In this document: piece after piece, positions 1 through 64,000 of the stretch
How the letters are laid out: every line of letters starts with the position of its first letter
How positions within the stretch are numbered: position 1 is the stretch's first letter
Source: an uncultured Gammaproteobacteria bacterium
GTDB taxonomy: Bacteria > Pseudomonadota > Gammaproteobacteria > CAWCPV01
Direction: 5' to 3'
NCBI GenBank assembly: GCA_963797555.1
Contig: CAWCPV010000004.1
Location: 192,001 to 256,000, forward strand
Length of the DNA: 64,000 bases
Translations under genes and position numbers: made by a program
The notes under the pieces: model-generated
The model's database searches: none
What the model saw: the letters and a program-made list of their open reading frames with translations, nothing else
What the model was told of the DNA's origin: nothing

Positions 1-413
1 ACTTGGCGTTCCAGGCCGCGGAGTCCGTGCTGCGCGGACGGCGAAGGCTGGTTGACGCCGGTTTGCCGATACTCCCCAACCCGGTATCCAGTTGCAGCGG
101 CCCACCCTGCGATGTCTGGCAAACAGATGCGCCTGGAGGACCGTCTTCGGCAGACCTGGCGGCTCAGAACCAACCTGGTGGACGACGAAGCTCGGAAGGC
201 GTGACTATCCCAGGCCGCGCCGACGATGCCAGCGCGCTCGGGGACGCCGCCCCGTACATCCTGGAGTATCTGGATTTCGTTCCCGACAGCCTCGCCGTCG
301 GCACCCGCTATCCTGCGACCGGGCGCGAGTACTACGAGTTGAGCGGGCGAGGTACGGGGGCCGCGGATGTCGCGCAGGTGCTGGTGCAGTCGACGTACGT
401 CCGGCGCTACTAG
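1..413 (+). CDS. pilX: Type IV pilus assembly protein PilX, 5'-truncated by the window edge
   Basis: AFQAAESVLR motif and C-terminal YYELSGRGTG...VLVQSTY typical of PilX; directly upstream of pilY1-pilE. Confidence 0.8.
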   Translation, partial: LAFQAAESVLRGRRRLVDAGLPILPNPVSSCSGPPCDVWQTDAPGGPSSADLAAQNQPGGRRSSEGVTIPGRADDASALGDAAPYILEYLDFVPDSLAVGTRYPATGREYYELSGRGTGAADVAQVLVQSTYVRRY

Positions 414-519
414 AGGGCAGCCGATGCCTGATCGAGGAGAGGTTAACGGAGCTGTGGACAGTGATTTCGAGAGGTGAGGCAAGTTCGCCGGGGGCGTAAC
501 GCCGAGCGGCGAGGGAGTT

Positions 520-3500
520 ATGGCCATGAAACGGACAATTTCTACGAAGAATACGCTGCTGACGGCAGTGGCCGCCGGCGTCCTGCTCTATTGCGCGACG
601 GCGCGTCCAACCGACCTCGACCTCGCCAAGGCGCCGCTGTTCGTGACGGAGACGGTGCCGCCCTTGACGCTCCTGGTGATGGGGCGTGACCACAAGCTCT
701 ACTACGAGGCATACAACGACGCCTCCGATCTGAATGGCGACGGCACCATCAACGTCGGGTACAAGCCCAGCCAGATCGATTACTACGGCTACTTCGACTC
801 GAAAAAGTGCTACGACTACGGTTCCGGACGCTTCACGCCGGTAGGCGCGGCGGGCACTAACAAGACATGCAACGGCCACTGGAGCGGCGATTTCCTGAAC
901 TACGTCACCACACCCCGTATCGACGCCCTGCGCAAGGTGTTCTACGGCGGCCATCGGTCGGTGGACACGACCACCCAGACCGTTCTGCAGCGCGCCTACA
1001 TCCCACAGGACGCCCATAGCTGGGGCAAGGAGTACGAGAGCGTCGCGCGCGACGGCTACGACATCACCCAGTACACGCCGCTGTCGCTTCCTCCGACGGG
1101 CAAGCGGCATCTGTTCGCCAATACCACGCTGAGCGATAACGGCACGCCCCTCATGCGCGTGCTCACCAACAGCCAGTACCGCATCTGGGAGTGGGTCTCC
1201 ATCGAGCGGCCCGTGGCGGGGACCGAGTGCGCGACCGGTAACAACCAGCGGGCGCCCTGTGCCGGCGGCGCGGGAACGTTGGAGTACGACAGCCATCCTC
1301 TGAGCGACGCGGACTTCAAGGCTCTGGTCGGCCAGTTTGCCAACACCCCGCATTTTCTAGGCTCGCAGCCCGTAACGCAGATCAACGGCAGCGGCGATCC
1401 TTTCGGGCCCCCGTCCGGCACATCGATCAACACCCAGGACCATTACCTCACGATCTTCCAGGGCGCGATCAACGCCCCCACGACGGGAACGTATCAGTTC
1501 GCGGTGGACGGGGACGACGCCGTCGAGGTGATCATCGACGGCACGGTGGTGAACGGAAATGTGGTGGGTGGAACGGTCGTGGCGTCTTGGTATGACGGTC
1601 ATGGCAAGTGCACCTGCCAGACTCACGCCGGCTCGATTTCCTTGAGCGCCGGGAATCACACCGTGGTTTTCCTCCACGAGGAGCGGGACGGGGACGACAA
1701 CTACTATCTCTACTGGAAGCCCCCGGGCGCGGGATCGTGGGCGATCGTCCCCGCAACGTCATTCTCCAACTTGACGCAGACGGTCTATACGTTCTACTCC
1801 CTGACCACGTCGACCATGACCGACTACACGGTAGCAGTGGAGGTATGCAAGACCGGCCTGCTCGAGCCCAACTGCCTGCAGTATCCCAGCGGGGACTACA
1901 AGCCGGTCGGGATCCTCCAGCAGTACAGCCAGAACGACAGGATGCTCTTCGGATTGCTCAGCGGGTCCTACTATCACAACCTTTCCGGCGGCGTACTGCG
2001 CAAGAAGGTGGGCTCGCTGTCCGACGAAATCGATCCCAACACCGGGCTGTTCACCAGCACCGTGGGAGTCATCGGCAACATGGACCGGCTGCGGGTGGTC
2101 GGTTTCAACTACGCCTGCCCATACTGCTATACCAGCCCGCCCGGTGTGGTCACGAGGCCGGTGACGGAGGCGGACGGCCAAGGGTACGAGATGTGGGGCA
2201 ACCCCATCGGCGAGATGATGTACGAGGGCCTGCGCTACTTCGCCGGCAAGAAGACTCCCACCTCGGCTTATTCGACCGGCGTCAACGGCGCGGGCACCTA
2301 CGACACCCAGCTCGGCCTGACCACCCCGGCCTGGGACGATCCCTACGACAAGGCACACGGGGGTCACGACTGGTGCGCCAAGCCCTTCGAGCTGGTGCTG
2401 AGCGACATCGATCCGTCCTACGACACCGACCAGCTTCCCGGCACGGCCTTCGGGAGCTTCAGCGGCGACCTCACAGGTCTCGACGTGAGCAGTCTCGCTA
2501 ACACGATCTCGTCTAACGAGCCCGACGTGGCCGGCCTCCACTTCATCGGTCAGTCCGGGAGCACGACGGACGGAGCCTGCACGCCCAAGAGCGTCAGCGG
2601 CTTCGGGAACATCCGGGGACTGTGCCCCCAAGAGCCGACCAAACAGGGCGGGTACTACTCGGCGGCGGTCGCTTACTACGGACGCACCCACGACCTGAAC
2701 CCCGTCGACGGGGGCACCGCGGACCAGGGACAGGAGGTCCAGACCTTCGCCGTGGCCCTGGCCTCGCCGCTGCCGCACATCAACATATCGGTCGGGAGCC
2801 AGACCGTCACCATGGTGCCCTTTACCAAGTCCGTGGGGGGCTGCTGGGCATCAACAGCGCCCAGGGCCAGTTCCAGCCCACGGACCAGATCGTGGACTTC
2901 TACGTCGAGAGCATCAAGAACACCGATGCGAGCAACATGGACGCGAGCGTCAACGGTGGTCGGCCTTACTACTCCTTCCGCATCAATTACGAGGACACCG
3001 AACAGGGCTCCGACCACGACATGGACGCCATCTCCCAGTACATCGTCGCGCTCAACGCCGACAACACCGTGTCCGTGACCGTGAACTCTCAGTACGCGGC
3101 GGGCGGCGTCATCCAGCATATGGGCTACATCATCTCCGGCACGACGAAGGACGGCGTCTATCTGGAAGTGCGCGACTCGGACACGGCAGCGGGGGACCCG
3201 AACGACCCGCTCTATTTCCTCGACACTCCGGCCGATCGCGCCGACCCGGGCCGGGGAAGCAGTACCCAGCAGTTGGGCCTCAGCCACACCCGGACGTTCA
3301 GCCTGGCGAACGGCGCCGCGACAGCGACCCTGCTGAAGGACCCGCTCTGGTACGCGGCCAAGTGGGGCGGGTTCTCCGCCCTCGACCCGAAAAACACGGT
3401 ACGCTGGCGCTGACAACGCTGCCGACCAGCAAACATCGAATGGGACTCGGACAACAATGGCGTACCGGACAACTACTTCCTGGTGACCAACGCGCTCGAC

Positions 3501-5698
3501 CTGGGGCCTCAGCTCGCCAATGCCTTCCAGGAAATCCTGGACCGCTCCGGCTCGGCCGCATCCGGTACCACCAACACCGGCGTGCTCACTGCGGAGAGCC
3601 GCTTCTACCAGGTGCGGTTCAACAGCGGCAACTGGACCGGACAGTTGCTGGCCTTCCCCATAAGACCGAAACGGAGTCTTTGGACAAAGAGTGGCGACGC
3701 CGGCTAGCGGGTGCGGAGTGGGACGCCGGCGACGTGCTGGGGACACAGGACTGGAACAGCGGCCGCTCGATCCTGACCTACGACACCTCGGCGCACGACG
3801 GTACGCCGTTCCGGTTTAGTGACCTGGCGGCCGCCGAGCAGGCCTCGCTCAACGTCAATCCCGCCTCCGGCAACACCGATACCCAGGGCCAGGCCCGCTT
3901 GGAGTATCTCCGCGGCAGCACCAAGGACGAGGGCAACAATGGCAACAATTACCGGCAGCGAGCGTCCCGGTTGGGGGACATCGTCGATTCGGCTCCGTTC
4001 TTCGTCGGCGCGCCGAGCTTCCGTTACCCTGACAGCCTGGAATCCGCCCCCTACTCCGCGTTCCGAACCAACAACGCCAGTCGGGAGCAGGTCATCTACG
4101 TGGGCGCGAACGACGGGATGCTGCATGCCTTCAATGCCGCGACCGGAGCGGAGGAGTTGGCGTACGTGCCCGGCGAGATGTTCCGCCAGAGAGGGACCGA
4201 CCACGGGGCGCGTCTGGTGCAGTTGACCTCGCCGACCTACACCCATCGCTTCTTCGTGGACGGCTCGCCCAGCGTGGGCAACGTCTTTACCGCCGGCGCC
4301 TGGAAGACGGTCCTGGCGGGCGGTCTGGGCGGCGGCGGGCAAGGAGTGTACGCCCTCGACGTGACCAATCCCGCGAACTTCACCGAGGGGAACGCCGACA
4401 ATCTAGTCCTCTGGGAGTTCACCGATGCCAATGATCCGGACCTCGGCTACACCTTCAGCCAGCCGTCCATCGTCAAGATGCACAACGGCAAGTGGGCGGC
4501 AGTCTTCGGCAACGGCTACAACAATACCGAAATGGACGACGCCGGGGCCTGTAGCGACAACAACGCGCAGACGCCTTGTACGGTCAGCAGCACCGGTCAC
4601 GCGGTCCTCTACATCGTCTTCATCGGGGATGGCACGGACGGCACCTGGGGATCCAGCGACTTCGTGAAGATCGACACGGGGGCGGGGTCGGTGGCCACAC
4701 CCAACGGCTTGGCGACGCCGGCCGCCGTGGATGTGGACGGCGACAACAGAATCGACTACGTCTATGCGGGTGACCTGCAGGGCAACCTGTGGAAGTTCAA
4801 CGTCACCAGCACTGACACCAGCCAGTGGAAGGTGGCCCTCACGCAAGGCACCGCGCCGGCTCCCTTGTTCGTCGCGCAGGATGCGAACGGCAACCGCCAG
4901 CCCATCACGTCGCGCCCGGAGGTGGGGACTCACCCGGACGGCCTGGGCGGCTTCGTGATTTACTTCGGGACGGGCAAGTACCTGGAGAACAGCGACAAGT
5001 CCACTACCGGACCGCAGGACTTCTACGCCGTCTGGGACACGAACGATCCCACCAACCCCCAGCCCGTGACCCGCAACGATTTGCTGCAGCAGACCGTGCT
5101 GGAAGTCGTTTCGGTACAGCAGGGCGGCCAGACCTCCCAGTACCGCGTGACCAGCGACAACGACATCACCTGCGGGGACAGCAGCGACCACGCCATCCCT
5201 TGCTGGCGCACTCCCGCGCACGCCAGTGGCAAGCTGGGCTGGTTCCTCGACCTGCCTACCACGAGCGAGCGCTCGGTCAGCAACCCGATCCTGCGCAACC
5301 AGCGCATCCTCTTCACGACACTGATCCCGTCCACCGACGTTTGCTCCGCCGGAGGCACCGGCTGGCTGATGGAGCTCGACATCCGCAACGGAGGCCGTCC
5401 GGTCGAAACGCAGCCCTTCTTCGACGTGAACAACGACGGCATCTTCAACGAAGACGACGCCGTTCATGTGACGACCTTCGATGCCAACAACGACGGCCGG
5501 ATTGACAACAAGGACACGGCGTCGGCTACCGGGCGGCTATCGGAGGTCGGCATCATTCCGGAGCCGACCGTGGTCGCCGACGTTCCGAACCGGATCGAGT
5601 ACAAGTACAGTGCCGGCTCGACGGGGCGCACCGAGGTGATCCGCAACAACCCCGGACCTGGGGATCTCGGCCGCCAGTCGTGGAGGCAGGTGTACTAG
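520..5698 (+). CDS. pilY1: Type IV pilus adhesin PilY1 (about 1720 aa) with internal PA14-like domain; frameshifted in this assembly near 2845, 3385-3435 and 3660
   Basis: ORFs 520-3078, 2622-3413, 3483-3707 and 3362-5698 join into one PilY1: YYEAYNDASD N-terminus, LGDIVDS, YVGANDGMLHAF, DLGYTFSQP, VFGNGYN, YAGDLQGNLWKF, GRQSWRQ end. Confidence 0.9.
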
Positions 5699-5809
5699 GG
5701 TCGCTGCGGTTGGCCGAGGGCAGGGTCCCGGGGGCGATCTTGACTTGCGCCCGCGGGCCCTGCTCGATGGGTCGGCTACAATGAAACGCTTGCTGGAGGG
5801 GCGTTAGCG

Positions 5810-6238
5810 ATGAAGATCTTCCGCGGAGCGGGTTTCACGCTCATAGAGATCATGATTACCGTGGCCATCGTCGCCATCCTGGCCGCGATAGCGTATCCCG
5901 CTTACCGGGATCAAGTACGCAAGACGCGACGCGCGGACGCCACGGCCGCGCTGCTGGATCTGGCGCAGTTCATGGAGCGCAACTATACCGAGTCGAATGG
6001 CTACGACAAGGACAGCGCTGGCAACGCCATCGCGCTACCGTACGCGGAGGCGCCCAAGGAGGGGACGACGAAGTACTACGACTTGTCCCTTCCGGTGTTG
6101 GCCCCGACTGCCTACACGCTGCAGGCTGTCCCGAAGGGCGTGCAGACCGGGGATCCCTGTGGCACGTTCACGCTGACCAATACGGGCCTGAGGGATGTCA
6201 CCGGATCGGCCGGCAAGGACCAGTGCTGGCACCAGTGA
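5810..6238 (+). CDS. pilE: Type IV minor pilin PilE
   Basis: GFTLIEIMITVAIVAILAAIAYPAY prepilin motif, RRADA, C-terminal cysteine pair. Confidence 0.92.
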   Translation: MKIFRGAGFTLIEIMITVAIVAILAAIAYPAYRDQVRKTRRADATAALLDLAQFMERNYTESNGYDKDSAGNAIALPYAEAPKEGTTKYYDLSLPVLAPTAYTLQAVPKGVQTGDPCGTFTLTNTGLRDVTGSAGKDQCWHQ

Positions 6239-6413
6239 TCCTCGGCTGAGGTCGCACGGAGCGCATCGCCTTTGGACGGAAGCAATTCCTCCGAGGCGGA
6301 GCGAACCCCCCCAAACGGTTTATTGTACAGGCCCTCAGAGGAATCGCCGAACGCGATTGGGGGTTTCGGGCCTTCGAAGGCGGACGGCTAATAGGTGGAC
6401 CAGCCCTCGAGAT

Positions 6414-6881
6414 CTAGGGCTTGCACATCTCTTGGAGCTGCTTCTTGGTCTGGTCGATCCGTTGCTGACGCTCCTCTGGCGTCAACCACACGCCCTTGCC
6501 CTGGGCGTCTCGGAGGAAAATCCGGGGGTATTGCTCCAGCTTCGCCAAGTCCTCCCTCAGTCCCTGGCAGACCTTCTGGCCGATAGCCTCTCTCTCTGCG
6601 GCCGTTCGCTGGTCCGGCGTCTGTCCGGCTTCCGGAGCGGGTTGCTCCGCGCCCGCGGGCTGGGGTTGGCTCGCCTCGGCCGACGCCGCCGGTGGCTTTT
6701 CGGGCGCGGGCCTCCCCGGAACCGCAACGGACTCCGATCTCTGTCCAGGAGGGGGCGTCTGGGAGTAATGGGTGACCCCTTGCTCGTCCACCCACTTGAA
6801 CGCATTGCCGGCATGAGCCGGACCGGCCCACATGCAGCAAGCCATGAGCACCGTCAGAAAACGGGAAGACATCGTCCGCAC
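6414..6881 (-). CDS. DUF4124-family exported protein
   Basis: Signal peptide followed by FKWVDEQGVTHYSQTPP, Pro-rich linker and C-terminal Cys pair. Confidence 0.85.
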   Translation of the reverse strand: MRTMSSRFLTVLMACCMWAGPAHAGNAFKWVDEQGVTHYSQTPPPGQRSESVAVPGRPAPEKPPAASAEASQPQPAGAEQPAPEAGQTPDQRTAAEREAIGQKVCQGLREDLAKLEQYPRIFLRDAQGKGVWLTPEERQQRIDQTKKQLQEMCKP

Positions 6882-6963
6882 CTGCTACTCCCCTCGTTGG
6901 CAGCAAGAATAGCCGACGCACAGGCAAAAAGCCACTTGCCCCGTTGCCCTCGCGTCGTCCGGC

Positions 6964-7575
6964 TCACCGGACCCCCCGAGTACGGTCCTGCAGCGGCCTC
7001 GTAGAGATACCGTCCTGCAGGAGAACGGTCGCTGCGGCCTGTCGGTCATCGACGGCTGGCGAGACTCCGCAACGAGCGGGCGGTCCCCGATCGCGGTCGG
7101 TGTGGACGCCGTGTTCCAGAGGCCACGCCCGCAGCGTCTCCCAGCCGCGGAACAGCGCGATGACGGTCTTGGCGTCGTTGACGTCCCCGGTGTTTGCTCG
7201 CTGAAGCGCCTCGCGCAGGGGGACCCAGTGCACCTCGATCAGTTCGTGGCTCTCGGGGCACGGGACCACTCGGGTCAGCTCTCGTGCCAGAAACAAATGG
7301 ACCAGTTCGTCGCAGACGCCGGGGCTGGTCACGGTCGCTCCCAGGCTCGTCCAGGACGCGGCCATGATCCCGGCTTCCTCCAGCCGGTACCTCCCAGAGC
7401 CGGCCGCCGGCCGCCAGAGGCGTTGCGCCTCGTCCACGGCCGCGATGGCAGCCCCGCCCGGGTGGTGCACGATTCCGATCTCCAAGCGGGCGGGCCGTCC
7501 GGCAGGTCCACCGACTCGATCCCGAGGTCCACGAGTTGCCCCCGGTAGATGGCCCTTCGGGCGTACGTCACGGTC
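6964..7575 (-). pseudogene. NUDIX hydrolase (ADP-ribose pyrophosphatase-like) pseudogene
   Basis: Pieces IYRGQLVDLGIESVDLPDG, IVHHPGGAAIAAVD, LWEVPAG, LEEAG...SPGVCDELVHLFLAR, DAKTVIAL lie in shifting frames; most of the Nudix box is deleted. Confidence 0.75.
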
Positions 7576-7683
7576 AGCGGCGGCGCGCGTGCGCCCCTAT
7601 CGCTTGAGGCGCAGGAACAGCCAGAGTCCTGGGAGGACGCTGGCCTAAAGCACGGGGCTTTCCCCGGCGTCCCGGCGTGGCTC

Positions 7684-7705
7684 ATGACTATTTGTATGTA
7701 GTCAT
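7684..7705. promoter_or_regulatory. Putative TA operator palindrome ATGACTA-N8-TAGTCAT
   Basis: Perfect 7-bp inverted repeat in an AT-rich stretch upstream of the antitoxin gene. Confidence 0.45.
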
Positions 7706-7758
7706 CCGGTCTGCTAGTCTCACAATATCTTTCAGTTACGCAGTTACGTGGGTTATCG

Positions 7759-7982
7759 ATGGAAACCTCCAAGTCCGAGTTCAAGGCCAAGGCGTTGGAA
7801 TACTTCCGGTTAGTCGAAGAGACTGGCGACCCAATCGTAGTGACGGACCGGGGTGCGCCCACGATCGAGGTCCGGCCTTTCGAGGCGAGGTCAGGGATAT
7901 CTGGGCGCTGCTCAGGGGTAGTGTGCTGCGCTACGACGCACCGCTGGAGCCTGCGGGCGAGGTTTGGGACGCGCTGTCGTGA
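7759..7982 (+). pseudogene. Phd/YefM-family antitoxin, frameshifted near 7885
   Basis: METSKSEFKAKALEYFRLVEETGDPIVVTDRG continues in another frame as LRGSVLRYDAPLEPAGEVW; GTGA overlap with the toxin start. Confidence 0.8.
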
Positions 7983-8524
7983 TCGTCCTCGATACCCACG
8001 TACTCGTATGGTGGGTATCTGGCGCGGCCGAGAAGCTGAGAGCTTGTGAATAAATCTGCTGCGCGTCCCGATAGCAGCGTTGCGCGGTGCTCGCTCCTCG
8101 CCTATCTACTTGATATGTCTCGTCGCTGCGCTCCGTGCGCCTTGCTCTCGGGCCGCTCGCGACGATTTCTTCACAAGCTCTGAGCAAACCTGCGGCGGCC
8201 GCGCTCGATCAAGCGCTCGGGAAGGAGGCCTCGGTTTTCGTGTCGGCGATCTCCGCCTGGGAGATGGCCGTCCTTATTCAGAAAGGGCGCTTGGTGCTCT
8301 CGATGGATGTCGAGGAGTGGCTGTCTCACGCGGCTTCCCTGCCCGAGTTGAGGTTTCTGTTAGTCGATCGGCACACCGCGGTTCAGTCCGTCCGACTGCC
8401 GGGCGCCTTTCATTCCGACCCGGCCGACCGAATCATCGTCGCTACGGCGCGGCGCCTCAATCTTCCGCTCGTGACCGCAGACGAGAAGATGAGGAACTGC
8501 CAACACGTCAGGAGCATCTGGTAG
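7979..8524 (+). pseudogene. vapC: VapC PIN-domain toxin interrupted by a MITE
   Basis: VIVLDTHVLVWWVSG...EKL | MITE | SKPAAAALD...VSAISAWE...HSDPADRIIVATA...LVTAD; in-frame TAA at 8051 lies inside the insertion. Confidence 0.9.
8040..8180. mobile_element. MITE copy 1 (short form, 141 bp), TGA target duplication
   Basis: Terminal inverted repeats GAGCTTGTGAAtAAATC / GATTTcTTCACAAGCTC; TGA at 8037-8039 and 8181-8183. Confidence 0.9.
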
Positions 8525-8699
8525 CCGCCGCACCCGCAGTGCTGCAAAGACTTGGTCCACACCCCTTGAGCGAGATCTGGGCGACCCGCTGCTCGAAGAC
8601 CTGCGAGACAATGGAGGTCCGTCAGCTATTATCTTGGGCGGCCACCAAGTCTTCCATGCGGGTGGCACGAAAAATGGGGCACGTCCCGATCCTCGAAGA

Positions 8700-8870
8700 C
8701 GTGTTCGAGCACCCGGGCGCATGCGGCTCGGAGCCTGGGGCAGCGCGGCGAGCAGAGCCGCCTCGGCGTGGCTCAGCACCCGCCCCGGCTTGCCGAGGTA
8801 GGTGAAGCTCGCGGCCTCGACGTCCTCGATGGAACTAGCATCGACGTCCTCGATGGAACTAGCCGCTTCC
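8700..8870 (-). pseudogene. Fragment of a PBP1C-like transglycosylase with a 24-bp tandem duplication
   Basis: IEDVEAASFTYLGKP...LSHAEAALLAALPQAPSRMRP motif; TCGACGTCCTCGATGGAACTAGC repeated at 8817 and 8841. Confidence 0.65.
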
Positions 8871-8917
8871 GCTCCAGGTCGCATGTTCTATCACGTCTGC
8901 AGCAAGTGGAGCCGATC

Positions 8918-9157
8918 ATGAAGTCTGCCCGAATCATACTCGCGTCTGCCGGCATCGCGCTGTCCGGGTGCGTGGTCGTCCCCGCCGGACCTGGCCCGTA
9001 CTACGACTATGGGTACGGCGGGCCGGGCTACTTCTATGACTATGGCTACGCGTGGCCAAGCGTAGGGGTCGTCGTCGGCCCCGGCGGTCGCGGCGGCTGG
9101 GGCTGGCATGGCTGGGACGGTGGCGGACGCTGGGGCGGTCACCGATACTGGCGCTGA
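8918..9157 (+). CDS. Small Gly/Tyr/Trp-rich lipoprotein
   Basis: MKSARIILASAGIALSGC lipobox followed by low-complexity PYY/GGW repeats. Confidence 0.7.
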   Translation: MKSARIILASAGIALSGCVVVPAGPGPYYDYGYGGPGYFYDYGYAWPSVGVVVGPGGRGGWGWHGWDGGGRWGGHRYWR

Positions 9158-9427
9158 CCGCAACCGGCCGGATCGATACCGGGGGCGACGGCGTTCACAG
9201 CGCGAATACGCGGCGTGTGAAACCGCTCACACGCGCTGGGCAGAGGTCGCTCGCCAAGCGGGAAAGGGAGCGGGCTTGGACAGCGGCCCGCCAGAATAAC
9301 GCGCGCAAGGGCTCCTTACGCCGGCGAGGTCGCGCCCGTTTGCCGTGCTCGTGCCTACGTGGGCCGCGATGGGCGCCGTGACCTGGGGCGGAGAGATTGG
9401 CTATGCTAATAGCGGTGACGACGAGCG

Positions 9428-9764
9428 ATGAGCGAAGCGAAGCAAGGTCCGTCGATGTGGCGCCTGCGCGGCGGTATCGCGTGGGTGCACGCGCTGATTT
9501 GGTTGGTTGATCCGACTCGGCGACGGCGCCCGACCCCCGATGTCCATCTCTACCTCGCCGATAAGGTACGGTCGTCTGGCCCGCCGCTACGCCCGCTTGG
9601 GGAAAAAAGAGCAGGCCGCGGCGCTCGATGATAAGGCGGAGTATCATTTTCGGCTCGGCAGTGGACTGGAACCGCCGCCGGCCGTGGCTGCGGCGATGCC
9701 GATTCCCAGCCATCCCTTGTCTACGGACGCGGTAGCCAAGGTACGACGTGCAGACGCCGCATGA
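9428..9764 (+). CDS. Hypothetical protein, probably frameshifted near 9563
   Basis: ORFs 9428-9631 and 9507-9764 join as LAD|RYGRLARRY if one A is removed. Confidence 0.45.
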
Positions 9765-9913
9765 ATGGGCGGGTTACGAGCTAGGGTGACGAGCATGACA
9801 ACGCATTGGAGGCGACGTTGGCAAGGCTTGGGAGGCGCCGCAGCAGCGTCGGAGGCAGCGCGGTCGGTCGTCACGGTGGGAAGGACACTCGAACCGGCGC
9901 GAGGATGCGCGCG

Positions 9914-11203
9914 ATGACCCGTTCCCACGAGCTGTTCGTCCAAGCCCAGCGCCGGATCCCGGGCGGGGTGAACTCGCCGGTGCGAGCGTTTCGAGGCGTG
10001 GGCGGGGAACCGGTGTTCTTCGCGCGCGGCGAGGGGCCGTACCTGTTCGACGAGGACGGCCGGCGCTATGTCGACTACGTGGGTTCCTGGGGCCCCATGA
10101 TCGTCGGCCATGCCCACCCGCAGGTCGTTCTCGCGGTCCAGGAAGCCGCCGAGCGGGGTCTGGGGTTTGGCGCACCCACCGCCATCGAGGTGGCCATGGC
10201 CGAGAAGCTTTGTGCCCTGGTGCCGTCCCTGGAGCTGGTGCGCATGGTCAACTCCGGGACCGAGGCCACGATGAGCGCGATTCGCCTGGCCCGGGCCTTC
10301 ACGGGCAGGGATAAGATACTCAAGTTCGAGGGCTGCTATCATGGCCACTCCGACTCCCTGCTGGTCAAGGCCGGCTCAGGGGCGTTGACTCTGGGGGTGC
10401 CCAGCTCGCCGGGGGTGCCTCGGAGTCTGGCGCAGCACACCGTCACCGTCGCGTACAACGACTTGGAGCAGGTCGAAGCAGCGTTTGCCGAGGCGGGCTC
10501 GTCCATCGCTGCCGCGATCGTGGAGCCGGTGGCGGGGAACATGAACTGCATACCGCCGCTGCCCGACTTCCTCGAGGGACTGCGGCAGATCTGCGACGAC
10601 TACGGCGCCCTTCTCATCTTCGACGAGGTCATGACCGGGTTCCGCGTGGCCCTCGGCGGCGCACAGCAGCTATACGGGGTCACGCCGGATCTCACGACGC
10701 TGGGCAAGGTCATCGGAGGGGGCCTGCCGGTCGGGGCCTTCGGCGGCCGGGCAAACGTCATGGGCCAGATCGCCCCCCTAGGGCCCGTCTACCAGGCGGG
10801 GACGCTTTCGGGAAACCCGGTGGCCCTGGCCGCCGGTCTCAAGACCCTGGATCTCATCGAAGAGCCCGGCTTCTTCCGGGACCTGCGCGACGCCACGCTG
10901 CGCCTGACGGACGGCTTTCTGGAGCGCGCCCAGGCCCTGCGCATCCCGATGACCGCCAACCAGGTCGGCGGAATGTTCGGCCTGTTCTTCACGGAGCAAT
11001 CGCAGGTTCGCGGCTACGACCAAGTGATGGCGTGCAACGTCGAGCGCTTCCGGCGTTTCTTCCACGGCATGCTGGATCGGGGGGTGTATATGGCCCCCTC
11101 GGCCTTCGAGGCAGGCTTCGTCTCCGGCGCTCATAGCGACGAGGTAATTGCCTTCACCCTGGACGCCGCCGAGCAGGTGCTGGCAGGACTCGGGCCGCGG
11201 TGA
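9914..11203 (+). CDS. hemL: Glutamate-1-semialdehyde 2,1-aminomutase
   Basis: [56 protein letters not shown]. Confidence 0.97.
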
Positions 11204-12576
11204 AGCCGGGCGTCGCCGGTGCGGCGTCCCGCACCAGGGCCGAGGAGGGACGGTTACTAGCGCCCATGCGCTCCGCCCCGGGGGTGTCGCGCGGAGCTGC
11301 GGGCGGCCTGTCCACGGCCTTCCCGGCACCCGCCGGGCGCGGCCGTTTTCCGACCCTCCTAGCGGACCGCTGCGTCATGTGCGGGATGTGCCTCGCCGTC
11401 TGCCCCACATACGGCGAAGCGCGCGACGAGGCGGAGTCCCCGCGCGGACGCATCGCACTCATGCGCGCTTTTTCGGAGGGCCGTCTGGCGCCGACCGAGC
11501 AGGCCCTCGGCCACCTCGACCGCTGTCTCGCTTGCCGCGCCTGCGAGGCCATCTGCCCCTCGGAAGTGCCCTACGGTGAGCTGCTCGACGCCGCCCGCGC
11601 GCTCCTGGAGCCGGGCCGCCGCCGCCCGCTCGGGGCGCGCCTGGTCCGCCGTCTCGGCGGTGCGCTCGCAGCCGCGGACCCTAGAGTCTTGATGAGGATC
11701 GGGCGTTGGCTGCGCTGGTACCAACGCTCGGGCCTCGCCGACTTCGCACGGCGCACACGCCTGTTGCGGGCGCTGGGGATCGAGTCCGCCGAAGCTCTGC
11801 TGCCGCCGTTGGGGGCTCCCTTCCAACGCTCGGGCTACTATCCAGCCGTCGGTCCGGAACGAGGCCGCGTCGGGCTGTTCGTCGGGTGCGTGGCGCGCCT
11901 GGTGGACGCCGCAACCGCGGAGGCGGCGTTGCGGGTGCTGCGCCGCGTGGGCTACGGCGTCTATGTGCCCAAGGGCCAGGGGTGCTGCGGTGCGCTGCAC
12001 CGTCACGCCGGCGAGGCGGGCGCGGCCTGCCAGCTCGCCCAGCGCAACCTGGAAGCGTTCGCCGACCTTCCGCTGAAGGCCGTCATCGGTACGGCGAGCG
12101 GGTGCACCGCGGCGCTGGCCGAATACCCCCTCTGGATGCCGGAAGGTCGCGCGTGGCCGGCACCGGTCAGCGACGTGTGCGCTTTCCTGGCCGAGCGCTG
12201 GCCCGGGGCGCTTGCGCTGGCTCCGCTCTCTCGCCGCATAGGGATCCACACGCCCTGCACGCTGAAATATGCACTGCACGAGAAGGGCAGCGTCCAGGCG
12301 CTGCTGGCGCATGTCCCGGAGATCGACCTGCAGCCCTTATCCGAGCGACCCGCTTGCTGCGGCGCAGCCGGAGACTACATGCTCCGGGAGCCGGCGATGG
12401 CCGCAGCCCTACGGGACGCCGTGCTCACATCTTTCGACGGTGACATTCTCGTCACGTCCAACATCGGTTGCGCACTACACCTTCGCGTCGGCACCAACGT
12501 CCGGGAAATACCCATCGAGGTCATGCACCCGGTGGCCCTGCTCGCCAGGCAGCTCGAAGCCAGCCCGGCCAAATGA
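11200..12576 (+). CDS. GlcF-like (Fe-S)-binding oxidoreductase subunit (start uncertain)
   Basis: Two CxxCxxCxxxCP motifs, ESPRGRI, two CCG domains, TSNIGC. Confidence 0.85.
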
Positions 12577-12592
12577 CTCATGGAGGTCCTAC

Positions 12593-13237
12593 ATGGAGGC
12601 CCGCGATTACTCCCCCGTCGACCGCTTCATCATGGGGCTCGACCAAGCGCTGCGCACCGTGTTCGGAGCGCCTGCGGCAAGCGGACGCCGCAGCCCGGCC
12701 GCCGACCTCCCCGAGTCCGCGATGAGCGAACAGGAGCGGATACACTCGGCGCGGCTGATGCGCGTCGACCATTCGGGCGAGGTCGCTGCTCAAGCCCTGT
12801 ATCAAGGCCAAGCGCTCGCGGCGCGGCAGCCCCGGGTACAGAAGCGGATGGCGCAAGCGGCCGCCGAGGAGAACGACCATTTGGCCTGGTGCGCGGAGCG
12901 CGTCGAGGAATTGGGCGGACGGCTGAGCCTGCTCAACCCCGTGTGGTACGGGGGGGCGCTCGCTATCGGGGCGCTCGCGGGTGTCGCGGGCGATCGCTGG
13001 AGCCTCGGCTTCCTGGCGGAGACCGAGCGCCAGGTGGTCACCCACCTGGACGGCCACCTGGAGCGGCTGCCGGCGCAGGACCTCAAGAGCCGGGCGATTC
13101 TAGCGCGGATGCACGAGGACGAAGGACATCACGCTGCCACGGCTGCTCTGGCGGGAGCGGCAGCGCTGCCCAAACCGATCAGGACGCTAATGAGGTATGC
13201 GTCGCGGGTGATGACCGAGACTGCTTATTGGGCGTGA
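12593..13237 (+). CDS. coq7: Coq7 di-iron demethoxyubiquinone hydroxylase
   Basis: [43 protein letters not shown]. Confidence 0.95.
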
Positions 13238-14045
13238 GCACGCCCATGTTCTGGCCGTAAAAGATTTCGGCCGTCTCGTGGCGCAGGCTCTGCATGATCA
13301 GACGCTTCTCCTCCTCGTCCAAGTCCGCCTCGGAGACCCCGAACAGATAGTTGTCTAGCTCGAACGCCTTCAACATCATCTTGGTGTGGAAGATATTCTC
13401 CTGGTAGACGTTCACGTCGATCATCTGGTACCTCTCCTTGGTGTCCTGGGCAATGAAGTTCTGGATCGAGTTGATCTTGTGGTCGATGAAGTATTTCTTG
13501 CCCTTTACGTCGCGCGTGAAGCCCCGGACCCGGTAGTCCATGATCACGATGTCCGAGTCGAAGCTGTGGATGAGGTAGTTGAGCGCCGTGAGCGGCGAGA
13601 TGCGCCCGCAGGTGGACACGTCGATGTCCGCTCGGAAAGTGCTGATGCCGTTGTGGGGATGACTCTCCGGGTACGTGTGTACGGTGATGTGGCTCTTGTC
13701 CAGGTGTGCCAGGACCGCATCGGGCAGCGGCCCAGGCATCTCGGCGTTCGAGTGCTCCCGTTCCGCCGCCGACGGCTCTTCGGAGACCAGCATGGTCACG
13801 CTGGCTCCCTGGGGGTCGTAGTCTTGACGCGCGGTGTTCAAGACGTTCGCGCCGATGATGTGTGCGACCTCGGTGAGGGTATGAGTCAGGCGCTTGGCGT
13901 TGTATACGTCATCGATGTACTCGATGTATTCGCGCCGCTGCTTGGGCGTGCGCGCATAACAGATGTCGTAGATGTTGAAGCTCAGCGTCTTGGTCAGATT
14001 GTTGAACCCGTGCAGCCTGAGTTTTTGAAGAGGCCTCACTTCCAC
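13179..14045 (-). CDS. speD: S-adenosylmethionine decarboxylase proenzyme
   Basis: [37 protein letters not shown]. Confidence 0.96.
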
Positions 14046-14074
14046 TAGGCTTGCTCCCGGTCCGGGTACCCTCT

Positions 14075-14290
14075 GAGCTACTGAACAAATCGTCGCGAGC
14101 GGCCCGAGAGCGAGGCGCCCGGAGCGCAGCGACGAGACATATCAAGGTGACCGGCGAGGAGCGACCGAATGGCAGTGCAGTCATTCGGCACGTCCGCGGG
14201 ACGCCCCGAAGGGGTGGGGTACAGGGAGCTACGCCATAAACACCGCGCAACGCCGCCATCGGGACGCGCAACAGACCTATTCACACCCTC
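14075..14290. mobile_element. MITE copy 2 (long form, about 216 bp)
   Basis: Matches the reverse complement of 8040-8180 plus an internal hairpin cassette at 14165-14236; flanks TCT/TCC. Confidence 0.85.
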
Positions 14291-14376
14291 TCCGCGAAGC
14301 ACAGCCAACCGGTACAAACCCTGCGTGGACGGCGGGCGTTGACCCGGCGTCCACGCCGCCAACACGCGGTCGGAGA

Positions 14377-16265
<1,889 letters not shown>

Positions 16266-16310
16266 TGCATGGCCCTCGCCTCGGTGGCGTTCTAGGCGCA
16301 GGCGAGCGGT

Positions 16311-16413
16311 GCTCGCTTCCCTACGCCGGTACTGGCCGGATCAGGTTCAAAGGGTATACTCTCAGCCCTGGGCAGCCAGTGACGTTATTACAGGCTGCAG
16401 GGCACCCCTAGCT
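16311..16413 (-). ncRNA. TPP riboswitch
   Basis: Minus strand reads GGGGTGC...GCTGAGA...ACCCTTTGAACCTGATCCGG...TACCGGCGTAGGGA directly upstream of thiC. Confidence 0.95.
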
Positions 16414-16535
16414 AAGGAAACCCAGAAATTATATGATGCGCGCTTGATTTGCAAGCCGCGTCCATGCCTCTGCGGCGCTCTCGCCGCATCCGCCGACAAG
16501 TTGAGCCACAAAGAATCATCGACTCGCGGACCCGC

Positions 16536-17198
16536 ATGGACCAGATGACCCTCGAACGAGCGCGCGAGAACATGATCGAGAACCAGGTCCGCGCCTGGGA
16601 CGTCTTGGATCAGCGGGTGCTGGACGTGATGACCGCGGTGCCCCGGGAGGACTTCGTACCGGGAGCGTACCGCGACCTCGCTTTTGCGGACACCGAGATT
16701 CCCCTGGGGCGCGGCCAGGCGATGATGGCCCCCAAGGTGGAGGGCAGGCTGCTCCAGGCTCTCGACGTGCAGCCTTCGGAAAAAGTGCTGGAGGTCGGTA
16801 CCGGCAGCGGTTACGCCACGGCCCTGCTGGCCGAACTCGGCGGCCACGTCCACAGCGTGGAGATTTTCCCTGAATTCACGGCACGCGCCGAGCAAAGCCT
16901 CGCGGCCCACGGAATACGTAACGCCACTTTGGAGGTCGGTGATGCGGCGCAAGGCTGGGAGCGGCATGCTCCATACAACGTCATCGCAGTCACCGGGTCC
17001 CTGTACCTGCTCCCGGAAGCCTTCCGCCACAGTCTCAAGGTCGGCGGTCGCCTGTTCGTGGTCCTGGGCGAGGCTCCCGCAATGCAGGCGATGCTCATCA
17101 CGCGCCGAGGGGAAGACGGCTGGTCGCAGGAGAGCTTGTTCGAGACGGTCCTCGCGCCACTGGTCAATGCTGCGCCGCCCGAGCGTTTCGTCTTCTGA
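16536..17198 (+). CDS. pcm: Protein-L-isoaspartate O-methyltransferase
   Basis: ARENMIENQVRAWDV, VLEVGTGSGY SAM motif. Confidence 0.92.
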   Translation: MDQMTLERARENMIENQVRAWDVLDQRVLDVMTAVPREDFVPGAYRDLAFADTEIPLGRGQAMMAPKVEGRLLQALDVQPSEKVLEVGTGSGYATALLAELGGHVHSVEIFPEFTARAEQSLAAHGIRNATLEVGDAAQGWERHAPYNVIAVTGSLYLLPEAFRHSLKVGGRLFVVLGEAPAMQAMLITRRGEDGWSQESLFETVLAPLVNAAPPERFVF

Positions 17199-17229
17199 TG
17201 GGTTACCCTTGCCGGTGCGGCATACCCAC

Positions 17230-17498
17230 GCGCAACATTCTCGCGGATCACTTGCTTACATCGCCGGCCCGCACCATTGCTCCTTGACGTCCAGGAACCC
17301 TGCGAGTATACGATGGCCCCCGTCGAGGGCTTCGAGTTCATTCCCATACGGAAAGGTGCCGGAGCTAGGTCTTACGGAGTCTGCAGCTTTCAAGCGTACC
17401 AGCTCCTCGATCGTGTGGGCTATCGTGATGTCGTGAATCTCGACAGAGGAATCAGCGCCTGGGTCAGGGAAGTAGACCCATCGATGAGGAATTACTGA
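17230..17498 (+). pseudogene. Decayed rhodanese-like gene with internal deletion
   Basis: LLDVQEPCEY and VVNLDRGISAWVREVDPSMRNY remain, catalytic loop absent; usual position between pcm and tolC. Confidence 0.65.
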
Positions 17499-17502
17499 GC
17501 CC

Positions 17503-18867
17503 ATGACCATCCGACGCGCTTTTCTGCTGCTGCCCGCGCTGTGGGCAGCACTTACCGCGGTCCCGGCGCTGGCCGAGGATCTACTGGACATTTATCGCCT
17601 GGGGCTGCAGCAAGATCCCGCCCTCAAGGCTGCCGACCAGCAACGGCTCGCCGCATTGCAGGACAAGCCGCAAGCCCGCGCCCTGCTGTTGCCTAACCTA
17701 AGCGCCAATGGCAGCGTGAGCCGTAACGTCCTCGAGTTGACGCACGGTCCTACGACCTATTTCACCAACCAGAACTATGCGCTGCAGCTCACCCAGCCCC
17801 TCTACAACCGGGCTTATTGGGTTCAACTGTCACAGGCCGACAGCCAGATTGCACAGGCGCAGGCCAACTACGTGGCAGCCGAGCAGGACCTCATTAACCG
17901 TGTTGCGTCCACCTACTTCGGCGTGCTCTCGGCTCAGGCCGGCCTGGATTACGTGATCGCGAACAAGGAAGCCACGGCCAGACAACTGGAACAGGCGCGT
18001 CAGCGGTTCGACGTCGGCTTGGTCGCCATCACCGACGTGCAGGATGCCCAATCCCGTTATGACCAAGCCGTGGCGTCGGAGATCGTGGCGCGCAATGATT
18101 TGGAGCGCGCTAACGCGGCGGTGGCGGAGATCACCGGCCAGGAACCCGGAAAGCTGGCGGATCTCGGAGAAAAGCTGCCCCTTGACCCGCCAAAGCCCGC
18201 CAACCTACAGAAGTGGATTGACACGTCCCTGGGTCAGAATCCCCGGGTGCTCGCCAACCAGTTCGCGGTCAAGGTCGCCCGAGACAACGTGGAGGTGCAG
18301 CGCAGCGGACATTTCCCGACACTCGATGTCGTGGGCAGCTACGGCTACGAGAACCTGACCTCCGGTGGCATATTTCCGCTGCAGGGCTGGGACGGCCAGA
18401 TCGGGTTGCAGCTCAACGTGCCCATATACGCCGGCGGGGGTGTGCTAGCGAACACCCGTCAGGCCGCCCACCTGTACGAGGCGGCCAAGGATAACCTCGG
18501 GGTGGCCCAGCGGGCCACGGTGCGCCAGACCACCATTTCCTACCGTACGGTGCTGGACACCATCAGCTCGGTCAAAGCCCTGAAGCAGGCCGTCGCCTCG
18601 GCGGAAACCGCCCTGGAAGCAACGCAGGCCGGCTACGAGGTCGGAACGCGCACCATCGTCGACCTGCTGAACTCGCAGACCGCCCGATATCTTGCCGTGC
18701 GGGATTACAAGACCCGACGATACGATTACCTGCTCGCGGGGCTAGCCCTGCAGCAGGCCGCCGGGCAGATTAGCGAGGTCGACGTGGCGGGGGTGAACCG
18801 CTTGCTGCACCAGCCGAAGAAGGCGGGGGAAACGCGGCCGCGCGAATCAGCGGCCGGTGGATACTAA
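17503..18867 (+). CDS. tolC: TolC-family outer membrane channel
   Basis: Signal peptide, EDLLDIY, ARQRFDVGL, GYEVGTRTIVDLL. Confidence 0.95.
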   Translation: MTIRRAFLLLPALWAALTAVPALAEDLLDIYRLGLQQDPALKAADQQRLAALQDKPQARALLLPNLSANGSVSRNVLELTHGPTTYFTNQNYALQLTQPLYNRAYWVQLSQADSQIAQAQANYVAAEQDLINRVASTYFGVLSAQAGLDYVIANKEATARQLEQARQRFDVGLVAITDVQDAQSRYDQAVASEIVARNDLERANAAVAEITGQEPGKLADLGEKLPLDPPKPANLQKWIDTSLGQNPRVLANQFAVKVARDNVEVQRSGHFPTLDVVGSYGYENLTSGGIFPLQGWDGQIGLQLNVPIYAGGGVLANTRQAAHLYEAAKDNLGVAQRATVRQTTISYRTVLDTISSVKALKQAVASAETALEATQAGYEVGTRTIVDLLNSQTARYLAVRDYKTRRYDYLLAGLALQQAAGQISEVDVAGVNRLLHQPKKAGETRPRESAAGGY

Positions 18868-19715
18868 CCACGCGCTTCTGATCTCCGAGTCAGCTCCAGG
18901 GCAATCGCGTACAGGGCATTGCGGCGCTCGCCAGTGATGCGAACCGCGAGCGCCACGGCGCGCTTCAGGGGTAATTCCTCCAGGAGTAGCCCCAGCAGCC
19001 CGCGCAGGTCCTGCGACTCCGGGGCTGCGTCGCCTCCCTCCACCAACACCACGAACTCCCCCCGCTGCTGCTCCGGGCTCTGCTCAATCCACTCCCGGAG
19101 AACTCCTAGGGTCCCGTGACGCACGGTCTCGAAATGCTTGGTCAGCTCCCGGGCGATCACGCCGCGGCGCTCCGGTCCCAAGACGGTGCAGAGGTCTGCC
19201 AGACTTTCCAGTATGCGGTGCGGCGCCTCGAACAGCACGATGGTCCGCTCCTCCGCCCGCAGTGCCAGCAGCCGGCGGCGCCGTTGCTCGGCGCTGGCGG
19301 AGGGCAGGAACCCCTCGAACACAAAGCGATCGGCGGTGAGTCCCGAAGCCGACAGAGCCGCGACCACGGCGCTGGGGCCTGGCACCGGGGAGACGGGCAA
19401 ACCCGCAGCGTGGGCGGCAGCCACCAACCGGCAGCCGGGGTCGCTCACCAAGGGGGTACCGGCGTCGCTCACGAGCGCCACCGAACGGCCTTGCCGCAGG
19501 GCCTCGAGCAGGCGCGGCGAACGCCGCGCTTCATTGTGCTCGTGGAAGGCCAGCAAGTGTGCGCGGAGGCCGAAATGGGTGAGAAGCCGACGCGTCCGGC
19601 GTGTGTCCTCGGCCGCTACGACATCCACCCGAGAGAGCACTTGCAGCGCCCCCACGGTCATGTCGGCGAGATTGCCGATGGGGGTCGCGACCACGTAAAG
19701 CACGCCGGGGTCCAC
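18864..19715 (-). CDS. rsmI: 16S rRNA C1402 2'-O-methyltransferase
   Basis: LYVVATPIGNL, AAEDTR, LVSDAGTPLVSDPG, RELTKHFE. Confidence 0.95.
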   Translation of the reverse strand: MDPGVLYVVATPIGNLADMTVGALQVLSRVDVVAAEDTRRTRRLLTHFGLRAHLLAFHEHNEARRSPRLLEALRQGRSVALVSDAGTPLVSDPGCRLVAAAHAAGLPVSPVPGPSAVVAALSASGLTADRFVFEGFLPSASAEQRRRRLLALRAEERTIVLFEAPHRILESLADLCTVLGPERRGVIARELTKHFETVRHGTLGVLREWIEQSPEQQRGEFVVLVEGGDAAPESQDLRGLLGLLLEELPLKRAVALAVRITGERRNALYAIALELTRRSEARG

Positions 19716-19788
19716 GCGCCGGCCCTGGTTTTTGATACTCTCGGACAACCCGTTACAATAACCTTTTGCCATCTCTAGCCAACATCGC

Positions 19789-21628
19789 ATGACGCGTAGC
19801 CGCCCGTGGGATGGCCTCCTACAGGCCAGCCTCGTCGTGTTTCTCCTCACCGCCTGCGCGGAGGCCCCCGAGCGCGAGGAGGCGGCGGGCACCCTGCGCA
19901 CCGCCCAGCGCCTGGAACAGATGGGCGACTACTCCGCCGCTGCCCAAATCTACGCCAATCTCGCGGCCGGCGCGCAGACGCCCCTGCGTGAGACCTACCA
20001 GCTGCGCAGCGCCGACGCCCTGCTGCGGGGCGGCGATACCGCAGGCGCGGAACGGGTCTTGAGGTCCGTCGTACCACCCGCCGAGCCGCCTCGGCTGAGG
20101 GCGGAGCGCGATATTCTCATGGGCCGATTGGCGTTGGCCGAGAACCACCCGGCAGAAGCCCTTGCGATTGCCAATGCACTACAGGCCGAAGTCCTGCCTC
20201 CTAACCTCCGCACGGCAGCCGAAGACCTGCGGGCTCAAGCCTATGCCCAGCAAGGCAAGCTCATCGAGAGCATCGACAGCCGAATCGCTCTTCAATCCCT
20301 GCTGATCGACCCGCAGGCCCAGTGGGAGAACGAGAAGACCCTCTGGCAAGAACTCATGTCCTTGCCCCCTCAGGAGCTGGACCGCTGGCAGCGGCACGAA
20401 TCGCGCCCGGAGGTGAGCGGCTGGCTGGAGCTAGCGGCGCTCGCCCGGCAGGGCGCGTTCGAGGGACCCCAAGGCAGCCAGGCTCTCGCCGCCTGGCGCG
20501 CCCGTTACCCGACTCATCCAGCGGCGGTGCATGCGCTGCTGGCCCTTTCCCCCGCAGCCGCAGGCGCTGCAGGCGGGGCGACCCAGGTGGCGCTGTTGCT
20601 GCCCCTGGCAGGTCCCCTCGCCCCGCCCGCTGCCGCGGTACGCGACGGTCTGCTTGCCGCTTACTACAGCCAGCAGGAGGCGGGCAAGCCGAATCTGCGC
20701 ATCTATGATACTGCCGGTACCGGCGCACACGTGCAGGACATCTACCGTCAGGCGGTGCAGGATGGCGCGCGTTATGTCATAGGACCCCTGACCAAGGAGT
20801 CCGTACAAGTGCTGGCTGCGGCGCAGACCCTCCCCGTCCCCACCCTGGCCCTGAATTTCGTGGACGCCCCGTCACCGCCCGCCAACCTGTATCAGTTCGG
20901 CCTGGCACCGGAGGACGAAGCCCGCCAGGTCGCCGAGCGCGCGTGGGCGGATGGCCACCGCTCGGCACTGGCTTTGGTACCGGAAAACGCCTGGGGAAAA
21001 CGGGTCATGCAAGCCTTCCGGGACCGCTGGGAACAGCTCGGCGGAACGCTGGTCGCTACCGAGAGCTTCGGCGATGGGCAGGAGTCCCTTCAAGGCGCTG
21101 TGCAGCGCCTGATCGAGCCGAACGCGGCGGCGACTTCCAGCTCCTCCTCCGCGACCCCTGACCAGGCCGTACCCCAACCCCAGCCCCGCCAGGACGGCGA
21201 TTTCCTCTTCATGGCTGCGTTCCCCCGCCAGGCCGTGGCGGTCCCACCGCTGCTCAAGTTTTACCTCGCTGGGTCGCTGCCTATATACGCCACCTCTCAC
21301 AGCTTCAGCGGCACGGTGGACGCGGCGTCAAGGGGCGACATGGAGGACATCATCGTGTGCGATATGCCGTGGATGTCATCGAGCGCCAATCCCGCCCCCG
21401 CACTGGCCAATACCCTGGCGACCGTCTGGCCGGAATCCCGCGGTTCCCTGGCCCGACTCTATGCGCTGGGCATCGACGCGTACCTGCTCATCCCGGAGAT
21501 CGAGCGGCTGCGCGCCAGCCCATCGGCGAGCTTTCAGGGAGTGACCGGCACTCTCAGCTTGGATCAGTCCAGGCACGTACGTCGTGAGCTGCTGTGCGCG
21601 CGCTTCGGCGATTGGGGACACCTGTCGG

Positions 21629-21639
<11 letters not shown>
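19789..21639 (+). CDS. lpoA: Penicillin-binding protein activator LpoA (LppC family lipoprotein)
   Basis: LTAC lipobox, ALLLPLAG, IGPLTK, FGLAPEDEA, RLYALGIDAY; rsmI-lpoA-yraN synteny. Confidence 0.9.
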
Positions 21640-22611
<972 letters not shown>

Positions 22612-22615
22612 CACC

Positions 22616-23188
22616 ATGCGACCTCACTGCACCCTGCTCGCTCTGGTACTTGCCGCCCCCGCCCTGACGGGCTGTGTCGGCGTCCTCCTCGCGGGCGCGG
22701 CCACGGGGGCCTCAGTGGCCCATGACCGTCGCTCCGTCGGCACCGAGCTGGACGACCAGGCCATTAAGGTCAAGGCTGGCAACGCCATCTACGACGACAA
22801 GGAGCTTTACGACAGCTCCCACATCGACGTGACCAGCTTCAACAAGATCGTGCTGCTCGTTGGGGAGACCCCAACGGAGGCGCTACGCACCCGGGCGGAA
22901 CGGCTGGTGAGCTCCATTCCCAACGTGCGGAAGGTCTATAACGAGATCACCATCGGCGAGCCGACCTCGTTCACGACTCGCACCAACGATGCGGCCCTTA
23001 CCGCCAAAGTCAAGGGGGAGATGCTGGCGGCCAAGTTGGACCCTCTCAACGTCAAGGTGGTTACCGAGAACGGCACCGTGTTTTTGATGGGCCTGGTTTC
23101 ACCCACCGAGGGCGAGGCTGCGGCCGGCGTAGCGAGCCATGTCGGCGGCGTCCAGCGCGTGGTCAAGCTCTTCGAGTACACGAGTTGA
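22616..23188 (+). CDS. dolP: Dual-BON lipoprotein DolP/YraP
   Basis: LTGC lipobox, DRRSVG, VVTENGTVFLMGLV, GVQRVVKLFEY. Confidence 0.88.
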   Translation: MRPHCTLLALVLAAPALTGCVGVLLAGAATGASVAHDRRSVGTELDDQAIKVKAGNAIYDDKELYDSSHIDVTSFNKIVLLVGETPTEALRTRAERLVSSIPNVRKVYNEITIGEPTSFTTRTNDAALTAKVKGEMLAAKLDPLNVKVVTENGTVFLMGLVSPTEGEAAAGVASHVGGVQRVVKLFEYTS

Positions 23189-23189
23189 G

Positions 23190-24626
23190 GTGACGCCAGA
23201 CTTCCTGAGCGGGTTAGCGGCCATCGTCGGCCCCGCTGGCGTGGTCACCGAGCCCGCCGCGCGCTGGGTCTACGGGTACGACAACAGCCGCCGGCACGCC
23301 GAGCCCGAGGCCGTGGCATTCGCGACCAGCCACGAGCAGGTGCGCGCCGTGGTCTCCCTGTGTCACCGGGACGGCGTCAGCCTCGTCGCCCGCGGGCGCG
23401 GCACGGGCACCACGGGGAGCGCGGTGCCCATCGCCGGCGGAGTCGTCCTGTCGCTGGAGCGCATGCGCCGCATACTGCGCATCGCACCGGACGACCGCCT
23501 CATGGTGGTGGAGCCCGGTGTAACCAACGAAGAGGCCCAACGGGAAGCGGCCCGCCATGGATTCTTCTGGCCGCCAGACCCAACCAGCGGCGCGTTCTGC
23601 ACCGTCGGCGGGAATCTCGCCTTGAACGCCGCCGGTCCCCGCGCCGTGAAATACGGGACGGTCCGGGAGAACGTCCTGGGTCTGCGCGCTGTCACTGGCA
23701 CCGGCGAGGAGATTCGCACCGGAGTGCGCACTACCAAGGGGGTCGTCGGTTATGATCTCACCCGGCTGATCGTGGGGTCCGAGGGAACGCTGGCGATAAT
23801 TACCGAGGCCACCCTCAAACTCACGCCGTTGCCCGAGGCGAGGCGCACCCTACGCGCCCTCTATCGGGACGTACACAGCGCGGCGCGCGCCGTGACGCGC
23901 ATCATGGCGCAGCCAGTGACCCCGAGTGCCGTGGAGTTCATGGACGGGCGCGCCATCGAGCTGGTGGGCCGCTACCGCGGCATCGAGCTGCCCGCGGACG
24001 CCGGTGGAATGCTCATGGTGGAGGTGGACGGCCCCGCCGCGTGCGTCGACGGAGCCGCACAACAGGTCGAGGCGGCGGCCGGGGGAGAAGGACTGGTCGA
24101 GATCAGCCGAGCGCGCACGGACAAGGAGGTGGCGGTGCTCTGGGAGGCGCGCAAGGCATTGTCGCCGGCGCTGCGCAGCGTCGCCCCCAAAAAGATCAAC
24201 GAGGACGTGGTCGTGCCGGTCTCCAAGATACCCGAGTTGCTGGACCGCTTGCAGTTGTTGTCGCGGCGCCATGCCGTGACCATCGTCAGCTTCGGGCACG
24301 CCGGCAACGGCAACATCCACGTAAACCTGCTGGTGAATCCCGACGATGCCGACCAGTTGGGCCGTGCCGAGCGCTGCCTGAGCGACGTCTTCGATGCGGT
24401 CCTCGCGCTCGACGGTACGCTGTCGGGAGAGCACGGCGTAGGCATCGAGAAACGCGATTTCGTCGCCCGGGAGATCGACCCGGTCGCTTTGGCGCTGATG
24501 ACACGCATCAAGGCCCAGTTCGACCCCCGAGGGATCTTGAATCCCGGCAAGGTCCTGCCCGCCCCCCCGGCGGTCAGTGCTTTGCTTGAACAGGCCCCAG
24601 GAACACCCGCGCGTACTGGAGGCTGA
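23190..24626 (+). CDS. GlcD-like FAD-linked oxidase
   Basis: ARGRGTG, PPDPTS, GSEGTL, GHAGNGNIH, SGEHGVG, LNPGK. Confidence 0.9.
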   Translation: MTPDFLSGLAAIVGPAGVVTEPAARWVYGYDNSRRHAEPEAVAFATSHEQVRAVVSLCHRDGVSLVARGRGTGTTGSAVPIAGGVVLSLERMRRILRIAPDDRLMVVEPGVTNEEAQREAARHGFFWPPDPTSGAFCTVGGNLALNAAGPRAVKYGTVRENVLGLRAVTGTGEEIRTGVRTTKGVVGYDLTRLIVGSEGTLAIITEATLKLTPLPEARRTLRALYRDVHSAARAVTRIMAQPVTPSAVEFMDGRAIELVGRYRGIELPADAGGMLMVEVDGPAACVDGAAQQVEAAAGGEGLVEISRARTDKEVAVLWEARKALSPALRSVAPKKINEDVVVPVSKIPELLDRLQLLSRRHAVTIVSFGHAGNGNIHVNLLVNPDDADQLGRAERCLSDVFDAVLALDGTLSGEHGVGIEKRDFVAREIDPVALALMTRIKAQFDPRGILNPGKVLPAPPAVSALLEQAPGTPARTGG

Positions 24627-24885
24627 GGCAGCCGGCCACCTCTGAGCGGGGCCGCTGCTCGTGTTGTCACCGGGGGCTGCCCGGGCTGCCTGGCAGCTTG
24701 GTCTGGCAGCGGTAGACGCCGCTAGCCACGCCGGAAGAGGTGGATGCCGTGAGCCTTCTTCCCCAAGGCCGGGTCCACTCGGTGTTGCGGGGCGGAGCCT
24801 GTCACCGACCGATGCAGAGCGACACTGCGTGCTCCGTTCCCGTCCGCGGATCCGTTACACGGCAGGCCCGAATGGCGGGACTGGG

Positions 24886-25215
24886 ATGCTTGATCTCTAC
24901 ATGGTCGGTCTGCTGGCCGCGGCCGGGATGGGAGCCTGGTTCTGGCTGGACAGCATGCGCGCCCGCGAGATCGCCACCGGAGTCTGCCGCCACGTCTGCC
25001 AGCAGCAGCAGTTGCAGTTCCTGGACGATACCGTCGCGTTAAAACTCATGGGGCTGGCTCGCAATGCGCAAGGCCGCATACAAGTTCGGCGCATCTACCG
25101 GTTTGAGTACAGCGACGATGGCGTCCAGCGCCACCAGGGTGAGGCGGTCATGCTCGGCGCCCAACTGACTGCGATCAAGCTGCCGTGGATGGGAGAAGGG
25201 CACCGCCCTACTTGA
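24886..25215 (+). CDS. DUF3301-family membrane protein
   Basis: N-terminal TM, LQFLDDTV, RRIYRFEYS. Confidence 0.8.
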   Translation: MLDLYMVGLLAAAGMGAWFWLDSMRAREIATGVCRHVCQQQQLQFLDDTVALKLMGLARNAQGRIQVRRIYRFEYSDDGVQRHQGEAVMLGAQLTAIKLPWMGEGHRPT

Positions 25216-25594
25216 CGACCCTTAGGGCGGGCTTCTTGGATGGCTGCTTGGGGTCCGAGGGAGGCGACTCGGGCGGCTTGCCACCTCCCTCCTCGCCGAA
25301 CACCATGCCCTGACCGTTCTCGCGCGCATAGATGGCCAGCGCCGCCTGCACGGGCACGCGCACGTGTGTGGCGACGCCGCCGAAACGCGCATCGAACTCC
25401 ACCCAGTCGTTGCCCAGATCCAAGCCTCGCACGGCAGTGGGGCTCAAGTTGAAGATAACGCGGCCGCCGTGGACGTGCTGCTGGGGAACTTCCGCCCCCT
25501 GGGACTGCGCATCGACCAGCAGGTGGGGAGTATAGCCATTGTCCACGATCCACTCATGGATGGCGCGTAGGAGATAGGGGCGACTGGATGTCAT
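25208..25594 (-). CDS. sspB: ClpXP adaptor SspB
   Basis: SSRPYLLRAIHEWIVDN, ARFGG, IYARENGQG, LRVVK tail. Confidence 0.95.
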   Translation of the reverse strand: MTSSRPYLLRAIHEWIVDNGYTPHLLVDAQSQGAEVPQQHVHGGRVIFNLSPTAVRGLDLGNDWVEFDARFGGVATHVRVPVQAALAIYARENGQGMVFGEEGGGKPPESPPSDPKQPSKKPALRVVK

Positions 25595-25608
25595 CCCACC
25601 CTTCACCT

Positions 25609-26238
25609 TCACCTCAGGTCCTCCAGCCCGCCCATGGCGCGCTCAGCAGGGGTGAGACTCGCTTGAAACGACGCGCGCCCGAACAGCCGCTCGCCGTAGG
25701 CGAGGACAGCTCCCGCCTCGCGTCCCAACGAAACCCGGTAGTGTCCGAGGCGCCAGAGTACTGGCGCGACGTAACAATCCGCGAGCGACAACTCGTCGCT
25801 CAGGAGGAATCCCCTCTTGGCGAACAGCGGTGCCACCACACCTACGCTGTTCGCTAGCTCTCGGCGTAAGCCCAACTCCCCCCCGCCCAGACGCGCCAGA
25901 TCCTCCATCAGCGTGTACCACTCTTGGTCGACACGCTGGATGATGAGACGCACGGTAGCCCGCCCAACGGGGTCCACGGGCATCAGAGGCGGATGAGGAT
26001 AGCGTTCGTCCAGGTACTCGATGATCACGCGGGCATCGGACAGGACGAGTTCGCGATCCACGAGAGTGGGCGCGGCGTCGTAGGGAGAGGTATCCTGTCC
26101 GCAGGCGACCTCGCCGAGGTCCACGACCTCCGCCGCAATGCCCTTCTCGGCCAGCACAATCCGCGCGCTGTGGCTGCGCAGGCAGATCTGCCGCGAATAC
26201 AGCGTTGTGCCGGCCCGTCGGGCAGGAGCTACTCGCAT
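25609..26238 (-). CDS. sspA: Stringent starvation protein A
   Basis: RIVLAEKG, PTLVDREL, EYLDERYPHPPLMPVDPV. Confidence 0.92.
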   Translation of the reverse strand: MRVAPARRAGTTLYSRQICLRSHSARIVLAEKGIAAEVVDLGEVACGQDTSPYDAAPTLVDRELVLSDARVIIEYLDERYPHPPLMPVDPVGRATVRLIIQRVDQEWYTLMEDLARLGGGELGLRRELANSVGVVAPLFAKRGFLLSDELSLADCYVAPVLWRLGHYRVSLGREAGAVLAYGERLFGRASFQASLTPAERAMGGLEDLR

Positions 26239-26380
26239 CCGCTGGGACCTCGCAGATCAGGAGCCGAAGCCCACAGGCACGCCGCTCTGACCGGCGGGCG
26301 GCGCGACGCGCATCGCACAGCCGCGCCCATGCCTCGGAGCCTACACCCTTGCAAGACCCCCGGGCCTGCTATCCGGTTCT

Positions 26381-27120
26381 TCAGTGGACGTTTTCCAGTA
26401 TTCCCGCTTCATGGCATAGGCCACGAGCAGGAACACGCCGAGATAGAGGAGCACCCACGGTCCCACTCGCTGCCGTTCGAGCTTCGCGGGCTCTCCGACG
26501 TAGGCGAGAAAGCTCACCAGATCGCGTACCGCGCGATCATACTGCTCCGGAGACATCTCCCCGGGACGAACCAACTCCAGGCGCTCGACCACCTTCTCTT
26601 CCACACCCTCGGCATTCTTGAAGGTCTTGTATACGGGCTTCTGCCACCCTTGCAGTTCGGCGAGACACGCGGGCATAGCCGTATCCTTGAACACCAAGTT
26701 GTTCACGCCGAACGGCCGCGCGTCGTCCAGGTAGAAGGTACGCAAGTAAGTGTATAGCCAATCCACCCCGCGGGCACGCGCAATCACCGACAGATCCGGC
26801 GGCGCGACGCCGAACCACTGCACAGCATCGTTGGGGCGCATCGCCACGGTCATAGTCTCACCCACCTTGTCGGCGGCGAACATCAGGTTCTCACGGAGCT
26901 GCTCGTCAGTCAGTCCCAGGTCGTGGCCCACCCGGTTGAAGCGCATGTACTGCGCGGAGTGGCAGCTCAGACAGTAGTTGACGAAATACTTGGCCCCACG
27001 CTGCAGGGAAGCGATGTTGCCGAGGTCGACGTTTGCGCTGTCCAGCTCCATGTACGCTTCCGAGGCAAAGGCCAAGACGGGCGAGACGGCGAGTGCGAAG
27101 ACGGCGAGGAGTTTTCTCAT
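26381..27120 (-). CDS. petC: Cytochrome c1 (apparent 1-nt deletion a few codons before the stop)
   Basis: CLSCH haem motif, PPDLS, C-terminal TM; expected WKxVH-stop end is shifted. Confidence 0.92.
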
Positions 27121-28343
27121 TTGGACGTCACTCTTTCCGGAACCGGCTTGGTCTTGTCCAGCTTGGTATAGATAGGCATCAGCAAGAAGAAGGCGAAATA
27201 GAGCGACGAGAACAGCCGTGCGAACAAGGTCATGGCTGGCGTCGGGGGCTGCGTGCCCAGATAGCCCAGGGCCACGAAGCTGACCGCGAATACCGCGAGC
27301 GGACCCTTGAAGAGTACGCCGCGGTAGCGGATGGACTTCACGGGACTGCGGTCCAGCCAGGGCAGGAGGACCAGCAGGAAGATGGCCGCCCCCATCGCCG
27401 TGACCCCCAAAAACTTGTCCGGCACCGCCCGCAGAATGGCGTAGAACGGCGTGAAGTACCACAAGGGGACGATGTGCTGGGGTGTCTTGAGCTGGTCCGC
27501 CGGAATGAAGTTGTTCGCCTCCAGGAACCAGCCCTTCATCTCCGGAAGGAAGAACACGACGAACGAGAAAATCATCAAGAATACCGCCACCCCGACCGTA
27601 TCCTTCACCGTGTAGTAGGGATGGAACGGGATGCCGTCCAGGGGGATGCCGCGCTCGTCCTTTTTCTTCTTGATCTCGACGCCATCCGGGTTGTTGGACC
27701 CCACCTCGTGCAGCGCCATGATGTGCAGTACCACGAGCACCAGTAGGACCAAGGGGACGAAGGCCACGTGGAAGGCGAAGAACCGGTTGAGGGTGGCGTC
27801 GGAGACGACGAAGTCCCCGCGGATCCACGTCGCGAGGGCCTCGCCGACGTAGGGGATGGCCCCGAACAGCGAGATGATCACCTGCGCGCCCCAATAGGAC
27901 ATCTGTCCCCACGGCAACAGATAGCCCATGAAGGACTCGGCCATGAGCGCGAGATAGATGAACATCCCGAGGATCCAGATCAGCTCGCGTGGCCCTTTGT
28001 AGGAGCCGTACATCAGCCCCCGGAACATGTGCAGGTACACGACGATGAAGAAGAACGAGGCTCCGGCCGAGTGGAGGTACCGGATGAGCCAGCCCCAGTT
28101 CACGTCCCGCATGATGTACTCCACCGAGCCGAAGGCGAGCTGGGCGTCGGGCTTGTAGTTCATGGTCAAGAAAACCCCGGTGAGGATCTGCATGACCAGG
28201 ACCAGCAGCGCCAGGGAGCCGAAGTAATACCAAAAATTGAAGTTCTTGGGGGCGTAATACTGCGCCATGTGCTCGTCCCACAGTTTGGTGAGCGGGAAGC
28301 GGGCATCGATCCAGGACAACAGGCCGGTCGTCGTCTTACTCAT
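27117..28343 (-). CDS. petB: Cytochrome b
   Basis: NFWYYFGS, GYLLPWGQMSYWGAQVI, PLWYF. Confidence 0.97.
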   Translation of the reverse strand: MSKTTTGLLSWIDARFPLTKLWDEHMAQYYAPKNFNFWYYFGSLALLVLVMQILTGVFLTMNYKPDAQLAFGSVEYIMRDVNWGWLIRYLHSAGASFFFIVVYLHMFRGLMYGSYKGPRELIWILGMFIYLALMAESFMGYLLPWGQMSYWGAQVIISLFGAIPYVGEALATWIRGDFVVSDATLNRFFAFHVAFVPLVLLVLVVLHIMALHEVGSNNPDGVEIKKKKDERGIPLDGIPFHPYYTVKDTVGVAVFLMIFSFVVFFLPEMKGWFLEANNFIPADQLKTPQHIVPLWYFTPFYAILRAVPDKFLGVTAMGAAIFLLVLLPWLDRSPVKSIRYRGVLFKGPLAVFAVSFVALGYLGTQPPTPAMTLFARLFSSLYFAFFLLMPIYTKLDKTKPVPERVTSK

Positions 28344-28939
28344 CAGGCGGCTCCTTCATGATCCGCGCCGATTATCAAGCGGGTGTCAGTCAGGTATTGA
28401 TGGCGCGGGATGACGAGATTCAGGGGAGCGGGCACCCCGTTGTACACTCGACCCGCCAAGTCGAAGCGCGACCCGTGACAGGGGCAGAAGAAACCGCCGA
28501 GCCACTGGGGCCCGAGGTCCGGGGGGGCGAGGTCGGGGCGGAATGTGGGCGAGCACCCCAGGTGCGTACAGATGCCGACCGCCACGAAGGTATGGGGTTT
28601 GATCGAACGCGGAATATTCTTGCAGTACGGTGGCTGCTGCGGCTCCTCGGAGAACGGATCGCGCAGCTGATTGTTGAGCTTGGGCAAGTCCGTCAATTCC
28701 TGCTCGGTGCGGCGCAGTATCCACACCGGCTTTCCGCGCCACTCTATAGTGATGAGCTGGCCCGGCTCGATCTTGCTGATGTCCGCCTCCACCGGTGCGC
28801 CGGCCGCCTGGGCGCGCGCGCTCGGCCTCATCGAAGAGACGAACGGGACGGCCGCCATCACCACGCCGGCACCGCCCACTACCGTTGCGGTCGCGGTCAG
28901 GAAGCGGCGCCTCTTGCGATCGACATCATCTGTGCTCAT
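28343..28939 (-). CDS. petA: Rieske Fe-S protein
   Basis: RRRFL Tat motif, CTHLGC, CPCHGS. Confidence 0.97.
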   Translation of the reverse strand: MSTDDVDRKRRRFLTATATVVGGAGVVMAAVPFVSSMRPSARAQAAGAPVEADISKIEPGQLITIEWRGKPVWILRRTEQELTDLPKLNNQLRDPFSEEPQQPPYCKNIPRSIKPHTFVAVGICTHLGCSPTFRPDLAPPDLGPQWLGGFFCPCHGSRFDLAGRVYNGVPAPLNLVIPRHQYLTDTRLIIGADHEGAA

Positions 28940-29103
28940 CAAGGCTCTCCCAAGCTTAGGCGTGGAACCATGCCGGCTGTCCGACGGTGAATTAGAATAT
29001 CGTCACCTGGAAATATGCCCCAAAAATCCTGTCATGATACCGAAGGCACCCGCGTTCGTCATCCCGAACGTACCGCCACCTGCCTGCTCAGTGCGCGTAA
29101 GCT

Positions 29104-29112
29104 TGATATAAT
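29104..29112 (+). promoter_or_regulatory. Extended -10 element TGnTATAAT, candidate promoter of the usp operon
   Basis: TGATATAAT exact consensus in the petA-usp intergenic region. Confidence 0.4.
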
Positions 29113-29170
29113 GCTCAGCTTGCCGGATGGGCCATCGCGCTCGTTCCATCCCGAACGAGCCTCCGCTTCA

Positions 29171-29379
29171 GCGCTTGTGGAAAAATCGTGGCGACCGGCC
29201 GGAGAGCGAGGCGCACCGAGCGCAGTGACCAAACATATCCCGATTAGGCGAGGTGCGACCGAAACGATAGCCATTCGGCACGTCCGCAGGACGCCCCGAA
29301 GGGGTGGCGTACAGGGAGGTACGCCATGACCGCCGCGCAACGCCGCTGTCGGGATGCGCAGCAGATGTTTCCCATGCTC
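29171..29379. mobile_element. MITE copy 3 (long form, 209 bp), TCA target duplication
   Basis: Homologous to 14075-14290; TCA at 29168-29170 and 29380-29382. Confidence 0.87.
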
Positions 29380-29407
29380 TCACCTCTTTCGGCGGAGCCC
29401 CATACAC

Positions 29408-29932
29408 ATGAACAGTGAACCCTCTGGAGTGGTCCTGGTCGCTATCGATGGCTCCCAGAACTCGATGCTGGCCGCCGGCGTGGGCGCGCGTATGGCCAAT
29501 ATGCTGGGCGCCCGTCTGCGCCTCATCCATGTCCTAGACGTGCCGCCGCTGAGCTTCTGGGTCGGCGTCGCGACCCGCATGAAGGAGGACATCCGGGCAC
29601 AGGCGGAGATCACCCTGACGCACATCTCAGGCAGGATCGGGGCAGTATGCGAGGTCGTGCCTGAGTACTCCATCGTGGAGGGCATCCCTGAAGAGGAGAT
29701 CCTCAGAGTCGTGAAGGAAGATCATACGATCCTCATGGTAGTGGCCGGTCGCCACGGCATAGCCACCGAGAAGCATTCCACCTTGTCGCTGCGGCGCATG
29801 GGGCACCTCACGGAGAAACTCGCGATGCAGTTGCCGGTTCCGGTAGTCGTCGTTCCCCACGACATACCTGCCTCCCATATCTGTCCGGCTGTGCAGGAAT
29901 TCGGCACGTCGGCCCAGCAGTGGACCCCCTGA
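29408..29932 (+). CDS. Universal stress protein
   Basis: VLVAIDGSQNS, LIHV, VEGIPEEEI, VAGRHG, VPVVVVP. Confidence 0.88.
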   Translation: MNSEPSGVVLVAIDGSQNSMLAAGVGARMANMLGARLRLIHVLDVPPLSFWVGVATRMKEDIRAQAEITLTHISGRIGAVCEVVPEYSIVEGIPEEEILRVVKEDHTILMVVAGRHGIATEKHSTLSLRRMGHLTEKLAMQLPVPVVVVPHDIPASHICPAVQEFGTSAQQWTP

Positions 29933-29964
29933 CATCCGCCCTCGCTGACGTTCGGGATCGGAAC

Positions 29965-30900
29965 GTGGACATTTTCTTGCCCATCGCGCACATGGACGTG
30001 AACGTGGTCCTCATCTTACTCTTCGGGGGAATCGTCGGGTTCTTGTCCGGTCTGGTGGGTGTCGGTGGAGGATTCCTGATCACACCGCTGCTCATCTTTA
30101 CGGGCGTCCCGGCCATTGTCGCCGTGGCGACCGGCTCCGCTCAGATCGCCGGTACCTCTGCCAGTGGCACCTACGCTCACTGGCGGCTCGGCAACGTGGA
30201 CTTCAAGATGGGGCTGTTTCTATTGGCGGGCAGTTGGCTCGGTGGAGGCGCTGGGGTGTACGTGGCCCGGCTGCTCCAGCAGAGCGGCCAATTCGGAAAC
30301 ATCGTCACCTTCCTCTACGTGGTGCTCCTCGGATTCATCGGCGTCTCCATGCTGTTCGAGTCGCTCGGCGCCGTGCTTCGCAGCGGAGCCGGCATGGCCA
30401 GCGCGGAGCCCGACGATGGCAGCCTCGGCGCTCGTCTTGCTGGTCTCGCCCAGCGCTTGCCGGGCCAGACCGCGTTTCCCACCTCGGGCCTGCACACTTC
30501 GTTCCTGGTGCCCATCGTCGTTGGCGGCGGGGTGGGCATCCTGACCTCGCTCATGGGAGTCGGGGGCGGCTTCGTGATGGTTCCGGTCATGATTTACCTA
30601 TTGAAGATGCCCACTAGGGTAGTGGTCGGCACTTCGCTATTCCAGCTTCTGTTCACCACGGCGGCGGTGAGCGTGATGCAAGCCGGGGTCAATCACGCGG
30701 TGGACCCGTTTCTCGCGCTCATCCTGATCTTCGGGTCTGCGTTCGGGACCCAGTGGGGCACGCAGCTCGGCATGAAGCTGCCGGCCGAGCGGTTACGCCT
30801 CGTGCTGGCGTTGGTGGTGGTAGCCGTGGCGGTGAAGATGGTCATCGACCTGCTGTTAGCCCCCGCGGAGGTCTACAGCCTGGTCCGGGTGGTGCGGTGA
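29965..30900 (+). CDS. TauE/SafE (TSUP) transporter
   Basis: Two GVGGGF repeats, multiple TM segments, GTSLFQ. Confidence 0.92.
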   Translation: MDIFLPIAHMDVNVVLILLFGGIVGFLSGLVGVGGGFLITPLLIFTGVPAIVAVATGSAQIAGTSASGTYAHWRLGNVDFKMGLFLLAGSWLGGGAGVYVARLLQQSGQFGNIVTFLYVVLLGFIGVSMLFESLGAVLRSGAGMASAEPDDGSLGARLAGLAQRLPGQTAFPTSGLHTSFLVPIVVGGGVGILTSLMGVGGGFVMVPVMIYLLKMPTRVVVGTSLFQLLFTTAAVSVMQAGVNHAVDPFLALILIFGSAFGTQWGTQLGMKLPAERLRLVLALVVVAVAVKMVIDLLLAPAEVYSLVRVVR

Positions 30901-31655
30901 GCGTGCGCGCCATCGTTGCCCTGCTCCTGGCGGCGCTCCCGCAGGGCATGCCGCCCCGGGCGCTGGCCGAGGAGGCGTTGGTGACCCGCCTCGAAGTGGA
31001 CCACGTCGACATCACCAGCCAGTTCGCCGGACAGCAACTCCTGCTGTTCGGCTCGGTATCGCGCGGGTGCGACGTGATCATCAAGCTCGTTTCGCCCGAG
31101 CAGGTGGTCGCCCTGTCGCACAAGGTCAAGGTCGGGCCCGTGTGGCTGGACCGTGGCCACATGACCGTGAGAGGCACCCCCGGGCTGATGTATCTGCTCT
31201 CCTCCCAACCCGTCGGGAGTCTGCTGAGCCCGGCCGAGCGGGCGCGATACGGGCTGCGGCTCGAGGACGCGTTGGCCGGCGCGAAGGTGCACTCGACGCA
31301 CGCGGTCACGGAGGACTGGCATTCGGCCTTCCTGCGCCTCAAGGACCAGAAAGGCTACTACGTCGAGGAGGGGCGAGCGGTCACCGTGGACAAAGGCCGG
31401 CTGTTCTTCACCAACATCACCCTGCCCCCCAAGCTGCCGATGGGCGACTATGATGTCGATATTTACAGCGTGCGGAACGGGAAGGTCGTCCGTCATGACA
31501 CGAACCGGCTGGACGTACGGGAGGTACGACTGGAGCATTGGGTCGACAGTATCGCCCACGGCTACCCGTGGACGTTCGGCAGCGTCTTCACCGCCGGGGT
31601 CATGGTGCTCGGGCTCGCCCTCGGCATGATCCTCAGGCGCAAGCGCGGAGCCTAG
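30897..31655 (+). CDS. TIGR02186-family membrane protein
   Basis: VDITSQFAGQQLLLFG, C-terminal TM; coupled to the TauE gene. Confidence 0.8.
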   Translation: MSVRAIVALLLAALPQGMPPRALAEEALVTRLEVDHVDITSQFAGQQLLLFGSVSRGCDVIIKLVSPEQVVALSHKVKVGPVWLDRGHMTVRGTPGLMYLLSSQPVGSLLSPAERARYGLRLEDALAGAKVHSTHAVTEDWHSAFLRLKDQKGYYVEEGRAVTVDKGRLFFTNITLPPKLPMGDYDVDIYSVRNGKVVRHDTNRLDVREVRLEHWVDSIAHGYPWTFGSVFTAGVMVLGLALGMILRRKRGA

Positions 31656-32016
31656 CCCCGAGCGCACTCGCCGCCCCGGACGACAGCGCGCGGTATGGGC
31701 CGCAGCAGCGGGAAGCCGGAGCCGGACGGCCGCCGCGAGAGCGACCTGTCTGGGGACCCACATACCGAGCACTGTACTCCGCACACTTGGCTCTTGGGCC
31801 GCCGCCCGAGTCGGCAACTCAGCCCCCGTACTGCCGGGCGCATCTGACTCAGCGCACCGGCGCGCAACAGGCGCGAAGCACAGCGCGCGGCTCCTGCGAC
31901 CCAACGATGGAACCGGCGGGCGTCCGGGCTCGCTCCACCTTCGCTGGCTTCGACTACACTTGTCGCATTCGGGGGAATGACAACGCCGGCGCCTTGCGGA
32001 GAGCCGGCAGAGGCGC

Positions 32017-33084
32017 GTGGACCGCTTCGACCGCATCTACGAGCTGGACAAGCTGCTTCGGACCGCCCGCCGCGGGCTGACCGGGGCAGCGCTGCGAGAG
32101 CGCCTGGAGTGCTCCCGCGCCACACTCGGGCGCGTCGTCGACGACATGCGCACCTTTCTGGACGCTCCCATCGTCTACGACCGCGCCCGGAACCTTTACC
32201 GCTACGCCGGCTCCGAAACGCACACCTACGAGCTGCCCGGACTCTGGTTCAACCCCTCCGAGCTTTACGCCCTGCTCGCCGCCCAGCGCCTGCTGGAATC
32301 GGTCCAGCCGGGGCTCCTGGGACCCGTCATCGCCCCGCTCTGCCGGCGCATCGAGCGGATTCTCCAGGCCGAGCGGCTGAGCAGCGGCGAGGTCGCCCGC
32401 CGCGTACGCATCCTGTCCATCGGCACGCGCCCGCGCTCCGGCGAGCACTTCCAGGCCGTGGCCGGTGCGCTCATGGGCCGACGCCGGCTGCGCATCCGCT
32501 ATCACGGCCGCGCCCGCGACGAAGTGAGCGACCGCAGCGTCTCGCCCGAGCGCCTCGTCCACTACCGCGACAACTGGTACCTGGACGCCTGGTGCTACCG
32601 GGCGCGCGGACTGCGCACCTTCGCCCTCGACCGCATCCTGGCGGCGCGCCCGCTGAGAGCTTCTGCGCGCGAGATTCCCGACGCCGAGCTCGACGCCCAC
32701 TTCGCCACCGCCTACGGCATCTTCGCCGGAGAGCCCAGTGCAACCGCCGTGCTGCGCTTCGGCCCGGAGCGCGCCCGCTGGGTCGCCGAAGAGCGCTGGC
32801 ACCCCGACCAGCAAGGCCGGATGCTGGAAGACGGCGGCTACGAGCTGCGCCTCCCGTACGGCGACCCGCGCGAGCTGGTCATGGACATTTTGAAATACGG
32901 CCCGGACGTCGAGGTCCTCGCCCCCGAAACGTTGCGCGCCTTGGTGGCCGAGCGGCTGGAGGATGCGGCACGCCAGTACCGCGAGGCCGGTGCGCGTCCG
33001 GAGCCACAGACGCCGCCTCCGACCGGCATCCGGCCGGCCGCTGCGAAAAGCAAAGATCGGACCGTATCGTCCGACCGCCCGTAA
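32017..33084 (+). CDS. HTH-WYL-WCX transcriptional regulator (YafY/PafC-like)
   Basis: MDRFDRIY...LECSRAT HTH, YELPGLWF, RLVHYRDNWYLDAWC, RTFALDRI, WHPDQ, DILKYG. Confidence 0.93.
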   Translation: MDRFDRIYELDKLLRTARRGLTGAALRERLECSRATLGRVVDDMRTFLDAPIVYDRARNLYRYAGSETHTYELPGLWFNPSELYALLAAQRLLESVQPGLLGPVIAPLCRRIERILQAERLSSGEVARRVRILSIGTRPRSGEHFQAVAGALMGRRRLRIRYHGRARDEVSDRSVSPERLVHYRDNWYLDAWCYRARGLRTFALDRILAARPLRASAREIPDAELDAHFATAYGIFAGEPSATAVLRFGPERARWVAEERWHPDQQGRMLEDGGYELRLPYGDPRELVMDILKYGPDVEVLAPETLRALVAERLEDAARQYREAGARPEPQTPPPTGIRPAAAKSKDRTVSSDRP

Positions 33085-33233
33085 AGCTCGCAGTGAAGCC
33101 GCTCTCCGCCGCCTCAGTTTTTGCAGCAGGGGGTGTGATACAAAGAGAGATGCAGAGGCCGCGACGGGGCCGGAAGCCCTGTCGCCCGAGGCAGAACGAA
33201 CGCGGGAAACCGGGTCTGGGGGGGAACAACACT

Positions 33234-34160
33234 ATGAGGCTATCATCGCAGCTTGTCCCGCGGCCGATGGGCGGGCCGCGGCGCTTCCGCGAAGCGCCTG
33301 CCCGAGACCCGACCGAGGCGCAAGGCGCTCACGGCGACGGGACCGGCACCGCCCTCGTGGTGCATCCTCGCTGGGCGGGACTGCTGGCCGAGCGGGAGCG
33401 CCTGCGCCAGTCCCTCGCCGCGCTCCTGGAGCGGCTCACCGACCAACAGCGCCGGGCCGAGTACCTGGAGGCCGTGTTCCATTCGCGCCTCGGACGCCAT
33501 GAGCTGGGGCGCCTCGAAGCACAGGCCGGGCACGCAAGCCTGCGCGCGCAGCTCGCCGCCGCCCAGGCATTCGTCAACCGAGGCCAGCGTCTGGACCAAG
33601 AGGCCCGGTCCCAGGCCAAAGCTGCGGGGGCGGAGGAGCTGGCGCGCTGGCAGGTGCATATCGCGGCTCAGCAAAGCCGGCTCTCCGGAAGCGCCCTCTA
33701 CCTGCGCGGCCTGGTTTCGGTCGGCCCGGAGGTCGTCGCCGAGGTCAAGCGCCTCTACCGGCGCCTGTGCCTGCGCCTGCATCCGGACCTGGCCGGCGCC
33801 GACAATCCCCTGTTCGCCCGCTATTGGCCGATGCTCCAGCAAGCATACCGCTCGGCCGACTTGGAGCTGATGCGCCTGCTTGACCGACTGGTCCCGGAGG
33901 CCAGCCCGCGCCTGCCCGATGCGTGGGACCCCCTGCTCCGCTCCATCGAGGCCATGCGCTGGCAGGAACGGGAGCTCCTCGCGCGCCTCGCGGAGAACGA
34001 ATCCCGTCCGCCGCTGAGCTACGCGGCCCTGCTCGAAGACCAGGAGGAAATGGAGCGGCGGGCCGCAGTCACAGCCGCCGAGACCGCCGCCCTGAAGGAG
34101 CGCTCCGCCGCCCTGCGCGCGCAGATCGAAGCCCTGTTCGGCGGCGTCACCCTGCATTGA
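33234..34160 (+). CDS. Coiled-coil protein with central J-domain-like HPD segment (308 aa)
   Basis: EVKRLYRRLCLRLHPDL...LQQAY flanked by long heptad helices; GGGGGA Shine-Dalgarno before the ATG. Confidence 0.75.
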   Translation: MRLSSQLVPRPMGGPRRFREAPARDPTEAQGAHGDGTGTALVVHPRWAGLLAERERLRQSLAALLERLTDQQRRAEYLEAVFHSRLGRHELGRLEAQAGHASLRAQLAAAQAFVNRGQRLDQEARSQAKAAGAEELARWQVHIAAQQSRLSGSALYLRGLVSVGPEVVAEVKRLYRRLCLRLHPDLAGADNPLFARYWPMLQQAYRSADLELMRLLDRLVPEASPRLPDAWDPLLRSIEAMRWQERELLARLAENESRPPLSYAALLEDQEEMERRAAVTAAETAALKERSAALRAQIEALFGGVTLH

Positions 34161-34172
34161 GCGCCATACCCT

Positions 34173-34195
34173 GTAGGAGCGGATTCATCCGCGAA
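34173..34195. repeat. GTAG-type REP-like palindrome
   Basis: GTAGGA GCGGAT TC ATCCGC GAA. Confidence 0.55.
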
Positions 34196-34227
34196 ATCAC
34201 CTGTTGAGAGAATCTGAGAAATCCGCC

Positions 34228-34623
34228 ATGCCCGCACTGACCAAGACCCCATCATCCGCCGGCCTCATGACCACGCTGTTGGGCGGACATGGCCTCGCCC
34301 CGCCCGCCGCCCGCGACATCTTCCTGCTCGATTGCCACATCGCCGGCACCTGCTACTACGACGCGCGCGACCACCCTGAGTGCCTGGCACTCGGCATGCC
34401 GCTCCGGCTCCAGCGCCAGCCGCAGAACCCCCACGACGCCCTGGCCATCGAGGTCCATGCCGCAGGCCCCGAGCCCTTCAAGCTCGGCTATGTGCCGCGC
34501 AAGCACAACCCGGTGCTCGCCCGCCTCATGGACGCCGGCAAGGAGCTGACCGCCCGCCTCTCCCAGGTCGAGGGCGGACTGTGGGGAGACCCGCGCATGG
34601 AAATCCATTTGAGGGACTGGTGA
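34228..34623 (+). CDS. Stand-alone HIRAN-domain protein
   Basis: IAGTCYY, LQRQPQNPHDALAIEVH, KLGYVPRKHNPVLARLMDAG. Confidence 0.9.
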   Translation: MPALTKTPSSAGLMTTLLGGHGLAPPAARDIFLLDCHIAGTCYYDARDHPECLALGMPLRLQRQPQNPHDALAIEVHAAGPEPFKLGYVPRKHNPVLARLMDAGKELTARLSQVEGGLWGDPRMEIHLRDW

Positions 34624-34754
34624 TGGATCGCTTCGACAGACATGGATCGAGCACCATCGACGGCCAGACGATGGTCCACGTGCGCAGCTACGCGGTTCGG
34701 CGACCGGCACTCCCGCCCGCAGGTGAGCCGCCAGGCGCGCCGGTCGCGACGCGG

Positions 34755-35189
34755 TCAGTCCCCGAGTACCGGAATACCGAGGCCGCGTGCAGCCGTTGCG
34801 AGGCCGCTGTCGAAAACCGCGAACCTGAATGGCACCTGCGCGCCCGCCAGTCGGAGCACTGCTTCGGCGGCTGCCAAGTGCACGCTGTCGTAACCCCGCA
34901 ACTGATACTGCTCGGCCAGATCACCCGCGCGCCGAACCAGGGCTTCGTTGACCATTACGACCTCGAGCGCCGCCCAGTGCCGTTCGAACTGCCTCCGGTA
35001 CTCGGCGAGTGTGGCGTTGTCGAGGCGGTTCATCATCAGTGCCTTGGTCAATCCTGGCCGTACCTCCGCATAGGCAATCAGATGGCTGGCGACCGAACCG
35101 GCCGCGTTGAATGCGGTAGCGACGGTCTCGGAACCCGGCTCGTCCAGGTAGAGCTTCAACAACGCCGACGAGTCCAAGTAAAGGATCAC
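34755..35189 (-). CDS. vapC: VapC PIN-domain toxin, apparently intact
   Basis: VILYLDSSALLKLY, AYAEV, LRGYDSVHLAAA, FDSGL. Confidence 0.88.
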   Translation of the reverse strand: MILYLDSSALLKLYLDEPGSETVATAFNAAGSVASHLIAYAEVRPGLTKALMMNRLDNATLAEYRRQFERHWAALEVVMVNEALVRRAGDLAEQYQLRGYDSVHLAAAEAVLRLAGAQVPFRFAVFDSGLATAARGLGIPVLGD

Positions 35190-35443
35190 TTCCGATCTCG
35201 CATCACCAGGTCGGAGATGAGAGGCTCGCCCGGTGGCGTGGGTATGCGCCGCTACAGGTGCCTGCAGCTTGTCCCCGCTGCCGGGCCGGATCCACGGCTG
35301 CGCCCTGAGGCGTGCGATTGCTTCCGCCTCGGCATCTTCAGACTGCACAGCCGGCGGCGCGAGCCTTGCGATGGGCCGCCCGCCTGCACGCGCCGCAGGT
35401 ACTCCGACAGACGGTTCTTGATCTCCCGTACGGAAACTTCCAT
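35186..35443 (-). pseudogene. Phd-family antitoxin with deletion and frameshifts
   Basis: MEVSVREIKNRLSEYLRRVQAG | GRPIARL... | GEPLISDLVMRDRK split over two frames. Confidence 0.75.
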
Positions 35444-35591
35444 CGCTCATCCCTCAATGTGGCTACGCTCAAGCGATTGTAGACACATGCGCCAGCTCGG
35501 CGAGCACCACGAATGCCCGTCCGAGGCCCGCGGGCGCGTGCAGGCTTCCAGGCCTGGGCGTTCCGTGTCCACATGCGCCTGTCGCAGCAAT

Positions 35592-35623
35592 GTAGGTTGG
35601 GCATGAGCGGAGCGTTGCCCAAC
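35592..35623. repeat. GTAG-type REP-like palindrome
   Basis: GTAG GTTGGGCA...TGCCCAAC stem-loop. Confidence 0.55.
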
Positions 35624-35821
35624 GAAGCGACTACGAGTGCAGACGCTTGTCCCGACCTGCAGGTGTGGCGCTCTCGGCCCTTCCTGCGGGAGAGGGAGGA
35701 AAGGAAACACTTGCGATTGACAAGACGGGGCACGAACCTTTGCGTGTCCCGGCGTGGCGAGCATCGCCATGACCGGTTGGGCCAAGGGTAAACAGGCGGA
35801 GAAGGAACGACGGTGACGAGA

Positions 35822-36130
35822 TCAGTTACAGCCGTGGCGGCCGCGCGAAGGGCTATCGCCCCGGACTCCCATATACGCCCGGAGGAGCAAGTTGATGCGC
35901 TTCTGGCATCCGCGAGCCTGTGCCTTGAACCAGTCGAGTACGTCGGCATCCCGTCGCATCGCGCCCCCTTTCTTGGGCTGCACCGGCCGCAGGCCGCCGC
36001 GCGCGGCCGCACGCCCGAACATCTCCGACGTAACCTCCAGAATGTCGGAGAAATCAACGTCCTCGTCACACAGCGCGTCCACCCGCGCCCAGTCAGTCTG
36101 GAAGGCATTCGAAGAAGAGGACTCGTTCAT
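35822..36130 (-). pseudogene. Degenerate orphan BrnA-like antitoxin
   Basis: TDWARVDA, DADVLDWFKAQ...QKRINLLLRAY; no cognate toxin alongside. Confidence 0.7.
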
Positions 36131-36164
36131 GGCGCCTGGATTTGGCGTGGAAGCGGCTGTCACG

Positions 36165-36369
36165 CTAAAGGTCTTGCGGTGTAAGGCCGGTATGCTTGGA
36201 GATGCGTGCAAGGACCAATCTCCTCCCGATCGTGGAACGCGAACACAAAGTCCGGCCAGCCGTCCCGAGAGAGGGTCCGATGGGAGCCCGACTGCCGTTT
36301 TACCTGCCAGCCTATGCGCAGCAGGGCAGCAAGGACACGCTTGGCCTTGCAGGATCGCCATCCGCTCAC
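36165..36369 (-). pseudogene. hicA: HicA toxin, small deletion near the C-terminus
   Basis: KAKRVLAALLRIGW...QSGSHR...FHDREEIGP then LARISKHTGLTPQDL in another frame. Confidence 0.8.
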
Positions 36370-36572
36370 GTCGGAGCGAAGGAGATGCTGATGGGCTCGG
36401 GGCCGGCCTCACCGTGTTCCAACCGCTCAGCCAGTACGCGCAACGCGAGCACCTCGGCCCTTGCCATCGCCTCGTCAGGCGTTGCACCGTACGTCAAAAC
36501 GCCAGGAAGCTGGGACACCCCCGCAAGCCACCGGCCGTCCTCTTCCTGCTCGTATTCTATGGTGAAGTTCAT
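36366..36572 (-). CDS. hicB: Short HicB antitoxin
   Basis: IEYEQEEDGRWLA...LPGVLTYGATPDEA. Confidence 0.85.
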   Translation of the reverse strand: MNFTIEYEQEEDGRWLAGVSQLPGVLTYGATPDEAMARAEVLALRVLAERLEHGEAGPEPISISFAPT

Positions 36573-36674
36573 GGGGCACATCCAACGGTCCACAAGGCAC
36601 TCGACCATTGTACGCAAGGAGAGGTCCGCTGCGAACGGCGGGGGGCGGCGCCCGGTCGACGAAAAGGGGGGTGA

Positions 36675-42424
<5,750 letters not shown>

Positions 42425-42425
42425 C

Positions 42426-43961
42426 ATGCTGGCCCTCGAACTCAGGTTCCCGGCCGGACGCTATCACGCCACACCCTGGGGACGGCACGTCAACGAGGCC
42501 GATGTCGCCTGGCCTCCCGATGTCTGGCGGCTGGCCCGCGCTCTGATCGCCACCTGGCACCGGAAACTCGACTCGGACCACTATCCGAGGACCGACTTGG
42601 AGATGCTCTTAGCCACCATGGCCCGCGCCGACCCGCCGGTCTACACGCTGCCACCCGCCGTGCATGCACACACACGGCATTACATGCCCATGCGCGAGGG
42701 AAAGAGCGATAAGAATACGCTGATCTTCGACGCCTTCGCCCGCCTCGATCCCACCGCCCCACTCGTGATGGCCTGGCCCGACCTCGATCTGGATGCAGCG
42801 GCGGAGCGACTGCTCGACGCCCTGCTCGAAGCCACAGGCTACCTCGGGCGGGCGGAGAGCTGGCTGGACGCGCGCCGTGCCGAGGCTTGGGCGGGAGCAA
42901 CAGATTGTGTGCCGGGTGACGCCGCCGTGGACATTGAGACTGGCGAGGTCTTCGGCGATGTGATCACCCTGCATCTGCCCCGTGCGCCGGAAGACTATGG
43001 CGAGTTCCGCGCACGCACGCTGGAGACATCCGCGTCTCGCAACTTAAAGCCAGCAGAAGAGCGTCGGCTCGAAGCCACCTTGCCCGAGTCCTGGCTCAGT
43101 GCCATCGGTGTGGACACGGCGGATTTGCAGGCCGCTGGTTGGAGCGCGCCACCGGCCGCGCGCCGGGTGAGCTATGTCCGCCCGGCACAGGTCCTGCGAC
43201 CGATCGCCACATTGCAGCCACGTGCGCCCAGCAAGCTTCCCTCGGTCACCAGCGCCCGCCTCGCCCTCTACGGCAAACCCCTCCCCCGCATCGAGGACGC
43301 GGTGCGGGTGGGCGAATGGCTGCGGCTTGCTGTGGTGGGAAAGGCGGGCCGTCTGCTCGGCGAGGACCGGGTGCCCGCAACGCTTTCCGGCCACGATCTG
43401 CCTGCCGGTCACCGCCATGAACACGCGTTCTATCTTCCTGAGGATGCCGACGGCGATGGGTTCATCGACCACCTCATGGTTTACGCGCCCGGTGGGCTGG
43501 ACGCATCATCGCGCAGTGTGCTCGGCGCGCTCACGCGGCTCTGGACGCGCGACGGTCTGGAATGGCAAATCATCCTGGAGGGCATGGGGACGGGAGAGCA
43601 GTTCGTAGAATCGGGCCGCCTGCTGCGGAGCAGCCGGGAATGGCGTTCGGTGACGCCCTACCTCCACCCCTGGCACGTCAAGAAGCGCTTCACGGTCGAG
43701 GACCAGATTCGCCGCGAGTGCCGCGAACGCGGTCTGCCGGAGCCTGCCGGGATCGAAGGCATCGCCGAGGTCGAAGTGAGCCCCGGCCAGCGTCGCCGCG
43801 CCATCCACTTCCACCGCTTCCGCAGCAAGCACGGGCTCACGCAGCCAGACCGGCAGGGCAGCTTCTGGCGTCTTGTCTTTCCCGAGCCGATCCGGGGTCC
43901 CCTCGCCTTGGGCTTCGCCTGCCACTTCGGGCTGGGACTATTCCGGCCGGCGCCGGGATGA
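42426..43961 (+). CDS. csb2: Type I-G Cas5/Cas6 fusion (Csb2)
   Basis: FPAGRYHATPWGRHVNE, YLGRAES, HEHAFYLP, GPLALGFACHFGLGLF. Confidence 0.92.
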   Translation: MLALELRFPAGRYHATPWGRHVNEADVAWPPDVWRLARALIATWHRKLDSDHYPRTDLEMLLATMARADPPVYTLPPAVHAHTRHYMPMREGKSDKNTLIFDAFARLDPTAPLVMAWPDLDLDAAAERLLDALLEATGYLGRAESWLDARRAEAWAGATDCVPGDAAVDIETGEVFGDVITLHLPRAPEDYGEFRARTLETSASRNLKPAEERRLEATLPESWLSAIGVDTADLQAAGWSAPPAARRVSYVRPAQVLRPIATLQPRAPSKLPSVTSARLALYGKPLPRIEDAVRVGEWLRLAVVGKAGRLLGEDRVPATLSGHDLPAGHRHEHAFYLPEDADGDGFIDHLMVYAPGGLDASSRSVLGALTRLWTRDGLEWQIILEGMGTGEQFVESGRLLRSSREWRSVTPYLHPWHVKKRFTVEDQIRRECRERGLPEPAGIEGIAEVEVSPGQRRRAIHFHRFRSKHGLTQPDRQGSFWRLVFPEPIRGPLALGFACHFGLGLFRPAPG

Positions 43962-43965
43962 AGGA

Positions 43966-44043
43966 TCAAGCCATCCCCAGTAACGCTTCCAGACTCCGCT
44001 CTACCGCGGACATCTCCTCGGGCGTGAGCGCGGCGATCCGTAG
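43966..44043 (-). pseudogene. C-terminal fragment of a MazF/PemK-like toxin
   Basis: Minus strand reads LRIAALTPEEMSAVERSLEALLGMA-stop, resembling the terminal helix of PemK/MazF. Confidence 0.4.
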
Positions 44044-44068
44044 ACGGGGTCGGCTGCGAGCCCTTGAA

Positions 44069-44350
44069 TTAGACGGACGCATCCCTGAACGCTCGCAGCA
44101 CTGCATTGATGCGCGTTTGGTAACCTGGACCTTGCGCTTTGAACCACTCCAATACGTCCGTATCGATGCGCAACGACACCGACGTTTTCGGCGGCACCGG
44201 CTTCAGCCCCCGCCGGACAATGCCTCTGACGATGTGGCTCGCATCCGCCTCTGGATGCTCGGGCGTGGGGTGGATGTCCCCTTCTTTCATCGAGCTGCAG
44301 CCGCGCCCAATCCGTCTTAGATGTTTTGGAAGAGGATTTCCGCTCCGCGC
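44069..44350 (-). CDS. brnA: BrnA-family antitoxin (frameshift near 44295; start uncertain)
   Basis: SKTDWARL | ...KTSVSLRIDTDVLEWFKAQGPGYQTRINAVLR. Confidence 0.8.
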   Translation of the reverse strand, partial: ARSGNPLPKHLRRIGRGCSSMKEGDIHPTPEHPEADASHIVRGIVRRGLKPVPPKTSVSLRIDTDVLEWFKAQGPGYQTRINAVLRAFRDASV

Positions 44351-44586
44351 TTGGTCGCTTTGCGGAAGGAGATGATGTGGATTTCATGTTCGATCTCGGT
44401 ATGTACGACGGAAACAGGAATCCCTTGAAGCGGGCCAAGGGTGACCAGGAGCTGTTCACCGTAGGCGAATCGGTCGTCTTCGAAGGTGTACGTTGGCCCC
44501 TCGAACACCTGAGCAGCGTCGATGAAGTCAAGGCCGTGGTCTTTGAGGTTCGTCCTCCGTTTCGACTCACGCCATGTGAACCGCAC
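44317..44586 (-). CDS. brnT: BrnT-family toxin
   Basis: FTWRESKRRTNLKDHGLDF...IHIISFRKAT. Confidence 0.85.
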   Translation of the reverse strand: MRFTWRESKRRTNLKDHGLDFIDAAQVFEGPTYTFEDDRFAYGEQLLVTLGPLQGIPVSVVHTEIEHEIHIISFRKATKRGAEILFQNI

Positions 44587-44645
44587 CGGAACAATGTACA
44601 TACAATCTGTAGGTGCGGCAAGAGCAGGTGAGGGTCTAAGATGTT

Positions 44646-44990
44646 GTGTCGCGAGCGTTCTTGACTGAGCCGAGCCAGGTGCAGGCAGCGATTGACCGAC
44701 TGCTGATGGAGCAGGGCGAGGTGGCGCCCGTGGAGGTGCTCCTGGCGATCGGCTGCCTGGCCTATCGGGACTACGAAGCAGGGCGCGAGGGCCGCGTGGC
44801 TTTCCTGGAGGACCTGCTGCAATGCTCTCCGGAGGAGGTGCGACGGCTGCTGCAGGAGGTCGGCGCTCGGGCGCTGGCCCATGGGCTCAGGGCCGAAGAG
44901 TTCTCCTATGCCCACTGGGCCGGGCCACAGCAGCGGGCCGAGAGGCCCGCCCAAAGCAGAGCTGCCGCCCCCCGCGGGCGGGCGTCTCCA
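44646..44990 (+). pseudogene. Probable truncated hypothetical protein
   Basis: Protein-like N-terminus (QAAIDRLLMEQGEVAPVEVLL...YRDYEAGREG) runs into low-complexity sequence before cas4/1. Confidence 0.4.
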
Positions 44991-44997
44991 CCGTCCC

Positions 44998-46722
44998 ATG
45001 ACTGATCAGCTCGATCTGCCGCTGCCTTTTCCCGAGCTGGCGCGCGACCTGCCGCTGATGCCCGCGCGCATGGTCAACGAGTACCAGTATTGCCCGCGGC
45101 TCGCCTACCTGGAGTGGGTGCAGGGCGAGTGGGCGGACTCGTCGGATACCGTCGAAGGCCGCTACACGCACCGCCGCGTGGACAAGCCGGGCGGCGAACT
45201 GCCGCCTCCCGAGGATGCTGGAGGCCGGCGACCGCGTCCACGCACGCTCCATCACGCTGTCATCCAACCGCCTCGGGCTCATCGCGCAAGATCGACCTGG
45301 TCGAGGGCGAGGGCGGATACGGTCATGCCGGTGGACTACAAGCGCGGCAAGCGCCCGCACGTCGCCGAGGGCGCCTACGATCCGGAGCGCGTGCAGCTCT
45401 GCGTGCAGGGCATGATCCTGGAGGAGCACGGCTAGCTGCGACGAGGGCGTGCTCTACTTCGTCGGAGTCCGCGAGCGCGTACGCGTGGTCTTCGACGAAG
45501 AGCTGCGCGCGCACGACACGCAACGCCGTCGACGGCCTGCGCCTCGATCGCGGCCGGCGGACAGACTGCCGCCGCCGCTCGACGACAGCCCCAAGTGCCC
45601 GCGCTGCTCGCTGGTCGGCATCTGCCTGCCGGACGAGGTGCAATTTCTGCGCAGCGCCGAGCCGAGGCCAGCCCGCGCCCGCTCGCGGTCGGCGCGCGAC
45701 GAGGCCCTGCCGCTGTATGTGCAGGCGAGCGGTGCGCGCGTCGCGCAAGAAGGGCGAGACGCTGGAAGTCGAGGTCAGACGACAAGCCCGTAGCGACAGT
45801 GCGCCTGATGGAAGTCTCGCAGGTGGTGCTCCATGGGCAACGTCTACGTCACCACGCCCACCCTGCACGAGCTGATGCACCGCGAGATCCCGGTGAACTG
45901 GCATTAGCTACGGCGGGTGGTTCCTGGGCCATACCGTCGAGCACCGGCCACAAGAACGTCGAGATACGCACCGCCCAGTACCGCGCGAGCTTCGACGAGA
46001 CGCAGTGCCTGCACCTCGCCGGGGCCTGGTGCATCGCCAAGATCCAGAACTGCCGCACGCTGCTGCGGCGCAACTGGCGAGACGAGGACAAGCCCGACGG
46101 CTGGTAGAGTCGCTCAAGCGGGACGCCGACGAGGCGACGCGGGCCAAGAGCCTCCCGCAACTCCTCGGCATCGAGGGCGGCGCCGCGGCCCGCTACTTCG
46201 GGTCTTTCGGCGCAAGCTGATCAAGCGCGACGCCGACTCCGCAAGCTTCGCCTTCGACTTCACCCGGCGCAACCGCCGGCCGCCGACCGACCCGGTCAAC
46301 GCCATGCTCTCCTTCGCCTATGCCATCCTGGTGCGGACCTGGACCAACACGCTGTCGGCCGTAGGCTTCGACCCGTACCGTGGCTTCTACCACCAGCCCC
46401 GGTACGGTCGCCCCGCCCTCGCTCTAGACATGATGGAGCCGTTCCGGCCGCTGGTCGCGGACTCCGCCGTGCTACTCGGCCATCAACAACGGCGAAGTGC
46501 GCCCCACCGACTTCATCTCCGCCGGCCGGCAGCGTGGCGCTCGCGAGCGACGGTCGAAAGCGGTTCATCGCTACATTCGAGCGCCGCATGTCCCAGGAGG
46601 TCACGCACCCGCTATTCGGCTACAAAGTCAGTTACCGCCGGCTGTTGGAGCTGCAGGCGCGTCTGCTCGGGCGTTACCTTCTCGGGGACATCCCGGATTT
46701 CCCGAACTTCACCACGCGTTGA
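44998..46722 (+). CDS. cas4/cas1: Cas4-Cas1 fusion; about 15 or more frame breaks in this assembly
   Basis: [30 protein letters not shown] (Cas4); [48 protein letters not shown] (Cas1). Confidence 0.9.
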
Positions 46723-46881
46723 GCAGCGCAGACCGATGCGAACCTCCAAAAGCCTGCAGATGGCGGGTCGTAAGAGCGAGCTTACTCGGGACCGTCTCGC
46801 CTCCATGAGGTTCCTCCCCCGAGCCCGGCCCGCTCTGACAAGGGGCCGTAAAGGTTTTTCCAGGCGGCCTGATGCCGAGGG

Positions 46882-47181
46882 ATGACTGAGGTGGACGAGC
46901 ACCTGTATGTCGTGACCTACGACATCCGCGACCCGAAACGCTGGCATAGCGTGTTCACGCTGATGAAAGGCTACGGTGAATGGCTGCAGCTTTCGGTGTT
47001 CCAATGCCGCCTCACCCGACGGCACCATGCGGAGCTGCTGGCTACCCTTGACGAGATCATCCACCACGCGGAGGATCACGTTCTAATGCTCGACCTCGGG
47101 CTTGCCCAGCATGTCGTCCCGCGCGTGGTCAGCCTGGGCAAGGCATTCGAGCCCGTACGTCATGAGCCGACTATCGTGTGA
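46882..47181 (+). CDS. cas2: Cas2
   Basis: [19 protein letters not shown]. Confidence 0.95.
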
Positions 47182-47385
47182 CGCCCGCCGTGGGCTTGCG
47201 AGCGCTCCGATCATCTCCCGCAGTCCGGGGAGCGCTCGCAGCCTGGGAAGCTCTTTAACAACATGGACTTCGACATCTGGCGGTGGCCCGAATATGAGAT
47301 CTCGCACCCGTTCTTCAGCCGTCTCCTCCGAGCGCTCGCAGAGACGAGCGGAAGCTGTTCGGAGGTGCGGGCCGACAACACCGCG
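47182..47385 (+). promoter_or_regulatory. CRISPR leader
   Basis: Non-coding gap between cas2 and the first repeat; contains a TGCGAGCGCTCC/GGAGCGCTCGCA inverted repeat. Confidence 0.8.
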
Positions 47386-50300
47386 GTTATCCGCGGCAAA
47401 TTGCCGCGGCCCCATTGAAGCGCGAGTAACGGCACCCCGGAACACCCGCAACACTCGTTATCCGCGGCAAATTGCCGCGGCCCCATTGAAGCTACGTCTC
47501 CTCAAATGCGGCGCGTATGCTCGGAGTTATCCGCGGCAAATTGCCGCGGCCCCATTGAAGCCTGGCTCAGTCAGACCGATCGACTGGCAGTCCGCGACGT
47601 TATCCGCGGCAAATTGCCGCGGCCCCATTGAAGCGGCTCAGGATCGCAGCTTGTACAACGCTCGCGGCTCTCGTTATCCGCGGCAAATTGCCGCGGCCCC
47701 ATTGAAGCAACGCCTGATGGTCGCGCATTGTGTCCCGCGCGCCCGCACGGTTATCCGCGGCAAATTGCCGCGGCCCCATTGAAGCCAGCTCCAATGTACT
47801 CGATGGGCACATCCTCAAACGGTTATCCGCGGCAAATTGCCGCGGCCCCATTGAAGCGCGCAGGCCAGCCAGCCGCCGATACGACCTGCCCTATGTTATC
47901 CGCGGCAAATTGCCGCGGCCCCATTGAAGCGGTTGTCGGCCAGGATTCGACGCCAGCTGATCCGTGGTTATCCGCGGCAAATTGCCGCGGCCCCATTGAA
48001 GCGAGTACCGCTGGACTGACGGAACCGACGACATACCGCGGTTATCCGCGGCAAATTGCCGCGGCCCCATTGAAGCCGGTCTACGGCAGGATCATCGACT
48101 GCGGCTACGTCTGGTTATCCGCGGCAAATTGCCGCGGCCCCATTGAAGCATGATCCGACCTACAGGTCCCCGAGCATCGGTCACAGTTATCCGCGGCAAA
48201 TTGCCGCGGCCCCATTGAAGCGCCAGGCGTGGCCTTCACCAGCTGCAAGTTTCACGCATGCGGTTATCCGCGGCAAATTGCCGCGGCCCCATTGAAGCCG
48301 GACGTCGGGCTCATTACTCCTCCGTCGCCTCGCTCGCTGTTATCCGCGGCAAATTGCCGCGGCCCCATTGAAGCAGCGAGCTCTGCAATAGCAATAAACG
48401 ATCCGCGGGCGATCGTTATCCGCGGCAAATTGCCGCGGCCCCATTGAAGCTGATCGAGAAGGTTCTGGGCTCGGTCCAGCCGTGTAGGTTATCCGCGGCA
48501 AATTGCCGCGGCCCCATTGAAGCGTCGATCCGTTATATGACCTCGATTCCTGGACCACTTGTTATCCGCGGCAAATTGCCGCGGCCCCATTGAAGCACCA
48601 GAGGTTGTACCCGCTCATTCGGTGGCGGTCCGCGTTATCCGCGGCAAATTGCCGCGGCCCCATTGAAGCCTGCAGATCCGCTACTGCACGTCAGAGCGGC
48701 ATGCGAGTCCCGTTATCCGCGGCAAATTGCCGCGGCCCCATTGAAGCCCGTTCCGAGCGATTTCTGACCAGGAACTGAGAACTCTCGTTATCCGCGGCAA
48801 ATTGCCGCGGCCCCATTGAAGCGCGACAATCTCGTGCGATACCGTCGCGCCTCGGCGCGGTTATCCGCGGCAAATTGCCGCGGCCCCATTGAAGCACCGC
48901 GAAACTGACGGCGTTCTAACGCTGAGCGCAGTTATCCGCGGCAAATTGCCGCGGCCCCATTGAAGCGCCACGACTCTGCTCGGATGGCCTCGAGCCCATG
49001 GATCAGGTTATCCGCGGCAAATTGCCGCGGCCCCATTGAAGCGCGACTGTAGTCTGTCCATGTTGGTGCGCCTGTCTCGTTATCCGCGGCAAATTGCCGC
49101 GGCCCCATTGAAGCTGCGCGCGCGGCTGAGAGGTCGGATGCGCGGCGCGATCCTGTTATCCGCGGCAAATTGCCGCGGCCCCATTGAAGCACTCACGAGC
49201 CGTCGATCCACAGCGACTGCCGAACACCGTTATCCGCGGCAAATTGCCGCGGCCCCATTGAAGCGGGGCCGCAGGCGGTCGGAGCGATGACCGCTGGCAG
49301 CACGTTATCCGCGGCAAATTGCCGCGGCCCCATTGAAGCGCGTCACCGCGCTGCAGACGCTAGGCCTGCGGACGCAGGTTATCCGCGGCAAATTGCCGCG
49401 GCCCCATTGAAGCCGGTCATCGCCAGTCCGGCGTAGTGATGCTCGGCAGCGTTATCCGCGGCAAATTGCCGCGGCCCCATTGAAGCGGCAGCAGCAATGC
49501 CAGCATGAGCGCGTCGGCTTCGCGCGTTATCCGCGGCAAATTGCCGCGGCCCCATTGAAGCCTGCGTGCAGCAGTCTTGTCAACTCCGATGTCCCGTCGG
49601 TTATCCGCGGCAAATTGCCGCGGCCCCATTGAAGCGGCAACTCGGCAGCACCGGCAGGTCGAGCGCGGCAGGCTGTTATCCGCGGCAAATTGCCGCGGCC
49701 CCATTGAAGCAGCAGCACGGAGTCATGACGTCAGCTCTTGACATTGCGTTATCCGCGGCAAATTGCCGCGGCCCCATTGAAGCGGCACGGCTGGAACGTC
49801 CATCGCCGTGCTTTACCGAATGTTATCCGCGGCAAATTGCCGCGGCCCCATTGAAGCACCGAGCCTCTACGGCTAGCGCCACTGCGCGAGTCCGGTTATC
49901 CGCGGCAAATTGCCGCGGCCCCATTGAAGCCAGTCACGGAAAGCGATCCCGATCGCTACGCGGCGCGTTATCCGCGGCAAATTGCCGCGGCCCCATTGAA
50001 GCGCATACTCCACTTCATGCGCCTTGCCCTGGCTCGGATGGTTATCCGCGGCAAATTGCCGCGGCCCCATTGAAGCACGCCAAGACCTGCGCCCCGCTGG
50101 CGGGCAGGGATTGATGTTATCCGCGGCAAATTGCCGCGGCCCCATTGAAGCTCGCTCCGCAGTCGCTCCGGGACTCCCCATGACAGCGGTTATCCGCGGC
50201 AAATTGCCGCGGCCCCATTGAAGCGTAGCGTCCCAGGTATGGCTGCGCGCGGGCGCTCTGTTATCCGCGGCAAATTGCCGCGGCCCCATTGAAGCCAAGG

Positions 50301-52693
50301 TTCAGGACCGCGGCGCGGGCGCCGAGAGTGAGGTTATCCGCGGCAAATTGCCGCGGCCCCATTGAAGCAAATGGGGCGGCTGGCCCGGTTGCTGGAGGAG
50401 ATCGCGTTATCCGCGGCAAATTGCCGCGGCCCCATTGAAGCTTACACCGGAAACTTGACCAAAGCATTGTCGCACTAGTTATCCGCGGCAAATTGCCGCG
50501 GCCCCATTGAAGCGGCGCGCGTGCGTTCCCTCTCCCGTGCTCAGGATCATGGTTATCCGCGGCAAATTGCCGCGGCCCCATTGAAGCCCCAGCTCCGCAT
50601 AGAGGTGCGCGTCCTTCTCCTCGTTATCCGCGGCAAATTGCCGCGGCCCCATTGAAGCATGGCCGCCCGGTGGCAGTGTTGGAGCTGGGATCCCCGGTTA
50701 TCCGCGGCAAATTGCCGCGGCCCCATTGAAGCACGGCGGAGTGTAGATCGGCCAGGAGCATTGCCCGCGTTATCCGCGGCAAATTGCCGCGGCCCCATTG
50801 AAGCGATGTGCGTCCGGCTCGATTGTGGTATGTACTTTTATTTGATGTTATCCGCGGCAAATTGCCGCGGCCCCATTGAAGCAACGCCATCCGGGGGCAA
50901 GCCGAACGGCAGCGGGCTGTTATCCGCGGCAAATTGCCGCGGCCCCATTGAAGCTCCGCAGCGCCGTGGATCCGCGCTTCGGCTCGGATGCTGGTTATCC
51001 GCGGCAAATTGCCGCGGCCCCATTGAAGCCTGGCGCAACGACCGTTCGGCCGCTGCAGCGGCCATCCATGTTATCCGCGGCAAATTGCCGCGGCCCCATT
51101 GAAGCTGGGTCACGGGTGGAAAATCAGAGATGTGGTACTCCGTTATCCGCGGCAAATTGCCGCGGCCCCATTGAAGCCGGTCGGACCAATCTCAACAGTG
51201 GCAATGCCGATGAAGTTATCCGCGGCAAATTGCCGCGGCCCCATTGAAGCGGGGCCAGCGAGATCGCCTCGTTCATAGACGATCCAGTTATCCGCGGCAA
51301 ATTGCCGCGGCCCCATTGAAGCAGATCGCGCGGCGGTAGTCGCGCGGGCGCGGGACGCGTTATCCGCGGCAAATTGCCGCGGCCCCATTGAAGCTCGACC
51401 TCTGCCCGACCCTGCGCCTGCGCGGCTGCGAGGTTATCCGCGGCAAATTGCCGCGGCCCCATTGAAGCTGATCCCAATCATAAGCATCGGCTCTCCCTAT
51501 CCGCTGTTATCCGCGGCAAATTGCCGCGGCCCCATTGAAGCTGGTAAACCGCGAGAGCCTCGGGCCCGTCTTCGTTGTTATCCGCGGCAAATTGCCGCGG
51601 CCCCATTGAAGCGTCAGCACGAGCGCCCTACCGGCGCGACCCTGCCAGGTTATCCGCGGCAAATTGCCGCGGCCCCATTGAAGCCTTAGTACGCTGATGG
51701 TGGCCTCCCAGTCATCATTGTTATCCGCGGCAAATTGCCGCGGCCCCATTGAAGCATGATCGGCGCGCATCGCCGCAGCCAGCCCCGTCGCGTTATCCGC
51801 GGCAAATTGCCGCGGCCCCATTGAAGCAAGCGCTCCCGGTCGACCTTCGGCAGGGCGTCCAGGTTATCCGCGGCAAATTGCCGCGGCCCCATTGAAGCAT
51901 CAGCGTCGTAGGCGAACACGGGGGAGAGGTAGCGGTGTTATCCGCGGCAAATTGCCGCGGCCCCATTGAAGCAAGCGCTCCCGGTCGACTTTCGGCAGGG
52001 CGTCCAGGTTATCCGCGGCAAATTGCCGCGGCCCCATTGAAGCTCCAGCAACCCCACAACGAAGGCCGGCCCTGCGGTGGTTATCCGCGGCAAATTGCCG
52101 CGGCCCCATTGAAGCAAACATACGGGTGGTGGCTTGTCGCTGCCACCGCGCCGTTATCCGCGGCAAATTGCCGCGGCCCCATTGAAGCGGCCACCGCCTG
52201 TCCCCTCGTCGCTCCACGACGACGTTATCCGCGGCAAATTGCCGCGGCCCCATTGAAGCACCCTTTTTCACCAGGGCGTCGATGTCCCTCGACCTCGTTA
52301 TCCGCGGCAAATTGCCGCGGCCCCATTGAAGCTAGCACGTCGCCTGGTCCATGACCTGCAACCCGCCGTGTTATCCGCGGCAAATTGCCGCGGCCCTGAA
52401 GCATGTACACGATGGGCACGTCTTCGAGCGTCGTGCCCGTTATCCGCGGTAAATTGCCGCGGCCCCATTGAAGCGGAGGTGTTACAGACGGCTATGAACG
52501 CATCATCTTTGTTATCCGCGGCAAATTGCCGCGGCCCCATTGAAGCCCGGCACCACTTCGACTTACCGATCTCCTCCGGGTCGGTTATCCGCGGCAAATT
52601 GCCGCGGCCCCATTGAAGCAGCGGGTAATGGGCATATTGATTGGCGACCGCATCCTTGTTATCCGCGGCAAATTGCCGCGGCCCCATTGAAGC
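47386..52693 (+). CRISPR. Type I-G array: 73 repeats GTTATCCGCGGCAAATTGCCGCGGCCCCATTGAAGC (36 bp), 72 spacers of about 33-42 bp
   Basis: Manual count; palindromic stem CCGCGGCAA/TTGCCGCGG, ATTGAAGC 3' end; two variant repeats near the distal end (about 52370 and 52439). Confidence 0.98.
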
Positions 52694-53136
52694 ACGGCCT
52701 TGTGGTGCGCGCCTGTCGAGGTGGACCGCCGCGGGTCCTATTCCCTGCCTTCCAAGCTGGAACTTCTCAAGGGCGTGGGCAGTCCGTTGCTCACCGAGCG
52801 CCAGGGACCGAGCGGCGACCCGGTTCGGGGAGGCTGGAGCGCATCGAAGACCTTTGTTGGAGCCCGGGTGTGGCGACGGAAGGTGGCCGAATCTTTGCCT
52901 CCGAACGCAAGGCATAAACCCGTGTTATCTACGGGCAGCGGCCTCCCAGTGAAACTCTGTCGGTCGGCGCGCGGCGAAGCACCAAGGCTGAGGGAGACAT
53001 CGGACGCGAGCCCTGGTAGCATCCTGCGTGGACGATGGCCGCCAACGGGTGGTGCAGCGGCACTCGGTAGCTGTTTTGGGGCGGCCTGGCTGCGTCGAGG
53101 TTCCTTCCCACCGGCAAACAGGGTGTTCGAGGATCA

Positions 53137-53519
53137 TGGCACGAGCAAGTGAGCAAGACTCGCTGAGGGTCGTGGGAGCGGCCGTCAGGGCTACCGCGGC
53201 TGGTCGGCGCCGGGGCGTCCGAGCACTGCTGTGCGCCGCGCTGTTACCGGTTATCGCCGCCTGCGCGTTGGGCCGCCTCGCGGACCGGTCTTTCCAGGAA
53301 TGGCTGACCAACGCGGAGCCGTACTGCGCTCAACGCTACGGCGCTGCCACTTTCGAGACGGCGGGGGAGAGGAAGGAGTTCTTCAACGGCCTCTATAGGG
53401 CTTACTACGCGCCGGAATATCGCTTGATATTCGCGGACGGCATGGGAGTGCGTTATCCCAGCAACGACGTGTACATCCGCTGCCTCGTGGGCCGGCTTCC
53501 GAAACCCGGCTTCAGTTAG
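53137..53519 (+). CDS. Hypothetical, putative lipoprotein
   Basis: LLPVIAAC lipobox-like motif followed by a globular-looking region. Confidence 0.5.
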
Positions 53520-53905
53520 CGTGAAAACAACGGCTTGCTGGGCGTGAAGGGGCCTGGCCGATGAAGGCCATGGCGGGGAGAGGGTGAAGGGTTCAGGCTG
53601 GGGCCGGCAGCAAGCCGCAGCGTCTCAGGGTCTTGATCCAGCGCGGAGCGTTGCGCTTCACGGACAGGGTTTCGTAGTCGATAGCCGAATCCCGACGCGC
53701 GGGGTCGTGTGTCCCCGACGCCAGCATCCGCTGGGCCGATACGTGGTTGGAGATCTCTACTGGAGGCGAAACTGGTGCTCCTGCCGGATGCTGAGCACGC
53801 CCCACAACGGGATGACAACCAGATTAGGCCGACATGGCGTTCAACCTGTGCCTGCGTTCCCCTGCCAGAGGGAAGGAGCGTCGCCGGTGGCCCGAGCCAG
53901 TTGGT
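53516..53905 (-). mobile_element. Internally deleted IS110-family element (both non-coding ends retained)
   Basis: C-terminal DSAIDYETLSVKRNAPRWIKTL resembles IS110 transposase tails; structured left end; no full transposase. Confidence 0.6.
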
Positions 53906-55336
53906 TCAGCGGGACTCTTTGACGGCGAAGCCCCGGTCCGTGTAGCTGAGCCACATCGGCTTGTCGTTCAGCACGGTCTCTAGCAGGACGGTTCGGCCCC
54001 AGAGCTTGTGGATGTGCGCCAGGGTCTTGCTGGCGTACTCCATCTGCAGGTCGCGCCCGTCATGCTCGTGTCTGAGGTAGATCACGCGGTTGTGGCCATA
54101 GTCCGCGTCCAGAATCTTGATCACCGGGACGGAGCTCATGCCGACGTTGCGCAGCAGAGTGTCCTTCACCTTGCGCCAGCTCAGCTCGTCGGACACCTCG
54201 CTCACCACCAGATCGTTGCCCTTGGGCTGGAAAGTGAACATGTCCAGCTCCCGCATCAGCTCCTCGGTGAGGAACCGGCGTAGGAACGAGATGTCCCGAT
54301 CCACCTCCCGCACCTCGAAGATCTTGTCCCGGCCGCTCTTTTCGGGCTCGCCGTACTTCTCGATCTCTTCTGCCGAGGGCTCGTCGTGACGCCGGCGGAT
54401 GTAGTCCCAGACCTTTAGGCCGAGGTGATAGGGGTTGATGGCGCCCGGGCGCGGGCTCACCACTTGGTTGTGGTGCACCAGGAATTCCAGGTGGATCTCC
54501 TGGGGGAGATCCAGGCTGTTCATGATCTCCCGGTGCCAGTAGCTGGCCCAGCCCTCGTTCATGATCTTGGTCTCGATCTGCGGCAGGAAGTACTGTGCCT
54601 CCTCGTGCACGATGGTTAGCACGTCCTTCTCCCAGTCCGCGAGGTAGGGGTTGTAGTCGCGGACGAAGAGCAGCAGATCCTCCTCCGGCTCCAGCGGCAC
54701 CCGCTGCAGGTCGGGCTCGCGGGTCTCGGGGCGCCGATGGATGGCGTAGAAGGGGTCTGCGGGCGACCGTGCGGCGTCCAGAACGCGTTCCCGCTGCTCG
54801 TGAAGCGAGAGCTTGCGGATGGCCGGATTGCGCCGGCACTGCAACGAGAGGGCGTGGGCGGCATCCAGCGCTGCCTCGACCTTTTCCAGGCCCACGGAAG
54901 GCCTCTCGATATAGCTGCGCACGCGATCCGCGTGCGCCTTGAACGCGCTCAGCGTCCGGTTTGCCCGGGTGTGCGCGAAGGTGAAGTTATTTCTGAAGAA
55001 GTCGTTGTGCCCGTACACGTGCGCGATGGTCAGGATGTGCAGGCACAGGCTGTTGTCCCGCATCAGGTAGGCCAGGGACGGGTTGGAGTTGATCACCATC
55101 TCGTAGGGCAGGCCCGAGACGCCGTGGTCGTATAGGGTCTTCAGCTTCTCGTAGGCCTTGCCGTACGACCAGTGCGGGTAATGACTGGGCATGCCGGAGT
55201 ACGCCATCGCAGCCAGCATCTGCACGTGGTCGCAGACCTCGAACTCCTGCGGATAGCAGGACAGGCCGAATTCGTCGACCTTGTCCCGGACCCTGGCGTC
55301 CCAGTATTCCAGATCCTTGAGGGTGTAGCTCGGCAC
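53906..55336 (-). CDS. spoVR: SpoVR/YcgB-family protein
   Basis: GMPSHYPHWSYGK, YEMVINSNP, AHVYGHNDFF, TKIMNEGWASYWH. Confidence 0.93.
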   Translation of the reverse strand: MPSYTLKDLEYWDARVRDKVDEFGLSCYPQEFEVCDHVQMLAAMAYSGMPSHYPHWSYGKAYEKLKTLYDHGVSGLPYEMVINSNPSLAYLMRDNSLCLHILTIAHVYGHNDFFRNNFTFAHTRANRTLSAFKAHADRVRSYIERPSVGLEKVEAALDAAHALSLQCRRNPAIRKLSLHEQRERVLDAARSPADPFYAIHRRPETREPDLQRVPLEPEEDLLLFVRDYNPYLADWEKDVLTIVHEEAQYFLPQIETKIMNEGWASYWHREIMNSLDLPQEIHLEFLVHHNQVVSPRPGAINPYHLGLKVWDYIRRRHDEPSAEEIEKYGEPEKSGRDKIFEVREVDRDISFLRRFLTEELMRELDMFTFQPKGNDLVVSEVSDELSWRKVKDTLLRNVGMSSVPVIKILDADYGHNRVIYLRHEHDGRDLQMEYASKTLAHIHKLWGRTVLLETVLNDKPMWLSYTDRGFAVKESR

Positions 55337-55339
55337 GGA

Positions 55340-56539
55340 TCAGTCGGCGGTCTCGATCACGCCGCCGCGGACGCGCTCCCGAGACAGCAGGACCTTGAAG
55401 CTCGGCCAGATGTCCTCCTTGCGCTCGATGAGCAGGGACTGGAAGTTCTCGGTCTTGAGCAGACGGAACACCTTGAGCATGGAGCTCTCGTACAGGTGGC
55501 CGGAGCCTGCCGGCTTGATCTCGCCGTAGCCGAACAGGTTGCACAGCTCGCACAGGGCCTTGGCGGCCTTCAGCGCCGCCAGGTTGTCCGATTCGAAGTT
55601 GTCCCCGTCGGAGCAGTGGAAGGCGTAGACGTTCCAGAGCGATGGGTGGTAACGCTCCTGGATAATCTCCAGGGCCTTGCGGTAGCCGGAAGAGATGAGA
55701 GTCCCCCCGGATTCGCCCTTGTGAAAGAACTCCTCCTCGGTCACCTCCCGGGCCTGGGTGTGGTGGGCGATGAACACGAGCTGTACGTGCTGATACCTGG
55801 TCATCACGAACTGATAGAGGAGGAAGAAAAAGCTCCGGGCCAGATACTTCTTCATGGTGTCCATGGATCCGGAGGTGTCCATGATGCACAGGACTGCCGC
55901 ATTGGACTCGGTGCGTAGGTCGGGCCGCATGCGGTGGTAACGCAGATCATCTCGGTGGAAAGGGAAACGCTCTTCCCCGCGCTTGGCGACCTGCTCCTGA
56001 CCCGCCGCGAGCTTGCGGCGGACGCGCGAGACGGCGGTGCGCTTCTTGTCGAGATGCGCACGCACTCCCGCGCGGCGGAATCCCTTGCGCTTGCTGGCCC
56101 GTTCCGACACGATCTCGCGCAGAGCTTTGCGCTCCAAGTCCGGCAGCTCCAGATCCTCGAACATCAGCTCGATCAGCTCGTCGAGGGTGATGTCCGTCTC
56201 GTAATAATCCACGCCCGGCTGGTCGCCCGCCTGGCCGGGTGCCTGACCCTGCTCGCCCTTCTTGCCGACGACTTGGCCGCGTTCCACCTGTCCGTCCCCG
56301 GTTCCCACGCCCGGCGTGTTCTCGCCGTACACGAAGCGGTACTCCCTAATGCCCCGGATGGGGATACGGATGATCTTGTCCCGGTCCTTGCCGATGATGG
56401 ACTCCTCCGCCACCAGATCGGCGATGTTGGCGCGGATCGACTCGCGCACCTTCTGGCGGTGACGCAAGCGGTCGCCGGCGCTGCGGTCCGAGCGCAACGC
56501 GTCGGAGGAAGAATAGGGGCGGAAGACGGTCGCGGTCAT
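55340..56539 (-). CDS. YeaH/YhbH (DUF444, vWA-like) protein
   Basis: CIMDTSGSM, FIAHHT, GESGGT, CSDGDN, FGYGEI. Confidence 0.93.
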   Translation of the reverse strand: MTATVFRPYSSSDALRSDRSAGDRLRHRQKVRESIRANIADLVAEESIIGKDRDKIIRIPIRGIREYRFVYGENTPGVGTGDGQVERGQVVGKKGEQGQAPGQAGDQPGVDYYETDITLDELIELMFEDLELPDLERKALREIVSERASKRKGFRRAGVRAHLDKKRTAVSRVRRKLAAGQEQVAKRGEERFPFHRDDLRYHRMRPDLRTESNAAVLCIMDTSGSMDTMKKYLARSFFFLLYQFVMTRYQHVQLVFIAHHTQAREVTEEEFFHKGESGGTLISSGYRKALEIIQERYHPSLWNVYAFHCSDGDNFESDNLAALKAAKALCELCNLFGYGEIKPAGSGHLYESSMLKVFRLLKTENFQSLLIERKEDIWPSFKVLLSRERVRGGVIETAD

Positions 56540-56570
56540 GGGCTCCTGTCAGGTTCTATCAGCCCGTTCG

Positions 56571-58508
56571 TCAGTCCTTCCAGAGGTTGTTGGCCGCGTA
56601 CTTCAGGACCACCTCGACGCAGTGCTCGCAATAGCCGTTGGCGATCAGGTTCCTCACCATCGTGTCGTACTTGTCGCTCTGCTCCTCGTCGCGGGTGCGT
56701 GCCTTGGTGATGATGCGGCTCATCTCGCGTACCGAGTTCATCAGCTTCTTCTCGATCGCCTCCTTGAGCGGCTCGTAGCTGCTGTAGCTGATCCGTTCGC
56801 CGCGGCGCGTGGCCGCCCAGAGGTAGGCGATTACCTCTTGGCGGAACCCGTCAGCGGCCGGCCCGATGATGGCGATCTGCTCCTCGATGGACTTGAGGAA
56901 GCCTTCGTCCGGATGAAGCTCCTCGTGAGTGTTGCGGTCGCGCACCTTGGCTTTGGTGACGTAGGCCTCGGCATGATCCAGGTAGTTTTGGAACAGCGCC
57001 TCGGCCTGCTCCTGATACGAGTATACGAAGGCCTTGGTGATCTCCTTCTCCAGAAGCTCCAGATACTCCTTGTGGATGGTGTCCTGGAGCATCTCCAGGT
57101 AGCGCTTGCGTGTGTCGTCCGAGAGATCCGCATCCTTCACCATGTTGACGAGCGCCTCGCGCACGCCGATGGGGTTGATGCAGTAAGGGCTCTCGGACAG
57201 CGCGTTGTCCAGGGACTTCATGATGAAGCGCGGCGAGATGCCGTCCATGCCCTCGCGCTTTGCGTCTTCCTGCAGCTCGCGCACGTCGATGCGCTTGGTG
57301 CGCCCTTTCTCCACCACTTCCTCGCCGTTGTACAGGCGCAGCTTTGTCGTGGGGTCGCACTTGGCGGTGGGCTCCAGGCGCGACAGGATCGCGAACATGG
57401 AGGCGACCTCCAGGGTATGGGGCGCGATATGGGCGTGGAAGTCGGAGTTGTGAAGCATCTTCTGGTAAATCTTCACCTCCTCGGACAGGCGCAGGTTGTA
57501 CGGCACCTTCACGACTACGATGCGGTCGAGGATGGCCTCGTTGGTGTGGTCGGCCTTGAACTTCAGCCACTCCGCCTCGTTGGAGTGCGCCACGATCACG
57601 GTGTCCACGTAAACCGTGCCGTGGCGGCCGGGCGCCGGTACGAACTTCTCCTGGGTGGCGGTGATCATGGCGTGCAGGTACTCGGTCTCGTTCTTGAAGA
57701 CCTCGATGAACTCCACCATGCCGCGGTTGCCCACGTTGAATGCGCCGGAGAGGTCGAGTACCCGCGGGTCGCTCTCCGAGTATATGTCCAGCTTGGAAAT
57801 GTCCTCCGAGCCGATGAGCACCGAGGTGTCCTGGTTGTTCGGGTCCACCGGGGGCACTACGCCGATGCCCCGGCGATTGTGGCGGTCGAAGGTGACCGTG
57901 GCCACCGGCACCTCCTCGTAACGCCCGCCGAACTCCTCCTGCAGGCGGAAGCGGCAGATCGGGCAGAGGTCGCCCTCGACGTGCATGCCCAGCATCTTCT
58001 CGAACTCCTTACGCAGATGCCGCGGGATGAGATGCAGGGGCTCTTCCCGCATGGGGCAGCCCTCGATGGCGAAGACGGCGTCGGTCTCCTCCAATCCGCG
58101 CTGCAGTTTCTCGGACAGGGAGCTCTTGCCGGCTCCTACCGGCCCCATGAGGTACAGCACCTGCCGGCTCTCCTCTCCGTGCAGGGCCGCCGAGTTGAAG
58201 TAGCGGACGATCTTTCCGAGCGTGCGCTCGATGCCGAAGAACTCGTGCTTGAAGAAGTCGTAGACCTTGACCGTCTCGTCGCCGAACAGCCGCTTGGTGC
58301 GGGGGTCGGTCTCGGCCTGGACCTCTGCCAGCCCCGCTTTGACGATCACGTCGTAGAGCCTGGAGTGGGCCAGCTTGCAGGTGGCGGGGTCGGCGCGGAC
58401 TTTGTCCAGGTACTCCAGAAAAGTGCCACGCCACTGCTTGACCTTGCGCGAAACTCGGTCCCTTTCGATGATTTTCGCGAATTCGCTCTGGGTGTCTCGG
58501 GTGGTCAT
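56571..58508 (-). CDS. prkA: PrkA/YeaG AAA+ serine protein kinase
   Basis: GPVGAGKSS, CPMREEPLHL, NRGMVEFIE, EGMDGISPRF. Confidence 0.95.
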   Translation of the reverse strand: MTTRDTQSEFAKIIERDRVSRKVKQWRGTFLEYLDKVRADPATCKLAHSRLYDVIVKAGLAEVQAETDPRTKRLFGDETVKVYDFFKHEFFGIERTLGKIVRYFNSAALHGEESRQVLYLMGPVGAGKSSLSEKLQRGLEETDAVFAIEGCPMREEPLHLIPRHLRKEFEKMLGMHVEGDLCPICRFRLQEEFGGRYEEVPVATVTFDRHNRRGIGVVPPVDPNNQDTSVLIGSEDISKLDIYSESDPRVLDLSGAFNVGNRGMVEFIEVFKNETEYLHAMITATQEKFVPAPGRHGTVYVDTVIVAHSNEAEWLKFKADHTNEAILDRIVVVKVPYNLRLSEEVKIYQKMLHNSDFHAHIAPHTLEVASMFAILSRLEPTAKCDPTTKLRLYNGEEVVEKGRTKRIDVRELQEDAKREGMDGISPRFIMKSLDNALSESPYCINPIGVREALVNMVKDADLSDDTRKRYLEMLQDTIHKEYLELLEKEITKAFVYSYQEQAEALFQNYLDHAEAYVTKAKVRDRNTHEELHPDEGFLKSIEEQIAIIGPAADGFRQEVIAYLWAATRRGERISYSSYEPLKEAIEKKLMNSVREMSRIITKARTRDEEQSDKYDTMVRNLIANGYCEHCVEVVLKYAANNLWKD

Positions 58509-58860
58509 AACCGGCTCCTAGCGTCTCGGGTAGGCGACGACACGGTTCCGAAAACGCTCCCCTGGCGGATTTGGGAGCGGCCCACTGGGCCTTGGTCTGA
58601 ATAAGCAGGAGGCAGCGGCCTTGCACGAGCAGAGACTCAAGCGATCGGAGCATGGCCTCTACGTTACGGCTGCATCTGCAGGGCGGGCCTCCGCTCGGTC
58701 GGTCCACGCTCGCTAACGCGGCGCCTGCGCTCACATGGCGCGGCGGTGGCCTCGAATGTCAATTCATAAGATAGCACACCGGCAAACGGCCTTGTCATCA
58801 TCGGCGGCGTGGCTCCCTAGGTTAGTGTCCTGGCCTCCGGTGGCAACCCCACGAAACGTA

Positions 58861-60006
58861 TTATTGTGACCGGCCTGGGGCCGAATGGTTCTCCGCGTGC
58901 TCGGCCGTGTGCTGGCGTGCCAGGGCCCATGCTACATGGTCGCGCACCAGCGCCGAGGGATCGTCGCAGCGGCCCCGTAGGGCTTCGCATACGGCGCGGG
59001 AGCCAGGAGCGTTGCCGAGGGCCACTGCCACGTTGCGCAGCCAACCCTGATAACCGGTGCGCCGGACGGCCATTCCCTCGGTGCGGCGGCGGAACTCCGC
59101 TTCGCTCCAAGAGAAGAGGCTAGTGAGCCGCGCGGCGTCCAGTCCGTGTCGGGGCCGGAAGTCGGTTTCGCCCGAGGGTTGGGCGAAGCGGTTCCACGGA
59201 CATACCAACTGGCAGTCGTCGCACCCGTAAACGCGATTCCCAACCAACGGGCGCAGTTCCACCGGGATAAATCCGCGCAGCTCGATGGTGAGATAGGAGA
59301 TGCAGCGTCGTGCGTCCAGCGTGTAGGGGGCGAGGATGGCGCCGGTTGGGCAGGCGTCGATGCACGCCCGACAGTTGCCGCAATGGTTGGGCGCGGGTGC
59401 GTCCACGGGGAGCGGAAGGTCGGTGTAGATCTCCCCGAGAAAGAACCAAGAGCCGGCGCGCGAGTGCAGCAGGTTGGTGTGCTTGCCTATCCATCCGAGA
59501 CCGGCCCGCTCGGCCAGGGCTTTCTCGAGGACAGGGGCGCTGTCCACATACACCCGGTGGCAGGAGCCGGGCGCGCGCCGGATGATGCGTTGTGCGAGCC
59601 GCGCGAGCCGCCGCCGCACCACGCGGTGATAGTCACGTCCGAGCGCATAGCGGGACACGTACCCCAGGGCACCGTCCCGCAGCACTTGCCATGGATCGGC
59701 GCCATCCCCCGGAGTGTAGTCCATGCGCGCACAGATCACCCGCTGGGTCCCCGGGAGCAGGCGCTCCGGCCGGCTCCGCGTTACCCCATGCCGCTCCATG
59801 TAGCCCATCTCCCCTTGGTATCCGGCGGCGAGCCACGCCAAGAGGTGGTGCTCGTGCGGCGCGAGGTCGGTGTCGGCGATGCCGACTTGCTGGAAGCCGA
59901 GCTCTTGACCCCAGCGCTTGATGTCCTCCCCGAGCTGGCGGCAGTCGATGCCGGCGCTATCCGGGGTGCCGGTGACGTTGTCGAGCGGGCCTTGCTTCGC
60001 TCCCAT
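58861..60006 (-). CDS. queG: Epoxyqueuosine reductase
   Basis: SRYALGRDYH, VDSAPVLEK, CGNCRACIDACPT, CISYLTIE, GCDDCQLVCPWN. Confidence 0.95.
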   Translation of the reverse strand: MGAKQGPLDNVTGTPDSAGIDCRQLGEDIKRWGQELGFQQVGIADTDLAPHEHHLLAWLAAGYQGEMGYMERHGVTRSRPERLLPGTQRVICARMDYTPGDGADPWQVLRDGALGYVSRYALGRDYHRVVRRRLARLAQRIIRRAPGSCHRVYVDSAPVLEKALAERAGLGWIGKHTNLLHSRAGSWFFLGEIYTDLPLPVDAPAPNHCGNCRACIDACPTGAILAPYTLDARRCISYLTIELRGFIPVELRPLVGNRVYGCDDCQLVCPWNRFAQPSGETDFRPRHGLDAARLTSLFSWSEAEFRRRTEGMAVRRTGYQGWLRNVAVALGNAPGSRAVCEALRGRCDDPSALVRDHVAWALARQHTAEHAENHSAPGRSQ

Positions 60007-60058
60007 AAAGCCGAGACACTGGGATGTAGTGGACCCTAGGTGCCCTGGAGCATACGCC

Positions 60059-61561
60059 ATGACCGTTCCCACGTCACGCCTGCCCGCCGCGCTGTATACG
60101 GCGGCCGAGGTGCGGGAGATGGACCGGGTCACCATCCAGGAGATGGGCATCCCGGGCGCTGAGCTGATGGAGCGCGCGGGGCGTGCCGCGCTCGCCGCGT
60201 TGCGGGCGCGCTGGCCCGGCGCCAGACGCATCGCGGTCGCATGCGGCCCCGGCAACAATGGAGGGGACGGCTTTGTGCTGGCGCGCTTAGCGGGCGAGGC
60301 GGGGCTGCAGGCCGAGACTTGGCTGGTGGGCGAGGCGCAGCGTCTGCGCGGTGATGCGCTGGGCGCGGCAGAAGCCTGGCGCCGCTCCGGCGCCGCGATC
60401 CGGGAGTTCACCCCGGATTGTTTGCACGGCGCCGAGGTGGTGGTGGATGGCCTGTTGGGGACCGGGCTGGACCGAGAACTCGTCGGCTCCATGGCTGGTG
60501 CAGTGGACGCCATCAACCGAGCGCAGGGCGCGGTGCTGGCCATCGACTTGCCGAGCGGGCTGCACGCAGATAGCGGTCGGGTGCTGGGCACTGCGGTGCG
60601 TGCGGAGGTGACGGTCACGTTCATCGGATTGAAGAGGGGCCTATTCACCGGCGAGGGGCCGGCCGTGTGCGGCCACATCCTGTTCGACGACCTCCAGGTG
60701 CCTGCGGGTCTGTACGAACGCTTCACCGCCTCGGCGCAACGCCTGGATCTCGAGAGGCTGCGGGGCTTGCTTCTTCCTCGCAGGCGCACGGCGCACAAGG
60801 GGGACTTCGGGCACGTGCTGGTGGTCGGGGGCGATCGGGGAATGCCGGGTGCGCCGCGCATGGCGGGTGAGGCGGCGGCGCGAGTGGGCGCGGGATTGGT
60901 CACCGTGGCCACCCATCCGACCCACGCCGCCTTCCTCAACCTCGGGCGGCCGGAGCTGATGTGCCACGCGGTGGCCGACGCGCGAGGTCTGGACCCGTTG
61001 CTGGAGCGTGCCGACGTGGTGGCCTTGGGTCCCGGTCTCGGCCACGGCTCCTGGGGCGAGGCGCTCCTCGCCCGCGTCCTGGAGACGGATTTGCTCCTGG
61101 TGGTGGACGCCGATGCCCTGAACTTTCTGGCCCAGCGGCCTCAGAAACGCAGCCGCTGGGTGCTCACCCCCCACCCTGGCGAAGCCGGTCGGCTGTTGGG
61201 GTGCAGCACAGCGGAGGTGCAGGCGGACCGCTTCGCCGCAGTCCACGCGCTGCGAGCCCGCTACGGAGGAGTGTGCGTGCTGAAGGGGGCGGGGACCCTC
61301 GTGGCCGGCGACGAGGGGCCGGTGGCAGTGGGGACCGGAGGAAACCCGGGGATGGCCTCCGGCGGCATGGGAGACGTGCTGACCGGCGTCATCGCCGGGC
61401 TGTTGGCCCAACGGTTTCCCCCCAGCGATGCCGCGCAGCTCGGTGTCTGCGCGCATGCTGCAGCGGGAGACTTGGCGGCCCGCGGTGGCGAGCGCGGGAT
61501 GCTGGCGGGCGACCTCTTGGCCGCGCTGCGCTCGGTGGTCAATCCCTGGGTCGCCCGGTGA
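60059..61561 (+). CDS. nnr: NAD(P)H-hydrate epimerase/dehydratase
   Basis: LMERAG, GPGNNGGDG, HKGDFG, TPHPGEA, GGMGDVL. Confidence 0.95.
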   Translation: MTVPTSRLPAALYTAAEVREMDRVTIQEMGIPGAELMERAGRAALAALRARWPGARRIAVACGPGNNGGDGFVLARLAGEAGLQAETWLVGEAQRLRGDALGAAEAWRRSGAAIREFTPDCLHGAEVVVDGLLGTGLDRELVGSMAGAVDAINRAQGAVLAIDLPSGLHADSGRVLGTAVRAEVTVTFIGLKRGLFTGEGPAVCGHILFDDLQVPAGLYERFTASAQRLDLERLRGLLLPRRRTAHKGDFGHVLVVGGDRGMPGAPRMAGEAAARVGAGLVTVATHPTHAAFLNLGRPELMCHAVADARGLDPLLERADVVALGPGLGHGSWGEALLARVLETDLLLVVDADALNFLAQRPQKRSRWVLTPHPGEAGRLLGCSTAEVQADRFAAVHALRARYGGVCVLKGAGTLVAGDEGPVAVGTGGNPGMASGGMGDVLTGVIAGLLAQRFPPSDAAQLGVCAHAAAGDLAARGGERGMLAGDLLAALRSVVNPWVAR

Positions 61562-61620
61562 GCCGTGGACTGCGGGGCGGACAACGGGTCACGGCCGCGT
61601 GCCGTCAAGTGGCACCGGTG

Positions 61621-62088
61621 ATGGAAATGTCGCTGGCCGCCGAGGCGCAGACGGAGAGGCTGGGCGGGGCGCTGGCCATGGCCTGCTTGCCAGGGACGGT
61701 GATCCACCTCCGCGGCGACCTCGGGGCGGGGAAGACCACCCTGGCACGTGGGTTCCTGCGTGCGCTGGGATACAGCGGCGCGGTCAAGAGCCCCACTTAC
61801 ACGCTGGTCGAGAGCTACGCTCTGTCGGCGATGACCGTCTATCACCTCGACCTTTACCGGCTGAGCGTGCCCCGTGAGGTCGCGGACATCGGGGTGCGCG
61901 ACTACTTCGACGGACATGCGACCTGTCTCGTAGAGTGGCCGGAACGTGGCGGCGGCGAGCTGCCGGAGGCCGACGTGGAAGTGTCGTTGCGTTACCACGG
62001 CCAGGGGCGGCTCGCTCGGATCGCGGCGTTCTCCGAGAAGGGCAGATCGGTGACTCAGTCCTTCGCCGCAACCAACAATCAAGAGTAA
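61621..62088 (+). CDS. tsaE: tRNA t6A biosynthesis ATPase
   Basis: GDLGAGKTT, VKSPTYTLVE, HLDLYR, VEWPE. Confidence 0.95.
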   Translation: MEMSLAAEAQTERLGGALAMACLPGTVIHLRGDLGAGKTTLARGFLRALGYSGAVKSPTYTLVESYALSAMTVYHLDLYRLSVPREVADIGVRDYFDGHATCLVEWPERGGGELPEADVEVSLRYHGQGRLARIAAFSEKGRSVTQSFAATNNQE

Positions 62089-62220
62089 CTTTGATACCTA
62101 TCCTTCGAGAAAATCGGCAAAAATGGGCTTGAAAATCGCTCGAAAATGTTCAGACTATATTAGATAGCAAGGACTGGGGCACTTCCGCGCGACGGCAACC
62201 GGTTCGCCGAGCTACGTGGC

Positions 62221-63648
62221 GTGGCTGTCACGGATGCCGCGCGGGCGGCGGGCCCATTCTTAGGGGGACGGGTGCACAGAGAGGCGAAAGAAGGTCGGCT
62301 CAGCCAGCCGAGGCGACGCCTCCGCCCCGGCGCGCTGCTGTGTGCCGGAGGCTTGGCCGTCGCTGCGTGCGTCTGCCCCCCGTTACTGGCCTGGGCGACG
62401 GGACGCCATGTGGTGCAAGCAGTATCGGTGGCGTCCGTTGACGGCCACGCCCGCCTTGTGTTTGCCCTCAGCGGTCCTGCGCGGCACAGCCTGTTCGCTC
62501 TCGCACGGCCCGAGCGCTTGGTGATCGATCTCCCAGACACACGCCTCGGTGCTCCCCTACCACCCGGCGACCTGACGGGTACCCCTCTGCGCGGGTTGCG
62601 CAGCGGGTGGCGCAACGGCAGCGACCTGCGGATTGTGCTCGACCTGTCGCGCGCCGTCCTACCCTGGACCAGCCTGGTTCCCGGTCCGAGAACTGGCGGT
62701 TATGAATTGGTTGTCGACCTGCTGGAACGCAATGGCCAGGTTGTGGCTTCGGCCTCGCCCACACCTTCCAACGCGCCGCCACCCCGGCTCAGGGACGTGG
62801 TGGTGGTCATCGATCCCGGACACGGTGGCAAGGATCCCGGAGCCATCGGGCCGCGAGGGACGCAGGAAAAGGACGTGGTGCTGTCGATCGCCCGCAGGCT
62901 TGCGGCGATGGTGCAGGCACAGCGCGGAATGCGCGCCGTGCTGACTCGGCAAAAGGACGTCTATCTGCCGCTGCGCACGCGCATACGCAAGGCGCGGCAG
63001 TACCGGGCGGATCTTTTCGTCTCCATCCATGCGGATGCCGACCCGCAGAACGGAGCCAGCGGCGCGTCGGTGTTCGTGCTGTCCGAGCGCGGGGCAAGCA
63101 GTGAGGCGGCGCGGTGGCTGGCCGAGCGGGAGAACGCTGCGGACCTGATCGGCGGCGTCAGCCTGGACGACAAGGAGCCCATGCTGGCATCGGTCCTCCT
63201 CGACCTTTCTCAGACCGCTGCCATTGAGGCCAGCACCGACGCCGCTTCCAAGTGCCTGATGTCGCTGCACGCCATGGGCGCGTTGCACAAGGCCGAGGTG
63301 CAGTACGCTGGATTTGTCGTCCTGAAATCGCCTGATATCCCCTCGGTGCTCATCGAGACTGCATTCCTCACCAATCCGCATGAAGAGCTGAAGCTGCGGG
63401 ATGCTCGCTACCAGGCGCATCTGGCGGCGGCCATCGCCAACGGGATCCGAGCCTATTTCGCCAAGCGCGCGCCGGCCGGGACCTGGCTCGCGTCTCGGCA
63501 GCATGTGATCACACCGGGCGAGACCCTGGGTACTATCGCCAAGCATTACAACATCAGCGTGGACCGCCTGCGCCTAGCCAACGGGCTAGCTACCGACCGA
63601 GTACACGTCGGCGAGGTGCTACACATCCCCTCTAGTGAGGACGGTTGA
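62221..63648 (+). CDS. amiB: N-acetylmuramoyl-L-alanine amidase (AMIN-amidase-LysM); start uncertain
   Basis: IDPGHGGKDPGA, FVSIHAD, VLIETAF, C-terminal LysM. Confidence 0.9.
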   Translation: MAVTDAARAAGPFLGGRVHREAKEGRLSQPRRRLRPGALLCAGGLAVAACVCPPLLAWATGRHVVQAVSVASVDGHARLVFALSGPARHSLFALARPERLVIDLPDTRLGAPLPPGDLTGTPLRGLRSGWRNGSDLRIVLDLSRAVLPWTSLVPGPRTGGYELVVDLLERNGQVVASASPTPSNAPPPRLRDVVVVIDPGHGGKDPGAIGPRGTQEKDVVLSIARRLAAMVQAQRGMRAVLTRQKDVYLPLRTRIRKARQYRADLFVSIHADADPQNGASGASVFVLSERGASSEAARWLAERENAADLIGGVSLDDKEPMLASVLLDLSQTAAIEASTDAASKCLMSLHAMGALHKAEVQYAGFVVLKSPDIPSVLIETAFLTNPHEELKLRDARYQAHLAAAIANGIRAYFAKRAPAGTWLASRQHVITPGETLGTIAKHYNISVDRLRLANGLATDRVHVGEVLHIPSSEDG

Positions 63649-63666
63649 GCGCCCATCCCTGCCTCT

Positions 63667-63805
63667 GAGGGGGTGAAGAAATCGTCGCCAGCGGCCCGAG
63701 GGCGCGGCGCACGGAGCCAGCGGCGAGAAATGTCAAGCGGACGGGCGGGAACGGGCACCGCGCAACGCTGCTATCGGGACGCGCAGCAGATTCATTGGCA
63801 GGCTC
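63667..63805. mobile_element. MITE copy 4 (short form, 139 bp), TCT target duplication
   Basis: Homologous to the reverse complement of 8040-8180; TCT at 63664-63666 and 63806-63808. Confidence 0.87.
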
Positions 63806-63842
63806 TCTGTCCTTCCTCTCGGCGGCTGGCTATGATCGGCCA

Positions 63843-64000
63843 GTGCGCATTCACACGCTGAGTCCCGAGCTGGCCAGTCAGATCGCCGCGGGGGAGGTCG
63901 TCGAACGACCTGCCTCGGTGGTCAAGGAGCTGATCGAGAACAGCATCGATGCCCAGGCCAGGCGTATCGAGATCGAGGTCGAGGACGGCGGCAAGCGGCT
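63843..64000 (+). CDS. mutL: DNA mismatch repair protein MutL, 5' end
   Basis: [35 protein letters not shown]. Confidence 0.95.

Follow-up and report, generated by a model that had tools for sequence, protein, structure and literature searches.

A WYL regulator and a J-domain/HIRAN gene pair heading a type I-G CRISPR-Cas locus

Genes and features of the locus

The window, by which we mean the whole stretch of 64,000 nucleotides that was analysed, belongs to an uncultured Gammaproteobacteria bacterium, and contains the features listed in Table 1. Three intact genes lie in the same orientation on the + strand: a transcription regulator, a coiled-coil protein and a stand-alone HIRAN protein. A preliminary description of this DNA had already delimited the three open reading frames, which we confirm, and its calls of WYL-WCX, J domain with HPD motif and stand-alone HIRAN are upheld by Pfam, by a family profile and by a fold match.

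Table 1. Features of the locus, with their positions in the window
Feature	Position	Strand	Basis or remark
HTH-WYL-WCX transcription regulator, 355 aa, PafBC/DriD-like (predicted)	32017..33084	+	Pfam WYL and WCX, PADLOC, solved relatives
149-bp gap between regulator and J gene, candidate control region	33085..33233	.	no sigma-70-like site, no + strand terminator
Coiled-coil J-domain protein, 308 aa; J core at about residues 165-219, HPD at 183-185 (predicted)	33234..34160	+	family profile, motif, AlphaFold
Short hairpin-forming element between J stop and HIRAN start	34171..34198	+	6-bp stem, 2-nt loop; unique in the window
Stand-alone HIRAN protein, 131 aa from ATG	34228..34623	+	Pfam HIRAN, fold match, tree
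PIN-domain (VapC-like) ORF	34755..35450	-	Pfam PIN 3.6e-12
Short Phd-like ORF overlapping the PIN ORF	35252-35443	-	Phd profile positions 3-25 only, 17.3 bits, below cut-off
ORF with BrnA-antitoxin-like C-terminus, no adjoining BrnT	35822..36487	-	Pfam BrnA 1.2e-9, residues 159-206
HicA toxin ORF	36160-36369	-	Pfam HicA 1e-8
131-aa ORF upstream of HicA	within 36160..36761	-	no Pfam or NCBIfam match
Type I-G effector genes cas3 (C-terminal HD), cas8g1/csx17, csb1/cas7g, csb2	36681..43961	+	Pfam Cas3 domains, NCBIfam
cas4-cas1 fusion gene, broken	45004..46722	+	2 in-frame stops
cas2	46882-47181	+	read by eye
CRISPR array, about 72 units of about 73 bp	47385..52693	+	Tandem Repeats Finder

The regulator presents the layout of an N-terminal winged HTH followed by WYL and WCX. 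The last two domains score above their Pfam cut-offs (WYL, 73.6 bits, 1.3e-20, cut-off 21.8; WCX, 68 bits, 9e-19, cut-off 23.9), and HTH_11, at 22.4 bits, slightly under its cut-off of 25. Among solved proteins, the regulator matches PafBC (6sj9) at 7.6e-27 and DriD (8tp8) at 3.3e-10, the latter alignment extending over residues 7-321. On these matches we classify it as a PafBC/DriD-type HTH-WYL-WCX protein. DriD of Caulobacter and PafBC of mycobacteria are wHTH-WYL-WCX transcription activators that are switched on by single-stranded DNA and that control DNA-damage regulons; PafBC, DriD and CapW all bind single-stranded DNA. Judging by these relatives, single-stranded DNA would also be the ligand of the regulator in the window. 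The domain order is the same, both proteins give significant sequence matches, and the regulator, too, adjoins genes that deal with DNA ends; its family, however, precedes cas operons where DriD and PafBC run DNA-damage regulons.

This family is very large and proteobacterial, and it is frequently found at the head of cas operons. There are two cases within the source genome, where a second WYL paralogue heads another cas locus, of a type I-C-like kind. That WYL regulators stand ahead of cas operons is already known: such CRISPR-associated regulators were reportedly treated by Makarova and colleagues in 2014. The regulator in the window shares with them a match to a CRISPR-associated WYL model of PADLOC (PDLC01457, 1.3e-37), a position upstream of cas3, and the paralogue at a second cas locus. 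The known order, however, runs from regulator to cas, whereas the window and 7 other genomes have a HIRAN gene in between. A side observation concerns palindromes of the form GGTCA-N5-TGACC: they follow the WYL stop codon in 3 loci of one family, and were not seen in the upstream and downstream stretches of the window that were compared with them.

The downstream island had been described as type I-G, with our three genes at its head, and its effector genes bear this out: NCBIfam recognizes Cas8g1/Csx17 (TIGR04113, at 6.4e-219), Csb1 (TIGR02570) and Csb2 (TIGR02165), and Cas3 carries its HD domain at the C-terminus. By these predicted effectors we assign the island to type I-G. The cas4-cas1 gene is present but broken: it has 2 in-frame stops and, when it is compared with the intact Cas4-Cas1 of locus L170, the best-matching frame switches at least 5 times. 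The preliminary description also saw only antisense toxin-antitoxin debris before cas3. The antisense stretch is real, but debris is too simple a word for it: it is a mixture that includes a PIN ORF, a HicA ORF, a partial Phd-like ORF and a BrnA-like ORF that lacks BrnT.

The search for control elements in the window gave negative results. The stretches that precede the WYL, J, HIRAN and cas3 genes share no 11-mer, even with one mismatch allowed; the gap between regulator and J gene has no 11-mer in common with the region upstream of cas3; a promoter and terminator scan returned nothing on the + strand, and Rfam nothing over positions 31000-37000.

The J-domain gene and its HIRAN partner

The 308-amino-acid protein was the least obvious of the three. 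Alone, it scores 22.8 bits against the Pfam DnaJ profile (PF00226, residues 169-205), below the cut-off of 27.8. One could thus read it as a merely structural coiled coil, in which the HPD segment does not function as a J domain. Two further results go in the direction of this reading: fold searches with the whole model (Foldseek, VIA) return generic helical bundles only, and an equivalent of helix I is not evident in the whole-protein AlphaFold model, which is all-helical with a pLDDT of 90.9. The same model, however, surrounds the HPD loop with helices at 165-182, 192-206 and 210-219, and the family to which the protein belongs, with 446 representatives at E ≤ 1e-3, tells another story. All 72 relatives in the alignment keep the residues H183, P184 and D185 unchanged, and the LHPD motif is kept in all 7 relatives from another phylum. 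A profile of the family, compared with the sequences of solved proteins, yields 86 matches at E ≤ 1; the top ones are J domains, the best at 3.9e-9, and these matches span helix II, HPD and helix III. We consequently regard the structural reading as highly improbable, and take the protein, by its family profile and its invariant HPD, for a J-domain protein. The HPD motif is required for the stimulation of Hsp70, and the source genome encodes a DnaK-type Hsp70.

The recall of loci of the family rests on one peptide pattern and on sampled genomes. Query P0001 of the J-protein search series finds, at E ≤ 1e-12, only 2 other genomes among the 400 of the phylum sample; it has no match among plasmids, none among 40 relatives, and none in a metagenome scan. 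The same kind of scan with alignment A3 yields only 3 loci, in which the J segment alone is matched and which were left out of the comparison. A search of the class with the A1 profile mostly recovers the J domains of ordinary DnaJ proteins; there are 9 extended matches, of which only that of genome G398 is informative. Two viral scans for the family give 4 weak loci in one and none in the other.

The third gene opens at a TTG at 34204 or, more likely, at the ATG at 34228. Its product scores 55.2 bits (6.4e-15) against the Pfam HIRAN profile (PF08797, cut-off 24.7), and has no signal peptide. With Foldseek, its AlphaFold model matches the bacterial stand-alone HIRAN 3k2y with a TM score of 0.86 (E 3.9e-6), and the structures of the HLTF HIRAN domain with DNA with probability 1.0. 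In the NP[H/Y]D motif, which reads NPHD in the window, N67 and D70 are the same in all 65 relatives that were aligned; we take these two residues to correspond to the end-binding residues of HLTF, whose HIRAN domain binds 3'-OH ends. The fold is the same as in the HIRAN domains of HLTF/Rad5 and in lp_0118 (PDB 3k2y). The protein of the window differs from HLTF/Rad5 in being 131 amino acids long, with neither motor nor ligase domain, and it has a conserved N-terminal peptide that HLTF lacks; its binding of 3' ends is putative. In PADLOC, it matches the HIRAN part of PDC-M03B at 2.1e-12 (profile positions 130-223 of 250), while none of the three proteins matches PDC-M03A; the candidate system PDC-M03, which requires both components, thus has in common with the locus only the HIRAN domain of component B.

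The J gene and the HIRAN gene travel together. A HIRAN match at E ≤ 1e-10 is present in 7 of 301 genomes of a second phylum, that of genome G781, and in each of the 7 a gene of the J family lies directly upstream on the same strand, with a spacing of -11 to +24 nucleotides and a family HMM E-value of 1e-63 to 1e-72. In metagenomes, 6 clusters of J relatives appear to be co-located with a HIRAN protein, as judged from identical contig sizes (3150, 8559, 38683, 2156, 2594 and 1505). In at least two phyla, then, the two genes make up one fixed operon. By the HIRAN tree, moreover, the J protein partners one particular HIRAN subfamily: a J-linked clade of 13 rows, with support 98/100, groups the HIRAN of the window with 4 HIRANs that have a contig size in common with J clusters, the 7 J-linked HIRANs of the second phylum and the long-branch sequence L143.

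What surrounds the pair varies in the second phylum: an HhH-GPD repair glycosylase (next to or near 2 of the pairs), Mrr, ABC transporters. Near none of the 7 pairs is there a cas gene or a close relative of the regulator of the window; one of them has a distant WYL-WCX protein, of 521 amino acids, 3 kb away. Since the contexts vary and are devoid of cas genes, the pair has a role that is independent of CRISPR.

HIRAN genes between WYL regulators and cas genes

We now turn to the other Proteobacteria, in which a HIRAN match at E ≤ 1e-8 was obtained in 22 genomes, 13 from the class sample and 9 new ones from the phylum sample; kinship inflates the counts that follow, 5 of the phylum-sample genomes being from one family, f265. 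A close relative of the regulator of the window is found beside HIRAN in 14 of the 22: the two genes are adjacent in 12 (with WYL scores of 1e-62 to 4e-139), and in the 2 others a WYL match is met at a distance of up to about 3 kb. The HIRAN gene comes straight after a member of this WYL family in 11 genomes besides that of the window. Genes of cas systems lie at most about 6 kb from HIRAN in 8 of the 22, and they are of types I-G (2 genomes), I-E (2 genomes), I-C, I-F, II and V-A; in several genomes the spacing between the HIRAN gene and the first cas gene ranges from an overlap to 76 nucleotides. HIRAN is thus a recurrent cargo of the junction between WYL and cas, ahead of six CRISPR types.

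The J gene is absent from all 22 of these loci, including the 14 that have a WYL neighbour. The slot between WYL and cas holds, in the other Proteobacteria, a different HIRAN subfamily; in the window, it holds the J-HIRAN pair. Several of the HIRANs linked to WYL or cas carry signals that resemble those of twin-arginine export. HIRAN genes are also met elsewhere, in 6 genomes where the neighbourhood holds no defence gene and on 2 plasmids.

The preliminary description had asked for linkage of the J-like and HIRAN genes to each other, to WYL genes or to defence loci in other genomes, and the pairs of the second phylum and the loci of this section provide it. A literature search, the scope of which left out the CRISPR-linked gene lists of Shmakov et al. 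2018, returned no paper on an association of WYL, HIRAN and cas, or of J and HIRAN.

Two probable modules and a possible role at DNA ends

Three readings of the locus can be compared. The preliminary description proposed a single system of three genes, dedicated to sensing single-stranded DNA, as an accessory of CRISPR or as a defence of its own. The co-orientation of the genes, with no + strand terminator between them, agrees with it, as do the relatives of all three that are found on contigs of the same sizes, 3150 and 38683, from one source, and the PADLOC results, in which the regulator falls among the WYL models linked to CRISPR and HIRAN matches PDC-M03B. The comparative data, however, do not sustain such a system: not one of the 22 HIRAN loci in Proteobacteria includes the J gene, though 14 of them have WYL, and none of the 7 pairs of the second phylum has cas genes or a close relative of the regulator. 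The trio appears only in close relatives, whose WYL proteins are 66-89% identical, and there as deduced from identical contig sizes; PADLOC, for its part, yields nothing for the J protein even at E ≤ 10, save one chance-level row for Cas4. We hold this reading to be quite improbable.

At the opposite end, the genes could be chance neighbours, J-HIRAN being a repair or housekeeping pair that landed by a decaying CRISPR locus headed by WYL, with no functional connection. The pairs without cas elsewhere, two of them by a repair glycosylase, would agree with this, as would the HIRAN genes in unrelated contexts and, in the window, the intervening toxin-antitoxin genes, the broken cas4-cas1 and the lack of a shared operator. 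Against it, 11 other genomes have a HIRAN gene right after a WYL gene of this family, HIRAN genes stand right before cas genes of six types, and the arrival of a second, unrelated HIRAN at the identical junction would be a marked coincidence. This second reading seems to us rather unlikely.

We lean towards a third reading, in which two independent recurring modules have been joined ahead of the type I-G cas genes. Module A is the PafBC/DriD-type regulator, whose very large proteobacterial family is often met in front of cas operons; in module B, the operon of two genes, the gene of a coiled-coil co-chaperone with a J domain precedes that of a small HIRAN protein of the cytoplasm. Some observations run against the two-module reading as well. 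Antisense toxin-antitoxin genes, over about 2 kb, part HIRAN from cas3, neither a shared operator nor a promoter was found in the window, and the pairs of the second phylum are without cas neighbours while the cas4-cas1 of the window is broken. A distant subfamily of longer J proteins, moreover, occurs at 77 loci, all of them without HIRAN and without WYL, and the export-like signals of several HIRANs linked to WYL or cas agree poorly with an action on DNA ends in the cytoplasm.

Under the two-module reading, the following mechanism can be conjectured. Single-stranded DNA, arising from DNA damage, phage replication or the action of Cas3, would bind the WYL domain and turn the downstream genes on. 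HIRAN would grip free 3'-OH ends of DNA, and the J protein, through its invariant HPD, would bring DnaK to HIRAN or to a protein-DNA complex marked by HIRAN, which DnaK could then load, release or remodel. The pair would resemble CbpA-CbpM of Escherichia coli, in which a J-domain co-chaperone is controlled by a modulator encoded by the next gene: both are specialised J proteins in an operon of two genes with a small partner. The HIRAN partner, however, has no sequence relation to CbpM and has a DNA-end-binding fold, and the J domain of the window differs in being internal and flanked by coiled coils. If the proposed mechanism holds, the operon, found as it is across phyla, would offer a rare bacterial example of an Hsp70 co-chaperone reserved for a client that binds DNA ends; chaperone biology would gain a defined client, and HIRAN biology a simple bacterial model.

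A broader conjecture, which we offer tentatively and do not favour, is that small HIRANs are an unrecognised and widespread accessory of CRISPR-Cas that acts at free 3'-OH ends and is switched on by a WYL regulator sensing single-stranded DNA, in two forms, one with a signal resembling that of twin-arginine export and one dependent on a dedicated J-domain partner and DnaK. The step would be one that class 1 and class 2 systems share, such as the capture of prespacers for Cas1-Cas2 or the clearing of effectors off cut ends. The literature search returned no paper on a HIRAN gene lodged, as here in six CRISPR types, between the regulator and the cas genes. If functional, such a HIRAN would imply a new accessory step at DNA ends, in spacer uptake or in effector turnover. 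The export-like signals of several HIRANs raise the puzzle of which task a protein that binds DNA ends could have beyond the cytoplasm.

Three genes ahead of a type I-G locus

The preliminary description had observed three intact genes in the same orientation, encoding a WYL regulator, a J-like protein and a HIRAN protein: reading frames, translations and domains confirm it. Beyond the HIRAN gene, toxin-antitoxin genes in varying states of integrity run antisense (Pfam); they are followed by the type I-G genes cas3, csx17, csb1 and csb2 (Pfam/NCBIfam), then by a cas4-cas1 fusion gene and a CRISPR array of about 72 repeats. The first four cas ORFs are uninterrupted, unlike cas4-cas1, and the damage to the latter reflects either gene decay or a local assembly error. 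The closest relatives of the window's genome are found only at class level.

Features of the window, and of loci fetched from its own assembly and from other genomes (G, genome; L, locus, with positions counted within the locus)
Feature	Location	Strand	Remarks
HTH-WYL-WCX regulator (gene 1)	32017-33084	+	WYL and WCX well over Pfam cut-offs, N-terminal HTH slightly under
J-domain protein, 308 aa (gene 2)	33234-34160	+	Pfam DnaJ 22.8 bits, cut-off 27.8
Short REP-like (repetitive extragenic palindrome) hairpin	34171-34198		J stop to HIRAN start; single copy within the window
HIRAN protein (gene 3)	34228-34623	+	ORF also opens at TTG 34204; Pfam HIRAN 55.2 bits, plus fold
BrnT/BrnA toxin-antitoxin pair, apparently intact	44069-44601	-	Antisense inside the cas operon, csb2 to cas4-cas1; Pfam
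cas4-cas1 fusion gene, broken	45004-46722		2 in-frame stops and at least 5 frame changes relative to an intact homologue
Second WYL paralogue, window's own genome	L193 (G000:C7:421500-438500) 7915-8922	-	47-72% identical, read in three frames
WYL, J-like and SprT-like genes, G398	L164 12967-15318
HhH-GPD glycosylase genes, second phylum	L187 7157-7792; L189 2911-3612
HIRAN inside type I-G operon, G274	L170 8049-8438		541-aa ORF to cas4-cas1, directly upstream of the latter; no WYL nearby
Large proteins with C-terminal HIRAN	L156 8004-10169; L168 1692-2966; L174 8011-10137		PcfJ-like Pfam match in L156; the other two align along their length
Cas2/HIRAN ORF, 131 aa, G221	L158 11594-11989		Upstream of cas9

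The solved proteins closest to gene 1 are PafBC (6sj9, 7.6e-27), PafC and DriD (8tp8, 3.3e-10, residues 7-321), whereas entries of the CapW/BrxR type score much more weakly; among PADLOC models, it matches those of CRISPR-associated WYL proteins (1.3e-37). The family is very large: of 8000 proteins scored, 7294 reach E<=1e-30.

The product of gene 2 is accepted here as a J-domain protein with no recognisable helix I. An exhaustive search at E<=1e-3 yields 446 cluster representatives, most of them of 265-295 aa; in 72 that were aligned, residues H183, P184, D185 and P260 are invariant, and the profile of this alignment matches solved J domains (best 3.9e-9) over helix II, the HPD motif and helix III. 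The AlphaFold model is all-helical (pLDDT 90.9): two long helices, 45-115 and 122-158, precede three around the HPD loop, 165-182, 192-206 and 210-219, and then come 231-257 and 270-302. Fold searches with the whole model returned generic helical bundles and nothing more specific.

Gene 3, the sole HIRAN gene found in the window's assembly, has a model that superposes on 3k2y with a TM of 0.86 and matches the HLTF HIRAN-DNA complexes with probability 1.0.

The J-HIRAN pair

J protein and HIRAN make up a fixed pair. Direct evidence comes from a second phylum, entered through an uncultured Verrucomicrobiae MAG, in which a HIRAN search at E<=1e-10 hit 7 of 301 genomes: in all seven, HIRAN is immediately preceded on its own strand by a J-family gene, the two overlapping by up to 11 nt or lying up to 24 nt apart. 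These J genes encode 272-315 aa, score between 1e-63 and 1e-72 with the family HMM and all keep the LHPD motif, at only 22-32% identity to the window's J protein (36-43% for HIRAN). No cas gene was found beside these pairs. Two of the seven have a gene for an HhH-GPD base-excision glycosylase, in one case adjoining and in the other at 1.5 kb; Mrr or ABC transporters are found close to others.

Metagenomes point the same way, through relatives of the J and HIRAN proteins that occur, within one source, on contigs of identical size: 3150, 8559, 38683, 2156, 2594 and 1505. Identities for J and for the HIRAN cluster representative are 85% and 91% at size 3150, and 81% and 90% at size 8559; for J and HIRAN they are 50% and 56% at size 2156, 35% and 46% at size 2594, and about 34% and 48% at size 1505, which falls in a crowded size range. 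At least 6 of the 17 J clusters looked up thus share a contig size with a HIRAN protein among the HIRAN matches listed (120 of 424 in one listing), and since these are only part of the matches, the remaining clusters are uninformative.

A tree of 30 HIRAN proteins, computed on their last 118 residues from rows picked among the analysed loci, with fused and over-long ORFs excluded, splits into two clades with support 98/100. The clade of 13 consists of the window's HIRAN, four HIRANs size-matched to J-bearing contigs, those of all seven J-linked genomes, and a single row on a long branch; the other proteobacterial HIRANs make up the clade of 17. A conserved N-terminal peptide is common to the J-linked HIRAN proteins, which have no signal sequence.

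The J family is scarce in the window's own phylum, with 2 other genomes in 400 at E<=1e-12. It has a distant subfamily of longer proteins (about 365 aa, scores about 1e-20), mostly from Chthoniobacterales, that we sampled with one peptide pattern: of 424 matches, 111 were confirmed and 80 kept, and three more were dropped, leaving 77 loci with an ORF at HMM E<1e-10. Their fetched flanks contain neither a HIRAN nor a WYL ORF (0/77), and the neighbours are assorted housekeeping genes.

HIRAN genes between WYL regulators and cas genes

A WYL-type regulator ahead of cas genes is a known arrangement. Searching with the window's HIRAN protein in overlapping samples of the class (13 other genomes in 400) and of the phylum (10 in 400, one a repeat) gave 22 genomes, five of them from one family. 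A WYL gene whose product very closely resembles that of the window (phmmer 1e-62 to 4e-139) adjoins HIRAN in 12, upstream and co-directional in 11, and two further genomes have a WYL match within about 3 kb.

With larger flanks, cas genes follow HIRAN in 8 of the 22 genomes. Besides the type I-G operon of G274, the arrangements are WYL-HIRAN-csb1...cas3 (G077, type I-G), WYL-HIRAN-cas3-cse1-cse2 (G162 and, with a SWIM-finger ORF, G043; type I-E), WYL-HIRAN-cas3-csd1 (G524, type I-C), WYL-HIRAN-cas1-cas2/3 (G150, a type I-F variant), WYL-HIRAN-cas12a-cas1 (G657, type V-A), and WYL-HIRAN with cas9 about 2 kb beyond (G221). HIRAN genes recur at the junction of regulator and cas genes. In several of the eight, HIRAN either overlaps the first cas gene or lies within 76 nt of it, suggesting that they are co-transcribed. 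In G221, residues 1-59 of the 131-aa ORF match the Cas2 domain of I-F Cas2/3 and residues 74-129 match HIRAN; the ORF is either a chimera or a fusion.

WYL-HIRAN loci are cut off by a contig edge in two genomes (G501, G715). Of the other HIRAN loci, two stand on short contigs with no cas gene (G648, G718), and that of G506 has a type I restriction system and an OLD-like ATPase for neighbours; six of the 22 have no defence genes nearby. Three of the 22 are PcfJ-HIRAN fusions, each with a window-type WYL match within about 3 kb, and two (L156, L168) with a DDE transposase close.

In several WYL- or cas-linked HIRANs, the N-terminus combines a twin-arginine motif with a hydrophobic stretch and an Ala-rich end and resembles a Tat export signal (loci L133, L134, L137, L139, L141, L146 and L148-L152); the motif occurs in only 25 of 124 proteins of near length, a set that includes two non-HIRAN rows. 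Such signals are odd for a DNA-end binder.

One ensemble or several parts

In the window, the junction is occupied by a J-HIRAN operon and not by a signal-bearing HIRAN. The trio had been read as a single candidate ssDNA-sensing accessory or defence system heading the type I-G island. Part of this reading stands, since J and HIRAN are linked and WYL-HIRAN-cas recurs; as a unit of three the trio fares less well, the J gene being absent around HIRAN in all 22 proteobacterial genomes. A tight tie to CRISPR is counted against by the toxin-antitoxin genes in between, the broken cas4-cas1, the occurrence of J-HIRAN elsewhere without cas, and the upstream regions of WYL, J, HIRAN and cas3 in the window, in which no shared operator was found. 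The locus is a new combination of known kinds of parts.

In the favoured mechanism, as judged from the respective families, ssDNA would activate the WYL regulator, HIRAN would bind 3'-OH ends, and the J protein might recruit DnaK, which the window's genome encodes, to HIRAN or to a HIRAN-marked complex.

Full-text searches, outside the Shmakov et al. 2018 survey of CRISPR gene neighbourhoods with its supplementary data, found no description in print of the J-HIRAN or WYL-HIRAN-cas associations. HIRAN with cas3 and CRISPR gave no match, and HIRAN with DnaJ and bacteria nothing relevant; HIRAN with CRISPR-Cas and WYL gave, by title, nothing on the subject. Among the matches listed, HIRAN is absent from the WYL-regulator literature, and HIRAN domain with CRISPR leads to eukaryotic HLTF/Rad5 or unrelated subjects. 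In the part of PMC9503650 consulted, the HIRAN and WYL domains are each paired with a third protein, not mutually. By its title, PMC11237066 reports that HLTF disrupts Cas9-DNA post-cleavage complexes, an analogy only.

Two other WYL loci were observed. That of G398 has an orthologous WYL gene (5.5e-114), then a J-like gene that is shortened and has HPQ in place of HPD, then a gene for a SprT-like metalloprotease, with neither HIRAN nor cas present. The second WYL copy of the window's genome precedes a type I-C-like cas locus, with no HIRAN, in which the cas3 and csd1/cas7 ORFs appear fragmented or fused; immediately upstream there is a PIN gene.
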